From Candidatus Anaerostipes avistercoris (GTDB taxonomy: Bacteria > Bacillota > Clostridia > Lachnospirales > Lachnospiraceae), in NCBI GenBank assembly GCA_019119895.1, contig DWWD01000021.1, positions 11,789 to 75,788 of the forward strand: a DNA stretch of 64,000 bases, given 5' to 3'. Made by a program: the position numbers and the translations under genes. The notes beneath the pieces were generated by a model. That model saw only the letters and a program-made list of their open reading frames with translations. It did no database searches and was not told the DNA's origin. Position 1 is the stretch's first letter, and each line of letters starts with the position of its first letter. Below, in pieces: positions 1 to 64,000 of this stretch.

Positions 1-1
1 T

Positions 2-187
2 CCGCAGGTTGCTCTGGATGTTGATTATGAAAACGGTATGGGAATCTCTGTGGGCCGTCTGCGTGAGGACACGGTATATGATTATAAATTTGTCGGATTG
101 TCTCACAATACGCTCCGCGGTGCGGCAGGAGGTGCCGTTCTCTGTGCTGAGACCTTGAAAGCAAAAGGATATATTACAAAGAAATAG
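2..187 (+). CDS. asd: aspartate-semialdehyde dehydrogenase, C-terminal part (5'-truncated by window edge)
   Basis: Manual translation from nt 2 gives PQVALDVDYENGMGISVGRLREDTVYDYKFVGLSHNTLRGAAGGAVLCAE...KK*. LSHNTLRGAAG is the Asd C-terminal motif. Confidence 0.9.
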   Translation, partial: PQVALDVDYENGMGISVGRLREDTVYDYKFVGLSHNTLRGAAGGAVLCAETLKAKGYITKK

Positions 188-278
188 GCAGAGGAAGCCG
201 TATTATAAGGGAACATAACAAAAGAAACACGCGCGGGATGCGTGTTTCTTTTTCTAAAAAACATAAGAGGAGCATATA

Positions 279-1148
279 ATGTTAGGGAAAACAAATGTGG
301 ACTGGAATACCGTATTGAATAATTATCTTGACAGGATTCTGGAGATGGCCGGAAATATCGTCGTGGCGATTCTCATTATTGTAATTGGATTTAAACTGAT
401 CAAGATGTTGATTCGTTTTTTGAAAACCGCCCTGGAAAAAGGGGATATAGATTACGGTGTGATTTCCTTTTCCTGTTCTTTTGTAAAAATTGCTCTCAGG
501 GTGCTGGTGATTCTGGCGGCAGTAGATCATGTGGGGGTTAAGACCAGTTCTTTTATCGCTCTGCTGGGGTCTGCGGGCGTTGCTGTAGGTCTTGCTCTGC
601 AGGGCAGCCTTTCCAACATTGCGGGAGGAGTCCTTCTTCTGATTCTGAAGCCGTTTCAGGTAGGAGATTACATTGTTCTGGAAGGAACCATGTGTGAGGG
701 AGAAGTCGCAGCAATGGATATTTATTACACAAAATTAAAGACCATTGACAACCGGGTCATTGTCATACCAAACGGAACACTGACCAACAGCAATCTGATC
801 AACAATACAAAGCAGGACAAGAGACTCATTGATATTACAGTGGGAGTATCCTATGATGCGGATATCAAGAAGGTCAAAGAAATTCTTGGTGAAATCACTG
901 CAAAAGAAAAAAGCATTCTGGATCAGGAAGGAGTCAAGATTTTCGTAAGCAGCCTGGCGGACAGCGCGGTTATGATGGGAATCCGGTGCTGGGTTTCCAC
1001 AGACGAATATGTAGGCGCAAAATGGAGACTTAATGAAGATATCAAACTTTCCTTTGACCGGGAAGGAATTGAAATTCCATACCAGAAACTGGATGTCTGC
1101 ATCAAGTCGGAAGATGATACACCGGGTAAAATCGAAGCGGAAGCATAA
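279..1148 (+). CDS. mscS: small-conductance mechanosensitive channel (MscS family)
   Basis: 289 aa. TM3 motif GSAGVAVGLALQGSLSNIAGG, then KPFQVGDYI and IPNG. GAGGAG RBS. Confidence 0.92.
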   Translation: MLGKTNVDWNTVLNNYLDRILEMAGNIVVAILIIVIGFKLIKMLIRFLKTALEKGDIDYGVISFSCSFVKIALRVLVILAAVDHVGVKTSSFIALLGSAGVAVGLALQGSLSNIAGGVLLLILKPFQVGDYIVLEGTMCEGEVAAMDIYYTKLKTIDNRVIVIPNGTLTNSNLINNTKQDKRLIDITVGVSYDADIKKVKEILGEITAKEKSILDQEGVKIFVSSLADSAVMMGIRCWVSTDEYVGAKWRLNEDIKLSFDREGIEIPYQKLDVCIKSEDDTPGKIEAEA

Positions 1149-1152
1149 AAAT

Positions 1153-1190
1153 ACAGCCATGATCTGAGGAATCTCAGTATTCATGGCTGT
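1153..1190. terminator. bidirectional intrinsic terminator between convergent genes
   Basis: Stem ACAGCCATGA/TCATGGCTGT with inner CTGAG/CTCAG, flanked by A-run and T-run. Confidence 0.75.
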
Positions 1191-1212
1191 TTTCATTCCA
1201 CATAGAACTGTG

Positions 1213-2916
1213 TTACTTTTTGAAATTGGAAATCTTTTGTTCGATCCATTCTTTTAACCGGATCGCCTGGGAAGCAATCCACTGCCGGCGGATCAGAATA
1301 AAGAGCGCCAGGCAGAGGAAGAAAGCCACAGGAACCACAATGCCTGCGATGGAATACCAGTGGCTTGCGGTGGTATTTCCTTCGTAGGAAAGATCCAGAC
1401 TATCCCCGGACAAAGTGAACTGACTGAAATCATGGACAGTCTCATCTGACTTCAGCAGCCGGGACACTTCCCGGTTGGAAAGCGCCTGGGTTTTCGTATC
1501 GATTACCTTATCCTGCGGTTCCATTTGAACAGAGGCGGATTCCGATGAGTTTACAGATGCAAAGGTGTAGGTTCCTTTCACATCTTTGTTTCCTGACGTA
1601 AATTCAAACGTATCCTGAAAGGATGTGACGGATCCGCGAAATGGAGAGTTCGTTGTATCCGCGCTCAGAGACGCCTTTGGAAAGATTGCATTTAAATCAT
1701 TGGAGCAGTCTTCCACGGAGCCCTGCTGCCGGAATGTCAGGATGGTGGAATCGTTCTGTTTAGATAATTCCACATCAGAAATCGTACCGCCGGAAAAGGC
1801 TTTTTTCATGCAGGACAGCTGCTGACTGCTGCATCCGGAATCAAATGTAAAAGAGAATTTTCTTCGGATGTCAGAATCGTTATTCCATACAGTGATGATA
1901 TCATAAGTGGAAATCGGCTGCGCGTATTCGCCGGTAAATTCCAGGGATTTACTTTTTACCGCATCGTCCAGGACCTCTTTGCCGTCGAAGGTATAAGTGA
2001 CCGGAACAGTCCCCTTTTTTTGTATAAACTGAGAGAAATCCAGAGATTCCCGGTAATTCATCCTGAAACCGAAAGGATTGTCCTTTGCGGAGGAAACGCT
2101 GCAGGTGCCATAGGAAGAATCAGAGTGCAGAACCTCTCTTGTTTTGGCAGACAGATCCGTGAGACTGTCTGCCAAAACGGTAATGTTTAAGATTCTTCCA
2201 TTTTTCCAGCTGGACCAGGAAGGATCAGAGTCTTTAAAATAGGCCTCAATTTTTCCGGTATTCTGATCCAGAACTTTCTGCGGAATATAAAAAGAAATTT
2301 TCCGCTCCAGACTGCCGTCGTCCCGGGTTTCTGTTTCCATGGAGATGGATGACAATTCTGTGTAATTCATTTCATCAATGGAAATTTTATTATCGGTCGT
2401 ATAGGTTTTTCCCATGACAGTAATGGTCGTTTCTTTCAGATCCATGAATTGTTCCGCTGAATCCTGATCCACATATCCTTTTTCATATAATGCAGTGTAA
2501 AGCCAGGTCATAAGATCGGTGGAAGAGAAATTTTCTTTATAGATCAGACCGGATACAAAAGGAGAATCTCCGTACTGCCAGGTGACTTTCGGCGCGAAGT
2601 TAAGAATCTTTTCGACTTTTTCCTGATAGTCATCCAGTGATGAAAAAGACAGAGAAAACGTATAAATGTAATTGCCGCCGTCGGATGTTCTTTTGTAAGT
2701 AAGCTGGGACGGACAGGAATCCTCGATCGTCTGATCCAGATCTTTCTGTGTACCGTCAAAATAGCGCTGGAAGTCACGAGAAGAAAAGGTACAGGACATG
2801 GTCCGTGTACCCGAGAAATTCTCATCTAAATTTACTTTGCTGGTAAGTTCCACTCCGCATCCTGACAGCAGGAGAAGGAAAAGGAACATACATGCCATAA
2901 GAAATTTCTTCTTCAT
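1213..2916 (-). CDS. uncharacterised lipoprotein with three internal repeats and a C-terminal TM anchor
   Basis: 567 aa. Lipobox LLLSG|C at residue 20, C-terminal hydrophobic helix plus basic tail, three modules each with an (S/N)PF motif. RBS overlaps the argH stop. Confidence 0.8.
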   Translation of the reverse strand: MKKKFLMACMFLFLLLLSGCGVELTSKVNLDENFSGTRTMSCTFSSRDFQRYFDGTQKDLDQTIEDSCPSQLTYKRTSDGGNYIYTFSLSFSSLDDYQEKVEKILNFAPKVTWQYGDSPFVSGLIYKENFSSTDLMTWLYTALYEKGYVDQDSAEQFMDLKETTITVMGKTYTTDNKISIDEMNYTELSSISMETETRDDGSLERKISFYIPQKVLDQNTGKIEAYFKDSDPSWSSWKNGRILNITVLADSLTDLSAKTREVLHSDSSYGTCSVSSAKDNPFGFRMNYRESLDFSQFIQKKGTVPVTYTFDGKEVLDDAVKSKSLEFTGEYAQPISTYDIITVWNNDSDIRRKFSFTFDSGCSSQQLSCMKKAFSGGTISDVELSKQNDSTILTFRQQGSVEDCSNDLNAIFPKASLSADTTNSPFRGSVTSFQDTFEFTSGNKDVKGTYTFASVNSSESASVQMEPQDKVIDTKTQALSNREVSRLLKSDETVHDFSQFTLSGDSLDLSYEGNTTASHWYSIAGIVVPVAFFLCLALFILIRRQWIASQAIRLKEWIEQKISNFKK

Positions 2917-2928
2917 CGTAATATCCTC

Positions 2929-4311
2929 TTAGTTTAAATCGGTCAGATATGCTTCGTTGATTTCAATGACCTTTTCCATGGCGTCGTGTCCCGGCGCTCC
3001 GATGGTGTTTCTCTTTTCCACGCAGGTCTTCATGCTGATGGCTTCGTAAACATCTTCCTCGAATACAGGGCTGATGGCTTTGTATTCTTTCAGAGGGAGT
3101 TCATCCAGAGAAATATCTTTCTCAATGCACAGAAGCACAAGGCGTCCTACGATACCGTGGGCGTCGCGGAACGGAACACCATGGTTTACCAGGTAATCAG
3201 CCGCGTCAGTGGCGTTCGTGAATCCGTTTTTCGCACTGGCTTCCATCCGGTCATAGTTAAAAGTAATTGTTTTCATCATGCCGTTAAACAGGGAAATACA
3301 GCCTTTGACAGTGTCAATGGCGTCAAACGTCAGTTCCTTGTCTTCCTGCATGTCTTTGTTGTATGCCAGCGGAATTCCTTTCATTGTTGTCAGCAGAGAT
3401 ATCAGAGCACCGTATACACGGCCGGTCTTTCCGCGGACAAGTTCGGCAATGTCAGGATTTTTCTTCTGCGGCATGATGCTGCTTCCGGTGCTGAATCCGT
3501 CGTCGATTGTGACAAACTGATATTCGTTGGAATTCCAGAGAATGATTTCTTCGCAGAAACGGCTTAAATGCATCATGATCGTGGAAAGAGCGCTTAAAAG
3601 CTCGATCAGATAATCACGGTCGGATACGGAATCCATACTGTTTAAGGTCGGTCCGTAGAATCCGAGAAGTTCAGCCGTCTGTTCCCGGTCCAGAGGATAG
3701 GTCGTTCCCGCCAGAGCTCCGGCTCCCAGCGGACAGTAGTTCATTCTCTCATAAATATCGCATAACCGGCTGTAATCTCTCTTAAACATTTCCATATAAG
3801 CTCCCACGTGGTGAGCGAGAGTCACCGGCTGTGCCTTCTGTAGATGTGTAAAACCAGGCATAAAGGCGTCAATATTGTCTTTCATGATCTGATGGAGCGT
3901 TTCCATCAGTTCTTTTACAAGACTTTTGATTTCCGTGAGTTCATCTCTTGTATATAATTTCATATCCAGAGCCACCTGGTCGTTGCGGCTGCGCCCCGTG
4001 TGAAGTTTCTTGCCGGCATCGCCGATCCGGTCGATCAGATTCGCTTCCACAAAGCTGTGGATGTCTTCGTACTCACTGGTGATTTCAATTTTTCCATTTT
4101 CAATATCATCTAAAATGCCGTTCAGGCCGTCGATGATCTGATCACGTTCTTCTTCCGTCAGGACTCCTGTACTGGCGAGCATCGTCACATGGGCGATGCT
4201 TCCCTGAATATCCTGCTTGTAAAATTTCTGATCAAAAGAAATAGAAGCATTGAAATTGTATACTAACTGGTCTGTTTCCTTTGTGAAACGACCGCCCCAT
4301 AATTGTGCCAT
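2929..4311 (-). CDS. argH: argininosuccinate lyase
   Basis: LWGGRF, HTGRSRNDQVA and the fumarase-family signature GSSIMPQKKNPD. Confidence 0.98.
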   Translation of the reverse strand: MAQLWGGRFTKETDQLVYNFNASISFDQKFYKQDIQGSIAHVTMLASTGVLTEEERDQIIDGLNGILDDIENGKIEITSEYEDIHSFVEANLIDRIGDAGKKLHTGRSRNDQVALDMKLYTRDELTEIKSLVKELMETLHQIMKDNIDAFMPGFTHLQKAQPVTLAHHVGAYMEMFKRDYSRLCDIYERMNYCPLGAGALAGTTYPLDREQTAELLGFYGPTLNSMDSVSDRDYLIELLSALSTIMMHLSRFCEEIILWNSNEYQFVTIDDGFSTGSSIMPQKKNPDIAELVRGKTGRVYGALISLLTTMKGIPLAYNKDMQEDKELTFDAIDTVKGCISLFNGMMKTITFNYDRMEASAKNGFTNATDAADYLVNHGVPFRDAHGIVGRLVLLCIEKDISLDELPLKEYKAISPVFEEDVYEAISMKTCVEKRNTIGAPGHDAMEKVIEINEAYLTDLN

Positions 4312-4369
4312 AAATCAAATCCTCTTTTCTATTAGTTTCGCTCTTTGCGGTTGTCTGTATGCTTTCTAC

Positions 4370-4398
4370 ATTTTACACGATATGGGAGAAATTTGCCA
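4370..4398 (-). promoter_or_regulatory. sigma-A-type promoter of argH
   Basis: Minus strand TGGCAA-17 bp-TAAAAT. Confidence 0.6.
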
Positions 4399-4475
4399 TA
4401 TAATTTTGATTTTCTTAAGAATATATAAAAACAGAAAGGCGCACAATAAGGGAAGAAAAAAGCACAGGTGGGATT

Positions 4476-4901
4476 ATGGGAAAAAGATTACAGGTAGAAA
4501 AATATATCATATTGTTTGCAATAGGCGGAATGGCCTACTTTTTTTTGGAAGTGCTCGTCCGGGGATACTCCCATTACACGATGTTTTTGTGCGGAGGAGC
4601 CTGTTTTGTGTGCTGCGGGCTTTTGAATGAAAATAAAAAGGTGAAGATGAGCTTCCTCAGTCAGATGGTGCTTTCGTCTCTGATTATTACAGTGCTGGAA
4701 CTGATCACCGGACTGATTGTAAATATATGGCTGAAAATGGATATCTGGGATTATTCCAGTCTCCCGTACAATTTCAAAGGTCAGATTTGTCTGCTGTATT
4801 CCTTTTTCTGGTTTCTTGTTTCCAGCGTTGCCATTGTAATGGACGATCTTCTGCGGTACAAACTGTTTAATGAAGAAAAACCCCACTACAAATTTTTATA
4901 A
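4476..4901 (+). CDS. small membrane protein, putative ABC-transporter permease (CmpB/TMEM229-like)
   Basis: 141 aa, about 4 TM segments, ELITG...WDYS..PYNFKGQICL motif. Confidence 0.7.
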   Translation: MGKRLQVEKYIILFAIGGMAYFFLEVLVRGYSHYTMFLCGGACFVCCGLLNENKKVKMSFLSQMVLSSLIITVLELITGLIVNIWLKMDIWDYSSLPYNFKGQICLLYSFFWFLVSSVAIVMDDLLRYKLFNEEKPHYKFL

Positions 4902-4973
4902 ATATCATCTGCAGAGCTATCGACAGAAAACAGATTGTCTGTTATGGTAAAAGAAAAACTAAGGAGGAAAGTT

Positions 4974-5903
4974 ATGAAATATATTGCGGCCGGAGGACCG
5001 GATGTGAAGGCGTCCGCGGTGATTCAGGGGTGCATGAGGATTGACGCCCTTACTCAGAACGAACTGGACGCCCTGATCAAAAATGATCTTGAGCTGGGAA
5101 TTAATTTCTTTGACCATGCAGATATTTACGGCGACGGTATCTGTGAAGAAAAATTCGGACAGATTCTGAAGGTGGAACCATCTCTGAGAGATAAGATTAT
5201 TCTTCAGTCAAAATGCGGGATTGCAAAGGGCGAAAAGAACAATTATTTCGATTTTTCAAAAGAATATATCATTGGGGCGGCAGAGGCAAGCCTGAAACGG
5301 CTTGAGACGGATCATCTGGATTATCTGCTCCTGCATCGTCCGGATGCGCTTATGGAGCCGGAAGAAGTGGCGGAAGCATTTGATCAGCTGGAAAAACAGG
5401 GAAAAGTTCTTAAGTTTGGTGTCAGCAATCAGAATCCAATGCAGATCGAACTCTTAAAAACCTGTGTAAAGCAGCCGTTAAAAATCAATCAGATGCAGTT
5501 CAGTGTGGCTCATTCCTGCATGGTCAGCGAAGGTATGCAGGTAAACACCATGTTTGACGGAGGAATCTGTCGGGATGGAAGCATTCTTAATTATGCAAGG
5601 ATACATAAGATTACGATTCAGTGCTGGTCTCCGTTTCAGTATGGCGCCATCGAGGGTACTTTTATGGGGAATCCGGATTATCCGGAAGTCAATGAAGCGC
5701 TGCAGGTAATCGGAAAGAAATATGGAATTACGGACAGCGCGGCTGCAGTCGCATGGATCCTGAGGCATCCGGCGGATATGCAGGTAATCGCAGGAACCTG
5801 TAATCAGAAGAGGATGAGAGATATTGTAAAAGCCTGTGATGTAAAACTCAGCCGGGAGGACTGGTACTGGGTTTACAAAATGGCGGGAAATGTGATACCA
5901 TAG
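4974..5903 (+). CDS. aldo/keto reductase (YdhF/YcsN-like)
   Basis: FFDHADIYG, LQSKCGI, LLLHRPD, GVSN. Start reassigned to ATG 4974 behind AAGGAGG. Confidence 0.9.
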   Translation: MKYIAAGGPDVKASAVIQGCMRIDALTQNELDALIKNDLELGINFFDHADIYGDGICEEKFGQILKVEPSLRDKIILQSKCGIAKGEKNNYFDFSKEYIIGAAEASLKRLETDHLDYLLLHRPDALMEPEEVAEAFDQLEKQGKVLKFGVSNQNPMQIELLKTCVKQPLKINQMQFSVAHSCMVSEGMQVNTMFDGGICRDGSILNYARIHKITIQCWSPFQYGAIEGTFMGNPDYPEVNEALQVIGKKYGITDSAAAVAWILRHPADMQVIAGTCNQKRMRDIVKACDVKLSREDWYWVYKMAGNVIP

Positions 5904-5926
5904 ACAAATGAAAAGGGGCAGAAAAC

Positions 5927-6367
5927 ATGAAAATAAGCAAAAATTTAAAGAAAATCATCATTGCTCTCATCATCGTCGGCGTATGCGTGGTATTGTTTTA
6001 TCCGTTTACGTTTGAAAGATACATACGGAATAAGCAGAAGGTGCAGATTGCTGTCATGGATTCCATGTCTCAGACATCCGGAGACAAAGGAAACACTGTG
6101 ACATATGAAGCCGGAACGGAAGAATTTCAGAAAATCCGGGAAATCCTGGCAGATTATCAGTATCACCATACGATCAAAAGCTTTATCAATAATCCTCAGC
6201 TCAGCGGGGATCCAGATGAATTTATCATGCTGGTGATGGAAAATGACAGTCTGATCCTGACCAATGGAGGAGAAATCCTGATCAATGGGAGATTGTACCG
6301 GATCGGATATGGGGACGGTGCCAGGGCCCAGAAAATGATAGATGAGATCAAGGCAGTCATGGAATAA
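5927..6367 (+). CDS. hypothetical protein with N-terminal membrane anchor
   Basis: 146 aa, basic N-terminus plus hydrophobic helix, RBS present, lies in a run of co-oriented genes. No family recognised. Confidence 0.65.
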   Translation: MKISKNLKKIIIALIIVGVCVVLFYPFTFERYIRNKQKVQIAVMDSMSQTSGDKGNTVTYEAGTEEFQKIREILADYQYHHTIKSFINNPQLSGDPDEFIMLVMENDSLILTNGGEILINGRLYRIGYGDGARAQKMIDEIKAVME

Positions 6368-6409
6368 GGAGAACCTGTCCGGGTTCCATAGAATACAGGA
6401 GGAAAGAAC

Positions 6410-7501
6410 ATGGGAAAAGTAATATTAACAGGTGACCGGCCGACGGGACGCCTTCATGTGGGGCATTATGTAGGATCCCTGCGCAGAAGGGTGGAATTGC
6501 AGAATTCCGGCGAGTACAGTGATATTTATATTATGATCGCGGACGCCCAGGCGCTGACAGACAATGCGGAACACCCGGAGAAAGTCCGCCAGAATATCGT
6601 TGAGGTGGCGCTGGATTATTTATCTGCGGGAATGGATCCGGAGATAACGACGATTTTTATTCAGTCCATGATACCGGAACTTTTTGAAATGACAGCATAT
6701 TATATGAATCTGGTAACGGTGTCCAGACTCCAGAGAAATCCTACGGTAAAAAATGAGATTCAGATGAGAAACTTTGAGGCCAGCATTCCGGTGGGATTCT
6801 TCACATATCCGATCAGCCAGGCCGCCGATATTACGGCGTTCCAGGCCAATACGGTTCCGGTAGGAGAAGACCAGATGCCAATGATCGAACAGACCAGAGA
6901 GATTGTCCATAAATTTAATACGGTATATGGCGAGGATGTTCTTGTTATGCCGGAAATCCTTCTTCCGGACAACGATGCCTGCAGACGTCTGCCGGGCATC
7001 GATGGAAAAGCAAAGATGAGTAAATCATTGAATAACTGCATTTATCTGGCAGATACGGAAAAAGAGGTACAGCAGAAGGTAATGTCCATGTTTACGGATC
7101 CGAATCATATTAAGATCACAGATCCCGGAAAAGTAGAAGGCAATACGGTATTTACATATCTGGATGCGTTCTGCAAAGATGAGTATTTTGAAGAATACCT
7201 TCCGGATTATGCAAATCTGGAGGAACTCAAAGATCACTACCGCCGGGGAGGACTTGGTGATGTGAAGATCAAGAAGTTTTTAAATAAAGTTCTTCAGGAA
7301 GAATTAAGCCCGATCCGAGAGAGAAGAGCTTATTGGGAGAGCCGGATTCCGGAAGTCTATGAAATCTTAAAAAGCGGAAGTGAGAAAGCACAGAAAGTAG
7401 CGGCAGAGACATTGAAGAAAATGCGTGCGGCAATGAAAATCAATTATTTCGATGACAGTGCTTTGATTGCGGAACAGATCAAAAAATATCAGGAGTCATA
7501 A
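6410..7501 (+). CDS. trpS: tryptophanyl-tRNA synthetase
   Basis: [13 protein letters not shown] (HIGH), VPVGEDQ, AKMSKS. Confidence 0.97.
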
Positions 7502-7502
7502 A

Positions 7503-8282
7503 ATGCACAGAGAATTTGCAGAAGATGTCAGCCGGATTGCTGCTTTTCTTGCGAAGAGAGACGTCAGCCGTCTGACCAGAGAAGCATTGCAGGAAACATA
7601 TGGAATCGAACAGCCGGCTGTCCTGTTGGTATTTGGAAACGATCTTCCTTACGTGGCGGAGGCCGCGTCAAAGGCGTTTCAGACAGGAATCGCTGAAAAG
7701 ATGATCTTTTGCGGGGGAATCGGCCATTCCACGAAACGGCTCCGGGCGGCGGTGGCTGCTTCGCAGCGGTACCCATGGAGCCTGCAGGTCATTGACCAGT
7801 TATCAGAAGCAGAGATTTACCGGATGATCGCCTGTGACCTATATCAGATTCCGGCAGAGAAGATCCTGCTTGATACGCAGTCAGCCAACAGCGGAGAGAA
7901 TGCGCAGAACGGTCTTGCTGTTATGGAAGCACACGGACTGGAGGATTTTCCTGTCATTTTAATGCAGGATCCTCTGCTGCAGAGGAGAGCAGAGGCTTCG
8001 TTCCGATTCTATGCAGGAGACAGAACGATGATCAGCTATGCGCCCTTTCTTCCGGTTTTGAATGAAGACGGCAGGATGAAAGAGGAGATTCCCTGTTTAT
8101 GGGACAGAGACAGGATGCTGGAATTGCTGTTCGGAGAAGTGATAAGGCTCAGAGATGATGAAAACGGCTATGGACCAAGAGGAAAAGGATTTATTGTTCA
8201 TGTTGAGGTTCCGGAAGAAATAGAGACGGCATATGCCAGGCTGAAAAATACACATCCGGAGATTAGCAGAGACATGATTTAA
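7503..8282 (+). CDS. YdcF/ElyC (DUF218) family protein
   Basis: CGGIGHST, SEAE, SANSGENA, QDPLLQRRA. Start probably ATG 7503, right after the trpS stop. Confidence 0.8.
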   Translation: MHREFAEDVSRIAAFLAKRDVSRLTREALQETYGIEQPAVLLVFGNDLPYVAEAASKAFQTGIAEKMIFCGGIGHSTKRLRAAVAASQRYPWSLQVIDQLSEAEIYRMIACDLYQIPAEKILLDTQSANSGENAQNGLAVMEAHGLEDFPVILMQDPLLQRRAEASFRFYAGDRTMISYAPFLPVLNEDGRMKEEIPCLWDRDRMLELLFGEVIRLRDDENGYGPRGKGFIVHVEVPEEIETAYARLKNTHPEISRDMI

Positions 8283-8330
8283 AAATTACATAACCGGCGA
8301 ATGGATGGCTGGTCAGATTTGGATGAAAAA

Positions 8331-8360
8331 GCGGAGAATCCTGCAAAGCAGGATTCTTTC
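8331..8360. repeat. 30-bp palindromic repeat, identical to 54705-54734; likely also a terminator
   Basis: GCGGAGAATCCTGCAAAGCAGGATTCTTTC occurs at both positions. Stem GAATCCTGC/GCAGGATTC followed by a T-run. Confidence 0.85.
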
Positions 8361-8379
8361 TTTTTTGGCTAAAATATAC

Positions 8380-8410
8380 TTGACCTTGGACTTACTCCAG
8401 ACCTTATAGT
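8380..8410 (+). promoter_or_regulatory. MerR-type promoter (19-bp spacer with dyad)
   Basis: TTGACC-19 bp-TATAGT. The spacer contains TGGA-CTTAC-TCCA. Confidence 0.7.
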
Positions 8411-8440
8411 TAGAAAAAAGGAGAAAGAAGGGAGAAGAAT

Positions 8441-8540
8441 ATGTTTTATCCACAATTATTCAGGTCTGGTAAAATTGGAACGATGGAAGTTAAGAACCGG
8501 ATTGTTATGCCTGCTATGGAAGTTCTTGCTGCGGGATTTT
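8441..8540 (+). pseudogene. N-terminal fragment of NADH:flavin oxidoreductase (Old Yellow Enzyme family)
   Basis: MFYPQLFRSGKIGTMEVKNRIVMPAM is the typical OYE start and has a strong RBS. The frame then runs into unrelated sequence and stops at 8644. Confidence 0.75.
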
Positions 8541-8610
8541 CAGATGCTATTTTTGCCGGAAAGGTCGAGGAAATCTATGAGTACGAAAGAGAACAGAAGC
8601 ATTGGAAAGT

Positions 8611-8871
8611 GGGCCGCTTGGAGGATTCCTCTGCGATTATATAGGAATCTGCATTGGCTCTCTGGCCGCTTTTGGACTGGCAAAATATTACGGCAGACCG
8701 ATTCTCGGCAGATTGTTTTCGGAAAAGCAGATTCACAAATATGACCGATGGACCCGGGAAAACGGAAGATTTCTGAAAATGTTTGCGGCGGCGATTTTCT
8801 TTCCGGTGGCTCCGGATGATTTTTTGTGCTATCTCGCCGGAACAACAGAAATGACCTGGAAACAGTATGTC
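8611..8871 (+). pseudogene. internal fragment of a TVP38/TMEM64 (VTT/DedA) membrane protein
   Basis: GPLGGFLCDYIGICIGSLAAFGLAKYYG...FFPVAPDDFLCYLAGTTEM. Lacks both termini. Confidence 0.75.
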
Positions 8872-9380
8872 AGGTATTCAACGATATGCAGCATACGATT
8901 CTTGCAGATCAGGAGCAGCGCACCAAAAACGAGAAGGCAAGAACGGATATGGCGGCGGGAATTTCTCATGATCTCAGGACGCCGTTGACGTCGGTTCAGG
9001 GATATATCAAGGGTGTTCTGGACGGTGTGGCGGATACGCCGGACAGGAAAAATATGTATCTTAAGACTGCCTATGAATCTACGGAGGAAATGAATGTCCT
9101 TTTTCAGAAGCTGTTTGATTTTTCCAGAATGGAGAGCGGACAGATGCCGTTTCATATGGTATCTGTGGATCTCGGGGAATTTACGGTATCCTGTGTGGCG
9201 CAGAAAGAAGCGGTCATGGATCCTGAAAATGCAGAGTTTACAATGGAACAGGATCCCGCATGGATTCCGGAAGTCATGCTGGATGTGGATCAGGTAAGAC
9301 GCATTTTTGACAATCTTCTGGAAAACAGTTTAAAATATGCCATGGTCCGGCCGGTGAGAATCCAGATCCGTCTCAGCTGA
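8865..9380 (+). pseudogene. internal fragment of a sensor histidine kinase
   Basis: End of HAMP, H-box ISHDLRTPLTS, N-box RIFDNLLENSLKY. No TM or sensor region; stops before the G1/F/G2 boxes. Confidence 0.8.
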
Positions 9381-9754
9381 TCGCCAGAGTGCGTTCTCAT
9401 CTGAAACGGTACGCCCGTCTGACGGCTGACAGGGACAAAGGAGACGGAAACAGGAAGAACCCGGATCAGATTGTTGTGGGAGATTTGATCATCGAACCGA
9501 AAACATGGAAGGTGTGGAAAAAGGGAAAAGAGATCAGACTTCCCAACCGGGAGTTCAAGCTGCTTTGTTTTCTGGCGGAGAATCCCAATATTGTTTTTTC
9601 CAAGGAGCAGTTATTTGAAAAAATATGGGGATATGATTATATATCGGATGCGGCCACCGTATCGGTACATATTAACCGTCTGAGGGAAAAGATAGAAGAA
9701 GATGCGAGAAATCCTCAGATTATAGAAACTATCTGGGGAGCGGGATACCGCTGA
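9368..9754 (+). pseudogene. C-terminal fragment of an OmpR-family response regulator
   Basis: In frame from 9368: PSQLIARVRSHLKRY, then winged helix to ETIWGAGYR*. The receiver domain is missing. Confidence 0.8.
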
Positions 9755-9786
9755 ATCAGATGTAAAAAGAGGTCAGACAGGAAAGA

Positions 9787-9826
9787 AGAAACCGCTGCAG
9801 ACAGAATCTGTTTTGCAGCGGTTTCT
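9787..9826. terminator. bidirectional intrinsic terminator downstream of argG
   Basis: 13-bp stem AGAAACCGCTGCA/TGCAGCGGTTTCT. Confidence 0.8.
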
Positions 9827-9856
9827 TTCTATAACTATGTAGCTGTAGTGTGTTAG

Positions 9857-11080
9857 CTATTTCTGGTTTTCTTCTGCTTCTTTCATCTTCATAGCGCGGA
9901 CTTTCAATGGAAGACCGAACAGAGTGATGAATCCTTCTGCGTCATGGTGGTCATATAAGTCACCGGTTGTGAAGGACGCAAGAGATTCACTGTATAAAGA
10001 ATATGGAGAAGATGTTCCGGCTTTGATGATATTTCCTTTGTATAATTTGAATTTGACTTCTCCTGTTACATATTCCTGTGTGGATTCTACGAATGCCTGG
10101 ATGGCTTCACGGAGAGGAGTGAACCATTTTCCTTCGTATACAACCTGAGCCAGTTTGTTGCCCATATCTTTCTTTACTTCCATGGTAGCGCGGTCTAATA
10201 CCAGCTCTTCCAGCTGAGCGTGCGCTTCCATTAAAATTGTTCCGCCAGGAGTCTCATAAACGCCGCGGGATTTCATCCCTACCACACGATTTTCTACGAT
10301 ATCAACAATACCGATTCCATGCTTTCCTCCAAGTTCATTTAACTTGCGGATAATGTCGGATACTTTCATTTTTTCTCCGTTGATGGAAGTCGGGATACCT
10401 TTTTCGAATGTCATTGTTACATATTCTCCTTCGTCCGGAGCTTTTTCAGGAGAAACTCCGAGAACAAGAAGGTGGTCATAATCCGGTTCATTGGCCGGAT
10501 CTTCCAGTTCCAGACCTTCATGGCTGATATGCCATAAGTTACGGTCACGGCTGTAGCTCTGGTCAGCGGAGAATGGAAGGTCAATGCCGTGAGCTTTGCA
10601 GTATTCAATCTCAGATTCGCGGGAATCCATGTTCCATTTGTCATCTCTCCATGCGGCGATGATCTTCAGGTCTGGAGCCAGGGCTTTGATTCCAAGCTCA
10701 AAACGGATCTGGTCATTACCTTTTCCTGTTGCTCCGTGGCAGATCGCAGAGGCGCCTTCTTTTCTTGCTACATCAACCAGTGCTTTTGCGATTCCCGGAC
10801 GCGCCATGGAAGTACCGAGAAGGTATTTGTTCTCATATACAGCGCCTGCCTGTACGCAAGGCATGATATAGTCGTCACAGAATTCATCTGTGATATCTAC
10901 GATATATAATTTGGAAGCGCCTGAATATTTTGCTCTTTCTTCCAGTCCGTCTAATTCTTCTTCCTGTCCGCAGTCAACGCAGCAGCAGATGACTTCATAA
11001 TCATAGTTTTCTTTCAGCCAGGGAATGATCGCTGTGGTATCAAGTCCTCCGGAATAAGCTAAAACAACTTTTTCTTTCAT
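9857..11080 (-). CDS. argG: argininosuccinate synthase
   Basis: [38 protein letters not shown]. Start reassigned to 11080 behind AGGAG. Confidence 0.98.
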
Positions 11081-11122
11081 TTTATATGTCCTCCTAAGTA
11101 AATAAGTAATTGTCTGTCTAAT

Positions 11123-11151
11123 AATATACGTGATATGGGAAGGTTTTGCAA
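11123..11151 (-). promoter_or_regulatory. sigma-A-type promoter of argG
   Basis: Minus strand TTGCAA-17 bp-TATATT. Confidence 0.65.
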
Positions 11152-11170
11152 GGACTTTTTTCATTTTGAA

Positions 11171-11225
11171 TGAATATTTATAAAAAAAGAATGAATAAAA
11201 TGAAAAATAAGCGTATATTTATGCA
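11171..11225. promoter_or_regulatory. probable ArgR/AhrC ARG boxes in the argG-argC divergent region
   Basis: TGAATATTTATAAA (11171), TGAATAAAATGAA (11192) and CGTATATTTATGCA (11212) resemble TGnATAwwwATnCA. Confidence 0.55.
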
Positions 11226-11231
11226 AAAGTA

Positions 11232-11260
11232 TTGCATATTTTCGGTTTCGGTTGTATACT
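11232..11260 (+). promoter_or_regulatory. sigma-A promoter of argCJBD
   Basis: TTGCAT-17 bp-TATACT. Confidence 0.7.
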
Positions 11261-11300
11261 TAGGAACAATTGATGATAAAATTATAAAGAAAGCGCAGGG

Positions 11301-12350
11301 ATGAGAAATATGATAAAAGCAGGAATCATTGGATCAACCGGATATGCGGGTCAGGAACTGGTAAGACTGCTGATGCAGCACAAAGACGCGGAAATTGTCT
11401 GGTACGGTTCAAGAAGTTATATAGATCAGAAGTACTACGATGTCTTCCATAATATGTTTGAGATTGTGGAGGACAAGTGCCTGGATGATAATATGGAAGA
11501 ACTGGCAGAGAAAGCGGACGTTGTATTTACCGCAACCCCTCAGGGACTGTGCAGTTCCCTCGTATCAGAAGAGGTTCTTTCAAAGACAAAGATCATTGAC
11601 CTCAGTGCTGATTTCAGGATCAAAGATGTGAACCGCTATGAAGAATGGTATGGACTGAAACATCAGAGCCCGGAATTTATCGCAGAGGCAGTATACGGAT
11701 TGTGTGAGATCAACCGTGAGGATATTAAGAAAGCGAGACTGATCGCCAATCCGGGATGCTATCCGACATGCTCTGCATTATCCATTTATCCGATGGCAAA
11801 GGAAGGGCTGATCGACATGAACAGTATCATTATTGACGCCAAATCCGGCACTTCCGGAGCAGGACGGGGAGCGAAAGTCAACAACCTCTATTGTGAAGTC
11901 AATGAAAATATCAAGGCATACGGAGTAGCGACCCACCGTCATACACCGGAGATCGAAGATCAGTTAAGCTATGCGTCCGGGGAGAAAGTTGTACTGAATT
12001 TCACTCCGCATCTGGTGCCGATGAACCGGGGCATCCTGGTGACAGCATATGCTGATCTGAAAAAAGACGTATCTTATGAAGAAATCAGGGAAATTTATGA
12101 TTCTTATTATAAAGAAGAGAAGTTTGTGAGAGTTCTTGAGAAAGATGTATGTCCGGAAACCCGATGGGTGGAGGGCAGCAATTATGTGGACGTAAACTTC
12201 AAGATCGATCAGAGAACGGGACGCATCATTATGATGGGAGCCATGGATAATCTTGTGAAAGGCGCGGCAGGACAGGCGGTTCAGAATATGAATCTGATGT
12301 TTGGACTGGACGAAGCAGAAGGACTGGAATTAGTGCCGATGTTCCCGTAA
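11301..12350 (+). CDS. argC: N-acetyl-gamma-glutamyl-phosphate reductase
   Basis: GSTGYAG, DLSADFR, IANPGCYPT, DNLVKGAAGQAVQN. Start could be 11310. Confidence 0.98.
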   Translation: MRNMIKAGIIGSTGYAGQELVRLLMQHKDAEIVWYGSRSYIDQKYYDVFHNMFEIVEDKCLDDNMEELAEKADVVFTATPQGLCSSLVSEEVLSKTKIIDLSADFRIKDVNRYEEWYGLKHQSPEFIAEAVYGLCEINREDIKKARLIANPGCYPTCSALSIYPMAKEGLIDMNSIIIDAKSGTSGAGRGAKVNNLYCEVNENIKAYGVATHRHTPEIEDQLSYASGEKVVLNFTPHLVPMNRGILVTAYADLKKDVSYEEIREIYDSYYKEEKFVRVLEKDVCPETRWVEGSNYVDVNFKIDQRTGRIIMMGAMDNLVKGAAGQAVQNMNLMFGLDEAEGLELVPMFP

Positions 12351-12408
12351 TCGTTCCGGGCTGAAAGCCCACAGCATGAAAAGTATACATAGAAAGGAAT
12401 CACAGAAT

Positions 12409-13635
12409 ATGAAGATAATCGATGGGGGAGTGACTTCCCCGAAAGGCTTTCTGGCAGCGGGAATCCGCGCTGGAATCAAGCCGGGCAGTGAAAAGAAAGA
12501 CATGGCGGTGATCTACAGTGAGGAGCCGGCTGTTCTTGCGGGGACTTTTACGAGAAATATCGTAAAAGCGGCGCCGGTTAAATGGGATCAGAAGCTGGTA
12601 AAAGAACAGGGTGCCATTCGCGCGGTTGTTGTGAATACGGGAATCGCCAATGCCTGTACCGGAATAGAAGGATATGAAAATACAAAAAAGGAAGCGGCCC
12701 TGGCAGCAGAACTGTTTGGCATCCGGCAGGAAGAAGTAGCCGTCGGCTCCACAGGGGTCATTGGCCAGCAGCTGCCGATGGAGGTCATCGAAGAAGGAAT
12801 CCGCCGTCTGGTTTCGGCTATTTCCCATGACCGTCAGAGCAGCAGGGATGCGGCAGAAGCAATCCTTACCACAGATACCAAGTCCAAAGAAGCAGCGGTT
12901 TCAGTGGAAATCGGCGGAAAAGAAGTCATCATCGGAGGAATCTGCAAAGGTTCCGGCATGATTCACCCGAATATGGGAACCATGCTTGGATATATTGCTA
13001 CAGACGCAGCCATTGAGCAGGAAATCCTGCAGGAAATGCAGAAGGAAATCGTGGAAGATACTTTCAACATGATTTCCGTGGATGGAGACACCTCCACCAA
13101 TGATACGGTTCTCGTTATGGCAAATGCCATGGCAGGCAACGAAAAGATTCAGGAAAAAAATGAAGATTATGAAATCTTTAAAGAGGGACTTCTCTATGTA
13201 AACCGGGAACTGGCAAAACAGATTGCCGGGGACGGAGAAGGCTGCACCAAATTGTTTGAAGTCTGTGTGGAAGGCGCAGATACCAGAGAAAATGCGAAGA
13301 TCCTGAGCAAATCCGTAGTGACATCCAGTCTTACCAAGGCTGCGATTTACGGAAGAGACGCCAACTGGGGAAGAATTTTATGCGCCCTTGGATATTCCGG
13401 AGTGGATTTTGATCCGGAAAAAGTAGATATTGCGTTTGAGAGTGCGGCCGGGACGATCGATATTGTAAAAGACGGCATTGCCGCCGATTATTCAGAGGAT
13501 GAAGCGACAAACATCCTGTCCGAGGAGAAAGTGACCGCCCGGATCAATGTCCATAACGGTGAAGAAGAAGCAACTGCGTGGGGATGCGATCTGACCCATG
13601 ATTATGTGAGCATCAACGCAGATTACAGATCATAA
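12409..13635 (+). CDS. argJ: bifunctional ornithine acetyltransferase/N-acetylglutamate synthase
   Basis: KGSGMIHPNMGTML (autoprocessing Thr), DGDTSTND, DGEG. Start reassigned to ATG 12409. Confidence 0.97.
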   Translation: MKIIDGGVTSPKGFLAAGIRAGIKPGSEKKDMAVIYSEEPAVLAGTFTRNIVKAAPVKWDQKLVKEQGAIRAVVVNTGIANACTGIEGYENTKKEAALAAELFGIRQEEVAVGSTGVIGQQLPMEVIEEGIRRLVSAISHDRQSSRDAAEAILTTDTKSKEAAVSVEIGGKEVIIGGICKGSGMIHPNMGTMLGYIATDAAIEQEILQEMQKEIVEDTFNMISVDGDTSTNDTVLVMANAMAGNEKIQEKNEDYEIFKEGLLYVNRELAKQIAGDGEGCTKLFEVCVEGADTRENAKILSKSVVTSSLTKAAIYGRDANWGRILCALGYSGVDFDPEKVDIAFESAAGTIDIVKDGIAADYSEDEATNILSEEKVTARINVHNGEEEATAWGCDLTHDYVSINADYRS

Positions 13636-13668
13636 ATAACAGAGATTGAAGGAAGAAGGAGAAAAAAT

Positions 13669-14556
13669 ATGAATCAGGCAGAACAGATCGAACAGTCAAA
13701 ACAGAAGGCGGAGGTATTAACAGAAGCGCTTCCGTATATCCGCCGCTTTAATAACTGCTATGTTGTCGTAAAGTACGGCGGAAGCGCAATGAAAGATAAA
13801 GAACTGCAGAAAAGCGTGATCCGGGATGTGGCGCTGCTGAAGCTGATCGGAATGAAACCGATCATTGTTCACGGCGGCGGAAAAGAAATCAGCAAATGGG
13901 TCCGCATGTCCGGAAAAGAACCGGAGTTTTATCACGGACTGCGTGTTACGGACAAAGATACCATGGAAGTTGCGGAAATGGTATTGTTTAAAGTAAATCA
14001 GGAACTGGTTGCCATGATGGCGGAAGCCGGAGTCAAGGCTGTTGGACTGTCCGGAAAAGACGCGGAGATGATCCATGTAACGAAGAAGGAAGTGCCGGGA
14101 AAAGACCTTGGATATGTAGGAGAAGTCAAAAAGGTTGACACAGAACTTCTGGAGGCCCTGATTCAGGATGACTTTGTTCCGGTTATTTCACCGATCGGGC
14201 TGGGCGATGACTTTGAGCCGTATAATATCAATGCCGATGACACAGCCTGTGCGGTAGCATCCGCGCTGAATGCGGAGAAACTGGTATTCCTTACAGATAT
14301 TGAGGGTGTATTTGTAGATCCGGAGGACAAATCCACTCTGATCTCCGAGATGGATCTTGCCCAGGCAAGAGAATTTATTGCCCGCGGCGTTGTAGGAGGC
14401 GGAATGCTCCCGAAACTTCAGAATTGTATTGAAGCTATTGAAAACGGCGTTGCCAGAGTCCATGTACTGGACGGAAGAGTTCCGCACTGCCTGCTTCTTG
14501 AGTTCTTTACGGAAAAAGGTGTCGGAACAGCAATCTTAAAAGAACCATTATTCTAG
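13669..14556 (+). CDS. argB: acetylglutamate kinase
   Basis: [25 protein letters not shown]. Confidence 0.97.
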
Positions 14557-14566
14557 GAGGCGTTTT

Positions 14567-15763
14567 ATGAATCAGAAAGAATATATCCAGCAGGGAGAGG
14601 AATACATATTAAAAACATACAACCGGTATCCGGTGGTTTTGGAAAAAGGAGAAGGGGTTTTTCTATATGACGTGGAAGGCAAGAAATACCTTGACTTTGG
14701 AGCCGGAATCGCAGTATTCGCTCTTGGATATGGAAATAAGGATTATAATGATAAGCTGAAGGAGCAGATCGATAGGCTGATTCACACATCCAATCTTTTC
14801 TACAATGTTCCGGCGGTAGAAGCTGCCAAAAAAATCGTGGAAGCTTCCAAAATGAAAAAAGTATTTTTCACCAACAGCGGAACAGAAGCCATTGAGGGGG
14901 CGCTTAAAGTAGCCCGGAAATACGCGTACAACAAGGATGATTCCAAAGATTACGAATTTATTGCCATGGATCAGTCCTTCCATGGAAGAAGCCAGGGAGC
15001 CCTTGCGGTGACAGGAAATGCCCATTATCAGGACGGATTTATCCCGAAAGAATTCCGGGCAGTATTTGCCAGATTCAATGATCTGGATGACGTAAAGTCC
15101 AAGATTACAGATAAAACCTGTGGGATTATCTGCGAGGTTGTACAGGGTGAAGGAGGAATCTATCCGGCTGATCCTGATTTCCTGAAGGGATTAAGAGAAA
15201 TCTGTGATGAAAAAGATATTCTGCTGATTTTTGATGAAATCCAGTGCGGTATGGGAAGATGCGGTTCCCTGTTTGCTCACGATCTATATGGAGTAAAACC
15301 GGATGTTATGACGCTTGCCAAGGCGCTGGGATGCGGAGTGCCGGTAGGAGCCTTTGTAGTCAATGACAAAGCGGACGGAGCGCTGGTGCCGGGAGATCAT
15401 GGAACGACATACGGAGGCAATCCGTTTGCATGTGCGGCGATCAATGCGGTATTTGAGCAGTTTGAGAAAAAGAAACTGCCGGAACACGCGAAAACGGTCG
15501 GAGAATATCTCTGGGATCAGCTGGAACAGATTAAAAACCAGTACGATTTTATCACGGGACACCGCGGAATTGCCCTGATGCAGGGACTGGAGCTTGCGGC
15601 AGAAAAACAGGCGGGAAAAGTCGTAAGCGCGGCTCTGGAGAAGGGGCTGATTCTTATGACGGCAGGAAACAATGTTTTAAGATTTGTGCCGCCGCTGGTT
15701 ATCGAAGAACACGATGTGGATGAGATGATAAAGATTTTAAAAGAAGTGCTGGATGAGGCATAA
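14567..15763 (+). CDS. argD: acetylornithine aminotransferase
   Basis: FFTNSGTEA, SFHGRS, FDEIQCGMGR, TLAKALG, TTYGGNP; located in the arg operon. Confidence 0.95.
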   Translation: MNQKEYIQQGEEYILKTYNRYPVVLEKGEGVFLYDVEGKKYLDFGAGIAVFALGYGNKDYNDKLKEQIDRLIHTSNLFYNVPAVEAAKKIVEASKMKKVFFTNSGTEAIEGALKVARKYAYNKDDSKDYEFIAMDQSFHGRSQGALAVTGNAHYQDGFIPKEFRAVFARFNDLDDVKSKITDKTCGIICEVVQGEGGIYPADPDFLKGLREICDEKDILLIFDEIQCGMGRCGSLFAHDLYGVKPDVMTLAKALGCGVPVGAFVVNDKADGALVPGDHGTTYGGNPFACAAINAVFEQFEKKKLPEHAKTVGEYLWDQLEQIKNQYDFITGHRGIALMQGLELAAEKQAGKVVSAALEKGLILMTAGNNVLRFVPPLVIEEHDVDEMIKILKEVLDEA

Positions 15764-15834
15764 TAAGAGATGAATAGAAAAAGCTTTCATGGAAAAACTA
15801 AGGGTAATATAGTTTGGAAATGGAGGCTTTTTTT

Positions 15835-16272
15835 ATGTTTGGTTTTATCATTGCGCTGATCTCTGGGGCGCTGATGAGTATCCAGGGAGTGCTGAATACA
15901 GAAGTAACAAAGCAGAGCAGTACATGGACAACCAGTTCTTTCGTGCAGTTTACCGGATTTCTGGCCTGCATCCTCATATGGGCGGCAGCAGAACATGATA
16001 AAAGTTTTCTTATGCTTACAAAGGTTCATCCCAGGTATCTCCTTTTGGGAGGCGTCATTGGGGCGGCCATTACATTTACTGTGATCAAAAGTGTAAGTGC
16101 GCTGGGACCGGCACAGTCCGCCATGCTGATCGTGGCGTCACAGGTGGTCGTTTCCTATCTGATCGAGGTGTTCGGTTGGTTTGGAACAGAGAAAACAGGC
16201 TTTCAGTGGATCAGGCTGATCGGCGTGATTTTGTTTGTTGCAGGGCTTGTAATATTTAAATGGAAATCGTAA
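15835..16272 (+). CDS. DMT-superfamily transporter (YdcZ/DUF606-like)
   Basis: Hydrophobic, SIQG..N, LLGGVIG, Q.....LI..FG.FG. Start at ATG 15835 behind GGAGG. Confidence 0.8.
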   Translation: MFGFIIALISGALMSIQGVLNTEVTKQSSTWTTSSFVQFTGFLACILIWAAAEHDKSFLMLTKVHPRYLLLGGVIGAAITFTVIKSVSALGPAQSAMLIVASQVVVSYLIEVFGWFGTEKTGFQWIRLIGVILFVAGLVIFKWKS

Positions 16273-16279
16273 ATATCTC

Positions 16280-16308
16280 TTGTAAAGTATTATTATTTTC
16301 GATACAAT
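16280..16308 (+). promoter_or_regulatory. sigma-A promoter of the comEA-RR-HK-GerMN-comEC unit
   Basis: TTGTAA-17 bp-TACAAT. Confidence 0.65.
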
Positions 16309-16360
16309 AGTAAGAGATTTACATGTTCAAAGCTCTTTGCGGCGGCCGGGAGGTATAACG

Positions 16361-16933
16361 TTGTTTCAAAGAGTCCGAACCATATGTTTTATATTGATTT
16401 TGATGTTCACCGTACCAGTGGGATGTTCTTCTGATGCCAGTGTTGAAGTTCTGGAAGACAGAGAGACGAAGGAGGAAGCAGGCAGTACCGCTTCTTCCCG
16501 GGAGAAAATCTTTGTCTACATCTGCGGCCAGGTGAAGAAGCCGGGAGTCTATGAGTTTTCTTCCGGAGACAGAATCGTGGCCGCTGTGAAAGCGGCTGGA
16601 GGCTTTACTTCCGAAGCATCCCAGGAGAGTATCAACCAGGCAGAGAAGATGAAGGACGGACAGCAGATTTATGTTCCGTCCAGAAAGGAATCTCAGGAAG
16701 GAGGTTCCGGACACACCCGGGAGAGTGGCAAGGATTCTGCCGGAAAAGTCAATATCAATACGGCAGGCAGAGAGGAACTGATGACTCTCTCCGGAATTGG
16801 GGAATCGAAAGCGGATGATATTATTGCTTACAGAGAAGAGCATGGTCCTTTTTCAAAAACCGAGGATATTATGAAGATACAGGGAATCAAGGAAGGAATA
16901 TACAATAAGATCAAAGACAGCATTACAATATAA
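16361..16933 (+). CDS. comEA: competence DNA receptor ComEA
   Basis: SLBB-like VYICGQVKKPGVY plus helix-hairpin-helix KVNINTA..EELMTLSGIG. Likely TTG start at 16361 behind GGAGG. Confidence 0.9.
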   Translation: MFQRVRTICFILILMFTVPVGCSSDASVEVLEDRETKEEAGSTASSREKIFVYICGQVKKPGVYEFSSGDRIVAAVKAAGGFTSEASQESINQAEKMKDGQQIYVPSRKESQEGGSGHTRESGKDSAGKVNINTAGREELMTLSGIGESKADDIIAYREEHGPFSKTEDIMKIQGIKEGIYNKIKDSITI

Positions 16934-16950
16934 TAATAGAGGTGTAAGAA

Positions 16951-17640
16951 ATGAAAAAGGTATTAGTGGTTGATGATGAAAAGTTGATCGTCAAGGGAAT
17001 CAAGTTCAGCCTGGAACAGGATGAGATGCAGGTTGACTGTGCCTATGACGGGGAAGAAGCGCTGGAGAAAGCAAAAGCGAATGTATATGATATTATTCTC
17101 CTGGATGTCATGCTTCCCGGGCTGTCCGGATTTGAAGTGTGCCAGGCAATCCGCGAATTTTCGAATGTTCCGATCATCATGCTGACGGCAAAAGGTGAGG
17201 ATATGGACAAGATTCTCGGATTGGAATACGGGGCAGATGATTATATCACGAAGCCTTTTAATATTCTTGAAGTGAAAGCCAGGATCAAAGCGATCATGAG
17301 GAGAACTGCCCATCATGACGCGCCTGTGCAGGAAGAACCGAAAGTTGTGGAATACCGGGGATTGAAAGTTGACTGCGAAAGCCGCAGGGTTCACGTTCAC
17401 GGTAAGGAAGTGAATCTGACGGCAAAAGAGTTTGATTTGCTGGAGCTGCTGGTATTCCATCCGAATAAAGTATACAGCCGGGAGGATCTGCTGAATACCG
17501 TATGGGGGTATGATTATCCTGGAGATGCCAGAACCGTGGATGTACATATCAGAAGGCTCAGAGAAAAGATTGAGACTAATCCGGGAGTGCCGGATTATGT
17601 ACATACCAAGTGGGGGGTAGGTTATTATTTCCAGGGATAA
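16951..17640 (+). CDS. OmpR/WalR-family response regulator
   Basis: LVVDDE, LLDVMLP (phospho-Asp), DYITKPF, winged helix RTVDVHIRRLR. Confidence 0.95.
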   Translation: MKKVLVVDDEKLIVKGIKFSLEQDEMQVDCAYDGEEALEKAKANVYDIILLDVMLPGLSGFEVCQAIREFSNVPIIMLTAKGEDMDKILGLEYGADDYITKPFNILEVKARIKAIMRRTAHHDAPVQEEPKVVEYRGLKVDCESRRVHVHGKEVNLTAKEFDLLELLVFHPNKVYSREDLLNTVWGYDYPGDARTVDVHIRRLREKIETNPGVPDYVHTKWGVGYYFQG

Positions 17641-17677
17641 GCGCCAGAAGAAGAAACGGTTCGCTTTTCTGGGCAGT

Positions 17678-19078
17678 ATGAAGTTTACCATCTTCATATC
17701 TGTCTTTGCGCTGTCTGTGCTTATTTCTGTGCTGTTCAGCAAGTTTCTGAATGATGCTTACAATGAGAAAGCATTTAATCAGAAGGTGGACAGTGTGGAA
17801 GCGCAGTGCAGATGGCTGGCAAATCAGGTGGTCGGAGTAGATTTTATCCTCAATGACAGTTCGAATGCTCTGTCATCTCAGACCAATGAGCTGGCAGCCA
17901 GTATGAACGGGCGAATCATCATCATTAAGAAGAATTACAAGATCATCAAAGATACCCATACGGATTTTCAGGAAAAATATTTCCTGAACAACGATGTTCT
18001 GCGGATCATGGAAGGCAGAGAAGAGCGAATTGTGAATGAAGAAGGAGACTATATTGAGATTATGTGTCCGATTTATTCTGCCGGGTCAGAAGACGGGGAA
18101 GTTTTCGGAGCGGTGATCGCCACAGTGCCGAGGGACGATCTGATGGCAGCCGGTATAGAGATGGAGCAGCGGAGAAATATGCTTCTGGTGGCTTTCATCA
18201 TTGTCGGACTTACTTTTTCTGTGATTTTAAGCTATCTGCTGACCAGAGACTTGAAAAAGATACAGCATGATGTGAATTTTATTGCCATGGGACATGAAGA
18301 TGAAACCATCAGGGAAGTCGGATTCCTGGAGATACGTAGGATCGTATCCAGATTTAATGAGATTCTGGGCAGGATGCAGGTTCTGGAGGATTCCAGAAAG
18401 GAATTTGTATCCAATGTCTCCCATGAATTGAAAACGCCGATGACATCCATGAAAGTGCTGGCAGATTCTCTGCTGCAGCAGGGAGATCAGGTGCCGGCGG
18501 AATTGTACCGGGAATTCATGTCTGATATGGTCAAGGAGATTGACAGGGAGAATGTCATTATTTCCGACCTGCTTTCACTGGTAAAGATGGATAAGAAGGC
18601 ATCGAAACTGGAAATTTCCAATGTGGATATTAACGAACTGCTTCAGATTATCATGAAGAGACTGAAGCCGATCGCGGCTCAGAGAAATATAGAACTGATC
18701 TTCGAAAGTTTCCGTCCGGTGACGGCGGAAATCGATGAAGTGAAGCTGACCCTTGCCCTTTCCAACCTGATCGAAAATGGAATCAAGTATAATAAGGATA
18801 ATGGATATGTGCGGGTCAGCGTCAATGCAGATCACAAGTATTTTTATGTGAAGGTTGCCGATAACGGCGTCGGTATTCCGGAAGACTGTCAGGATCGTGT
18901 CTTCGACAGATTCTTCCGTGTGGATAAAGCACGATCCAGGGATACGGGCGGTACCGGGCTCGGTCTTTCCATTACACAGAATGCAGTGCTGATGCATAAG
19001 GGTGAAATCAAACTTTACAGCAGATTAGGGGAAGGAACGACGTTTACCGTGCGAATTCCGCTGAAATACAATGCGTAG
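17678..19078 (+). CDS. membrane sensor histidine kinase (HAMP-HisKA-HATPase)
   Basis: Two TM segments, VSHELKTP, NLIENGIKY, DNGVGI, FFRVDKARSR, GTGLGL. Confidence 0.95.
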   Translation: MKFTIFISVFALSVLISVLFSKFLNDAYNEKAFNQKVDSVEAQCRWLANQVVGVDFILNDSSNALSSQTNELAASMNGRIIIIKKNYKIIKDTHTDFQEKYFLNNDVLRIMEGREERIVNEEGDYIEIMCPIYSAGSEDGEVFGAVIATVPRDDLMAAGIEMEQRRNMLLVAFIIVGLTFSVILSYLLTRDLKKIQHDVNFIAMGHEDETIREVGFLEIRRIVSRFNEILGRMQVLEDSRKEFVSNVSHELKTPMTSMKVLADSLLQQGDQVPAELYREFMSDMVKEIDRENVIISDLLSLVKMDKKASKLEISNVDINELLQIIMKRLKPIAAQRNIELIFESFRPVTAEIDEVKLTLALSNLIENGIKYNKDNGYVRVSVNADHKYFYVKVADNGVGIPEDCQDRVFDRFFRVDKARSRDTGGTGLGLSITQNAVLMHKGEIKLYSRLGEGTTFTVRIPLKYNA

Positions 19079-19087
19079 GAGGGAGTC

Positions 19088-19603
19088 ATGAAGAAAAAAG
19101 CAGGAATCATCTTCTTGTGCTGTCTGTGTCTTGCGCTGTTATTTGGCGGGTGCTCCGGTCAGAAAAAGGAACAGACCGACAGCAGCGAAGAAGGAACGGC
19201 AGTTTACTACTCAAATGAAAGCTGTACCCGTCTGGTCTCTGTGTCCAGGAATATCGATCTGGCAGACGACCCGCAGGAGAATTTGGAGACTCTGCTGAGA
19301 GAGATGAAAAAAGTCAGCAGAGACAGCGAGTATAAATCTGCGATACCGGACGGCGTGATCATCAACAGCGCAGTGGTGACGAACAACATCGTCACGGTGG
19401 ATTTTTCGACCGGATATAATAAACTGGAAGAAAATGAGGATTTGATCTGCAGGGCAGGCATCGTATATACACTGACTCAGATAGATGGCATTAATTATGT
19501 ATCATTTTCTGTTTCGGGAAAAGCGATGCTTGATACAGACGGAAAAGCCGTCGGAGCATTGGGGCGCGACAGCTTTGTTTTCGGGGAACTGCCGATGGAT
19601 TAA
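19088..19603 (+). CDS. GerMN-domain lipoprotein
   Basis: Lipobox LFGG|C. VTVDFS...IVYTLTQIDGI..V.F.V.G is the GerMN pattern. Confidence 0.8.
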   Translation: MKKKAGIIFLCCLCLALLFGGCSGQKKEQTDSSEEGTAVYYSNESCTRLVSVSRNIDLADDPQENLETLLREMKKVSRDSEYKSAIPDGVIINSAVVTNNIVTVDFSTGYNKLEENEDLICRAGIVYTLTQIDGINYVSFSVSGKAMLDTDGKAVGALGRDSFVFGELPMD

Positions 19604-19606
19604 AAT

Positions 19607-21778
19607 ATGAAAAAAAGACCAATTGTATTATTTTTTGCCGGGTGTCTATCCGGTATGGCCGCTGTCTGGAATGATAACGTTCCGGCAGCGGTTTTTTACT
19701 GCCCTGCGGTTCTGGGATTCTGGATTTTTTGGATCCGGTCGCACCGGAGATACCTGATCGGGCTGGGAGGAATGCTGCTTGGGATTGTGCTGCTTTTCGC
19801 ACAGCGTCAGACAGCGGACCGGGAAATTCAGTTTGTCGAACAGAAGAAACCGGAGACGGTATCAGGAGAAGTTCTGCAGATATCAGAAACAGAAAAAAGC
19901 ATGGCGTACCGGATCCGGCAGCCGGGGCTGGATGGCGATGTTATGCTGTATGATACCAGCGGCGTCAGGATAAAGGCCGGAGATCAGATCACGGCGGAGG
20001 CAGAAATCAAAGTGCAGGAGGAAGCGGCAAATCCCGGGCAGTTTTCCGCAAAGAATTATTATTTTGCCAGGGGTATCTATTACAGGGCTTTTGCCCGGGA
20101 AATCGAAGTAACAGGCCACAGGAAACGGAAATTTTTGGAAATACTGGAGACGTCCAGACTGTGGGTCGGGAAACAGATCAGAAGACAGTACGAGGGGGAG
20201 GCTGCGGATTTCATTCAGGGCATGATCCTGGGTGATAAAAGCGGACTGGATGAGGAGCGCAAAGACGATTTCAGAGAAAGCGGGCTGATCCATCTGCTGG
20301 CGGTTTCCGGCCTTCATATTTCTCTGGCAGGGAGAAGCCTTTACCGCTTTCTGAGAAGAATAGGAATCGGTTTCTGCATCAGTTCTCTTCTGGGATTTGC
20401 CGCGGCCGTATATTACGGGATGCTGACGGGAGCATCGGTTTCTTCTGTGCGGGCGGTGCTGATGCTGGGCATTTATTTTATATCACAGATACTGGGAAAG
20501 AGTTATGATCTGTTGTCTTCCGCCGCCATGGCCGGCACAGGAATCCTGCTGAGTCAGCCGTTTTATTTTGGAGATACAGGATTTCTCCTGTCCTTTTGTG
20601 CGGTGATCATCATTGGCTGTATCGGACAGAAGCGGGGAAAGAAGAGCAGTATCGGAAAGAAAATATGGGAGAAAATCTGGTTTCCCCTGAAACTTCAGAC
20701 AGGGATGCTGCCCCTTACGATCTATATACAGTATGAGACGCCGGTTTTTTCTTTTCTGGCAAATGCCGCTGCAGTTCCGCTGGCATCTGCAGGGTTTTTC
20801 GCGGCTCTGGTTTCCATCTGGCTGCCGCCTTTCGTTCTGCATAAAGTGATCGGAGGAATATTCTGGCTGGTACTCCGGATCTCTGAGCTGGAATACGGAA
20901 TGATCACCGTCGGGGAAGTGCCTCTGTGGTGGATTGCGGCAGGATATGCGGTTCTCTATCTTTTTATGAAACAGCAGGTGAAGCTCCCGCTTCATGTCCG
21001 GATGGGAATGATTTATGCTGGCCTTTTGTGTATGGCGGCGGTGCCGCTGCTGCGTCAGAAGAATCTTGCTTTTCTCGATGTGGGACAGGGGGACTGTATG
21101 ATGGCAGATACGGCAGCGGGTATCATTGCCGTTGACGGAGGAAGCAGCAGTGTAAAAAAAACAGGCCGGTATCGGATGCTCCCATATCTTCGAAGCAGGG
21201 GAAAGCAGAAGATTACGATGGCAGTTGTTTCGCACATGGATGAAGACCATGTTTCAGGGATTCTGGAGCTTCTTGAGATGGGAAGGATCCGGTATCTGGG
21301 ACTTCCCGATATTTCGGAAGACAAGGCATATCAGGAAATGAGACAGACGGCAGAACAGGCAGGAACAGAAATATTTCTGCTGTCTAAAGGAAAGACGATC
21401 AGAGGCGCGGATTTCTGCCTGGAAGTTCTGCATCCGCCGGCAGGGAGCAGTCTGGAAAAGAATGCGGCAAGTCTTGTGCTGCAGGGAGAAATTAATGGAA
21501 AACAGATACTTCTGACGGGAGATGTAGAAAAAGAGGGAGAAGAAGAACTTCTGACAGCGGGGCTTCATCCTGTGGATATTTTGAAAGCAGCTCATCATGG
21601 ATCGAAAAATTCTACATTGGAAACATTTCTGGATCTGGTCAGACCAGAGACTACGGTGATTTCCTGCGGGGAAGATAATCGGTACGGGCATCCTCATAAA
21701 GAAGTGCTGGAACGGCTTTCAGAATATGGCACCAGAATATACAGGACAGACCGGGATGGTGCTGTGATTTTCCGGTGA
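19607..21778 (+). CDS. comEC: DNA internalization competence protein ComEC/Rec2
   Basis: HLLAVSGLH competence domain, C-terminal MBL domain (DVGQGD, SHMDEDH, AHHGS). Confidence 0.95.
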   Translation: MKKRPIVLFFAGCLSGMAAVWNDNVPAAVFYCPAVLGFWIFWIRSHRRYLIGLGGMLLGIVLLFAQRQTADREIQFVEQKKPETVSGEVLQISETEKSMAYRIRQPGLDGDVMLYDTSGVRIKAGDQITAEAEIKVQEEAANPGQFSAKNYYFARGIYYRAFAREIEVTGHRKRKFLEILETSRLWVGKQIRRQYEGEAADFIQGMILGDKSGLDEERKDDFRESGLIHLLAVSGLHISLAGRSLYRFLRRIGIGFCISSLLGFAAAVYYGMLTGASVSSVRAVLMLGIYFISQILGKSYDLLSSAAMAGTGILLSQPFYFGDTGFLLSFCAVIIIGCIGQKRGKKSSIGKKIWEKIWFPLKLQTGMLPLTIYIQYETPVFSFLANAAAVPLASAGFFAALVSIWLPPFVLHKVIGGIFWLVLRISELEYGMITVGEVPLWWIAAGYAVLYLFMKQQVKLPLHVRMGMIYAGLLCMAAVPLLRQKNLAFLDVGQGDCMMADTAAGIIAVDGGSSSVKKTGRYRMLPYLRSRGKQKITMAVVSHMDEDHVSGILELLEMGRIRYLGLPDISEDKAYQEMRQTAEQAGTEIFLLSKGKTIRGADFCLEVLHPPAGSSLEKNAASLVLQGEINGKQILLTGDVEKEGEEELLTAGLHPVDILKAAHHGSKNSTLETFLDLVRPETTVISCGEDNRYGHPHKEVLERLSEYGTRIYRTDRDGAVIFR

Positions 21779-21825
21779 TCATTATGAGAAACTGAAAAAG
21801 CATCAGAAAAATATCAGCGATCCTA

Positions 21826-21854
21826 TTGCGCTTTGCACAAAAGATGCCTATAAT
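21826..21854 (+). promoter_or_regulatory. sigma-A promoter of the VOC gene
   Basis: TTGCGC-17 bp-TATAAT. Confidence 0.6.
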
Positions 21855-21915
21855 AAAGAATATAATCTGTGTTTTAAAGATAAAATCTTTAAAAACAAAA
21901 AAGGAGGATATTTTT

Positions 21916-22311
21916 ATGTTTCATTTACCAATGGATCACATTGGACTGCACTGCAGTGATGTAGAACAGAATGCAAAATGGTATCAGGACGCCATGGGAT
22001 TTACAGTTGCTGGAAAATTCCCGGGAAAAGGCGGTCACAACGTTTATTTTCTTGAGAATCCTTCTGACGGAAAGATGTATGAAATTTCTCAGAGAGACCA
22101 GCTGCCTGGAGGGGCAACCACAAGAGTGGATCATATCGCTTACCGCTCTGAGGATCTGGATGCCGACTACGCCTACTGCAAAGAGAACGGATATAAAATT
22201 GTATCTGACGGTATTGAGCTGAGCCCGAATTTCTGGGAAAAAGGTTCCCGCTGCTTTAAGATTGAAAGTCCGTGCGGTGAAGTCATTGAAATTTGCCAGA
22301 AAGTGTCATAA
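21916..22311 (+). CDS. VOC (glyoxalase/bleomycin-resistance) family protein
   Basis: DHIGL..SD, YEI, DHIAY, EVIEI: the H/E/H/E metal ligand set. Start at ATG 21916 behind AAGGAGG. Confidence 0.85.
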   Translation: MFHLPMDHIGLHCSDVEQNAKWYQDAMGFTVAGKFPGKGGHNVYFLENPSDGKMYEISQRDQLPGGATTRVDHIAYRSEDLDADYAYCKENGYKIVSDGIELSPNFWEKGSRCFKIESPCGEVIEICQKVS

Positions 22312-22341
22312 ATGATACTTTCAAAATAAACACTCGTCCTG

Positions 22342-22367
22342 CCGGTCAGCAGATATCTGCTGACCGG
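22342..22367. terminator. perfect 26-bp palindrome, probable terminator
   Basis: CCGGTCAGCAGAT|ATCTGCTGACCGG, followed shortly by ATTTTT. Confidence 0.6.
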
Positions 22368-22481
22368 TCAATTTTTGGGCAGAAGACCGGACTGAAAAAT
22401 TATTTCTGCCTGCTGGACGTACCTTCTGTGATAGAGTATACTTAGGAGAGCAGAAATGAAGGAAAGCAGGCATACAAAACC

Positions 22482-23471
22482 ATGAAAAAGATATTAGAGC
22501 ATATTAAGACAAATACATATCCAAGATTTTATCTGTTTTACGGCAGTGAAAAATACATGATTGCTCAAATGAAGAATCAGCTGAAGAAAACGCTGGTTTC
22601 TCCGGACGACACGATGAATTATTCTTATTTTGAGGGGAAAAAAGCAGATGTGGAAGAAATTGCGGAGCTGGCAAAGACACTGCCGTTTTTCAATGACCAC
22701 CGTCTGATCATTCTGGAAGATACAGGCCTTGGAAAGAAAACCAATGAAGGCTTTCTGGAGCAGCTGAAAGAGTGTGCCGATTCCACGGTGATGATCTTTA
22801 TTGAAGATGACGTGGATAAGCGTTCCAAGGTTTATAAGTTTCTGAACAAAGAAGGACATGCGGTTTCTTTTGAGCCGGCCGGCGACAAGGAACTGATCCG
22901 GTGGCTGCAGTCCCTTCTGAAAAAAGAAGGAAAACAGATGTCGTCTCAGGTCATCCGCAGTTTTCTCCACCGCTGCGGATCGGATATGTTTACATTGAAA
23001 AATGAACTGGAAAAACTGATTTCCTATACGGGAGACCGTCAGGAAATCACGGTACGGGATCTGGATGAACTGACATCTTCACAGACCACCAATCAGATTT
23101 TTGTTATGCTGGAAGCCATTGCAAGAAAACAGAGAGATAAAGTTCTTACGCTGTACTATGATCTCATTGAGCTGAAGGAGTCACCTTTTGGGATCCTTGC
23201 CCTGCTGGTAAGGCAGTGCAACCAGCTGATCCAGGTGAAAGATCTGACGGATAAAAATCAGTCGAACGCAGCCATGGCCAAAGCAATGAAAGTACCGCCG
23301 TTTGTCGTGGGAAAACTGAAAGATCAGGCCAGACTGTTCCGCATGGAAACCCTTTACCGGATGACAGAGGCATGCGCAAAAACAGATGAGCAGATCAAAA
23401 GCGGACGGATCAGCGACCGGGTGGGAGTGGAGCTTTTGCTGATCGAATTCAGCGCAAAAGGAACCGAATAA
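22482..23471 (+). CDS. holA: DNA polymerase III delta subunit
   Basis: YLFYGSEKY, LPFFNDHRLII, NELEKL. Standard comEC-holA-rpsT synteny. Confidence 0.93.
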   Translation: MKKILEHIKTNTYPRFYLFYGSEKYMIAQMKNQLKKTLVSPDDTMNYSYFEGKKADVEEIAELAKTLPFFNDHRLIILEDTGLGKKTNEGFLEQLKECADSTVMIFIEDDVDKRSKVYKFLNKEGHAVSFEPAGDKELIRWLQSLLKKEGKQMSSQVIRSFLHRCGSDMFTLKNELEKLISYTGDRQEITVRDLDELTSSQTTNQIFVMLEAIARKQRDKVLTLYYDLIELKESPFGILALLVRQCNQLIQVKDLTDKNQSNAAMAKAMKVPPFVVGKLKDQARLFRMETLYRMTEACAKTDEQIKSGRISDRVGVELLLIEFSAKGTE

Positions 23472-23473
23472 AT

Positions 23474-23506
23474 AAAAAAGAAGCCTGACGGCTGGCTTCT
23501 TTTTTT
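23474..23506. terminator. bidirectional terminator between holA and rpsT
   Basis: AAAAAAGAAGCC-loop-GGCTTCTTTTTT. Confidence 0.85.
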
Positions 23507-23534
23507 ATGGGTTAATATGAAAATTTATTTATCA

Positions 23535-23798
23535 TTAAGCTACTTTATTTACAGCTTTTGTCAGACGAGAGATTTTTCTGGAAGCTGTGTTTTTGTGGTA
23601 GATTCCTTTGGATGCAGCTTTGTTGATCTCAGCGATACATGCTTTTAATGCTTCTTCAGCTGCTGCTTTGTCAGCTGCTGCGATTGCTGCTTCTACCTTT
23701 TTCACATAAGTCTTAACTTTAGATTTGATTGCTTTGTTTCTAGCAGTTTTTGTTTCGATTACTTTAATTCTCTTCTTTGCAGATTTAATGTTTGCCAA
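23535..23798 (-). CDS. rpsT: 30S ribosomal protein S20
   Basis: (M)ANIKSAKKR...GIYHKNTASRK.SRL. TTG start at 23798 behind GGAGG. Confidence 0.97.
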   Translation of the reverse strand: MANIKSAKKRIKVIETKTARNKAIKSKVKTYVKKVEAAIAAADKAAAEEALKACIAEINKAASKGIYHKNTASRKISRLTKAVNKVA

Positions 23799-23900
23799 TG
23801 TGGGCACCTCCAATATGATAACATTCTTTTTTTATTTGATTCGTTTCATGATTCATCTATAGCGAGACACGGTTTAAGCCATAGACAAACATACTGTTAT

Positions 23901-23929
23901 ATTTTATAGAATCCCATATTTTTTGTCAA
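23901..23929 (-). promoter_or_regulatory. sigma-A promoter of rpsT
   Basis: Minus strand TTGACA-17 bp-TAAAAT. Confidence 0.8.
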
Positions 23930-23949
23930 TAACTTCATGTAAAAAAATA

Positions 23950-23978
23950 CATAAATTTTTTGAAAAAATACAATACTA
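23950..23978 (+). promoter_or_regulatory. possible forespore (sigma-F/G) promoter of gpr
   Basis: CATAAA...CAATACTA resembles sigma-F/G -35/-10 elements; gpr is a forespore gene in Bacillus and Clostridium. Confidence 0.35.
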
Positions 23979-23999
23979 AATCAAAAAAAGGAGGCAGCC

Positions 24000-24860
24000 A
24001 TGCAGAATCGGACAGATTTGGCACTGGAATTAAAAGAAGATGCGGAAGACCGTTCCCTGTTATCCGGAATTGAAGTAAAAACAAGAATCGACCCTCTGCA
24101 TCATATCAAAGAAACGAAGATTATCATTAAAAATAAAAAAGGAGAGGAGGCTCTGGGAAAACCCAGAGGGCAGTATATTACCATTGAAACAGGTGATCTG
24201 TCCCGCAATGACATGGGATTTCACAGGGAAATGAGCGACGCCCTGTCTGCCAGCCTGCGGGAAATGATTTCCGGAGCTGACAAAATCCTGGTGGCTGGTC
24301 TGGGAAATGCGGAGGTCACGGCAGATTCCCTGGGACCGAAGGTTGTCGGCAATTTGTATATTACCCGGCATTTAAAGCGGGAAGGGCTGGTGGATGAGAC
24401 CATGGAGCTGAGTGCGATTGCTCCGGGCGTTATGGCGCAGACTGGGATGGAAACCAGTGAAATTTTGGAAGCGCTGGTGGAAAAAACGAAACCGGATGTT
24501 ATGATCGCAATCGATGCCCTGGCGGCGAGAAGTTCCCACCGGCTGAACCGGACCATCCAGTTAAGTGATACGGGAATCGCGCCGGGTTCCGGAGTCGGAA
24601 ATCACAGAAATGAGATCACAAGGCGCACTGTAGGGATTCCGGTGCTTGCCGTGGGAGTGCCGACTGTGATTTCAGTGCCGGCCATTTTAAATGATTTTCT
24701 GGAGGAAGAAGATCAGGAAGAGGCCTGCGGGAAACTGGATCAGGAGTTTATATCCATGCATGTGACCCCGAAAAATATTGACGAGTCTATGAAAAGGATC
24801 AGCTATACTATTTCAGAAGGAATTAATGAATTGCTGCATAATCATGGAAATCGTGAATAA
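24000..24860 (+). CDS. gpr: germination protease GPR
   Basis: RTDLALE, GLGN...DSLGP, IDALAAR, TIQLSDTGI.PGSGVGN.R. Confidence 0.95.
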   Translation: MQNRTDLALELKEDAEDRSLLSGIEVKTRIDPLHHIKETKIIIKNKKGEEALGKPRGQYITIETGDLSRNDMGFHREMSDALSASLREMISGADKILVAGLGNAEVTADSLGPKVVGNLYITRHLKREGLVDETMELSAIAPGVMAQTGMETSEILEALVEKTKPDVMIAIDALAARSSHRLNRTIQLSDTGIAPGSGVGNHRNEITRRTVGIPVLAVGVPTVISVPAILNDFLEEEDQEEACGKLDQEFISMHVTPKNIDESMKRISYTISEGINELLHNHGNRE

Positions 24861-24869
24861 AATGAAAAC

Positions 24870-25979
24870 ATGGGAAAAAAGAAAAAGCGAACCATCATCC
24901 TCTGCTTTTTTTTATTTCTACTTTTCGCGGTAATCCAGACAGCAGGCAGCCGGGAATTTGCCTCAGAGGCGGTTCTCGGATATTATGACGGTCTGATGGA
25001 AGGATTTTTTCCGGCTTACCGCAATAAAAGCCAGCCCGTTTATGGGACAGTCCTGTCAAGGATGATCCGGACTTACCGGGAGGAAGTGAACCCCCTGCTT
25101 CAGTACAGCAGTGATTACCGCAAAACCACGGGGGAGGATCTGGTGTCGGGGGAATATTACTATTTTGAAGACGATGAGGACAGCGACAAGAGTGTGGAAG
25201 AGATGGCAGAGGGAACGGAAACATTTAATCTGAAACAATGGGAAAATCCGTCCTATCTGAGAAAATATATTTACCAGATTGACAGTACGACTATGGTAAC
25301 CAACAGCGAGATTAACGGAAAAGAGCTGCTGAACATGGATTTAAGCCTGAAAAAAACAGATTCGCCGCAGGTTCTGATCTATCATACCCATGGAAGTGAG
25401 CAGTATAAAGACAGCCGGCAGGGAAAGAAAGAAGATACGGTCATCGGCGTGGGAGATGAGCTTGCCCGAAAATTGAAAGAAAAAGGTATCTCCGTCATTC
25501 ACGACCGGAATGTTTATGATATGAGAAATGGAAAGGAGGAACGGTCCAAGGCTTATGATTACGCCGCGGATGCCATAGAAAAAAAACTGAAGAAATATCC
25601 GGGCATTAAAGTGGTGATTGATCTGCACAGAGATGGGGTGAAAGAAAGCACGCATCTTGTCACAACACAGAATGGAGAGAAAATGGCGCAGATCATGTTT
25701 TTTAACGGAGTCAGCCGGACTGCCAGCAATGGCAATCTCTCTTATCTGAAAAACTCCAATAAAAAAATGAATCTGTCCTTCAGTCTCCAGCTTCAGGCAG
25801 AAGCCATGAAACAATATCCGGGGTTTACAAGGAAAATTTACATCAAGGGATACCGCTATAATCTTCATTACCGGGGGAGAAGTCTTCTGGTAGAAGTAGG
25901 CGCCCAGAATAATACGGTCAAAGAGGCAAAAGCGTCCATGAGTTTACTTGCTGAATTATTGAATAATGTGTTATACTGA
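24870..25979 (+). CDS. spoIIP: stage II sporulation protein P
   Basis: LIYHTHGSE, IDLHRDG, YNLH, LVEVG. Follows gpr. Confidence 0.92.
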   Translation: MGKKKKRTIILCFFLFLLFAVIQTAGSREFASEAVLGYYDGLMEGFFPAYRNKSQPVYGTVLSRMIRTYREEVNPLLQYSSDYRKTTGEDLVSGEYYYFEDDEDSDKSVEEMAEGTETFNLKQWENPSYLRKYIYQIDSTTMVTNSEINGKELLNMDLSLKKTDSPQVLIYHTHGSEQYKDSRQGKKEDTVIGVGDELARKLKEKGISVIHDRNVYDMRNGKEERSKAYDYAADAIEKKLKKYPGIKVVIDLHRDGVKESTHLVTTQNGEKMAQIMFFNGVSRTASNGNLSYLKNSNKKMNLSFSLQLQAEAMKQYPGFTRKIYIKGYRYNLHYRGRSLLVEVGAQNNTVKEAKASMSLLAELLNNVLY

Positions 25980-26028
25980 ACCGTGAGTTCTGAAAGAAGA
26001 ATGAGTAGACGTATTTAGGAGGAAACTT

Positions 26029-27840
26029 ATGGCAGCTGATCAAAGTAAAATTCGTAATTTTTGTATCATTGCCCATATCGATCATGGAAAATCAACGCTG
26101 GCAGACCGTATCATACAGATGACGGGAACTCTGACAGACAGGGAAATGCAGGAGCAGGTTCTGGATAATATGGATCTGGAAAGAGAGAGAGGAATTACCA
26201 TCAAATCTCAGGCAGTGAGGATCATATATAAGGCAAAAGACGGAGAGGAATATATTTTCAATCTGATTGACACACCGGGACACGTGGATTTTAACTATGA
26301 GGTATCCAGAAGCCTGGCGGCGTGCGAAGGCGCTATCCTCGTGGTAGACGCGGCTCAGGGAATTGAAGCCCAGACCCTGGCCAATGTATATCTGGCGCTG
26401 GATCATGATCTGGAAATTATGCCGGTAATCAATAAGATCGATCTGCCGAGCGCGGAGCCGGAGAGAGTAAAGGCGGAGATTGAGGATATCATCGGAATCG
26501 ACGCGGAGGATGCGCCGCTGATTTCCGCCAAAAGCGGTCTGAACGTAGACCAGGTGCTGGAACAGATCGTCGAGAAGATTCCGGCGCCTCAGGGAGACCC
26601 GGACGGCCCGCTGCAGGGACTGATTTTTGACAGCATGTACGACGCGTATAAAGGCGTTATTATTTTTACAAGAATCAAAGAAGGAACGATCAGAGTCGGC
26701 ACCAAAATGAAAATGATGGCGACGGGAGAATCCGCGGAAGTGGTGGAAGTCGGAACCTTCGGCGCAGGGCAGTTTCTGCCGTGTGACGAACTGACAGCCG
26801 GAATGGTAGGATATGTGACCGCAAGTCTTAAAAATGTCCAGGGGACCAGAGTGGGTGATACCATCACGGATATGGACCATCCGTGCAGTGAGCCACTGCC
26901 GGGATATAAAAAGGTAAATCCTATGGTTTACTGCGGCCTGTATCCGACGGACGGAGCCAAGTATCCGGATTTAAGGGATGCTCTGGAGAAACTGCAGCTG
27001 AATGACGCCGCGCTTCAGTTTGAGCCGGAAACTTCCGTTGCCCTGGGATTTGGATTCCGGTGCGGATTCCTGGGACTGCTTCATCTGGAAATTGTCCAGG
27101 AACGTCTGGAGAGAGAATATAATCTGGATCTTGTGACAACAGCGCCGGGCGTTATTTACCGGGTATACAAGACCGATGGAACCATGATGGAACTGACCAA
27201 TCCGTCGAATCTGCCGGATCCGTCAGAGATCGATCATATGGAGGAGCCGATCGTAACGGCAGAGATCATGGTAACCTCAGAATATGTGGGAGCCATTATG
27301 GGGCTGTGTCAGGAACGAAGAGGCGTATATCTCGGCATGGAATACATTGAGGAGACCCGCGCGGTGCTCCGCTATGAACTTCCGTTGAATGAGATCATTT
27401 ATGATTTCTTTGATGCTCTGAAGTCAAGATCCAGAGGGTATGCTTCTCTGGATTATGAAATGAAGGGATATGAAGAGGCACGTCTTGTGAAGCTGGATAT
27501 TCTGATCAATAAGGAAGAAGTGGACGCCCTGTCTTTCATCGTACACGAAGATACCGCCTACGAAAGGGGACGGAAAATGTGCGTGAAGCTGAAACAGGAA
27601 ATCCCGAGACATCTTTTTGAAATTCCGATCCAGGCGGCCATCGGAAGTAAGATCATCGCAAGAGAGACGGTGAAAGCGATGCGCAAAGACGTTCTTGCAA
27701 AATGTTACGGCGGTGATATTTCCAGAAAAAGAAAACTGCTGGAAAAACAGAAAAAAGGAAAGAAACGAATGCGTCAGGTGGGCAGCGTAGAAATCCCGCA
27801 GGAAGCATTTATGAGTGTGCTGAAGCTGGATGAAGACTAG
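26029..27840 (+). CDS. lepA: elongation factor 4
   Basis: [44 protein letters not shown]. Confidence 0.99.
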
Positions 27841-28972
27841 AAAGATGGAGCTGTATATTCATATTCCATTCTGTGTAAAGAAATGCAATTATTGTGATTT
27901 CTGTTCATTTCCTGCTTCTGCAGAGCAGAAGGAAGCTTATATGAGGCAGCTGGAAGCAGAGATCAAAGCATGGGGAGCAGAGAGAAATCATCAGGAAATA
28001 TCTACGGTATTCATTGGAGGCGGAACCCCTTCGTCTCTTGAGACAGAGCAGATCCGGCGTCTGATGGAAACCGTAAAAAGCGCATTTTCCGTCCTTCCGG
28101 AAGCCGAGATTACCATGGAGGCGAATCCGGGAACTGTCGATCCGGACAAGTTAAAGGGATGTCTGGAAGCAGGAATCAGCCGCATCAGTTTCGGGCTGCA
28201 GAGTATGCAGGAGGAAGAATTAAAAGACCTGGGGAGAATTCACAGCCGGGAAGATTTTCTGGCAGGATTCGAGACCGCCAGAGAAGCGGGATTTGAAAAT
28301 ATCAGTGTGGATCTTATGAGCGGGATTCCAAAACAGACCCTCTCTTCCTATGAAGATACCCTAAGGAAAACAGCGGAGCTGGAACCGGAACACATTTCGG
28401 CTTACAGCCTGATCATTGAGGAAGGGACGCCGTTTGCCCGGGACAAAGAATTGATACAGAGACTTCCATCAGAGGACGAGGATGTCAGAATGTATGAGAT
28501 GACGGAAGAAATATTAGAAGAATATGGATATCATAAATATGAGATTTCCAATTATTCCAGACCGGGATATGAGTGCCGTCATAATCTGGGATACTGGTCG
28601 CAGATTCCGTATCTGGGAGTCGGACTGAACGCATCGTCCTATCTGGACGGAAAAAGATTTCAGCAGACGGCTTCCATGAAAGAATATATGGCACTGAAAG
28701 ACTATATTCTTTCTTACAGAGAGACCAGACCGTTATCACAGGAAGAGAAAATGGAAGAATTTATGTTCCTGGGACTTCGAAAGACAGCCGGCGTGAAGGG
28801 AGAAGATTTCGTCCGCCAGTTTGGCAGAACCATGGATTCTGTTTACGGAGAAGTGATCGACACATCTGTAAAAGGCGGATGGATCGAAAGAGACCGGGAC
28901 AGCATCGCACTGACAAAAAAAGGCATCTTATTCAGCAACCATGTGCTGAGCGAGTTCCTTTTATCAGAATAA
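27830..28972 (+). CDS. hemW: radical SAM heme chaperone HemW (HemN-like)
   Basis: [33 protein letters not shown]. Follows lepA. Confidence 0.9.
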
Positions 28973-28980
28973 AAAATAAA

Positions 28981-29013
28981 AACAGGATCTGATTTTGTGA
29001 ATCGGATCCTGTT
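28981..29013. terminator. bidirectional terminator
   Basis: AACAGGATCTGATT/AATCGGATCCTGTT stem with A-run and T-run flanks. Confidence 0.8.
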
Positions 29014-29043
29014 TTTTGGTCATAATTGAAAATAAGAGGAGTA

Positions 29044-29946
29044 TTACGGAAGCTCCAGAAGTTTCTGGACATTGATCCGGCCCCATCCCTGATGGGATCT
29101 CGGAGTATTCAGCCGGTCACAGTTGAATTTTAATTTTTTCTTGGCGTCTTTATTGGTATAGTAAGGATATTTTTCCAGAAGCAGCGCCATTGTTCCGGAG
29201 ACTACCGGGGTTGCCATGGAAGTACCGCTTTTGACGGCGTACCGGTTATGGAGGCTGCAGGAGTAAATGTTGGTGCCGGGAGCCACCACGTCAGGTTTCA
29301 TGACACAGGAGCGGGTAGGTCCTCTGCCGGAATAGTGGCTGGAGAGACGGCGGCTGCCGAAGATCTTCAGGGAGTCGTCGCTGGAGCCTACGGTAATAAT
29401 CTTGCGGCTGTTTCCGGGAACGGAAATGCTCTGAGGCCGCGGTCCGTGATTTCCGCCGGCAATGCAGACGATCAGGCCATCGTCCCACAGCTGATTGACA
29501 TAATGAAGGATTCTGCGGCTCGTCTGATCTTCGGGAGTGTAAGGACTTCCAATGGATATGTTCACGATCCGGATGTGATAGGATCTGTGGTGGTCATGGA
29601 CCCATTGAAGTCCCCGGATCAATGCGTCAGGAACGCCGTTTCCGAGAGTATTGAGCACTTTCAGGGAAACAATATGGGCCTTTGGAGCGATGCCGATGAA
29701 ATAGCTTCCGGTTTTGCCTGAGGAACAGGCAATCCCTGTAATATGGGTGCCGTGTCCGTTATCGTCGTAGCATCCGTTTTTATGATGAACGAAGTCCACA
29801 AAGGCTTCGATGCGCTGGCCGGCAGGGGAAAAATCCCGGTGAGGAAAGAGACCGGTGTCCAGGAAGGCAATGCCGATCCCGTCGCCCAGGAAACCGTACT
29901 GATGAGCGAGATCCGCATGGATCTGCGCTGAAACAGATTTTATCAT
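29044..29946 (-). CDS. S8 (subtilisin-like) serine protease, cytoplasmic
   Basis: Catalytic triad FLDTG, NGHGTH, SGTSMATP. No signal peptide. Confidence 0.92.
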   Translation of the reverse strand: MIKSVSAQIHADLAHQYGFLGDGIGIAFLDTGLFPHRDFSPAGQRIEAFVDFVHHKNGCYDDNGHGTHITGIACSSGKTGSYFIGIAPKAHIVSLKVLNTLGNGVPDALIRGLQWVHDHHRSYHIRIVNISIGSPYTPEDQTSRRILHYVNQLWDDGLIVCIAGGNHGPRPQSISVPGNSRKIITVGSSDDSLKIFGSRRLSSHYSGRGPTRSCVMKPDVVAPGTNIYSCSLHNRYAVKSGTSMATPVVSGTMALLLEKYPYYTNKDAKKKLKFNCDRLNTPRSHQGWGRINVQKLLELP

Positions 29947-30012
29947 TTCTTTTCTCCTTTTTGTTCTATTATAGAATACGTAAAAAGTCGGAAAGGGTTT
30001 GCAGGAGAACGT

Positions 30013-30366
30013 ATGAAATATTTAAAACAGTGGCTGCTGATTCTGTGTTTTACAGCAGCGGGGGAAGTCCTTAAAAGTATATTTCCGTTTCGGATTCCGG
30101 CAGGCATCTATGGATTGATGCTGCTTTTCATGTGTCTTGAGACGGGGATTCTGAAAAAGAAACAGATACAGGAAACAGCGTATTTTCTGATTCGTGTCAT
30201 GCCGGTCATGTTTATCCCCGCTGCGGCGGGGATTACAGAGGCAGGAAAAGAGCTGGGTAATATATGGCTGCCTGCCCTGATCGCAGTCACAGCGGTTACA
30301 ATGGCAGTGACTGCGGTTTCCGCATTGGCAGCACAGAAAGCTTGCCGGAAAAGGAGAGCGGAATGA
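30013..30366 (+). CDS. CidA/LrgA family holin-like protein
   Basis: 117 aa, IPAGIYGL, MFIPA. Paired with lrgB. Confidence 0.88.
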   Translation: MKYLKQWLLILCFTAAGEVLKSIFPFRIPAGIYGLMLLFMCLETGILKKKQIQETAYFLIRVMPVMFIPAAAGITEAGKELGNIWLPALIAVTAVTMAVTAVSALAAQKACRKRRAE

Positions 30367-31055
30367 ATGAATTTTTTCAAAACTCCATATTTGCAGGGGC
30401 GGTGCTGACTCTGACAGCATGGGAAATCGGACAGGCCATTCAGAAAAGATATCAGTCGGTGCTTTTAAATCCTCTTTTTCTGGCAGTGATTCTGGCAGCG
30501 GGAGTGTTAAAAGTTTTTCACATCACATACGAAAATTATTATGAAAGTGCAAAATACATTTCGTATTTTCTGACACCGGCCACAGTCTGTCTTGCGATGC
30601 CTCTCTATGATCAGCTGAAACTTCTGAGACGAAATTTCAGGGCAGCGGCGGCAGGAATTGCGGCAGGAACTCTGACCAGTCTTTTTTCTGTGTTTTTGAT
30701 CGCGAAAGGATTTCACCTGACGTATCAGGAGTATGTGACGCTGCTTCCAAAATCTGTTACAACAGCGATTGGTATTGAAATGTCAGAGGAAATGAGAGGA
30801 ATGGTTTCTGTGACCGCGGCGGTCATCATCATGACGGGCATTTTTGGAAGCCTGACCGCTGAAATTGTGTTTAAAATATGCAGGATCAAAGAACCTGCAG
30901 CCCGTGGAACGGCTCTGGGAACGGCGGCTCATGCGGTGGGAACGGCGAAAGCAATGGAAAACGGAGGAGAAGAAGGCGCCATGAGCAGCTTTGCCCTTGT
31001 GGCATCGGGACTTGTCACTGTGGTATTTCTGCCTGCTTTTTCACTGCTGATTTGA
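30363..31055 (+). CDS. LrgB/CidB family membrane protein
   Basis: LTPATVCLAMPLY, PKSVTTAIG, GTAAHAVGTA. ATGA overlap with the lrgA-like gene. Confidence 0.9.
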   Translation: MNEFFQNSIFAGAVLTLTAWEIGQAIQKRYQSVLLNPLFLAVILAAGVLKVFHITYENYYESAKYISYFLTPATVCLAMPLYDQLKLLRRNFRAAAAGIAAGTLTSLFSVFLIAKGFHLTYQEYVTLLPKSVTTAIGIEMSEEMRGMVSVTAAVIIMTGIFGSLTAEIVFKICRIKEPAARGTALGTAAHAVGTAKAMENGGEEGAMSSFALVASGLVTVVFLPAFSLLI

Positions 31056-31061
31056 AAAAAA

Positions 31062-31084
31062 TGGACAGGAGCAACTCCTGTCCA
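31062..31084. terminator. bidirectional terminator
   Basis: TGGACAGGAG-CAA-CTCCTGTCCA. Confidence 0.8.
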
Positions 31085-31092
31085 CCATTGTT

Positions 31093-32109
31093 TTAGTTAA
31101 ATCCGATAAATTTCCGGGCAGCTTTGTAAATGCCGATGGTTGTTTTTCTTCCGCAATAGCCGGGAAGATTTACAGCAAACCCAACAATGCTGCGGCGGAT
31201 TTTGCGATAAAGGTATTTATCCTGATCATACAGATAGCGCCATAAATCCTTCTTCATCTTGAGATGTTCTTTCTTGCCGGATTTCAGGGCGATAATAGAA
31301 GAAATGCACATAATGATAGAAAGATAATGCCGCATATATCTTGCCAGAGGTTTGCTGTCCAGTTTAAAACCGGCAAGATAATCGATCATGACCTTTGTTA
31401 CATAAAACTGCTGATCGATTCTTTTGATCATATTTGCCTCATTGACAGACTGATCGTCCCTTCCGATGAAATACCGGTAGAAGTTCACATCCAGGTAATA
31501 CATGGTCTTCACATAAGGAAGAGGTTTGAATACGTAGATGTTGTCCACATAGAAGGTATGTTCCGGCAGTTTCAGACCGCATTCCCGGAGAAGCGCCGTC
31601 CGGTAAATAACAGAATGCATCAGAATATACTGGCCGATCGGGAAACGCTTCACATCACTCCAGCGGAAAATCTTTTCTTTTGGGATCGCATGACGGTAAT
31701 GAATGACGGTTTTGTGCTTGGCTCCCTGTTTTTCATAAACATAATTGGCAAGAAGCATGTCAAGGACCGTACCTTTTTCATGAAAACTGGAAAGAGTTTC
31801 CAGAATCTTTTCATAAGCGGCACGATTAACCCAGTCATCGCTGTCTACGACTTTCAGATAAATGCCGGACGCATTGGCGATGCCGGTATTTACCGCGCCG
31901 CCGTGGCCTTTGTTTTCCTGGTGCAGGGCACGGCAGATCGCAGGATATTTTTTTTCGTATTCATCGGCAATTTTTGCCGTATTGTCAGAAGAACCGTCAT
32001 TGACGATCAGAATTTCGACTTTTTCGCCGCCTGTAAGAAGCGTATCAATACAGTGGCGCATATATTCCTGAGAGTTGTAGCAGGGTACAACAAAGGATAA
32101 TAATTTCAT
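31093..32109 (-). CDS. GT2-family glycosyltransferase
   Basis: SFVVPCYNS, VNDGSSD, NKGHGGAVN, VVDSDD. Confidence 0.92.
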   Translation of the reverse strand: MKLLSFVVPCYNSQEYMRHCIDTLLTGGEKVEILIVNDGSSDNTAKIADEYEKKYPAICRALHQENKGHGGAVNTGIANASGIYLKVVDSDDWVNRAAYEKILETLSSFHEKGTVLDMLLANYVYEKQGAKHKTVIHYRHAIPKEKIFRWSDVKRFPIGQYILMHSVIYRTALLRECGLKLPEHTFYVDNIYVFKPLPYVKTMYYLDVNFYRYFIGRDDQSVNEANMIKRIDQQFYVTKVMIDYLAGFKLDSKPLARYMRHYLSIIMCISSIIALKSGKKEHLKMKKDLWRYLYDQDKYLYRKIRRSIVGFAVNLPGYCGRKTTIGIYKAARKFIGFN

Positions 32110-32174
32110 ATTCTACCTCCAAATTCTTAAAAATGATTTTGGTCATCTCCTTATTATAGATGTTTTTCAGAGAA

Positions 32175-34073
32175 TTAGCAAAGGTTTTCCCATTCTTCGT
32201 ACAATTGTTCCAGAGATTCCGTGATGGATGCCTGTTCTTCGCTCAGCTCCATCAGGCGGGAAACATCCGTTGCCACGTCCGGTGAAGCCATTTCTTCCTG
32301 GAGCTTTTCCTGACGTTCCTCCAGACGGGTAATCTCATCTTCCAGTTTCTTTATCCGGTTTTCTTTTTTGCGCTGTTGTGCCTGAAGCTCTTTTTGCTGC
32401 TGCCAGTCCAGTTTTGATTCGCTGGCGGTTGCCTCTTTGTGATCCTGTGTCTCGGAAGCAGCGGCTTCTTTTTCTTTCTGATGAAGATAATCCTGGTAAT
32501 TTCCGGGATAAGAAGTAAGGCCGTCCTTTGAAATTTCCAGAATCCTTGTGGCAGTCTTGTTAATAAAATAACGATCATGAGAGACATACAGGATTGTTCC
32601 GGTATAGGAATTCATCGCGGACTCCAGGATTTCCTTGGACTGGATGTCCAGGTGGTTGGTAGGCTCATCCAGAATCAGGAAATTGGCATGGGAAAGCATC
32701 AGTTTTGCCAGGGAAACCCGTCCTTTTTCTCCTCCGCTCAGGGAGGAAATCGGCCGGAACACATCTTCTCCATAAAAGAGAAATGCGGCCAGGGTATTGC
32801 GGATTTTTGTATTGTTTAAATCCGGATATGCATCGGATATTTCATCGAAAATGGTTTTTTCGCTGCTTAAGTTATCCTGTGCCTGGTCGTAATAGCCGAT
32901 GGATACGCCGGCGCCCAGCTGGATCGTCCCCCCGTTTTTGCTGATTTTTTTGCAGATAATCTTCAAAAGGGTTGTTTTTCCGGTTCCGTTGGGACCGATC
33001 AGGGCGACCCGCTCTCCGCGGAACAGTTCGCAGGACAGGCCGGCAAACAAAGGCCTGGCTCCAAAGGATTTGGAAACATCCTTCATGGTCAGGACATCAT
33101 TGCCGCTGATGACTTCCGGTTCAATGGAAAGACGCATTTCACCGCGGTATTCCTGAGGTTTTTCCAGAATTTCCATTTTGTTCAGGGCTTTTTCACGGCT
33201 TTCCGCGCGCCGGATGGATTTTTCACGGTTAAACTGGCGCAGTTTCCGGATCACATCCTGCTGGTGTTTGATTTCCTGCTGCTGATTTTCATATTCTTTT
33301 CTGCGGATGGCTTTTATCTGATCCCGTTTCCGGACAAATTCTGTATAATTTCCCTGAAACAGCATGGCTTTTCCCAGCTCGATTTCCATCACCTTGTTGA
33401 CAATCTTGTCGAGAAAATACCGGTCATGGGAAACGATAATCACAGCTCCCTTGTACCTGGAAAGATAGTTTTCAAGCCACTGGATCGATGCTACATCTAG
33501 ATGGTTGGTCGGCTCATCCAGGAGAAGAATATCCGGATTCCTGAGCAAAAGCTTTCCAAGGGCAACGCGGGTCATCTGCCCGCCGGACAGGGTATGGACC
33601 TGCTTCTGAAAATCTTCTTCCGTGAATCCGAGTCCTTTTAATATTCCCGTCACTTCGCTTTTGTATGCGAAACCATTCATCTGTTCAAACTGATGGGTGG
33701 CGTTGGTGTACTGGTTCATTTTCTGATTCAGGGCGTCGCCTTCCAGATGCTCCATTTCATGCTCATAGGCGCGCATCTGCTGATCCAGTTCTATGATCTC
33801 TTTTTTCACAGAGAGAAGCTCATCAAAAATCGTTCGGTGGAAATCGTGCTCCTGATGCTGAGCCAGATAGCCGATGGCAGCATCCTTTTTTGTGGAAATC
33901 TCTCCCTCATCCGGGCTTAATTCTCCCACGATGATCTTCAGCAGAGTGGATTTTCCGGCTCCGTTATATCCAATAATCGCCAGGCGGTCATTTTCATTCA
34001 AATGGAACGAAATATTTTGTAAAACAGGTTTGTCTACAAATGTTTTGCAAATGTTCTGGCATGATAAAATCAT
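32175..34073 (-). CDS. ABC-F family ATP-binding protein
   Basis: Two NBDs (GYNGAGKST/LSGGQ and GPNGTGKTT/LSGGEK), DEPTNHLD twice, no TM, C-terminal coiled coil. Start at 34073 behind AGAAGGAG. Confidence 0.95.
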   Translation of the reverse strand: MILSCQNICKTFVDKPVLQNISFHLNENDRLAIIGYNGAGKSTLLKIIVGELSPDEGEISTKKDAAIGYLAQHQEHDFHRTIFDELLSVKKEIIELDQQMRAYEHEMEHLEGDALNQKMNQYTNATHQFEQMNGFAYKSEVTGILKGLGFTEEDFQKQVHTLSGGQMTRVALGKLLLRNPDILLLDEPTNHLDVASIQWLENYLSRYKGAVIIVSHDRYFLDKIVNKVMEIELGKAMLFQGNYTEFVRKRDQIKAIRRKEYENQQQEIKHQQDVIRKLRQFNREKSIRRAESREKALNKMEILEKPQEYRGEMRLSIEPEVISGNDVLTMKDVSKSFGARPLFAGLSCELFRGERVALIGPNGTGKTTLLKIICKKISKNGGTIQLGAGVSIGYYDQAQDNLSSEKTIFDEISDAYPDLNNTKIRNTLAAFLFYGEDVFRPISSLSGGEKGRVSLAKLMLSHANFLILDEPTNHLDIQSKEILESAMNSYTGTILYVSHDRYFINKTATRILEISKDGLTSYPGNYQDYLHQKEKEAAASETQDHKEATASESKLDWQQQKELQAQQRKKENRIKKLEDEITRLEERQEKLQEEMASPDVATDVSRLMELSEEQASITESLEQLYEEWENLC

Positions 34074-34207
34074 AATTGACTCCTTCTTTTTGGATTGTTC
34101 CATCGAAAAGATGGCACTATGAATCAGAATATCATATTTTTGAAGAAAATGGAATATTTTCTGATAAAATGTACGGAACATATGGAAGAATACTGCCGGG
34201 ATTGAGA

Positions 34208-34236
34208 TTGACAGATATTAGACAATCTTATATAAT
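34208..34236 (+). promoter_or_regulatory. consensus sigma-A promoter of the rex operon
   Basis: TTGACA-17 bp-TATAAT. Confidence 0.85.
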
Positions 34237-34267
34237 AAAAGAAGAAAAATTATTTGGAGGAAATAAC

Positions 34268-34918
34268 ATGGGGAACTCACCAAAGAATATTTCATCGGCT
34301 GTCATTAAGCGTCTTCCAAGATATTTCCGTTACCTTGGCGTACTTAAGGCCAATAATATTACAAGGATTTCTTCGAAGGAGTTAAGTGAGCAGATGATGG
34401 TGACTGCGTCCCAGATCCGTCAGGATCTGAATAATTTTGGCGGTTTTGGACAGCAGGGATACGGGTATAACGTGGATAATCTTTATACAGAGATCGGCAA
34501 GATTCTCGGGCTGGACAAGCGCAATGATATGATCATTGTAGGAGCCGGTAATCTGGGACAGGCTTTGGCGAATTACCAGTCTTTTAATGAGGATTACGGA
34601 TACAAAGTCATGGCGCTGTTTGATGTGAATCCGAAATTGATCGGAATTTCTGTGCGCGGAGTGAAGGTACTGGATATCGACGAGATGGAGAAGTTTATTA
34701 AAGATCACGATATCAAGATCGCAGCGCTGACCCTGCCGAAGGATCAGGCGCCGGAGATGGCAAAACGCCTGGTGGAATGGGGGATCAAAGGTATCTGGAA
34801 TTTTGCTCCGATCGATCTGCATCTGCCGGAAGATGTGACGGTGGAGAATGTACATCTGGCGGAGAGCCTGATGACGCTGACCTATAATATCCATAACCGG
34901 GAAGAGAGTGGAGAATAA
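34268..34918 (+). CDS. rex: redox-sensing transcriptional repressor Rex
   Basis: RLPRY.RYL, SQIRQDL..FG.FGQQGYGY, VGAGNLG, WNFAP. Start at ATG 34268. Confidence 0.97.
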   Translation: MGNSPKNISSAVIKRLPRYFRYLGVLKANNITRISSKELSEQMMVTASQIRQDLNNFGGFGQQGYGYNVDNLYTEIGKILGLDKRNDMIIVGAGNLGQALANYQSFNEDYGYKVMALFDVNPKLIGISVRGVKVLDIDEMEKFIKDHDIKIAALTLPKDQAPEMAKRLVEWGIKGIWNFAPIDLHLPEDVTVENVHLAESLMTLTYNIHNREESGE

Positions 34919-34923
34919 GCCGT

Positions 34924-35286
34924 ATGATCGTAGGAATCGGAACAGACCTGGTGGAGATCCGGAGGATACGGGATATGATGGACCGCCACAGAGGGTTAGA
35001 ACGGATATTTACAAAAAATGAATTAGCGCATGCAAAGGACCGGGCTGCTGTTCTGGCCGGAACCTTTGCGGTGAAAGAGGCCGTTTCCAAAGCTTTTGGA
35101 ACCGGCTTTTTCGGTGTGGAACCGTATGAGATCGAGGTGCTGAGAAATGAAAAAGGCGCGCCGTATGTAAATTTATCAGGGCGGGCCGCGGAATCAGCCC
35201 GGAAACTTCACATGGATCAGATTCATGTGTCTATTACAGATACGGAAAAATATGCGCAGGCTTTTGTGATAGGAGAATGTCTATGA
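34924..35286 (+). CDS. acpS: holo-[acyl-carrier-protein] synthase
   Basis: GIGTDLVEI.R, FAVKEAVSKA.GTG. Confidence 0.95.
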   Translation: MIVGIGTDLVEIRRIRDMMDRHRGLERIFTKNELAHAKDRAAVLAGTFAVKEAVSKAFGTGFFGVEPYEIEVLRNEKGAPYVNLSGRAAESARKLHMDQIHVSITDTEKYAQAFVIGECL

Positions 35287-36776
35287 AATATGTATTAATG
35301 AATCAGGAAATGCAGGAGGTGGATCAGGAAACCATCCACCAGATCGGAATTCCGGGGCTGGTGCTCATGGAGCGGGCATCAGAAGCCGTGGCAGACTGCG
35401 CCAGGAGACGCACGGGGCGGAGCGGGAAAATTCTAGTGATCGCCGGAATCGGAAATAACGGCGGAGACGCGCTGGCAGCAGCCAGGATTCTCCTGGAAGA
35501 AGATTACCAGACAGACTATATGATTGTGGGAAAGACAGAGAAGGCCTCAGAAGACCTGAAAACACAGCTTCAGATTCTTAAGCGTCTGGGGTATGAACCG
35601 GTAAAAGAGCCGGATCTGACTGACTATGATCTTCTCATAGAAGGGATTTTCGGAGTTGGATTATCCCGGGAAGTCGGAGGCATTTACCGGGATATGATTG
35701 AAACAATCAATGCATCCGGGCGGGTGGTCATTGCCATTGATATTCCTTCCGGAATCAGCGGAAACACGGGAAAAGTCATGGGATGTGCTGTAAAGGCGGC
35801 AGAGACAGTGACATTTGGAGGATATAAGAGAGGCCATCTTTTATATCCGGGAAGGGAATACTGTGGAAAAGTAACCCTGGCAGGCATCGGTTTCCATAAA
35901 CAGACCATCGAAAAGCACGCATCAGGATTTACACTGGAAGATCCGGCGGGGCTGATGCCGCCGAGGTCCTCTTATTCCAATAAAGGAACCTACGGGAAAA
36001 TCCTGATGATCACAGGCAGCGAAACTATGTCCGGGGCAGCGGCGTTTGCAGGAGAAGCGGCTCTGCGCATGGGGGCAGGTCTGGTAAAGATTTTGTCTCA
36101 TTCATCCAATCGTCCGATTCTGCAGAGCCGTCTGCCGGAGATTTTGTTTGGAGAGCGCTCCGATCTGAAAGAGTCCCTGGAATGGTGCAGCTGTATTTTG
36201 TTTGGACCGGGAACCGGCGTAAATGAAGAAACAAAAGAAATGCTGGAATACATTCTGAACCATGGAACGAAGCCGCTGATCCTTGACGCGGACGGACTGA
36301 ATACGGTCAGCAGATATCATATGGAAATCCATTATCCTTACGGTGTTGTCATGACACCTCATCTCATGGAAGGAGCAAGGCTTCTTGGCAGGGACATCAG
36401 TGAAGTCAAAGACGATATCTGCGGCGCGGCCTGTGAGATTGCGGAGAAATATCATGCTGCCGCGGTTCTGAAAGATGCCGCCACAGTGGTTGCACAAAGT
36501 CAGGAGAAGTTGTATATTAATCAGAGCGGTAATCATGGAATGGCAGCCGGAGGAAGCGGCGATGTGCTTGCGGGAATGATCACCGGACTGGTGGGAACCG
36601 GCTGCAGACCGTACGATGCGGCTGTCCGCGGCGTATATCTTCATGGCCTGGCAGGAGATGCCGCCAGGGATGAAAAAGGGGCTTACAGCATGATTGCGTC
36701 AGATATTTTACATCATATACAAGACGTCACAGGAGGGAAACATGAATCAGTACTACCGGGTGCATGCAGTCATTGA
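35283..36776 (+). CDS. nnr: bifunctional NAD(P)HX epimerase/dehydratase
   Basis: YjeF-N GNNGGD and DIPSG; ribokinase-like NKGTYG, DADGL, TPH, GGSGDVLAG. Confidence 0.93.
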   Translation: MKYVLMNQEMQEVDQETIHQIGIPGLVLMERASEAVADCARRRTGRSGKILVIAGIGNNGGDALAAARILLEEDYQTDYMIVGKTEKASEDLKTQLQILKRLGYEPVKEPDLTDYDLLIEGIFGVGLSREVGGIYRDMIETINASGRVVIAIDIPSGISGNTGKVMGCAVKAAETVTFGGYKRGHLLYPGREYCGKVTLAGIGFHKQTIEKHASGFTLEDPAGLMPPRSSYSNKGTYGKILMITGSETMSGAAAFAGEAALRMGAGLVKILSHSSNRPILQSRLPEILFGERSDLKESLEWCSCILFGPGTGVNEETKEMLEYILNHGTKPLILDADGLNTVSRYHMEIHYPYGVVMTPHLMEGARLLGRDISEVKDDICGAACEIAEKYHAAAVLKDAATVVAQSQEKLYINQSGNHGMAAGGSGDVLAGMITGLVGTGCRPYDAAVRGVYLHGLAGDAARDEKGAYSMIASDILHHIQDVTGGKHESVLPGACSH

Positions 36777-37908
36777 TCTGGATGCGATCTGTCATAATAT
36801 AGAAGAAGTCAAAAGAGTCACAGGACCGGATGTAAAAGTAATGCCGGTCATCAAAGCAGACGGATACGGGCACGGAGCCGTGCCGATCGCGAAAGCGCTG
36901 AACGAAATCGGCGTGGACGCATTTGCCGTTGCCATCATCGAGGAAGGGATCACCCTCAGAAAGAATGGGATTACTCAGCCGATCGTGATTCTCGGATACA
37001 CATCAGAATATCAATACAGTTCCCTGATTCAGTATGAGATTCAGCCAACTGTTTTCTGCTATGAAATGGCGGAATCTCTCTCAAGGATCGCGTCAGCTCT
37101 CGGAAAGGACGCTAGGATCCATATTAAACTGGATACCGGCATGAACCGTATTGGATTCAAGCCGACCATAGAGTCGCTGGAAACCGTAAAGAAAATATCA
37201 AAACTCCCGCATATTATCATTGAGGGGATTTTTACTCATTTTGCCTGCGCGGATGAGGCGGACAAGACTTCCGCAAAGAAGCAGAAAGCAGAGTATGACA
37301 AATTCATTGGATGGCTGAAAGAAGAAGGAATCCACATACCATTAAAACACGTTTCCAACAGCGCGGCGATCATTGATATGAACGCCTGGAAAATGGATAT
37401 GGTGCGTTCCGGCATTATTACCTACGGACTTTATCCTTCCGAGGAAGTATCGAAAGAGGTGCTTAACCTGAAACCGGCCATGTCTTTAAAGACTCATATT
37501 GTATATATCAAGGAGGTCGGTCCGGGGGAGGGAGTCAGTTACAATCATACCTTTGTGACAGAGAGAAATACAAAAGTTGCCACTATACCGGTGGGATATG
37601 CGGACGGCTATCCGAGAAATCTTTCTTCCAAAGGAAGGGTGCTGATCCGGGGACAGTACGCACCGATCATCGGAAGAATCTGTATGGACCAGTTTATGGT
37701 AGATGTAACGGACATTGACGGCGTTCAGGTCATGGACGAAGTGACTCTTATAGGACAGGACGGAGATCACCGTATTTCTGTGGAGGAGGCGGCCAATGCC
37801 GCGGGTTCCTTCAATTACGAATTCGTCTGCGGTATCAGCAAAAGGGTGCCGAGAGTTTATATGCAGCATGGAAAGATGAAAAAAGCGGTGGAATATCTGG
37901 AAAAATAA
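36742..37908 (+). CDS. alr: alanine racemase
   Basis: VIKADGYGHGA (PLP Lys), KLDTGMNRIG, GYADG, GRICMDQ. Start at ATG 36742. Confidence 0.97.
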   Translation: MNQYYRVHAVIDLDAICHNIEEVKRVTGPDVKVMPVIKADGYGHGAVPIAKALNEIGVDAFAVAIIEEGITLRKNGITQPIVILGYTSEYQYSSLIQYEIQPTVFCYEMAESLSRIASALGKDARIHIKLDTGMNRIGFKPTIESLETVKKISKLPHIIIEGIFTHFACADEADKTSAKKQKAEYDKFIGWLKEEGIHIPLKHVSNSAAIIDMNAWKMDMVRSGIITYGLYPSEEVSKEVLNLKPAMSLKTHIVYIKEVGPGEGVSYNHTFVTERNTKVATIPVGYADGYPRNLSSKGRVLIRGQYAPIIGRICMDQFMVDVTDIDGVQVMDEVTLIGQDGDHRISVEEAANAAGSFNYEFVCGISKRVPRVYMQHGKMKKAVEYLEK

Positions 37909-37989
37909 AGGCCGTTTGTGAATACTTCTGAAACAATCGGAGATACTCTTCATAAAATAGAAAGAAAGAAATGGAGAGTGAGAAGGCTT

Positions 37990-38337
37990 ATGGTAATTAA
38001 GCGAGGAGATATATTCTATGCGGATTTGAGGCCTGTGATCGGATCAGAGCAGGGAGGGATACGTCCCGTTATTATTTTGCAGAACGACGCGGGCAACCGC
38101 TACAGCCCCACGGTCATCTGTGCGGCCATTACCAGTAAAATGAATAAAGCGAAACTTCCGACTCATGTGCCGCTGGACTGCAGAAAATGTGAGCTGGAAA
38201 GAGATTCCGTCATTTTGCTGGAACAGATACGGACCATAGATAAAAGCCGGCTGCGGGAAAAAGTATGTCACTTAAACTGTTCTTTTATCCAGCGGGTAGA
38301 CCGTGCTCTGCGGATCAGCTTAAGCCTTGATACATAG
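37990..38337 (+). CDS. mazF: MazF/PemK endoribonuclease (NdoA/EndoA-like)
   Basis: [46 protein letters not shown]: close to B. subtilis NdoA. Start at ATG 37990. Confidence 0.93.
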
Positions 38338-38353
38338 AAGAAGGACAGCAGCA

Positions 38354-38382
38354 TTGACCTTTGGCCTTGAAAATGGTATATT
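38354..38382 (+). promoter_or_regulatory. sigma-A promoter of yebC
   Basis: TTGACC-17 bp-TATATT with TGn extension. Confidence 0.65.
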
Positions 38383-38442
38383 TAATCCAGTTTGTGACAA
38401 AAAAATCAGAATTGAATCATAGAAACAGAAAGGAAGATAAAG

Positions 38443-39171
38443 ATGTCAGGACACAGTAAATTTGCGAATATCAAACATAAAAAAGAAAAGAATGACGCAA
38501 AGAAAGGAAAGATTTTTACCGTGATCGGACGTGAGATCGCGGTAGCGGTCAAAGAAGGAGGACCGGATCCGGACAATAACAGCAAATTAAGAGATGTGAT
38601 CGCAAAGGCGAAAGCAAACAATATGCCGAATGACACCATCGAAAGAGGAATCAAAAAGGCAGCCGGCGACGCGGATTCCGTAAACTATGAGCAGATCACA
38701 TATGAAGGATACGGACCAAGCGGCGTAGCGATCATCGTAGACACGCTGACAGATAATAAGAACCGTACAGCTTCCAACGTAAGAAGCGCCTTTACAAAGG
38801 GAAACGGAAATGTCGGAACTCCGGGATGCGTTTCTTATATGTTTGAGAAAAAAGGCCAGATTATCATTGACAAAGAAGAATGTGAGATGGATGCAGATGA
38901 CCTTATGATGATGGCTCTGGATGCCGGAGCGGAAGACTTTGTAGAAGAAGATGACAGTTTTGAAGTTCTCACAGCGCCGGAAGATTTCAGCCAGGTACGC
39001 GAAGCGCTGGAAAAAGAAGGAATCGCCATGGCAGACGCCAATGTGACCATGATTCCGGGAACAACCGTGCAGCTGACAAATCCGGATGATATTAAGAGCC
39101 TGCAGAAGACTTTGGATCTCCTGGATGATGATGACGATGTGCAGGAAGTATATCATAACTGGGAAGAGTAA
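38443..39171 (+). CDS. yebC: YebC/PmpR family protein
   Basis: [33 protein letters not shown]. Confidence 0.97.
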
Positions 39172-39220
39172 AGGAACCATTTTATAAAATAAAAATATGA
39201 GAAAATAAAGATACATACGA

Positions 39221-39250
39221 AAATCGCCGTTTGAGAACAGACGGCGATTT
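39221..39250. terminator. bidirectional terminator
   Basis: AAATCGCCGTTTG/CAGACGGCGATTT stem. Confidence 0.8.
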
Positions 39251-39265
39251 CTGCATGTTATGAAA

Positions 39266-39880
39266 TTATTTCAGAATGTAGGATTTTATAATTCCTCCCA
39301 CCGGATTATAAGACAATGTCTTGTCATAAAACCGGATCAGTTCATCCAGTTTGGAAGCCGCGAATTTCTGAAGAATATCCACAGAAGTAATATGAGCGAT
39401 GATATCCATTTTGGAAAAAACCATCTGATACAGTTCTTCTCCGGCGGTAAAGAAAAGATCCGTATCAAGGCCAATGCGCTCTGCGTAGTAATGATAGCCA
39501 ATCTGATGACGTTCCAGAATATATTCGCCGGCACGGATTTTGCGGCCAATCAGGAAATGAATCGGTTCCTGATTGGAAGGGTCAGAACTCATTTTGACCA
39601 GAAGTCTTTGGAAAAATTCAGTATCCAGGGTTTGTTTTGACTGCAGATAGCCGTAGACGAAATCTTCAATGTTTACTTTTTGAGGAAACAGGCGGTTGGG
39701 ATTCTGCATCATAATCTGGTTGGCTCCGCAGGTAACAGCAACGCCGTTGGAAAACGGAAAAAGTTTCTGGGGCTGCCGGCCTGGATCTTCGACATATTTT
39801 CCATTTTCTCTGATAGATCCTTTTGAATCTGCAACGGCGGCAAGTCCGTCTTTGGCTTTGAAAATACCGATAAATGACAT
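39266..39880 (-). CDS. hypothetical protein with proteasome-beta/Ntn-hydrolase-like motif layout
   Basis: 204 aa from ATG 39880 (GAGGAA RBS). Starts MSFIGIFKAKDGLAAVADSK; contains QKLF and CGA; ends NPVGGIIKSYIL. The ORF is solid; the fold call is inferred. Confidence 0.6.
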   Translation of the reverse strand: MSFIGIFKAKDGLAAVADSKGSIRENGKYVEDPGRQPQKLFPFSNGVAVTCGANQIMMQNPNRLFPQKVNIEDFVYGYLQSKQTLDTEFFQRLLVKMSSDPSNQEPIHFLIGRKIRAGEYILERHQIGYHYYAERIGLDTDLFFTAGEELYQMVFSKMDIIAHITSVDILQKFAASKLDELIRFYDKTLSYNPVGGIIKSYILK

Positions 39881-40100
39881 TTCAGATTCCTCATTTCTTT
39901 TATATTCTATGAAATTATACAATGAGAATATTTTTGGCGCAAGTTTTCGCTGCCAGTATATAGCTTCTGTTTTTTTGTCTGGCTATATCGCAGGGAACAT
40001 AGGCGCAAATGATGATGAAACTTAAAAAAGTGAAAGGAAGCGATGATAATTTGCGTATTTTCTGAAAAATGTATAAAATAACCAAAAAAATCCAAAAATA

Positions 40101-40129
40101 TTGAAAAAATATGTAAAAAATGTTACAAT
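40101..40129 (+). promoter_or_regulatory. sigma-A promoter of the crotonase-family/CoA-transferase operon
   Basis: TTGAAA-17 bp-TACAAT with TGn extension, AT-rich upstream region. Confidence 0.75.
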
Positions 40130-40214
40130 AAAAGCACATAAATTGTTCGACATAAAACAAAAAAGGAATGAGTCTGCGCAGCGGACTGGAAATCTGTGTT
40201 AAAGGAGGAAAAGT

Positions 40215-41009
40215 ATGGAGCTTCAAAAATTGCAGTATACCGTAGAAGACGGTGTCGGAATTATTGCGATGTACTATCCCCAAAATTTGAATGCAATTGA
40301 TGAACAAATGGCGGATGAATTGTTGTATGTGGTAGATGCCTGTGAAAACGATCCAGAGGTAAAAGTCGTCGTGATGAAAGGAATGCCGAAGGCTTTTTCT
40401 GCAGGAGGTGATATTGGATATTTTTATGATATCATCCAGCAGGGCGGTGAAGTCAACATGGATTCATTATTTGACAAGGTCGGCAATGTAACAAATGGGT
40501 TAAAGCGTATGAGTAAACTTGTTATTGCACAGGTAAGCGGAGCGGCGGCCGGAGCAGGGGTCAGCCTTGCCTTTTCTGCGGATTTTGTCGTATGCGCGGA
40601 CAATGCAAAGTTTATCATGGCATTTGTTAATCTTGGACTGGTGCCGGATACAGGGGGTACATATTTGCTTGTGAAGAGTCTTGGCGCCCAACGGGCGATG
40701 GAACTATGCGCGACAGGACGCCCGCTGAAAGCTCAGGAGGCGAAAGATGCAGGAATTGTCTATGATGTGGTGGCTGCGGACGAACTGGATGAGACAGTTA
40801 TGAAACTGGCGAAAAAATTTGCGGCAGGACCTCTTCTTTCTTACAAAAATATCAAGAAGCAGATTTATCAGGCAAGCTTCTATGATTATAAAAAATATCT
40901 GGATGAATGTGAGATTCCGACACAAAGCGAATGCGCCGCGTCAAAAGACTTTATCGAAGGCGTCAAGGCATTTATGGAAAAACGAAGGGCAGAATTTAAA
41001 GGTGAATGA
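40215..41009 (+). CDS. crotonase-superfamily enzyme, PaaG-like enoyl-CoA isomerase
   Basis: FSAGGD, AAGAG, AKFIMAFVNLGLVPDTGGTYLL, EGVKAFMEKR. Confidence 0.88.
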   Translation: MELQKLQYTVEDGVGIIAMYYPQNLNAIDEQMADELLYVVDACENDPEVKVVVMKGMPKAFSAGGDIGYFYDIIQQGGEVNMDSLFDKVGNVTNGLKRMSKLVIAQVSGAAAGAGVSLAFSADFVVCADNAKFIMAFVNLGLVPDTGGTYLLVKSLGAQRAMELCATGRPLKAQEAKDAGIVYDVVAADELDETVMKLAKKFAAGPLLSYKNIKKQIYQASFYDYKKYLDECEIPTQSECAASKDFIEGVKAFMEKRRAEFKGE

Positions 41010-41062
41010 TACAATGTTGAAAGAATTTCAGGTTCCTTCAAGGTGAAGGAATGTGAGGAGGG

Positions 41063-41788
41063 ATGTCATTGAAATCAAAGGTAGTAACAAGAGAGGAAGC
41101 TCTTGAGAAGATCCACAGCGGTCAGACCATTATGTTTGGAGACTGGCATGGAGAATTTTCCGCGGAAGAAATTATCAGCGGTATGCTGGAAAAAGGCGTA
41201 ACAGATATCGACGCGATCGCAGTGTCTGCCGGTATGCCGGACCAGGGTCTCGGACGCCTGATCAATGAAAGAAGGGTGAAGAGCCTGATCACAACCCATA
41301 TTGGTTTGAATCCGGTAGCGCGGGATCAGATGTTTGCAGGAGAACTGGAAATAGAATTCAGTCCGCAGGGTACATTTGCAGAAAGGATTCGATGCGGAGG
41401 CGCGGGACTCGGAGGATGTCTGACACCAACCGGCATCGGGACGGACGTGGAAAAAGGCAAAGAGAAGCTCACGATCAATGGAAAAGAATATCTGCTGGAA
41501 CTGCCGCTTCGTGCTGATGTGGCGCTGATCAAGGCGACGAAAGCTGATACGGCAGGAAATATTTCTTTCAGAATGAACTCAAGGGCCACGAACAGTACGA
41601 TGGCGATGGCGGCTGACTGGGTTATAGCAGAAGTAGAAGAGATCGTAGAAGTTGGAGAATTGGGACCGGAAGAGATTGATGTTCCGGCACCTGTAATCGA
41701 CATGGTCTATGAGAGGACCGGAGAGAAGAGGTATCTGTGTCCGATGTGGCAGAAGTTAAAGGCAAAAGCGGAAGGGGGCAAGGCATAA
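41063..41788 (+). CDS. class I CoA-transferase subunit A (AtoD/ScoA-like, divergent)
   Basis: ITTHIG.NP, PQGTFAERIRCGGAGLGG.LTPTG.GT, ADVALIKA. Start may be TTG 41069. Confidence 0.88.
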   Translation: MSLKSKVVTREEALEKIHSGQTIMFGDWHGEFSAEEIISGMLEKGVTDIDAIAVSAGMPDQGLGRLINERRVKSLITTHIGLNPVARDQMFAGELEIEFSPQGTFAERIRCGGAGLGGCLTPTGIGTDVEKGKEKLTINGKEYLLELPLRADVALIKATKADTAGNISFRMNSRATNSTMAMAADWVIAEVEEIVEVGELGPEEIDVPAPVIDMVYERTGEKRYLCPMWQKLKAKAEGGKA

Positions 41789-42447
41789 TGGCGGAATTGA
41801 AAGGACGTAAATTAATTGCATCTCGCTGCGCAAAGTTTTTCAAAGATGGAGATTTTGTCAATCTTGGGATTGGTCTTCCACTGATGTGTGTAAATTATCT
41901 GCCGGAAGGCGTAGATCTCTGGCTGGAAGCGGAGATTGGGACTGTAGGCAGTGGAGCGACTCCGAAATGGGGAGAAGAAGATATTGATGTCATTGATGCG
42001 GGAGGACAGCCAGCTTCTGTGATTAAGGGCGGCAGTGTATGTGACCATGAGACTTCTTTTGCCTATATCAGAGGCGGACATATCGATGCGGCAGTGCTGG
42101 GAACTTTACAGGTAGACGAAGAAGGAAATATCGCTAATTGGACCATTCCTGGGAAACTGGTTCCTGGAATGGGTGGAGCGATGGATTTGTGTGCGGGAGT
42201 CAAGCGTATCATCGTTGCTACAGATCACTGTGAAAAAAGTGGAAGATCTAAAATATTAAAAAAATGTACGCTGCCGCTGACCGGTGTCAAATGTGTGACG
42301 GATATCGTGACGGAGAAATGTTATTTCCAGGTAGGTTCGGACGGACTGATTCTCAGGGAACTGGCGCCTGGATATACTGTGGAAGATGTTCTGGCAAGCA
42401 CGGAAGCAAAGGTAATTATACCGGACGAGATTGGCGTAATGGAATAA
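41788..42447 (+). CDS. class I CoA-transferase subunit B (AtoA/ScoB-like)
   Basis: VNLGIGLP, AEIG (catalytic Glu position), RGGHID...LG..QVD..G.IANW, GMGGAMDL. TAATG coupling to subunit A. Confidence 0.9.
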   Translation: MAELKGRKLIASRCAKFFKDGDFVNLGIGLPLMCVNYLPEGVDLWLEAEIGTVGSGATPKWGEEDIDVIDAGGQPASVIKGGSVCDHETSFAYIRGGHIDAAVLGTLQVDEEGNIANWTIPGKLVPGMGGAMDLCAGVKRIIVATDHCEKSGRSKILKKCTLPLTGVKCVTDIVTEKCYFQVGSDGLILRELAPGYTVEDVLASTEAKVIIPDEIGVME

Positions 42448-42467
42448 GCAAAATCATAAAAAGCCTG

Positions 42468-42502
42468 AAAACCTGTGGGAGAAAATTTTCCTGCAGGTTT
42501 TT
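42468..42502 (+). terminator. intrinsic terminator
   Basis: AAAACCTGTGGGA...TCCTGCAGGTTTT followed by a T-run. Confidence 0.65.
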
Positions 42503-42622
42503 TAAGAATTCGGTCTGGGAGAGAATGGTATTTTCTGTAAAAGATTCGCTTTACGAAGCCGCAGCTTGATGTTATACTAAAATCCGTCGAAATAATTGAA
42601 AAAATAAGAATGGGAGATAAGA

Positions 42623-43609
42623 ATGAGAATAAGAATTGGAATTTTAGGATATGGAAATTTAGGACGGGGAGTAGAGTGTGCGGTAAAACAGAATCCTGAC
42701 ATGGAAGTAGCGGCCGTTTTTACAAGGAGAGATCCGAAAGACGTGACAATTCTGACAGAATCAGCGCAGGTGTGTCATGTGTCAGAAGCAGAGAAATGGA
42801 CGGATAAGATTGACGTCATGATCTTGTGTGGAGGAAGCGCAACCGACCTTCCGGAACAAACGCCGAAATATGCATCTATGTTCCATGTGGTGGACAGCTT
42901 TGATACTCACGCAAGAATTCCGGAACATTTTGCTAATGTAGACGCTGCTGCAAAAGAAGGCGGGAAAGTCGGTGTTATTTCTGTGGGCTGGGATCCGGGA
43001 ATGTTTTCATTAAACCGTATGTATGCCAATGCGATTCTTCCGGAAGGAAAAGACTATACATTCTGGGGCAAAGGTGTAAGCCAGGGACACTCTGACGCGA
43101 TCCGACGGGTAAAAGGAGTAAAAGACGGAAAGCAGTATACGATTCCTGTGGACGCGGCTCTGGAAGCAGTGAGAAATGGAGAAGATCCGGATCTGACCAC
43201 AAGAGAAAAACATACAAGAGAGTGCTTTGTTGTACTGGAAGACGGCGCCGACGCGGCGGCAGTAGAAGAAGAAATCAAAAACATGCCGAATTATTTTGTG
43301 GATTATGATACAACTGTACATTTTATCAGTGAGGAAGAATTAAAAAGAGACCACAGCGGAATCCCTCACGGAGGCTTTGTTCTCCGAAGCGGAAGAACCG
43401 GATGGGAAGGAGAAAATCATCACCTGATTGAATACAGCCTGAAATTAGACTCCAATCCGGAATTTACTTCCAGTGTGATCGCAGCTTACGCAAGAGCGGC
43501 TTATAAACTTGCCGAAGAAGGACAGACCGGCTGCAAGACTGTATTTGATATCGCGCCGGCTTATTTAAGTCCGAAAACAGGAGAGGAACTTCGTGCATCT
43601 TTATTATAG
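42623..43609 (+). CDS. ddh: meso-diaminopimelate D-dehydrogenase
   Basis: GYGNLGRG, CGGSATD, DSFDTH, GWDPGMFS, FWG.GVSQGHSDA, NPEFT. Confidence 0.96.
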   Translation: MRIRIGILGYGNLGRGVECAVKQNPDMEVAAVFTRRDPKDVTILTESAQVCHVSEAEKWTDKIDVMILCGGSATDLPEQTPKYASMFHVVDSFDTHARIPEHFANVDAAAKEGGKVGVISVGWDPGMFSLNRMYANAILPEGKDYTFWGKGVSQGHSDAIRRVKGVKDGKQYTIPVDAALEAVRNGEDPDLTTREKHTRECFVVLEDGADAAAVEEEIKNMPNYFVDYDTTVHFISEEELKRDHSGIPHGGFVLRSGRTGWEGENHHLIEYSLKLDSNPEFTSSVIAAYARAAYKLAEEGQTGCKTVFDIAPAYLSPKTGEELRASLL

Positions 43610-44279
43610 GCAGGAAGGAACCGGAGAACCCCTGATTCTTCTTCATGGAAATGGAGAGGATGGAAGTTATTTTGCGAAAGTCATGGAGTATTTTTCCGTT
43701 CAGTATAAGGTGACTGCAGTCGACACCAGAGGGCATGGAAAATCTCCCAGAGGAGATGCTCCATTTACAATCCGCCAGTTTGCGGAGGATCTGAAAGAAT
43801 TTATGGATCAGCAGAACATTGAGCGGGCGAACCTTCTCGGTTTTTCAGACGGAGGTAATATCGCGCTAATCTTCGCCCTTCGTTATCCTGAACGGGTGAA
43901 AAAGCTTATTTTAAACGGTGCGAATCTGGATTCCGGCGGGGTCCGGCCGCTGACGCAGATTCCCATTGAAATCGGGTACCGGTTTGCGGCGGCGTTCGGG
44001 AAATTCAGCCGGAAGGCAAAAGCCAGTGCGGAAATGCTGGGGCTTATGGTAAATGATCCCAATATTGAGAAAGACCGGCTTCGCGAACTTACAATGCCGG
44101 TTCTGGTCATTGCGGGAAAGAATGATATGATAAAACAGGCTCATACAGAAATGATTGCCAGAAGCATTCCAAACGCCTGGCTTTCGATTCTTCCCGGGGA
44201 TCATTTTATCGCTTACAAAGAGTCGAAAATGTTCTGCAAAGAGGTGGAAGGCTTCCTGAAAGAGGGAGAAAATCTGTAA
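43593..44279 (+). CDS. alpha/beta-fold hydrolase
   Basis: LLHGNG, DTRGHG.S, GFSDGG nucleophile elbow, GDHF. GTG start overlapping the ddh end. Confidence 0.88.
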   Translation: MHLYYRQEGTGEPLILLHGNGEDGSYFAKVMEYFSVQYKVTAVDTRGHGKSPRGDAPFTIRQFAEDLKEFMDQQNIERANLLGFSDGGNIALIFALRYPERVKKLILNGANLDSGGVRPLTQIPIEIGYRFAAAFGKFSRKAKASAEMLGLMVNDPNIEKDRLRELTMPVLVIAGKNDMIKQAHTEMIARSIPNAWLSILPGDHFIAYKESKMFCKEVEGFLKEGENL

Positions 44280-44429
44280 ATGATCAGACAAAAAATGGGA
44301 AAATGAGAAAAAAACCGACAAATCATGCCAGGGAATGAAATGATTCTAAAATAAGTATAAAGTCTCTTGATTTCGTTATATACTAAAGGTATAATGCTTA
44401 TCAAGCAGAGAAGAAAGAAGGGAGCATTT

Positions 44430-45137
44430 ATGTTTTACCCATATGGATTTTATTTTGATCGTACCTATATTCTAATTATTATCGGAGCGATCATCACAAT
44501 GGTTGCGTCTTCAAAAATGAATTCCACATTCCGAAGGTATTCCAGAGTGCGGTGTCACAGCGGACTGACGGGATCTCAGGCGGCAGAAAGGATTCTTAAC
44601 ATGGCAGGGATTTATGATGTCTCTGTACAGCGGGTAAGAGGAAACTTAACGGATCATTATGATCCGAGGAATAAAGTACTGCGTCTGTCTGATTCCACTT
44701 ATGGGTCAGATTCCATTGCGGCGATCGGTGTAGCGGCCCATGAGTGCGGTCATGCGATTCAGCATCAGAAGGGATATGTGCCTCTGACGATCCGGGGAGC
44801 ACTGGTGCCGATTGTCAATATTGGATCCAATTTATCATGGGTGTTTATCATTGCGGGAATTTTTTTGGGCATGAATCAGTCACTGATTCATTTTGGAATT
44901 ATACTATTTTCCCTGGCGGTTATTTTCCAGCTGGTGACGCTGCCGGTTGAATTTAACGCTTCTGCCAGAGCGCTGAAAATCCTCGGCAATACCGGAATCA
45001 TGTATGGCGATGAGGTGGAACAGACGAGGAAAGTGCTGTCAGCCGCTGCCCTGACTTATGTTGCAGGCGCCGCTGCCGCATTGCTGAGTCTGCTTCGATT
45101 GATTCTCTTATTTGGAGGAAATGACAGAGATAATTAA
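44430..45137 (+). CDS. membrane zinc metallopeptidase (YugP family)
   Basis: LTDHYDP, AAHECGHAIQ (HExxH), TLPVEFNAS.RA, AAALTYVA. Start at ATG 44430; promoter TTGATT-17-TATAAT at 44367-44395. Confidence 0.92.
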   Translation: MFYPYGFYFDRTYILIIIGAIITMVASSKMNSTFRRYSRVRCHSGLTGSQAAERILNMAGIYDVSVQRVRGNLTDHYDPRNKVLRLSDSTYGSDSIAAIGVAAHECGHAIQHQKGYVPLTIRGALVPIVNIGSNLSWVFIIAGIFLGMNQSLIHFGIILFSLAVIFQLVTLPVEFNASARALKILGNTGIMYGDEVEQTRKVLSAAALTYVAGAAAALLSLLRLILLFGGNDRDN

Positions 45138-45180
45138 TAGAATACAGCCTTTAGCGCTGAAACAAAACAGAAAGAATCAA

Positions 45181-45219
45181 AAAATCCCTTCGGATCATTG
45201 TAAAGTCCGGAGGGATTTT
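45181..45219. terminator. bidirectional terminator
   Basis: AAAATCCCTTCGGA/TCCGGAGGGATTTT. Confidence 0.8.
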
Positions 45220-45223
45220 CAGT

Positions 45224-45643
45224 TTAAGAAAGCGGGCGTTCCCGCCTTTCTTTATCCGGCAGAGATTCATGGATTTTGGTGGTGCCGGCTTTCATCGCTG
45301 TTTCATAGTACCAGCATTTATAGTCGATCATTTCCAGAGTCTCTTTTAATTCATTGATCTTACGCAGGGTTTCTTCCCTGCATTCCTGAAACATTTCATA
45401 GCGCAGCTGAATGGTGGAGTCGCCTTCGGAGCACCAGTCAATGAACTGTTTGATTTTTTTGATGGAAAGACCGGTCTTTTTTAAGCATTCAATGATGGAA
45501 AGCCGGTCCAGATCATCGTCGTCAAATTTGCGGATTCCCGAATCTGTACGGCTGACAGAAGGCAGCAGGCCTTCCTTTTCATAATACCGCAGAGTAGACG
45601 GCGGAATGTTTGTTTTTTTGGAAACTTCACCTATTGTATACAT
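45224..45643 (-). CDS. MerR-family regulator, AdhR/YyaN-like
   Basis: YTIGEVSK...STLRYYEKEGL, IIECLKKTGLSI (conserved Cys), KCWYYE. Confidence 0.9.
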   Translation of the reverse strand: MYTIGEVSKKTNIPPSTLRYYEKEGLLPSVSRTDSGIRKFDDDDLDRLSIIECLKKTGLSIKKIKQFIDWCSEGDSTIQLRYEMFQECREETLRKINELKETLEMIDYKCWYYETAMKAGTTKIHESLPDKERRERPLS

Positions 45644-45659
45644 AACAATCCTTTCTTTC

Positions 45660-45690
45660 TTGACTTCAAGTGAACTTTAAGTGCTAAGAT
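45660..45690 (+). promoter_or_regulatory. MerR-type promoter with AdhR-like box
   Basis: TTGACT-19 bp-TAAGAT overlapping CTTCAAG-N4-CTTTAAG (45664-45681). Confidence 0.8.
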
Positions 45691-45729
45691 GATTGTACAT
45701 CGAAAAAGAGAAGACTGCAAGAATGAATC

Positions 45730-45758
45730 TTGAGATGGAGAGAGATTCGAAGTACAAT
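45730..45758 (+). promoter_or_regulatory. second, standard sigma-A promoter upstream of larB
   Basis: TTGAGA-17 bp-TACAAT. Confidence 0.65.
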
Positions 45759-45792
45759 AGATAAGAATAAAACGGAGGTATAGGACTTACTG

Positions 45793-46542
45793 ATGGAAGT
45801 ACATGAAATATTGGAAAAAGTGAAAGAAGGGGCCATGTCTGTGGAGGAAGCACAGCGGTATCTCCAGAGGCAGCCTTTTGAGGAATTAGGATATGCAAAA
45901 CTGGACACCCAGAGAAAAATCCGCTCCGGATTTGCGGAGGTGATTTTCTGCAGCGGGAAAGCAGATGAGCATCTAAAGCAGATTGTCGGACGGCTGTATG
46001 AGGAAGAAGGAGAGGTGTTCGGAACAAGAGCCACAAAAGCGCAGTATGAAATGCTGAAAAAAGCATATCCGAAAATTGAGTATGATGAGATTTCCCATAT
46101 TATAAAAATAGAGAAAAAAGATAAGGAAAAAATCGGGGAAATTGCCGTGTGCACCGCCGGCACCGCGGATATTTCTGTGGCGGAAGAAGCGGCGCAGACC
46201 GCGGAATATTTCGGCTCCCGGGTGGAGCGGATCTATGATGTGGGAGTCAGCGGCCTGCACCGTCTGCTGGCCAGACTGGATACGATTCAGAGTGCTAACT
46301 GCGTCATTGCAATCGCCGGTATGGAAGGTGCTCTGGCAAGCGTTATCGGCGGACTGGTGGACAAGCCGGTGATCGCAGTGCCTACTTCCGTGGGATACGG
46401 TGCCAACATGAATGGACTGTCAGCACTCCTAACTATGATCAACTCCTGTGCCAACGGCATTGCGGTGGTCAATATTGACAATGGTTACGGAGCGGGTTAC
46501 ATAGCGACACAGATTAATAGATTGGGGGTAAGACATGAATAA
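45793..46542 (+). CDS. larB: nickel-pincer cofactor biosynthesis carboxylase/hydrolase LarB
   Basis: AKLDTQR..R.GFAEVIF..GK, AGTADI.VAEEA, DVGVSGLHRL, AGMEGAL, PTSVGYG, VNIDNGYGA. Confidence 0.95.
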   Translation: MEVHEILEKVKEGAMSVEEAQRYLQRQPFEELGYAKLDTQRKIRSGFAEVIFCSGKADEHLKQIVGRLYEEEGEVFGTRATKAQYEMLKKAYPKIEYDEISHIIKIEKKDKEKIGEIAVCTAGTADISVAEEAAQTAEYFGSRVERIYDVGVSGLHRLLARLDTIQSANCVIAIAGMEGALASVIGGLVDKPVIAVPTSVGYGANMNGLSALLTMINSCANGIAVVNIDNGYGAGYIATQINRLGVRHE

Positions 46543-47878
46543 AACATTGTATCTGGAATGCTGCAGCGGAATCAGCGGCGATATGTTTGTCGGCGCAATG
46601 CTGGATCTCGGCGCAGACCAGGAGGGATTGAAAGAAGTCCTCAAAAGTCTTCCTGCAGACGGATTTGAGATCAAAATAACGAAGAAAAAGAAAGCAGGGC
46701 TTGTGGGATGTGATTTTGATGTGGTTCTGGATCAGGAACATGAAAATCACGATCATGATATGGAGTATCTTCACGGTCATGACCCTGAATTCCAAAAATC
46801 CCATCATCATGAACATGGAGAGGAGAGCCATCATCACAGCCACGGACATGACCATCATGATCATGAGCATCACGGGCATCATCACCATCATCACGGGGAA
46901 CATTCCCACGAACACAGAGGACTGGCAGATGTGCTGGAAATCATAAATCAGTCCGGATTAAATGAACACGCAAAGAAAACCGCTTCTGATATATTTCATA
47001 TTATCGCGGAAGCGGAGGCAAAGGCTCACGGTGAACCGATAGATCAGGTGCATTTTCACGAGGTGGGCGCCGTTGATTCCATTGCAGATATCTGTGCGGC
47101 GGCATACTGCCTGGACAATCTGGAGATTGAGGAAGTCATTGTTCCGGAGTTATATGAAGGAAGCGGCACGGTCCGCTGTCAGCACGGAGTGATTCCGGTT
47201 CCGGTTCCTGCCGTGACGCATATTGCGGCGGATCATCATCTGTCACTTCGCATGACAGGAGTCAGAGGAGAATTGGTGACGCCGACCGGAGCGGCCATTG
47301 CGGCTGCCATCCGTACGTCCGAACATCTTCCTGAGAAGTTCAGGATCATAAAAACGGGAATCGGTACGGGAAAACGGGATTATGAATGTCCTGGAATTTT
47401 AAGAGCCATGCTGATTAAGCCGGAGACCGGGAAACAGGATGAAATCTGGAAACTGGAAAGCAACATGGATGACTGCAGCGGAGAGGTGTTTGGAAACCTT
47501 ATGGAAACATTGTTCCGGGCGGGAGCCAGAGATGTCCACTATTTCCCTGTTTATATGAAGAAAAACCGTCCGGCGTATCAGTTAAACGTCATTTGCGATG
47601 AAGAAAAAATACCGAAACTGGAAGAGGTGATTTTCCGGGAGACAACGACCATAGGAATCCGCCGTGTCAGAATGAAACGAACCGTACTGAAACGAAGAGA
47701 AGAGGAAATCAGAGGTTGGTTTGGCACAGCGAAGGTAAAGGTATGCAGTCTTCCGGCAGGCGAGCGGGCTTATCCGGAATATGAGAGTGTAAAGACCATA
47801 AGTCAGGAACAGGGGATCTCTTACATGGATGCTTATTATGAGGTTGTGGAAGCCTGGAAAGAGCAGAAAAAGTCATGA
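46535..47878 (+). CDS. larC: nickel insertase LarC
   Basis: SGISGDM..GA, His-rich insert, VHFHEVGAVDSIAD, ELVTPTGAAI, ESNMDD, MKKNRP, RETTTIGIR, PEYES. Confidence 0.95.
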   Translation: MNKTLYLECCSGISGDMFVGAMLDLGADQEGLKEVLKSLPADGFEIKITKKKKAGLVGCDFDVVLDQEHENHDHDMEYLHGHDPEFQKSHHHEHGEESHHHSHGHDHHDHEHHGHHHHHHGEHSHEHRGLADVLEIINQSGLNEHAKKTASDIFHIIAEAEAKAHGEPIDQVHFHEVGAVDSIADICAAAYCLDNLEIEEVIVPELYEGSGTVRCQHGVIPVPVPAVTHIAADHHLSLRMTGVRGELVTPTGAAIAAAIRTSEHLPEKFRIIKTGIGTGKRDYECPGILRAMLIKPETGKQDEIWKLESNMDDCSGEVFGNLMETLFRAGARDVHYFPVYMKKNRPAYQLNVICDEEKIPKLEEVIFRETTTIGIRRVRMKRTVLKRREEEIRGWFGTAKVKVCSLPAGERAYPEYESVKTISQEQGISYMDAYYEVVEAWKEQKKS

Positions 47879-48702
47879 ATAAATATATAAAACTCAGAGA
47901 ACAGATGGAACAGTTTGCGGCCGCTGATGTTGTGGTGGCATTTTCCGGCGGCGTGGACAGCAGTCTCCTGCTGAAAATGGCCTGTGAGGCGGCAGAAAAG
48001 ACCGGGAAAAAGGTTTACGCCGCCGTCGTTCATACTATGCTCCATCCGGCAGGAGAACTGGAGGCGGCAAAAGAAGCGGCAGCCAAAATGGGGGCGGAGC
48101 CATGTGCTCTGTACATCGATGAATTAAAAGAAGCCGGTATTGAAAACAATCCGGAAGACCGCTGCTACCGCTGTAAAAAACATCTGTTTCAGAAAATCAG
48201 AGAACTGGCGTCCGAAAAAGGGACTTCTGTTATACTGGAAGGGACCAATGAGGATGATCTTCATGTTTACCGTCCGGGAATCCGGGCAGTCCGGGAACTG
48301 AAAATTTATAGTCCCCTGGCGGATGCGGGCTTTTCAAAAGAGGAAGTCCGTGCCCTGGCGGGAGAATACGGTCTGGAAGCTTCTTCCAAGCCGTCCATGC
48401 CGTGTCTGGCCACCAGATTTCCATATGGAGCCAGACTGACTTATGACAAACTGCATCAGGCAGACCAGGGGGAAATTTTTTTAAGAAATCTCGGATTTAA
48501 AAATGTCAGGATCCGGGTCTATGGCGACCTGGTCCGGCTGGAAATAGATAAAGAAGAGATGGGAGGTCTGATTGCTCAGAAAGAGAAAATTATTGAATAT
48601 TTAAAGAAATTAGGATATTCCTATATTACACTGGACCTGGAAGGATTCCGGTCCGGCAGCATGGATATCCATATTAATCAGGAAAAAGAAGGGAGAAAGT
48701 AA
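47875..48702 (+). CDS. larE: ATP-dependent sulfur transferase LarE
   Basis: PP-loop FSGGVDS, RCYRCK, RPG..A, SPL, PCLATRFPYG, GFRSGSM. Confidence 0.95.
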   Translation: MNKYIKLREQMEQFAAADVVVAFSGGVDSSLLLKMACEAAEKTGKKVYAAVVHTMLHPAGELEAAKEAAAKMGAEPCALYIDELKEAGIENNPEDRCYRCKKHLFQKIRELASEKGTSVILEGTNEDDLHVYRPGIRAVRELKIYSPLADAGFSKEEVRALAGEYGLEASSKPSMPCLATRFPYGARLTYDKLHQADQGEIFLRNLGFKNVRIRVYGDLVRLEIDKEEMGGLIAQKEKIIEYLKKLGYSYITLDLEGFRSGSMDIHINQEKEGRK

Positions 48703-48704
48703 TT

Positions 48705-49691
48705 ATGCATATGGCAGATGCGCTGGTAGCGCCGGCAGTTGCAGGCACGATGTATGTATGCTCTGCGGCGGCAATGACGTATTCAATCAAAAAAGTACAT
48801 CTGGAGACAGATACAAAAAAAATTCCGGTCATGGGAGTCATGGGAGCCTTTGTTTTCGCGGCACAGATGATCAACTTTACCATTCCGGGCACAGGTTCCT
48901 CAGGACATTTGTGCGGCGGTATGATGCTGTCTGCGATTCTTGGGCCTTATGCGGGATTCCTGACGATGGTCGGCGTCCTGCTGGTACAATGTCTGCTTTT
49001 TGCGGACGGAGGACTTCTGGCTCTGGGAGCCAATGTATGGAACATGGCGTTTTACGGATGCTTTATTGGAGGACTGGTCCTGTGGAAAATGATCATGAGG
49101 AATGGAATGTCAAAAAAGAAAATCACGGCGGCATCGATTATCGGATGTATTCTGACGCTGCAGCTGGGGGCTTTTTCTGTCACACTGGAAACTCTGGCGT
49201 CCGGGATCACGGAACTTCCGTTTGCTGTTTTTGTGGGGACCATGCAACCAATCCATCTTGCGATCGGATTAGTTGAAGGCATGATCACAGCGGCAGTACT
49301 CTGTTTTATTTATGATGCCAGACCGGAACTGCTGTGGATGCATCAGGAAACAGAAGAAGGACGGCTCTCTTACAAGGGAACTGTAGGTGCCCTGGCATGT
49401 GCCACTGCAGTGATCGGAGGATTATTGTCTCTGGCCGCTTCTTCAAATCCGGACGGGCTGGAATGGTCCATGGAAAGGGTAGCAGGAACAGCAGAACTGC
49501 CGGCATCCGGAGCGGTGCAGCAGGCAGCGCAGAGAATACAGGAATTTACGGCGCTTCTTCCTGATTATGCACTGAAAGGATCAGACAGCGCCGCAGGAAC
49601 ATCCATTTCAGGAATTGTCGGAGCTCTGATTGTTGCGGCATTATGTATTTTGGCCTGCGCCTTTGTAAGGAAAAGGAAGAAAGTGAAGTAG
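48705..49691 (+). CDS. Ni/Co ECF transporter substrate component, CbiM/NikM fused to PDGLE (NikN) domain
   Basis: N-terminal MHMADA metal-binding motif, GSSGHL.GG, ALGAN, C-terminal ASSNPDGLEW. Confidence 0.9.
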   Translation: MHMADALVAPAVAGTMYVCSAAAMTYSIKKVHLETDTKKIPVMGVMGAFVFAAQMINFTIPGTGSSGHLCGGMMLSAILGPYAGFLTMVGVLLVQCLLFADGGLLALGANVWNMAFYGCFIGGLVLWKMIMRNGMSKKKITAASIIGCILTLQLGAFSVTLETLASGITELPFAVFVGTMQPIHLAIGLVEGMITAAVLCFIYDARPELLWMHQETEEGRLSYKGTVGALACATAVIGGLLSLAASSNPDGLEWSMERVAGTAELPASGAVQQAAQRIQEFTALLPDYALKGSDSAAGTSISGIVGALIVAALCILACAFVRKRKKVK

Positions 49692-49693
49692 GC

Positions 49694-50497
49694 GTGGGAA
49701 AAATCAGAGAAGCAATATACGGAATTCATCATATGGACGAGACCGCTTCCAGGGATCAGTGGATTCAGAGACTTCACCCTCTGGCGAAGCTGCTGGTGAC
49801 TTTTGCATACATTTTCATCACCGTATCTTTTGACCGGTACAATCTTCCCGGACTTGCCGGTATGGGAATCTATTTACTTGCCCTGTTCATTCTGGGGAAA
49901 ATTCCATTTTTTCAGGCGGTCCGGCAGCTAAAGGTTATTCTGGCAGTTTCGGCCGCAGTTGGAATCGCAAATCCGTTTCTGGACCACAGCGCAGTGGGAA
50001 GTATTGGAGGATTTGTTGTGACCGGAGGAATGATTTCCATGATCACACTGATGCTGAAAGGAATTTATTCTGTTCTGGCTTCCTATCTCCTGATCGCATC
50101 CACTTCAATAGAAGAAATCTGTTACGCCCTTCAGTGCCTGAAAATTCCCAGGACATTTATAACGGTTATATTGCTGATTTACCGTTATATGATTGTTCTC
50201 CTGAAAGAAGCAGAACGGATTACTCTGGCCTATGAAATGCGGGCTCCCGGACAGAAGGGAATCCACTGGAAGGCATGGGGGTCCCTGGCGGGACAGCTGC
50301 TACTTCGAAGCATTGACAGGGCGCAGGTGGTTTACGAAAGTATGATGCTGAGAGGATATGACGGAACATTCCGCCTGATTCGAAAGGAAGCATCTGCCGT
50401 TTCCAGTATTTTATATGGAGCCGGATTGACTTTACTGTTTGTGCTGTACCGGTATGTGCCGGTATTTGAAATTGCAGGGCGGATATTTGGATTTTGA
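49694..50497 (+). CDS. Ni/Co ECF transporter T component (CbiQ/NikQ)
   Basis: LHPLAKLLV, LIYRY, A.EMRA, LLLRS..RA..VY.SM.LRGY. GTG start at 49694. Confidence 0.9.
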   Translation: MGKIREAIYGIHHMDETASRDQWIQRLHPLAKLLVTFAYIFITVSFDRYNLPGLAGMGIYLLALFILGKIPFFQAVRQLKVILAVSAAVGIANPFLDHSAVGSIGGFVVTGGMISMITLMLKGIYSVLASYLLIASTSIEEICYALQCLKIPRTFITVILLIYRYMIVLLKEAERITLAYEMRAPGQKGIHWKAWGSLAGQLLLRSIDRAQVVYESMMLRGYDGTFRLIRKEASAVSSILYGAGLTLLFVLYRYVPVFEIAGRIFGF

Positions 50498-50517
50498 CAG
50501 TAGGAGGAAATAATACC

Positions 50518-51258
50518 ATGCAGACAATAGAAATCGACCATCTTTCGTTTGCCTATGGAGATGAGCCGGTGCTTTCAGATATCTGCTTTCTGGCAGAAGG
50601 AGAAGAAACCATAGGAATCATTGGAGCCAATGGCGTAGGAAAGTCCACTCTTCTGAAAATCATGGTGGGAATTCTGCCGGAGTATCAGGGCAGCCTCAGG
50701 ATCTGCGGCATGGATGTGGAAAAAAAGAATCTGGCGAAAATCCGGGAGAAAACAGGATATGTATTCCAGGATTCAGAAAGTCAGCTTTTTATGTCCAATG
50801 TATATGAGGACGTGGCGTTTGCGCCGAGAAACTATGGTTATTCCGAAGAGGAAGTAAAAAAAAGAACAGAAAAAGCACTGGAAATGGTGCATATTCAGGA
50901 TATCAAAGAGAAACAGATTTACCGGCTGTCCGGAGGACAGAAAAAACTGGCATCCATCGCCACCATTTTGTCGACTAATCCGGAAATTATCCTTCTGGAC
51001 GAGCCTTCGGTTGCTCTGGATCCGAGAAACCGGAGAAATCTGATCCATATTTTAAGGGAACTTCCGGGAATGAAGGTAATCGCTTCTCATGATATGGATT
51101 TGATATGGGATACCTGCAGCCGGATCATCCTTATGTCAGGAGGCAGAATCATCGCGGACGGAGACACGAAGAAAATTCTTACGAACAGAGAACTGCTGGA
51201 AGAACATGGGCTGGAACTTCCGATGTTTGTGGCGGGACAGCAGAGCATGGAAAAATAG
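50518..51258 (+). CDS. Ni/Co ECF transporter ATPase (CbiO/NikO)
   Basis: GANGVGKST, VFQDSESQLF, LSGGQKK, LLDEP. Start at ATG 50518 behind AGGAGG. Confidence 0.9.
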   Translation: MQTIEIDHLSFAYGDEPVLSDICFLAEGEETIGIIGANGVGKSTLLKIMVGILPEYQGSLRICGMDVEKKNLAKIREKTGYVFQDSESQLFMSNVYEDVAFAPRNYGYSEEEVKKRTEKALEMVHIQDIKEKQIYRLSGGQKKLASIATILSTNPEIILLDEPSVALDPRNRRNLIHILRELPGMKVIASHDMDLIWDTCSRIILMSGGRIIADGDTKKILTNRELLEEHGLELPMFVAGQQSMEK

Positions 51259-51273
51259 AAGGAGGAAGGCAAG

Positions 51274-52299
51274 ATGAAGCAGGTTACATTAGGGAAAACA
51301 GGAATTACGGTACCGCAGAATGCTTTTGGGGCACTGCCGGTTCAGCGGGTTGGTATGGACGAAGCGGTCCGCATCCTGCGCCGGGCATATGAAGGAGGCA
51401 TGCGCTTCTTTGATACGGCCCGTGCTTACAGCGACAGCGAAGAAAAACTTGGAAATGCTTTTGAAGGAATGCGCGGCAAAGTTTACATTGCAACAAAAAC
51501 CATGGCAAAAACGCCGGAAGAGTTCTGGAGCCAGCTGGAAACATCTCTTAAGCTTTTAAAAACAGACTATATCGATCTGTACCAGTTCCATTGTGTGGAT
51601 GTCTGTTACCGGGAAGGAGATGGATCCGGCATGTATGAATGTATGCTGGAAGCAAAAAAGCAGGGGAAAATCCGCCATATCGGCGTCACGGCGCACAAAC
51701 TGAACGTCGCCAGAGAATGTATCGAATCTGATCTTTATGAAACGCTCCAGTATCCGTTCAGTTATCTTTCATCAGAAAAAGAAATCGAACTTGTAAAAAT
51801 GTGCGGGGAGCATCATATGGGATTTATTGCCATGAAAGGTCTTGCCGGCGGACTCCTGAACCATTCCAGAGCAGTCTTTGCTTACATGTCCCAATTTGAC
51901 AATGTTCTCCCAATCTGGGGAATACAGAAAATGGAAGAACTGGAAGAATGGCTTTCTTATATGGAAAATCCTCCGGTTATGGATCAGGAAACAGAAGCAT
52001 TTATTGAAAAAGAACGAAAGGAACTCACCGGGGAATTCTGCAGGGGATGCGGATACTGTATGCCATGTCCGGCGGGCATTAAGATCAATAACTGTGCCAG
52101 AATGTCGCTGATGCTCAGGAGAGCGCCGTCAGCCAGCTGGCTGAGCCAGGAATGGCAGGAAAATATGAAGAAAATCGAAGATTGTCTTCACTGCGGGCAG
52201 TGCATGGCAAAATGTCCGTATGAATTAAATACACCGGAACTGCTCCGAAAGAATTATGAGGATTATAAAAATGTATTATCCGGAAAAACTGTAGTCTGA
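51274..52299 (+). CDS. aldo/keto reductase with C-terminal 4Fe-4S dicluster
   Basis: FFDTARAY, IATKT, YQFH (intact D/Y/K/H tetrad); CRGCGYCMPCP and CLHCGQCMAKCP. Confidence 0.9.
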   Translation: MKQVTLGKTGITVPQNAFGALPVQRVGMDEAVRILRRAYEGGMRFFDTARAYSDSEEKLGNAFEGMRGKVYIATKTMAKTPEEFWSQLETSLKLLKTDYIDLYQFHCVDVCYREGDGSGMYECMLEAKKQGKIRHIGVTAHKLNVARECIESDLYETLQYPFSYLSSEKEIELVKMCGEHHMGFIAMKGLAGGLLNHSRAVFAYMSQFDNVLPIWGIQKMEELEEWLSYMENPPVMDQETEAFIEKERKELTGEFCRGCGYCMPCPAGIKINNCARMSLMLRRAPSASWLSQEWQENMKKIEDCLHCGQCMAKCPYELNTPELLRKNYEDYKNVLSGKTVV

Positions 52300-52324
52300 T
52301 AACATTGTGTGGAAAGGAGAGTAT

Positions 52325-53434
52325 ATGACGGAAGCCTATCTGTTATTGCCGGCGCTGATCTGGGTGCCTTTCGGCATTTATCTTTATCACATCATCGTCC
52401 GGTTTCTTAGTTTATTCCATACCTGGGAGAAAACGGCAGTTTCCAGAATCCTGTCTCTGGCGGTTACACTGTTTTGCGTCTCCAGAGGATGGATGCTTTA
52501 CGGGCTGGGAGCTGTTGTACTCTTTCATTTTCTGGCATTTTCCGCGGGAATGGAAATCGTGTGGCAGATCGGACGCAGGAAGATTCAGAAGGAAAAAACA
52601 AAAAGGAGGCTGCAGTTTGTATGCAAAAGCAGTATCGTAAGCCTTCTTCTGCTTGCCATTGTTTTTGCCTATGGCTTTTACAATATCAAAGACGTAAGAA
52701 GAACCCACTATAGTGTGGAAGCGGGGGAAAAGGAGGCGGATGGTTTCAGAATTGTACAGATTTCAGATCTCCATATGGGAACTACCATGGGGACAGAGGA
52801 ATTGAAGACATACTGCAGGCAGATAGAAAAAGAAAAGCCGGATCTTCTTGCGCTGACAGGAGATATTTTTGACGAGAGCACCACCAGGAGCGAAATGCAG
52901 GAAGCGGCCCGTCTGCTGGGCGGCATCCAAACCACATATGGAACCTATTATATTTTCGGCAACCACGATTATAATCTCTATACGCAGACGCCGTATTATA
53001 CCCGGGATGAGTTAAAAGATACGCTGGAAAAGGAGGGAATCCGCGTGCTGGAAGATGAAGTGACAAAGGCCGCGGACTGGCTGACTGTGATCGGACGGAC
53101 CGATGCGTCTCTGGACCGGGCGGAAATCAGCAGTCTGATGGATCAGGCGGATTCGGATTCTTTTATTCTTCTTCTGGATCATCAGCCGGAAGACCTGGAT
53201 GAAAATAAGGCGGCAGGAGTCAATCTGCAGCTGTCCGGTCATACCCATGCGGGACAAATCTGGCCGACAGGACAGCTTGGCAGCCTTTTCGGCGTAACAG
53301 AGCTGAACTATGGATACCGGGAAGATGGGGCTTATCATGTGATTGTCTCATCCGGAATCGGAGGGTGGGGTTACGCAATCCGCACCGGAGGACATTCTGA
53401 ATATGTTGTGATCGATGTAAATTCGGAAACTTAA
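52325..53434 (+). CDS. membrane-bound metallophosphoesterase (YkuE-like)
   Basis: N-terminal TM helices; SDLH, TGDIFD, GNHD, LLDHQP, SGHTHAGQ. Confidence 0.9.
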   Translation: MTEAYLLLPALIWVPFGIYLYHIIVRFLSLFHTWEKTAVSRILSLAVTLFCVSRGWMLYGLGAVVLFHFLAFSAGMEIVWQIGRRKIQKEKTKRRLQFVCKSSIVSLLLLAIVFAYGFYNIKDVRRTHYSVEAGEKEADGFRIVQISDLHMGTTMGTEELKTYCRQIEKEKPDLLALTGDIFDESTTRSEMQEAARLLGGIQTTYGTYYIFGNHDYNLYTQTPYYTRDELKDTLEKEGIRVLEDEVTKAADWLTVIGRTDASLDRAEISSLMDQADSDSFILLLDHQPEDLDENKAAGVNLQLSGHTHAGQIWPTGQLGSLFGVTELNYGYREDGAYHVIVSSGIGGWGYAIRTGGHSEYVVIDVNSET

Positions 53435-53510
53435 TGTTTCACTTGTAGTTTTTCCATGTTTCCAGTAGAATAAGGAGCGGAATCAAAGGAAATAAAACAG
53501 TGGAGGAACC

Positions 53511-54161
53511 ATGATGGGAAATAAGTATTATGCGGTAAAAAAAGGAAGAAAGCCAGGGATTTACGATACCTGGGATGAATGCAGGAAACAAACCCTTGGC
53601 TTTTCCGGTGCCGTCTACAAAAGCTTTAAAACCAGACCGGAGGCAGAGGCTTTTCTGACGCCTGGCGGGCATGAGACTATGACAGTGGATGAAGAGACGC
53701 TGACTGCCTATGTGGATGGAAGTTTTCAAAAAGATGACAAGGCATTTTCCTATGGCATGGTGATCATCCGGCCTGAACAGGAGGAGCTTTATTTTGCGGA
53801 GAAATATGAAGATGAGGATCTGGCCTCCATGCGAAATGTGGCGGGAGAAATCAAAGGGTCTGAAGCAGCCATGAAATTTGCGCTGGACCATGGCTATAAA
53901 AAGCTTGCCATTTATTATGATTATGAGGGAATCCGGAAATGGTGCACCGGAGAGTGGAAAACCAATAAAGAAGGAACCAGAGCATACAAAGCATTTTATG
54001 ATCAGAAGAAAAAAGATCTTAAAGTCAAATTTGTAAAGGTAAAGGGACATTCCAACGATAAATATAATGATATGGCGGATATGCTGGCAAAATCGGCTCT
54101 GGGAATCGGTGACGGAAGTTTTGCAAAAACAAGTGAAACCCAGTGGCATAAAGTAAAATAA
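53511..54161 (+). CDS. rnhA: ribonuclease HI with N-terminal hybrid-binding (viroplasmin/Cauli_VI) domain
   Basis: KYYAVKKGRKPGIY..WDEC...F.GA..K.F; then YVDGS, GEI, VKVKGHS, N..AD.LAK. Confidence 0.9.
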   Translation: MMGNKYYAVKKGRKPGIYDTWDECRKQTLGFSGAVYKSFKTRPEAEAFLTPGGHETMTVDEETLTAYVDGSFQKDDKAFSYGMVIIRPEQEELYFAEKYEDEDLASMRNVAGEIKGSEAAMKFALDHGYKKLAIYYDYEGIRKWCTGEWKTNKEGTRAYKAFYDQKKKDLKVKFVKVKGHSNDKYNDMADMLAKSALGIGDGSFAKTSETQWHKVK

Positions 54162-54183
54162 TAGCTGGAAGAAATGGGAACGG

Positions 54184-54211
54184 TTGACAGAAAAAACAGG
54201 AGTGCTATACT
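54184..54211 (+). promoter_or_regulatory. strong sigma-A promoter with no downstream ORF (drives candidate ncRNA)
   Basis: TTGACA-16 bp-TATACT with TGn extension. Confidence 0.75.
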
Positions 54212-54216
54212 TAAAT

Positions 54217-54317
54217 TGCCGCATCAGTTCCGGAAGGAGTGCAGGCCGCAGCCTGTATCGGAGGTGTCTAAGCTCACTTAAAGATTATTCTTAGAAACAC
54301 GCTCCGGCTGATGGGCA
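54217..54317 (+). ncRNA. candidate structured non-coding RNA, four-way junction, family not identified
   Basis: Manual fold: P1 TGCC-G-CATCAG/CTGATG-GGCA; P2 TTCC-GGAA-GGAG; P3 TGCAGGC-CGCA-GCCTGTA; P4 TCGGAG-GTGT-CTAAG/CTTAG-AA-ACAC-G-CTCCGG. Begins about 6 nt after the -10 box. Confidence 0.6.
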
Positions 54318-54353
54318 TTTCTTAAGTTTCAGACAAGTTTATGAAAAAAACAC

Positions 54354-54382
54354 TTGCAAAATGTTTTGTCTTATTATATTAT
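54354..54382 (+). promoter_or_regulatory. sigma-A promoter of the tRNA gene
   Basis: TTGCAA-17 bp-TATTAT. Confidence 0.6.
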
Positions 54383-54393
54383 AATATAGCTGT

Positions 54394-54466
54394 GTACCAG
54401 TAACTCAGTGGATAGAGTGGCAGCCTCCGAAGCTGTTGGTCGCGGGTTCAACTCCCGCCTGGTGCA
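54394..54466 (+). tRNA. tRNA-Arg (anticodon CCG)
   Basis: Cloverleaf: acceptor GTACCAG/CTGGTGC, D arm ACTC/GAGT, anticodon arm GCAGC-CTCCGAA-GCTGT, T arm GCGGG-TTCAACT-CCCGC. CCA not encoded. Confidence 0.97.
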
Positions 54467-54470
54467 TTTC

Positions 54471-54496
54471 AAAACCCGCGTACTTACGTGGGTTTT
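54471..54496 (+). terminator. tRNA terminator
   Basis: AAAACCCGCG-TACTTA-CGTGGGTTTT. Confidence 0.75.
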
Positions 54497-54558
54497 GTAT
54501 GAAAAAATATCATACATAAGAAATAAATCGAGTACAACAAAATAGGATTGTCAAGTAG

Positions 54559-54792
54559 GACTATAGATTTTTCTGTTTCTGACTATAAACAGAGATCTGT
54601 AGTCTTTTTATTTCACAGGAACATAGCTTCCTGTGAAATAAAAACGCTCCGCGAGGATCACACTGCGGCGGAGCGGATAGTGCCGCTTATGCGGCCCGCC
54701 GCAGGCGGAGAATCCTGCAAAGCAGGATTCTTTCCCGGTTCACAGGAACACCAGCTTCCTGTGAACCAGAAAACTGTGTTTCTATAAAACAC
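54559..54792. repeat. array of tandem palindromes (REP/BIME-like) upstream of the MATE gene
   Basis: At least 7 adjacent hairpins. TTCACAGGAAC..AGCTTCCTGTGAA occurs twice (54605-54644, 54737-54767); 54705-54734 is identical to 8331-8360. Confidence 0.75.
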
Positions 54793-54814
54793 GAAACTTG
54801 AAAGGAGACAAAAT

Positions 54815-56188
54815 ATGGATCAGACGTATATGAAAAAGAAACCGATCCTGCCTCTGCTCATGTCAATGGCTCTGCCGATGATCATTTCCATGTGTGTGAA
54901 TTCGCTGTATAACATTGTAGACAGTATTTTCGTGGCAAAGATCAGTGAGGACGCCATGACCGCGCTGTCACTGGTCTATCCGGTGCAGAATCTGGTGACA
55001 TCGATCAGTGTTGGATTTGGAGTTGGAATCAACGCAATGATTGCCATGTATCTTGGCAGCGGAAACGAGGAGAGAGCCGGAGCCGCCGCCACTCAGGGAA
55101 CACTGCTGAATGGAATTCACGGCGTTCTGCTGAATGTTCTGGGGCTTTTGTTTATGCCGGCATTTCTCAGAATGTTTACATCAGACCCGGAATTGATCGA
55201 TCTGGGACTTCGATATTCCACGATTGTATTGTGTTTTTCCATTGTCATTACCATAGGAATTTCATTTGAGAAAATCTTCCAGGCAGTTGGAAAGATGATG
55301 GTGACAATGATCAGTCTTTTGTGTGGATGTGTATTAAACATCATTCTGGATCCGGTTCTTATTTTCGGAATCGGACCATTTCCGGAAATGGGGATTGAAG
55401 GCGCGGCTCTTGCGACAGGAATCGGACAGCTGTCAACCCTTGTGATTTATCTTGTGGTTTATTTCCGGAAGCCGATCAACGTGAAACTTTCTTTCCGGTA
55501 TCTGAAACCGGAGGCAGAACTCTGCCTCAGACTTTATTCCATCGGGATACCGGCGACGCTGAACATGGCTCTGCCGTCTGTTCTGATTTCTGCTCTGAAC
55601 GGAATGTTCGCGGTATACTCTCAGACCTATGTCGTGGTCCTTGGAATTTATTATAAACTGCAGACGTTTCTATATCTTACGGCCAACGGTGTCGTGCAGG
55701 GCATGCGTCCGCTGATCAGTTATAATTACGGAGCGGGAGAACTGACGAGAGTAAGAAAGATATACAAAATATCTTTGACGATCATCGCTGCGATGATGGT
55801 GGTCGGAGTTATCATATGCTTTGCGGTTCCGGAAATGCTGATGAAAATGTTTACATCCAATCCGGATACAATCCGAATCGGTGTGACAGCCCTGAGAATC
55901 ATCTGTATCGGCTTTATTGCCTCCGCTGTATCGGTTACTTCCGCCGGAGCTTTTGAAGCGCTGGGTAAGGGAATTCAGTCATTTATGATATCCTTCCTCA
56001 GGTATGTGGCAGTGATCCTTCCGGCAGCGTTCATTCTGAGCCGGACCTTCGGTGCCGACAGCATCTGGAATGCTTTCTGGATCGCGGAATTTGTGACGGC
56101 AGCGGCAGCCTGGCTTCTGTACAGGAACATCTTAAAACCCCGGAAAGGCACAGAAGGAGAAGAGGTTTTGACAGAGAAATCAGAATAG
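54815..56188 (+). CDS. MATE family efflux transporter
   Basis: 457 aa, about 12 TM. LYNIVDSIFV, NIILDPVLIFG...MGIEGAALAT, SYNYGAG. Confidence 0.95.
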   Translation: MDQTYMKKKPILPLLMSMALPMIISMCVNSLYNIVDSIFVAKISEDAMTALSLVYPVQNLVTSISVGFGVGINAMIAMYLGSGNEERAGAAATQGTLLNGIHGVLLNVLGLLFMPAFLRMFTSDPELIDLGLRYSTIVLCFSIVITIGISFEKIFQAVGKMMVTMISLLCGCVLNIILDPVLIFGIGPFPEMGIEGAALATGIGQLSTLVIYLVVYFRKPINVKLSFRYLKPEAELCLRLYSIGIPATLNMALPSVLISALNGMFAVYSQTYVVVLGIYYKLQTFLYLTANGVVQGMRPLISYNYGAGELTRVRKIYKISLTIIAAMMVVGVIICFAVPEMLMKMFTSNPDTIRIGVTALRIICIGFIASAVSVTSAGAFEALGKGIQSFMISFLRYVAVILPAAFILSRTFGADSIWNAFWIAEFVTAAAAWLLYRNILKPRKGTEGEEVLTEKSE

Positions 56189-56196
56189 ATTACAAT
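56168..56196 (+). promoter_or_regulatory. sigma-A promoter of the thioesterase gene, overlapping the MATE 3' end
   Basis: TTGACA-17 bp-TACAAT. Confidence 0.7.
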
Positions 56197-56217
56197 ATGG
56201 GGACAGGAGGAAAGATT

Positions 56218-56631
56218 ATGGAACATATTTCAAAAATCGTAGTCAGATATGCAGAAACGGATCAGATGGGAATCGCTCATCACAGCTGCTACGCGGTATG
56301 GTTTGAAGTCGCAAGGACAGAATTTATCAAATCAGCAGGCATTTCCTATACGGAAGTAGAAGATATGGGAATCATCCTGCCTCTGACGTTCCTGGAGTGC
56401 AGGTACAAGACAGCGGCGCTGTATGAAGATGAACTGGAAATTCACGCAAAACTTACGAAACTTACGCCGGTAAGGCTGGAATTCTCTTATGAAGTCAAGA
56501 GAGATGGAGAAGTGATCGCCACAGGAAAGACCGGACACGGCATGGTCAGCAAAGATCTGAAGCCGATGAATGTAAAAAAAGAACACCCGGATCTGTACCG
56601 GATGTTTGAATCAGCCCTGGAGACGGCTTAA
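56218..56631 (+). CDS. acyl-CoA thioesterase (YbgC/FadM hot-dog family)
   Basis: VRYAETDQMGIAHH..Y..WFE.ART. Start at ATG 56218 behind AGGAGG. Confidence 0.92.
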   Translation: MEHISKIVVRYAETDQMGIAHHSCYAVWFEVARTEFIKSAGISYTEVEDMGIILPLTFLECRYKTAALYEDELEIHAKLTKLTPVRLEFSYEVKRDGEVIATGKTGHGMVSKDLKPMNVKKEHPDLYRMFESALETA

Positions 56632-57063
56632 TTGTTCCACAAGGATCAGCCGCATAAGCTGATGAGGGAACGTAAGTCTCCCAAAACTTAATTTCATACG
56701 GCCTTTTGATACTGCGGCCGGGGACAGTCCCAGCGAGCCTCCGATGAGAAAGGAGACACAGGATACGGAATCCTGCTTCAGCTGATTCCATTTTTCCTGA
56801 AATTCTTCGGTGGAAAGGGGAGTCCCTTCAATACACAAAGGAATGACAAAACTGTGAGAAGGAATCCGGGATATGATACGGGCTCCTTCTTTTTCTTTGA
56901 TTCTTTCCTCTTCTTTCTGACTTGCGCCGTCAGGAGTTTTCTCGTCCGGCAGTTCTATGATTTCAAATTCATATCGCTTTCGGATTTCTTTTGCATAGCG
57001 GTTGATCAGCTTTTTTAAATAATCTTCTTTTATTTTTCCCACGCAGATGATTTGTATTTTCAT
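56611..57063 (-). CDS. rlmH: RlmH paralogue A: SAM-binding knot intact, C-terminal tail missing
   Basis: VGKIKE.Y, ELPDEK, IGGSLGLS, LSFGRLTFPHQLMRLILVEQ, then LSRLQG* instead of IYRAF.I...PYHK. Confidence 0.85.
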   Translation of the reverse strand: MKIQIICVGKIKEDYLKKLINRYAKEIRKRYEFEIIELPDEKTPDGASQKEEERIKEKEGARIISRIPSHSFVIPLCIEGTPLSTEEFQEKWNQLKQDSVSCVSFLIGGSLGLSPAAVSKGRMKLSFGRLTFPHQLMRLILVEQLSRLQG

Positions 57064-57274
57064 AAAAAATCCTTTCTTTCCGGGTCATGATCTGTTCTGA
57101 TTTTACAGCATTGACAGCAGGAAAGCAACCGGCGCCGGGAAACAAAAGAGAATCATCCGGGTTTTTGCAAATTGAGAATGTTTCCCGCTTCGGACTGGAC
57201 GGGCTTTCCGGGATGGGGTATAATATAATGAAATCTGAGGGAATATCAGAACAATGAAAACTGGAGGAACATAT

Positions 57275-57895
57275 TTGAAAATAAAAAAATCGACAATTAT
57301 TATTTTGGTGATAAGCTGGATTTTATTTTTGGGGGCGTGTCTCGTCGCTTTTTATCAATTGGAACAGATGAAGGAAGCCAGGATTACAAATGAAAAGATA
57401 TTTAAGGATAAATCGACCGAACAGATTTCGGATGAACCTGAAGAATACGCAGAAGTGCGAGAGTTTATGGCTGATTATTACAGCTGTATCCAGAATAATG
57501 ATCAGCAGAAGCTGAAATCCATGGTGGAAGACAGTCAGGAGATGAAAAAGCAGCAGGACAGCCTGAAACAGTATATCGAAGAGTATCAGAGCCTTATTTA
57601 CAAAGTGGAAAGTGTGGAAGATACGAAAGATTATATTGTATATGTCTCCTATCAGTTAAAGATCAAAGGAATCAAGACACCTGCGCCGGGGATGACCCCT
57701 TATTATCTGAAGAGACAGGGAGATTCTTTTGTGATCCGGAATAATGAGGATCATGATACCGATGCCATCAGAGCCGCGAAACAGAAAAGTCTTGCCCGTA
57801 AGGAAAATCAGGATCTCATTCAGAAAGTAAATGAAGATTATGAGGAAGCGGTGAAATCCGATGATCAGTTAAAAGATTTTTTGAAGGACGAATAG
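57275..57895 (+). CDS. hypothetical membrane-anchored protein (possible NTF2-like extracellular domain)
   Basis: N-terminal TM; VREFMADYY, YIVYVSYQLKIKGI.TPAPG...YYL. Likely TTG start at 57275 behind GGAGG. Confidence 0.7.
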   Translation: MKIKKSTIIILVISWILFLGACLVAFYQLEQMKEARITNEKIFKDKSTEQISDEPEEYAEVREFMADYYSCIQNNDQQKLKSMVEDSQEMKKQQDSLKQYIEEYQSLIYKVESVEDTKDYIVYVSYQLKIKGIKTPAPGMTPYYLKRQGDSFVIRNNEDHDTDAIRAAKQKSLARKENQDLIQKVNEDYEEAVKSDDQLKDFLKDE

Positions 57896-57899
57896 AACG

Positions 57900-58304
57900 A
57901 TGATGAGAATTCAGGTATTTATACAGCAGAAAAAGGCAGATTCTTTGTATACAGCGGCAATGGATGAATATTTAAAGCGGCTCAGAGCCTATGCGGCCGT
58001 TTCCGTAACGTATCTTAAAAGTGAAAAGCAGATGGAAAAAGCTGTGGCAAAGAGCAGAAAGAAGTTTTTTGTCACCAGCGGAAAGAAAACGATGACAAGC
58101 CCGGAACTGGCGGAAAAGATAGAGGATTTTTCTGTCAGAGGAGAATCATCCATTGATTTTTTTATCGGAGAAGAACCGGGAGAAAGAATGGAAACTTTCA
58201 GGATTTCTTCCTTTACGATGAATTCATTTCTGACCGCGACTGTGCTTCTGGAACAAATCTACCGGGCGTACCGGATCATTCATCATCAGGCATATCATAA
58301 GTAA
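57900..58304 (+). CDS. rlmH: RlmH paralogue B: C-terminal tail intact, SAM-binding motifs degenerate
   Basis: EYLKRL..YA, S.ELAE.I, IDFFIG, LLEQIYRAYRII....YHK. GGSxGL is replaced by GEEPGE and TFPH by TMNS. Confidence 0.8.
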   Translation: MMRIQVFIQQKKADSLYTAAMDEYLKRLRAYAAVSVTYLKSEKQMEKAVAKSRKKFFVTSGKKTMTSPELAEKIEDFSVRGESSIDFFIGEEPGERMETFRISSFTMNSFLTATVLLEQIYRAYRIIHHQAYHK

Positions 58305-58340
58305 GATGGGAATCAAAAAAATATCAGCAAGGAGTATATC

Positions 58341-59252
58341 ATGGAGTTTAAGACACCGACGTTAGAAGACAAAGAACGGATCGATTCTTTTTTTGAGGAA
58401 GAGTCGACGAGAAGCTGTGATTTTAACACGGCAAATATTATTTTGTGGAATCAGTTTTACAAATGTCAGTATGCAGTTGTCCACGATACTTTTATTATGA
58501 GGACAGACGAGGAAGGAGAGTCGTTTTCTTTCCCGATGGGAAAAGGAGATAAGAAAAAAGCGATTGAAGAAATCATGGAATACTGCCGGGAAAAGGGGAT
58601 TCCATTTGTAATGAACGGGATTACCCATGAAATGGAAGAGCAGATGAAAGAGATGTTCGGGGATATCTTTCAGGTAGAATATGACAGAGACGCTGCAGAT
58701 TATGTTTATGAAAGGGAGAAGCTGGCGGCGCTGAGCGGAAAGAAGCTTCACGGCAAACGCAATCATATCAACCGATTCAAAGATAACCACCAGTGGTCTT
58801 ATGAGGAATTGAACGATGAAAATCAGCTGGAAGCTCTGGCAATGCTTATGGAATGGAAAATGCAGAACTGCGCGCCGGAGGATCTGGAGAAGCATGAGGA
58901 AATCTGTGTTTCCAAGAACAGCCTGATTTATTATAAAGAGCTGGGACTGGTGGGAGGAATCCTGCGGGCAGACGGTAAGATCGTCGGCCTGTCCCTGGGA
59001 GAGCCGGCTGTAAATCCTGATACATTTGTGGTGCATATTGAGAAAGCCTTTCCAGATGTCCAGGGCGCATATCCGATGATCAATCAGCAGTTTGTACTCC
59101 ATGAAATGGAAGGTTTCACTTATGTGAACCGGGAAGAAGATATGGGAGAAGAAGGATTAAGGAAAGCAAAAATGTCATACCGTCCCGCATTTATGCTGGA
59201 AAAAGGATTTTTGCGGTTCCGTCCGGCAGATACTGCGGCGGAAATAAAATAA
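58341..59252 (+). CDS. stand-alone DUF2156 (aminoacyl-phosphatidylglycerol synthase C-terminal-like) protein
   Basis: DYVY..E.L..L.GKK.H.KRNH.NRF, HIEKA, Y..INQ.F, YVNREEDMG..GLRKAK.SY.P. No TM domain. Confidence 0.85.
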   Translation: MEFKTPTLEDKERIDSFFEEESTRSCDFNTANIILWNQFYKCQYAVVHDTFIMRTDEEGESFSFPMGKGDKKKAIEEIMEYCREKGIPFVMNGITHEMEEQMKEMFGDIFQVEYDRDAADYVYEREKLAALSGKKLHGKRNHINRFKDNHQWSYEELNDENQLEALAMLMEWKMQNCAPEDLEKHEEICVSKNSLIYYKELGLVGGILRADGKIVGLSLGEPAVNPDTFVVHIEKAFPDVQGAYPMINQQFVLHEMEGFTYVNREEDMGEEGLRKAKMSYRPAFMLEKGFLRFRPADTAAEIK

Positions 59253-59262
59253 AGTAAATGAA

Positions 59263-59291
59263 TTGACACTAAGAGTCTAAAAATGTAGAAT
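59263..59291 (+). promoter_or_regulatory. sigma-A promoter of pyrBI
   Basis: TTGACA-17 bp-TAGAAT. Confidence 0.75.
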
Positions 59292-59347
59292 GAAATTATA
59301 CCGAGTCTTGAATCTTGGAGTAATGTATGATTTAGGAGGAAATTACG

Positions 59348-60274
59348 ATGAGACACTTGATTGATCCAATGGATCTGAGCGTGGAGGATATTGACCGGCT
59401 GCTGAATCTGGCAGATAACATTTCCGGCAATCCGGAGAAATACCGGGAGGTATGCCGGTATAAGAAGCTGGCTACATTATTTTTCGAGCCGAGCACAAGG
59501 ACCAGATTGAGTTTTGAGGCAGCAATGCTTGAATTGGGCGGCAGTGTACTTGGTTTTTCTTCCGCTGATTCTTCTTCTGCAGCGAAGGGGGAGAGTATTG
59601 CGGATACAGCAAGGACAGTTGCCTGCTATGCGGATATTATCGCCATGCGCCACCCGAAGGAAGGTGCCCCTTATGTCGCATCGCAGTTTGTGGACATTCC
59701 GATCATCAACGCCGGAGACGGCGGACATAATCATCCGACGCAGACCCTGACAGACCTTCTGACCATTCGGAGAGAGAAGGGAAGACTTAATGACTTCACA
59801 ATCGGATTCTGCGGAGATCTTAAATTCGGCAGGACGGTGCATTCTCTGATCAAAGCGCTGTCCCGGTATGAGGGAATCAATTACATTATGATTTCGCCGG
59901 AAGAACTGCAGATTCCGGAGTATCTGAAAAAGGATGTATTTGAGCGCAAGGGAATCCCGTTCCGGGAAGTAGAAAAAATGGAAGAAGTTATGCCGGAATT
60001 GGATATCATATATATGACCAGAGTCCAGAGAGAGAGGTTTTTCAACGAGGCGGATTATGTACGCCTCAAAGACAGCTATATTCTGGATCCGGGAAAACTT
60101 AAGAATGCAAAAGAAGACCTGTCCATCCTTCATCCGCTTCCGCGTGTCAATGAGATTTCCGTGAAAGTGGATCAAGATCCGAGAGCATGCTATTTCAGGC
60201 AGGCTCTTAACGGGAAACATGTCAGGATGGCTTTGATTATGGATTTGCTGGGGGTAAGCGCAGATGAAGATTGA
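59348..60274 (+). CDS. pyrB: aspartate carbamoyltransferase catalytic subunit
   Basis: [37 protein letters not shown]. Confidence 0.98.
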
Positions 60275-60686
60275 TAGTATCAAGAATGGAATTGTACTGG
60301 ATCACATTACAGCAGGAAGAGGAATGGAAATATACAAAAGTCTTGGACTCGACAAGCTGGATTGTAGTGTGGCGATCATAAAAAATGTAAAGAGCAATAA
60401 GATGGGAAAGAAGGATATTATTAAAATCTCAGATAATTTCGAAGTGAACTTTGACGTGCTGGGATATATTGATCCGGATGCGACCGTCTGTGTGATTGAA
60501 AACGGCAGGGTAAAATCCAAACATAAGGTAGAACTTCCGCAGAAGATCACGAATATTGCCAGATGCAGGAATCCTCGGTGCATTACATCCATTGAGCAGG
60601 AAATCGATCACGTGTTTAAATTAGTAGACAGGGAGAAACAGATTTACCGGTGTATTTACTGTGAATCCAAGTTAAAGAAAAACTAA
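60264..60686 (+). CDS. pyrI: aspartate carbamoyltransferase regulatory subunit
   Basis: I.NG.VLDHI, KKDIIKI, Zn ligands C.NPRCIT and RC.YC. Confidence 0.95.
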
Positions 60687-60705
60687 GAAGAACAAAGAGG
60701 TACTC

Positions 60706-62994
60706 ATGGAACAGGAAAAGAAAACAGCTATCAATCGTGTGAAAAAAGATATCAGCAGGCCGGAGAGTTTCACTCCTCCTGAGGAGCTTAGGAAACAGCT
60801 GCTGGATACGATGGAGAAGATATACGATAAAGAAGACATTGAATGTGTCAAGAGAGCCTATGATGTGGCTTATAAGGCTCACGACGGGCAAAAGAGGAAA
60901 TCAGGAGAACCGTATATCATCCATCCTATTTGTGTTGCCATCATTCTGGCAGAACTGGAGCTGGATAAAGAGACGATTATGGCGGGACTGCTCCATGATG
61001 TAGTAGAAGATACCGAAGTGACCCATGAAGACATTGTGGAACAGTTCGGAGAAGAAGTTGCGGCGCTGGTAGACGGCGTTACCAAACTGGGACAGTTGAG
61101 TTATTCCAAGGATAAGATTGAAGTTCAGGCGGAGAACTTAAGAAAAATGTTTCTTGCCATGGCAAAGGATATCAGGGTCATACTGATCAAACTGGCAGAC
61201 CGTCTCCACAATATGCGGACCATGCAGTTTATGCGTCCGGAGAAACAGAAAGAAAAATCCAGAGAGACGATGGATATTTACGCACCGATCGCCCACCGTC
61301 TCGGAATTTCCAAGATTAAGGTGGAACTGGATGATCTGTCTCTGAAATATCTGAAGCCGGATGTGTATGAAGATCTGGAAAAATCCTTAAATTCCAGGAA
61401 AGAGGAGCGGGAAGCGTTCATCAAGGAAATCGTGGAGGAAGTCGGAGGTCATATCAAGCGCGCCGGCATCAAGGCAGAGATTGACGGAAGGGTAAAGCAT
61501 TTTTTCAGCATATATAAGAAGATGGTGAATCAGAATAAAACCATCGATCAGATTTATGATCTGTTTGCGGTGCGGATCAAAGTAGATACAGTAAAGGACT
61601 GTTACGCGGCTCTTGGCATTATCCATGAAATGTATAAACCGATTCCGGGCCGTTTCAAAGATTATATCGCAATGCCGAAACAGAACATGTATCAGTCACT
61701 TCATACCACGCTGATCGGACCGGAAGGACATCCGTTTGAGATACAGATCCGAACCTTCGAGATGCATAAGGTAGCGGAATATGGAATCGCGGCCCATTGG
61801 AAATACAAAGAAAATAATAATACTCCGGGTCTTAACAAGGAAGAAGAAAAATTAAGCTGGCTTCGTGAAATCCTTGAATGGCAGCGGGATATGGACGATA
61901 ACAAAGAATTTTTGAGTCTTCTGAAAACAAATCTGGATTTGTTTGCGGAACAGGTGTACTGCTTTACACCGAATGGAGATGTGAAGAATCTTGCCAACGG
62001 ATCCACACCGATCGATTTCGCTTATTCCATCCACAGTGCGGTGGGAAACAAAATGGTGGGAGCCAGAGTCAACGGCAGACAGGTGCCGTTTGACTACAAA
62101 CTGCAGAATGGAGACCGTGTGGAGATCATTACATCACAGAATTCAAAGGGACCGAGCAGAGACTGGCTGAATCTGGTGAAGACGACCCAGGCAAGGAGCA
62201 AGATCAATCAGTGGTTCAAGCATCAGTTCAAAGAAGAGAATATCGTAAAGGGAAAAGAACTTCTTGAAAAATACTGCAAGAGTAAGAATATTGATCTTCC
62301 GAAGCTTATGAAGCCGGAATATATCAAGAAAGTGGAATTGAAATACGGATTCAAAGACTGGGATTCTGTCTGTGCGGCAGTGGGCCATGGGGGACTGAAA
62401 GAAGGCCAGGTCATCAATAAGATGCTTTCCGAGGACCGTAAGCGCCAGAAAAAAGAAATTACAGATGAACAGATTCTGTCCAAGACACAAGGAGCGGCGC
62501 CGGCTGCGGATAACAAAGGAAAGGAAGAGAAATCCAAAGGCGGAATCGTCGTCCAGGGAGCCGATGATGTATCTGTGCGTTTTTCAAAGTGCTGCAATCC
62601 GGTGCCCGGAGATGAAATTGTCGGATTTATCACAAGAGGACGAGGAATCTCTATCCACAGAACGGACTGTTCCAATGTACTGAATATGTCAGAGGAAGAC
62701 AGAGCCCGTCTGATCGAGGCAGAGTGGCAGGTCAGCGAGGAAGAAACCAATCAGACCTACACAACGGAAATCAATATTTATGCAGATAACCGCAAGGGGC
62801 TGCTGGCAGATGTGTCCAGGATTTTCCTGGAACTGGATATTGATATCATAACCATCAATGTGTCAAATAATAAGAAAGGAAGAGCGACTCTCAGTATGTC
62901 TTTTGACATTACCGGCGTCAGCCAGCTGAATCGGATCATTTCCAAGATCCGCAGTGTTGAGGGCGTTATTGATATAGAAAGAACAGCAGGATAG
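60706..62994 (+). CDS. rel: bifunctional (p)ppGpp synthetase/hydrolase (long RSH)
   Basis: HD motif LLHDVVED, RKSGEPY, DLFAVRI, YQSLH, EIQIRT, TGS and ACT domains. Confidence 0.98.
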   Translation: MEQEKKTAINRVKKDISRPESFTPPEELRKQLLDTMEKIYDKEDIECVKRAYDVAYKAHDGQKRKSGEPYIIHPICVAIILAELELDKETIMAGLLHDVVEDTEVTHEDIVEQFGEEVAALVDGVTKLGQLSYSKDKIEVQAENLRKMFLAMAKDIRVILIKLADRLHNMRTMQFMRPEKQKEKSRETMDIYAPIAHRLGISKIKVELDDLSLKYLKPDVYEDLEKSLNSRKEEREAFIKEIVEEVGGHIKRAGIKAEIDGRVKHFFSIYKKMVNQNKTIDQIYDLFAVRIKVDTVKDCYAALGIIHEMYKPIPGRFKDYIAMPKQNMYQSLHTTLIGPEGHPFEIQIRTFEMHKVAEYGIAAHWKYKENNNTPGLNKEEEKLSWLREILEWQRDMDDNKEFLSLLKTNLDLFAEQVYCFTPNGDVKNLANGSTPIDFAYSIHSAVGNKMVGARVNGRQVPFDYKLQNGDRVEIITSQNSKGPSRDWLNLVKTTQARSKINQWFKHQFKEENIVKGKELLEKYCKSKNIDLPKLMKPEYIKKVELKYGFKDWDSVCAAVGHGGLKEGQVINKMLSEDRKRQKKEITDEQILSKTQGAAPAADNKGKEEKSKGGIVVQGADDVSVRFSKCCNPVPGDEIVGFITRGRGISIHRTDCSNVLNMSEEDRARLIEAEWQVSEEETNQTYTTEINIYADNRKGLLADVSRIFLELDIDIITINVSNNKKGRATLSMSFDITGVSQLNRIISKIRSVEGVIDIERTAG

Positions 62995-63003
62995 GTGAGA
63001 ATT

Positions 63004-63642
63004 ATGGAAAAACCATTAGAGTTACACTGTATTGCCCTGGGGCAGATGCAGACCAATTGTTATATCGTAATCAATCGTGATACAAAAGAGGCCGTTGTTT
63101 TTGATCCGGGAGACCAGGGAGACAAAATCATGGATACTCTTAAAAAGGAGGGAGTCAGTCTGGCAGCGGTCTGCCTGACCCATGCTCATTTTGACCATAT
63201 TATGGGACTCCCTTATTTGATGGAGGTCAACGACAAACTTCCGGTTTATCTTCATGAAGCCGAGCAGGATGTTTTACTGAATCCTCAGTTAAATCTTTCC
63301 AATATGGTGGGACTTACCATATCCCTTCAGGCTGACCGCATTGTGAAGGACGGAGATGAAATAGAGCTTCTCGGAGCAAAGGTAACATGTATCCATGTGC
63401 CGGGCCATACAAAAGGCGGAGTCTGCTATTATTTCTCAGAGTATGGATGGCTTATTTCCGGGGATACTCTGTTCCAGCAGAGCATAGGAAGAACGGATTT
63501 TCCGACAGGAGATCTGAACGCGCTTCTGACAGGAATCCGCTCCAAACTTTTTGTGCTGCCGCCTGAGACGAAAGTATTTTCAGGTCATACCCCGCCGACA
63601 ACCATTGGAGAAGAGATACGGAGCAATCCGTTTTTGATGTAA
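63004..63642 (+). CDS. MBL-fold metallohydrolase (glyoxalase II-like)
   Basis: TNCY, THAHFDH, PGHT.G, GDTLF, GH. Confidence 0.92.
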   Translation: MEKPLELHCIALGQMQTNCYIVINRDTKEAVVFDPGDQGDKIMDTLKKEGVSLAAVCLTHAHFDHIMGLPYLMEVNDKLPVYLHEAEQDVLLNPQLNLSNMVGLTISLQADRIVKDGDEIELLGAKVTCIHVPGHTKGGVCYYFSEYGWLISGDTLFQQSIGRTDFPTGDLNALLTGIRSKLFVLPPETKVFSGHTPPTTIGEEIRSNPFLM

Positions 63643-63645
63643 ATT

Positions 63646-64000
63646 ATGATTGGATTAATTCAGAACGATACGGTATATGAGTACGATATACGAAGTTTAA
63701 TATTGGCATTTATGATTGGAGAGAAGATAGAATTGACAGACCATGTCGATTCTATCTATGATTTTGTACTGGATGTTTCTTATAAGGAGGAACAGATGCG
63801 TCTGACTCTTTATAAGAAAGGAGCTTTTCTGAAGGAAGAAGTTCTGTCCGGAAACTACAGAGATAAGAAAGCATTTAAAAATCCTGTGAAAAAGGCCGTA
63901 TACCGGCTGTTTTCTTATGCTCTGGATAAAGAGCTGCCCTGGGGCACACTGACCGGCGTGCGCCCTACGAAGATTGTATTCGACGGGCTGGCGGAAGGAA
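63646..64000 (+). CDS. hemZ: HemZ radical SAM protein, N-terminal part (3'-truncated by window edge)
   Basis: Manual translation from ATG 63646 is open to the window end and contains LPWGTLTGVRPTK. Fits rel-MBL-hemZ synteny. Confidence 0.88.
   Translation, partial: MIGLIQNDTVYEYDIRSLILAFMIGEKIELTDHVDSIYDFVLDVSYKEEQMRLTLYKKGAFLKEEVLSGNYRDKKAFKNPVKKAVYRLFSYALDKELPWGTLTGVRPTKIVFDGLAEG

Follow-up and report, generated by a model that had tools for sequence, protein, structure and literature searches.

RlmH (YbeA / YydA / OrfX; COG1576, PF02590, NCBIfam NF000985 and TIGR00246; PDB 1NS5, 5TWJ, 1TO0, 4FAK) is the 23S rRNA m3Ψ1915 methyltransferase and the minimal SPOUT enzyme. The canonical protein is a homodimer whose active sites are composite across monomers (Koh et al. 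2017, PMC5430550). In E. coli RlmH, monomer 1 provides the SAM pocket together with K11/K42/R43, and monomer 2 provides R25/R26, E138-R142 and the C-terminal Y152-H153-R154; SAM is bound tightly at one site only (KD1 5.6 µM vs KD2 ~1 mM), and E138A/Q, Y152F, H153F and R154A each lose activity with dimerisation and SAM binding kept (PMC5430550). This proposed mechanism, in which the tail of the partner acts in trans, derives from ribosome-free E. coli structures and mutagenesis (PMC5430550). TrmD (m1G37, with half-of-the-sites reactivity) is a comparable antiparallel SPOUT dimer with inter-subunit sites and a D/E-R motif supplied by the partner monomer. Its chains are identical and no natural split into specialised subunits has been described, unlike the arrangement proposed below. 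Such splits are known in Trm6-Trm61 (TRMT6/TRMT61A, tRNA m1A58), METTL3-METTL14 and the TbPRMT1 enzyme-prozyme, paralogue pairs from a homo-oligomeric ancestor in which one subunit keeps SAM binding and a pseudoenzyme partner aids substrate binding or active-site organisation. Trm6/Trm61 has been cited as a precedent before (PMC1829167).

We analysed a window of 64,000 nucleotides from Candidatus Anaerostipes avistercoris, which contains two divergent RlmH-like genes, here called A and B, separated by 836 bp (Table 1), close to the ~840 bp of the original prediction; both open reading frames lie where that prediction had put them. The final 21 nt of A overlap the convergent thioesterase gene, and the terminator-like hairpin likewise sits within the 3' end of that gene. 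Promoter-like sites in the divergent intergenic region are no more numerous than in shuffled sequence. The stop codon of orf213 is only 4 nt ahead of the B start codon, with a ribosome-binding site (GAAGGA) inside the 3' end of orf213, so the two genes probably form one transcript. At the other Anaerostipes loci that were examined, orf213 is likewise the gene immediately ahead of B, and across Anaerostipes A and B are separated by 0.8-38 kb rather than adjacent.

Table 1. Features of the locus, in positions of the window.
Feature	Position	Strand	Remarks
Thioesterase gene	56197-56631		convergent with A
Terminator-like hairpin and T-run	56582..56606	-	5 nt past the A stop codon
RlmH-A, candidate cofactor subunit	56611..57063	-	150 aa, ends ...LVEQLSRLQG, then stop
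Divergent intergenic region shared by A and the orf213-B unit	57064..57253		190 bp; promoter-like sites on both strands
Promoter-like site	57196-57224	+	TGGACG-17-TATAAT; consensus match only
Promoter-like site	57249-57220	-	consensus match only
orf213, conserved 213-aa membrane-anchored protein	57254..57895	+	directly upstream of B
RlmH-B, candidate tail-donor pseudo-subunit	57900..58304	+	134 aa, ends ...LLEQIYRAYRIIHHQAYHK, then stop

Both proteins match PF02590 above the 27-bit cut-off, A scoring 146.5 bits (profile positions 1-143 of 154) and B 68.2 bits (positions 1-154). A also exceeds the cut-off of the NCBIfam equivalog NF000985 (177.4 vs 172), which B does not reach (62.4 vs 172); B is thus a member of the RlmH family by domain, not an equivalog. 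AF2 models place A (pLDDT 92.9) and B (pLDDT 92.0) in the SPOUT fold, and the best 14 matches of the B model in the PDB are all RlmH structures (TM 0.77-0.84).

To compare residues, we used an alignment of 35 sequences of A, 35 of B and 18 of canonical RlmH, with E. coli numbering transferred via the 1NS5 alignment. The motifs described in the original prediction were all located. In A all three SAM-binding bights are intact (PLCIEG, IGGSLGL, TFPHQLMR), K11 and the PDEKTP...EG loop are also retained, and the protein ends at EQLSRLQG with no tail. B keeps EYLKRL and the full tail; its SAM motifs are degenerate, with IGEEPGE replacing GGSLG and TMNS replacing TFPH. The column counts repeat this pattern: the GGSxG core is present in 35/35 A and its second glycine is missing from B, and T, F, P and H of TFPH occur in 35, 33, 34 and 35 of the 35 A sequences and the motif is lost in every B. 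Conversely, Y152/H153/K154 are present in 35/35 B and absent from A, where the tail is missing. EYLKRL and LLEQIYRAYRIxxxQxYHK are invariant in B, covering the equivalents of E. coli R25, R26, E138, R142, Y152, H153 and R154.

The partition proved more exact than first described. B has additionally lost the K42/R43...EG loop through a deletion of ~19 residues, the EG loop being deleted in 35/35 B. A has additionally lost R26 and mostly R142: E22/K25/R26 are found in all 35 B, and position 26 of A is mostly E or I (here RYAKEI stands in place of EYxKRL, at the E. coli R25/R26 site); Y141/R142 are likewise kept in all 35 B, and R142 is retained in just 12/35 A. E138 is kept in 34/35 A as well as 35/35 B, which a simple split model does not require. 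At the dimer interface, B is hydrophobic at the positions of E. coli L122, L125 and L127 in 35/35, 32/35 and 27/35 sequences, and these neighbouring hydrophobics persist though T126/P128/H129 are gone. Since the complementary losses recur in 35/35 A/B pairs aligned from other genomes, the pattern lies far beyond chance.

As judged by alignment, the losses of each protein all fall in one half-site of the E. coli composite site and the retentions all in the other; this half-site assignment draws on ribosome-free E. coli structures. By sequence criteria B is unable to bind SAM, and neither an A:A nor a B:B homodimer could build a complete active site. The short end of A was also considered as a possible artefact. 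A frameshift or assembly error was rejected, since no tail remnant was found downstream of the A stop codon in any frame and A stops equally short in all other Anaerostipes genomes in which its 3' end is assembled. The truncation is therefore not private to this strain, being common to 20/20 Anaerostipes genomes and many other genera.

We propose that A and B form an obligate heterodimeric RlmH, an m3Ψ1915 methyltransferase, a reading to which we assign a probability of roughly 0.78. The asymmetry of the canonical homodimer would be hard-wired into two genes, with A contributing the SAM pocket and B acting in trans through its RNA-binding and catalytic residues. The unused second half-site would have decayed, in B as the pocket and loop and in A as R26, R142 and the tail, leaving one active site per A:B dimer, and A or B alone is predicted to be inactive. 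On the comparative evidence we infer that A and B pair physically, that SAM is bound by A alone and that Ψ1915 is the nucleotide methylated; the genome encodes RluA-family pseudouridine synthases and thus has the means to produce the Ψ substrate. Canonical RlmH has the same fold and family as A and B, its composite active-site residues are complete when the two are summed, and target and chemistry are presumably shared. It is encoded by one gene, whereas here there are two, each missing a complementary half, and it reaches a single site per dimer by negative cooperativity, which in A:B is predicted to be genetically fixed. Unlike the canonical enzyme, A has no catalytic tail and B lies far under the equivalog cut-offs.

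The distribution of the two genes is consistent with this proposal. A and B are the sole PF02590 genes of this genome, which is scored 100% complete, and no canonical rlmH was found elsewhere in it by the PF02590 search. The pair is present in 20/20 Anaerostipes genomes and in three further genomes (G021, G027 and G037). A sample of 401 genomes of the family comprised 16 with A and B, 367 with one canonical gene and 18 with none; it held no genome with both the pair and a canonical gene and none with a solo A or B. Of 347 genera sampled in the family, 14 had the pair, which also occurs in at least 8 further Clostridia families. In a sample of the class, B occurred in 10 more genomes from 6 other families with an A-type sequence in each, in two of them (G554 and G745) only as a fragment at a contig end. 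Among 80 named loci, 23 carry B, and in 17 of the 23 an A-type gene lies no more than 4 kb away; in G015/L096 and G010/L113 the A-type gene is further than 4 kb from B, and when the genomes were searched A turned up for L100 and L102 and not for L098. Two apparent anomalies were set aside: G175 has one canonical gene divided over two contigs, and G581, taken for B-type, encodes a short canonical RlmH. Among the best 150 representatives, no natural A-B fusion protein was found.

Like the members of a Trm6-Trm61-type pair, A and B are paralogues (PF02590) of which B is without the SAM motifs, and the reference genomes of at least 90% completeness included none with a solo A or solo B. Within the reference-genome samples the two always occur together and never with a complete rlmH, as the original prediction had anticipated, and in the family sample the pair and canonical rlmH are mutually exclusive, as expected of a functional replacement. 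Outside these samples, one 1.7-Mb MAG has B only, and another MAG, G829, has a complete rlmH on a different contig alongside A and B, either as a single genome or as a mix of strains. In some lineages B is partnered by a near-canonical RlmH whose tail reads PYHL or AYSS or meets a stop just before YHK; Zhenhengia yiwuensis and the L101 genome have near-canonical partners. B can thus occur beside an RlmH that is possibly self-sufficient, and because such near-canonical partners exist, dependence on B appears to be graded among lineages.

These near-canonical partners could also be taken to mean that A works as a tail-less A:A homodimer and that B, a paralogue without catalytic activity, does something else, for example regulating or binding the ribosome or H69, perhaps in connection with orf213. 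The conserved operon of B with the unrelated orf213 in Anaerostipes, apart from A, fits such a role, as does the existence of natural RlmH orthologues that terminate at H153 (Koh et al., PMC5430550). However, single E. coli substitutions at each of the three terminal residues are dead and A lacks all three along with R26 and usually R142, the residues invariant in B coincide exactly with those that act in trans in catalysis and RNA binding, and neither gene stands alone in the reference-genome samples. We consider a self-sufficient A unlikely.

It is also conceivable, though we regard it as quite improbable, that A and B do form a heterodimeric methyltransferase, one that has moved away from Ψ1915 and acts on a different nucleotide of rRNA or tRNA, with m3Ψ1915 lost in these lineages. 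B diverges fast outside its invariant motifs and lacks the surface loop bordering the RNA site of the canonical enzyme, and the 18/401 family genomes without any rlmH indicate that m3Ψ1915 is dispensable. Against this, the residues of the live half-site that are tied to H69 binding and catalysis in E. coli are all invariant, and the mutual exclusivity with canonical rlmH is that expected of a functional replacement.

Both genes are under purifying selection, with a median dN/dS of 0.081 (A) and 0.084 (B) and values of 0.04-0.11 in unsaturated pairs of both genes. Each copy is without motifs essential in the canonical enzyme, as would be the case if A and B were functionless, decaying remnants of a duplicated rlmH. 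Selection of this strength speaks against decay, as do reading frames intact in >60 genomes from at least 9 families, the invariance of the retained motifs and at least 141 B-type clusters (50% identity) with open reading frames 120-150 aa long; on the dN/dS values and this conservation the pseudogene explanation is refuted, and we give it next to no weight.

The history of the pair is less symmetric than its residues. B is monophyletic (support 100/100), and A is not one clade in a broad sample (6 changes; AU test p about 0.0085); within the family the A and B trees are congruent. B thus has a single origin, and the tail of A was lost on several occasions, in different RlmH lineages. The original prediction had invoked duplication followed by subfunctionalisation, of which the specialised halves stand, as far as sequence can tell, and the single symmetric event does not; a single symmetric duplication explaining everything is rejected in the broad sample. 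Repeated tail loss in the partner RlmH fits a ratchet of growing dependence. We tentatively suggest, at somewhat less than even odds, that a tail donor of single origin spread among Clostridia by vertical descent and probably also by transfer, and that the resident RlmH then repeatedly lost its tail by constructive neutral evolution, a dependency ratchet yielding the first natural heterodimeric SPOUT methyltransferase. The series would begin with a canonical enzyme accompanied by B and end with the fully reduced A of Anaerostipes, and tails with point damage (PYHL, AYSS or a stop at codon 152) would stand in between.

Set beside the Trm6-Trm61 type, in which both subunits are required, the A:B heterodimer is predicted to share that requirement. 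The known pairs have a Rossmann fold and are mostly eukaryotic, whereas A and B are predicted knotted SPOUT proteins from bacteria. Furthermore, B, the subunit without SAM, would supply proposed catalytic residues (the Y152 region) beyond RNA binding, and the losses are reciprocal, such that the SAM-keeping subunit would be defective too. The original prediction knew of no heterodimeric RlmH, and our full-text literature searches likewise turned up no RlmH or other SPOUT enzyme described as heterodimeric; the nearest item is a 2007 speculation on the yeast pair Ygr283c/Ymr310c.

If A and B do assemble as proposed, they would be the first heterodimeric SPOUT enzyme on record, as far as the literature search shows, and a bacterial counterpart to Trm6-Trm61 or METTL3-METTL14; they would also document, in replicate, the passage from a homomer to an obligate heteromer. 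The natural split would provide an independent evolutionary test of the RlmH model by telling cis from trans residues, and with one defined site per dimer A:B would offer a cleaner system for structures of 70S complexes. Anaerostipes and the other Lachnospiraceae concerned are abundant butyrate producers of the human gut. In the annotation of these organisms, B is likely to be called RlmH or hypothetical and A to be called a complete RlmH, and neither call would be accurate alone.

The two divergent RlmH-like genes of the original prediction lie where it placed them, as borne out by the ORF listing, and are separated by 836 bp (see table). A is the paralogue with the SAM pocket but no C-terminal tail, and B the one that keeps the tail. 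The PF02590 match of A (146.5 bits) is confined to profile positions 1-143 of 154 and that of B (68.2 bits) covers the full profile length; A scores narrowly above the cut-off of the NCBIfam RlmH equivalog NF000985 (177.4 vs 172) and B falls well under all RlmH equivalog cut-offs. The 3' ends of A and the convergent thioesterase gene overlap by the last 21 nt of A. A frameshift as the cause of A's short end is ruled out because no tail-like peptide occurs downstream of its stop in any of three translated frames. A six-frame HMM search of the source assembly (2.83 Mb, 49 contigs, completeness 100%) returned no PF02590 locus besides A and B, and hence no canonical rlmH elsewhere in this genome.

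Coordinates of A, B and neighbouring features in the window
Feature	Position	Strand	Remark
A (RlmH-like, 150 aa)	56611-57063	-	ORF listing
B (RlmH-like, 134 aa)	57900-58304	+	ORF listing
YbgC/4HBT-type thioesterase gene, convergent to A	56197-56631	+	
Likely intrinsic terminator of A (terminator-like hairpin)	56582-56606	-	begins 5 nt past A's stop
213-aa ORF, N-terminal transmembrane segment	57254-57895	+	stop 4 nt ahead of B's start
Stand-alone LPG_synthase_C (DUF2156-type) domain protein, PF09924 178 bits	58341-59252	+	just downstream of B

The likely terminator of A sits within the last codons of the thioesterase gene. The 213-aa ORF matched no Pfam or NCBIfam family; it sits immediately 5' of B at the other Anaerostipes loci that were examined, even with B 20-38 kb away from A, and does so too in one non-Anaerostipes genus (L083). 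The LPG_synthase_C protein lacks the MprF membrane domain and is followed by pyrB, pyrI and relA/spoT.

E. coli RlmH is a dimer whose putative RNA site combines K11, K42 and R43 from the SAM-bound monomer with R25, R26, R142 and R154 from its partner; the E138A/Q, Y152F, H153F and R154A substitutions abolish activity and leave dimerisation and SAM binding in place, and SAM binds the first site with a KD of ~5.6 µM and the second at ~1 mM (Koh et al. 2017, PMC5430550). According to a 2022 review, catalysis likely involves only one cofactor site per dimer (PMC9508554). We set residue numbers from an alignment of E. coli YbeA/1NS5 with a canonical relative, which places EYxKR at E22-R26, DEK at K42, GGSxG at 103-107, TFPH at 126-129, EQxYR at 138-142 and YHK at 152-154. 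Functional columns were then counted in aligned sequences from relatives (35 A-type, 35 B-type, 18 canonical). The G of VGK is present in 35/35 A and no B, and the whole loop ending in EG after K42 is kept in A and deleted in 35/35 B. Likewise A keeps the bight-1 L-x-I-x-G motif, bight-2 GGSLG (35/35) and bight-3 T-F-P-H-Q (33-35 of 35); B has lost the first and third and lacks the second Gly of bight 2. Conversely, E22, K25 and R26, Y141 and R142, and I146, Y152, H153 and K154 are each found in all 35 B sequences; in A the R26 position is mostly E or I, R142 is retained in just 12/35 and the last four residues are absent. E138 and Q139 are retained in both. Equivalents of the interface residues L122, L125 and L127 are hydrophobic in 35/35, 32/35 and 27/35 B sequences, and B lacks the pocket residues T126, P128 and H129, which adjoin the published interface positions.

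These counts indicate that of the two half-sites, the composite active sites built from residues of both monomers, one is intact, formed by the pocket, K11 and K42 loop of A with K25/R26, E138/R142 and the tail of B. Every element of the other has decayed: the pocket and loop of B, and the R26, R142 and tail of A. A is an RlmH equivalog by score but lacks the catalytic tail; B has the domain and fold and lacks the sequence signature of SAM binding and equivalog status. Only A and B taken together hold all sequence-defined RlmH features.

Median dN/dS is low in both genes (0.081 for A, 0.084 for B; Nei-Gojobori, 21 unsaturated Anaerostipes pairs), with values of 0.02-0.11 in closely related pairs. 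AF2 models are confident for A (pLDDT 92.9, pTM 0.89) and B (pLDDT 92.0, pTM 0.87), and RlmH structures make up all 14 of the best PDB matches to the B model (TM 0.77-0.84). For B, the low dN/dS, the model and these matches rule out a decaying copy and mark it as a folded, constrained pseudoenzyme.

A truncation of A private to this strain had been raised as an alternative, and does not hold: all 20 Anaerostipes genomes searched (relatives include A. faecalis, A. amylophilus and Ca. A. excrementavium) carry a single gene of each type, A and B, and lack a canonical rlmH. The same state occurs in three genomes of other genera or families (G021, G027, G037); among other genomes of the order, 16 carry a single canonical rlmH and two lack the gene. 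An even sample of the family (401 genomes, 347 genera, at least 90% complete) contains 367 genomes with a single canonical gene, including one (G175) in which it is divided between two contigs, and 16 genomes from 14 genera with A and B. No solo A, solo B or A/B alongside a canonical gene was found among the 401. One genus (g3) contains both states. The remaining 18 genomes have no PF02590 gene, so m3Ψ1915 methylation seems dispensable and repeatedly lost in the family.

Scoring a class-level sample with a B-specific profile recovered B in 10 further genomes from six other families, each with an A-type sequence and no canonical gene, the A sequence in G554 and G745 being limited to a fragment where the contig ends. 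Named loci with A/B pairs include Zhenhengia yiwuensis, Clostridium prolinivorans, and Peptostreptococcaceae and Vallitaleaceae MAGs. By motif, 141 of the best 150 matches from a library of 1.84 billion representatives are B-type. Outside Anaerostipes the genes are usually adjacent, either tail to tail (0-140 bp between them or stops overlapping) or in tandem; within the genus the distance between them is 0.8-38 kb.

In a tree of 88 family and order sequences, A forms one clade (88/85), with 34 of 35 A sequences grouping at 100/98, and B another (100/99). The two clades have matching internal topologies, a sign of co-inheritance within this sample. In a wider tree of 141 sequences B is still one clade (100/100), the A state requires six changes, and A monophyly is rejected by an AU test (ΔlnL 119.7, p = 0.0085). 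The Zhenhengia A (L099 4542-5012, -) ends in ...EQIYRGYRIINGEP before its stop, missing only YHK with EYSKRL still present, and its sister in the tree is a canonical RlmH (100/91); the A of G568 (L172) terminates at the same codon. These two unrelated partners of B stop exactly at the Tyr152 codon (...GEP and ...NEP) and are otherwise canonical, the loss being limited to YHK. Further RlmH partners of B end in ...PYHL or ...AYSS. In G829 (Bacillota MAG OH_CBB_11; L192, L198/L129) an AYSS copy (...NEAYSS) lies beside B and a complete rlmH (...NEPYHK), identical at 155/160 aligned residues (97%), lies on another contig with no B alongside, homology between the loci being limited to the gene and part of the upstream region; G829 either combines two strains in one bin or is a true transitional three-gene genome. 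Contamination of MAGs limits the weight of these exceptions.

L099 and L129 share synteny at the B-A pair, with B proteins just 55% identical. A Peptostreptococcaceae MAG (G828) has a second B copy (L101 6529-6879, +), 117 aa and then broken, that is 2 kb away from the intact gene and adjoins the PYHL-ended RlmH; this copy resembles a recent local duplicate of B that has since decayed. The simplest reading of these sequences is that B arose once and could coexist with a complete partner, and that partners then lost their tails independently. The Anaerostipes A, without tail, R26 and mostly R142, would be the far end of this series.

The A/B feature is real, conserved and, very likely, a two-subunit RlmH. 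A and B would assemble as an antiparallel RlmH dimer in which A binds SAM, and the alpha-1 K/R pair, alpha-5 E-R pair and C-terminal YHK of B would close over the pocket of A and over H69 of the 70S ribosome, with one methyl transfer per dimer onto N3 of Ψ1915. The genome encodes RluA-family Ψ synthases, so the Ψ substrate can be made. By analogy, A and B may work as an enzyme-pseudoenzyme paralogue pair like Trm6-Trm61, METTL3-METTL14 and the PRMT1 prozyme, but they are bacterial, have the knotted SPOUT fold and show reciprocal losses. The original prediction knew of no heterodimeric RlmH, and our literature search likewise found no paper on one or on any heterodimeric SPOUT methyltransferase. 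A two-subunit RlmH would be a variant within a known enzyme family, of clear mechanistic and evolutionary interest.
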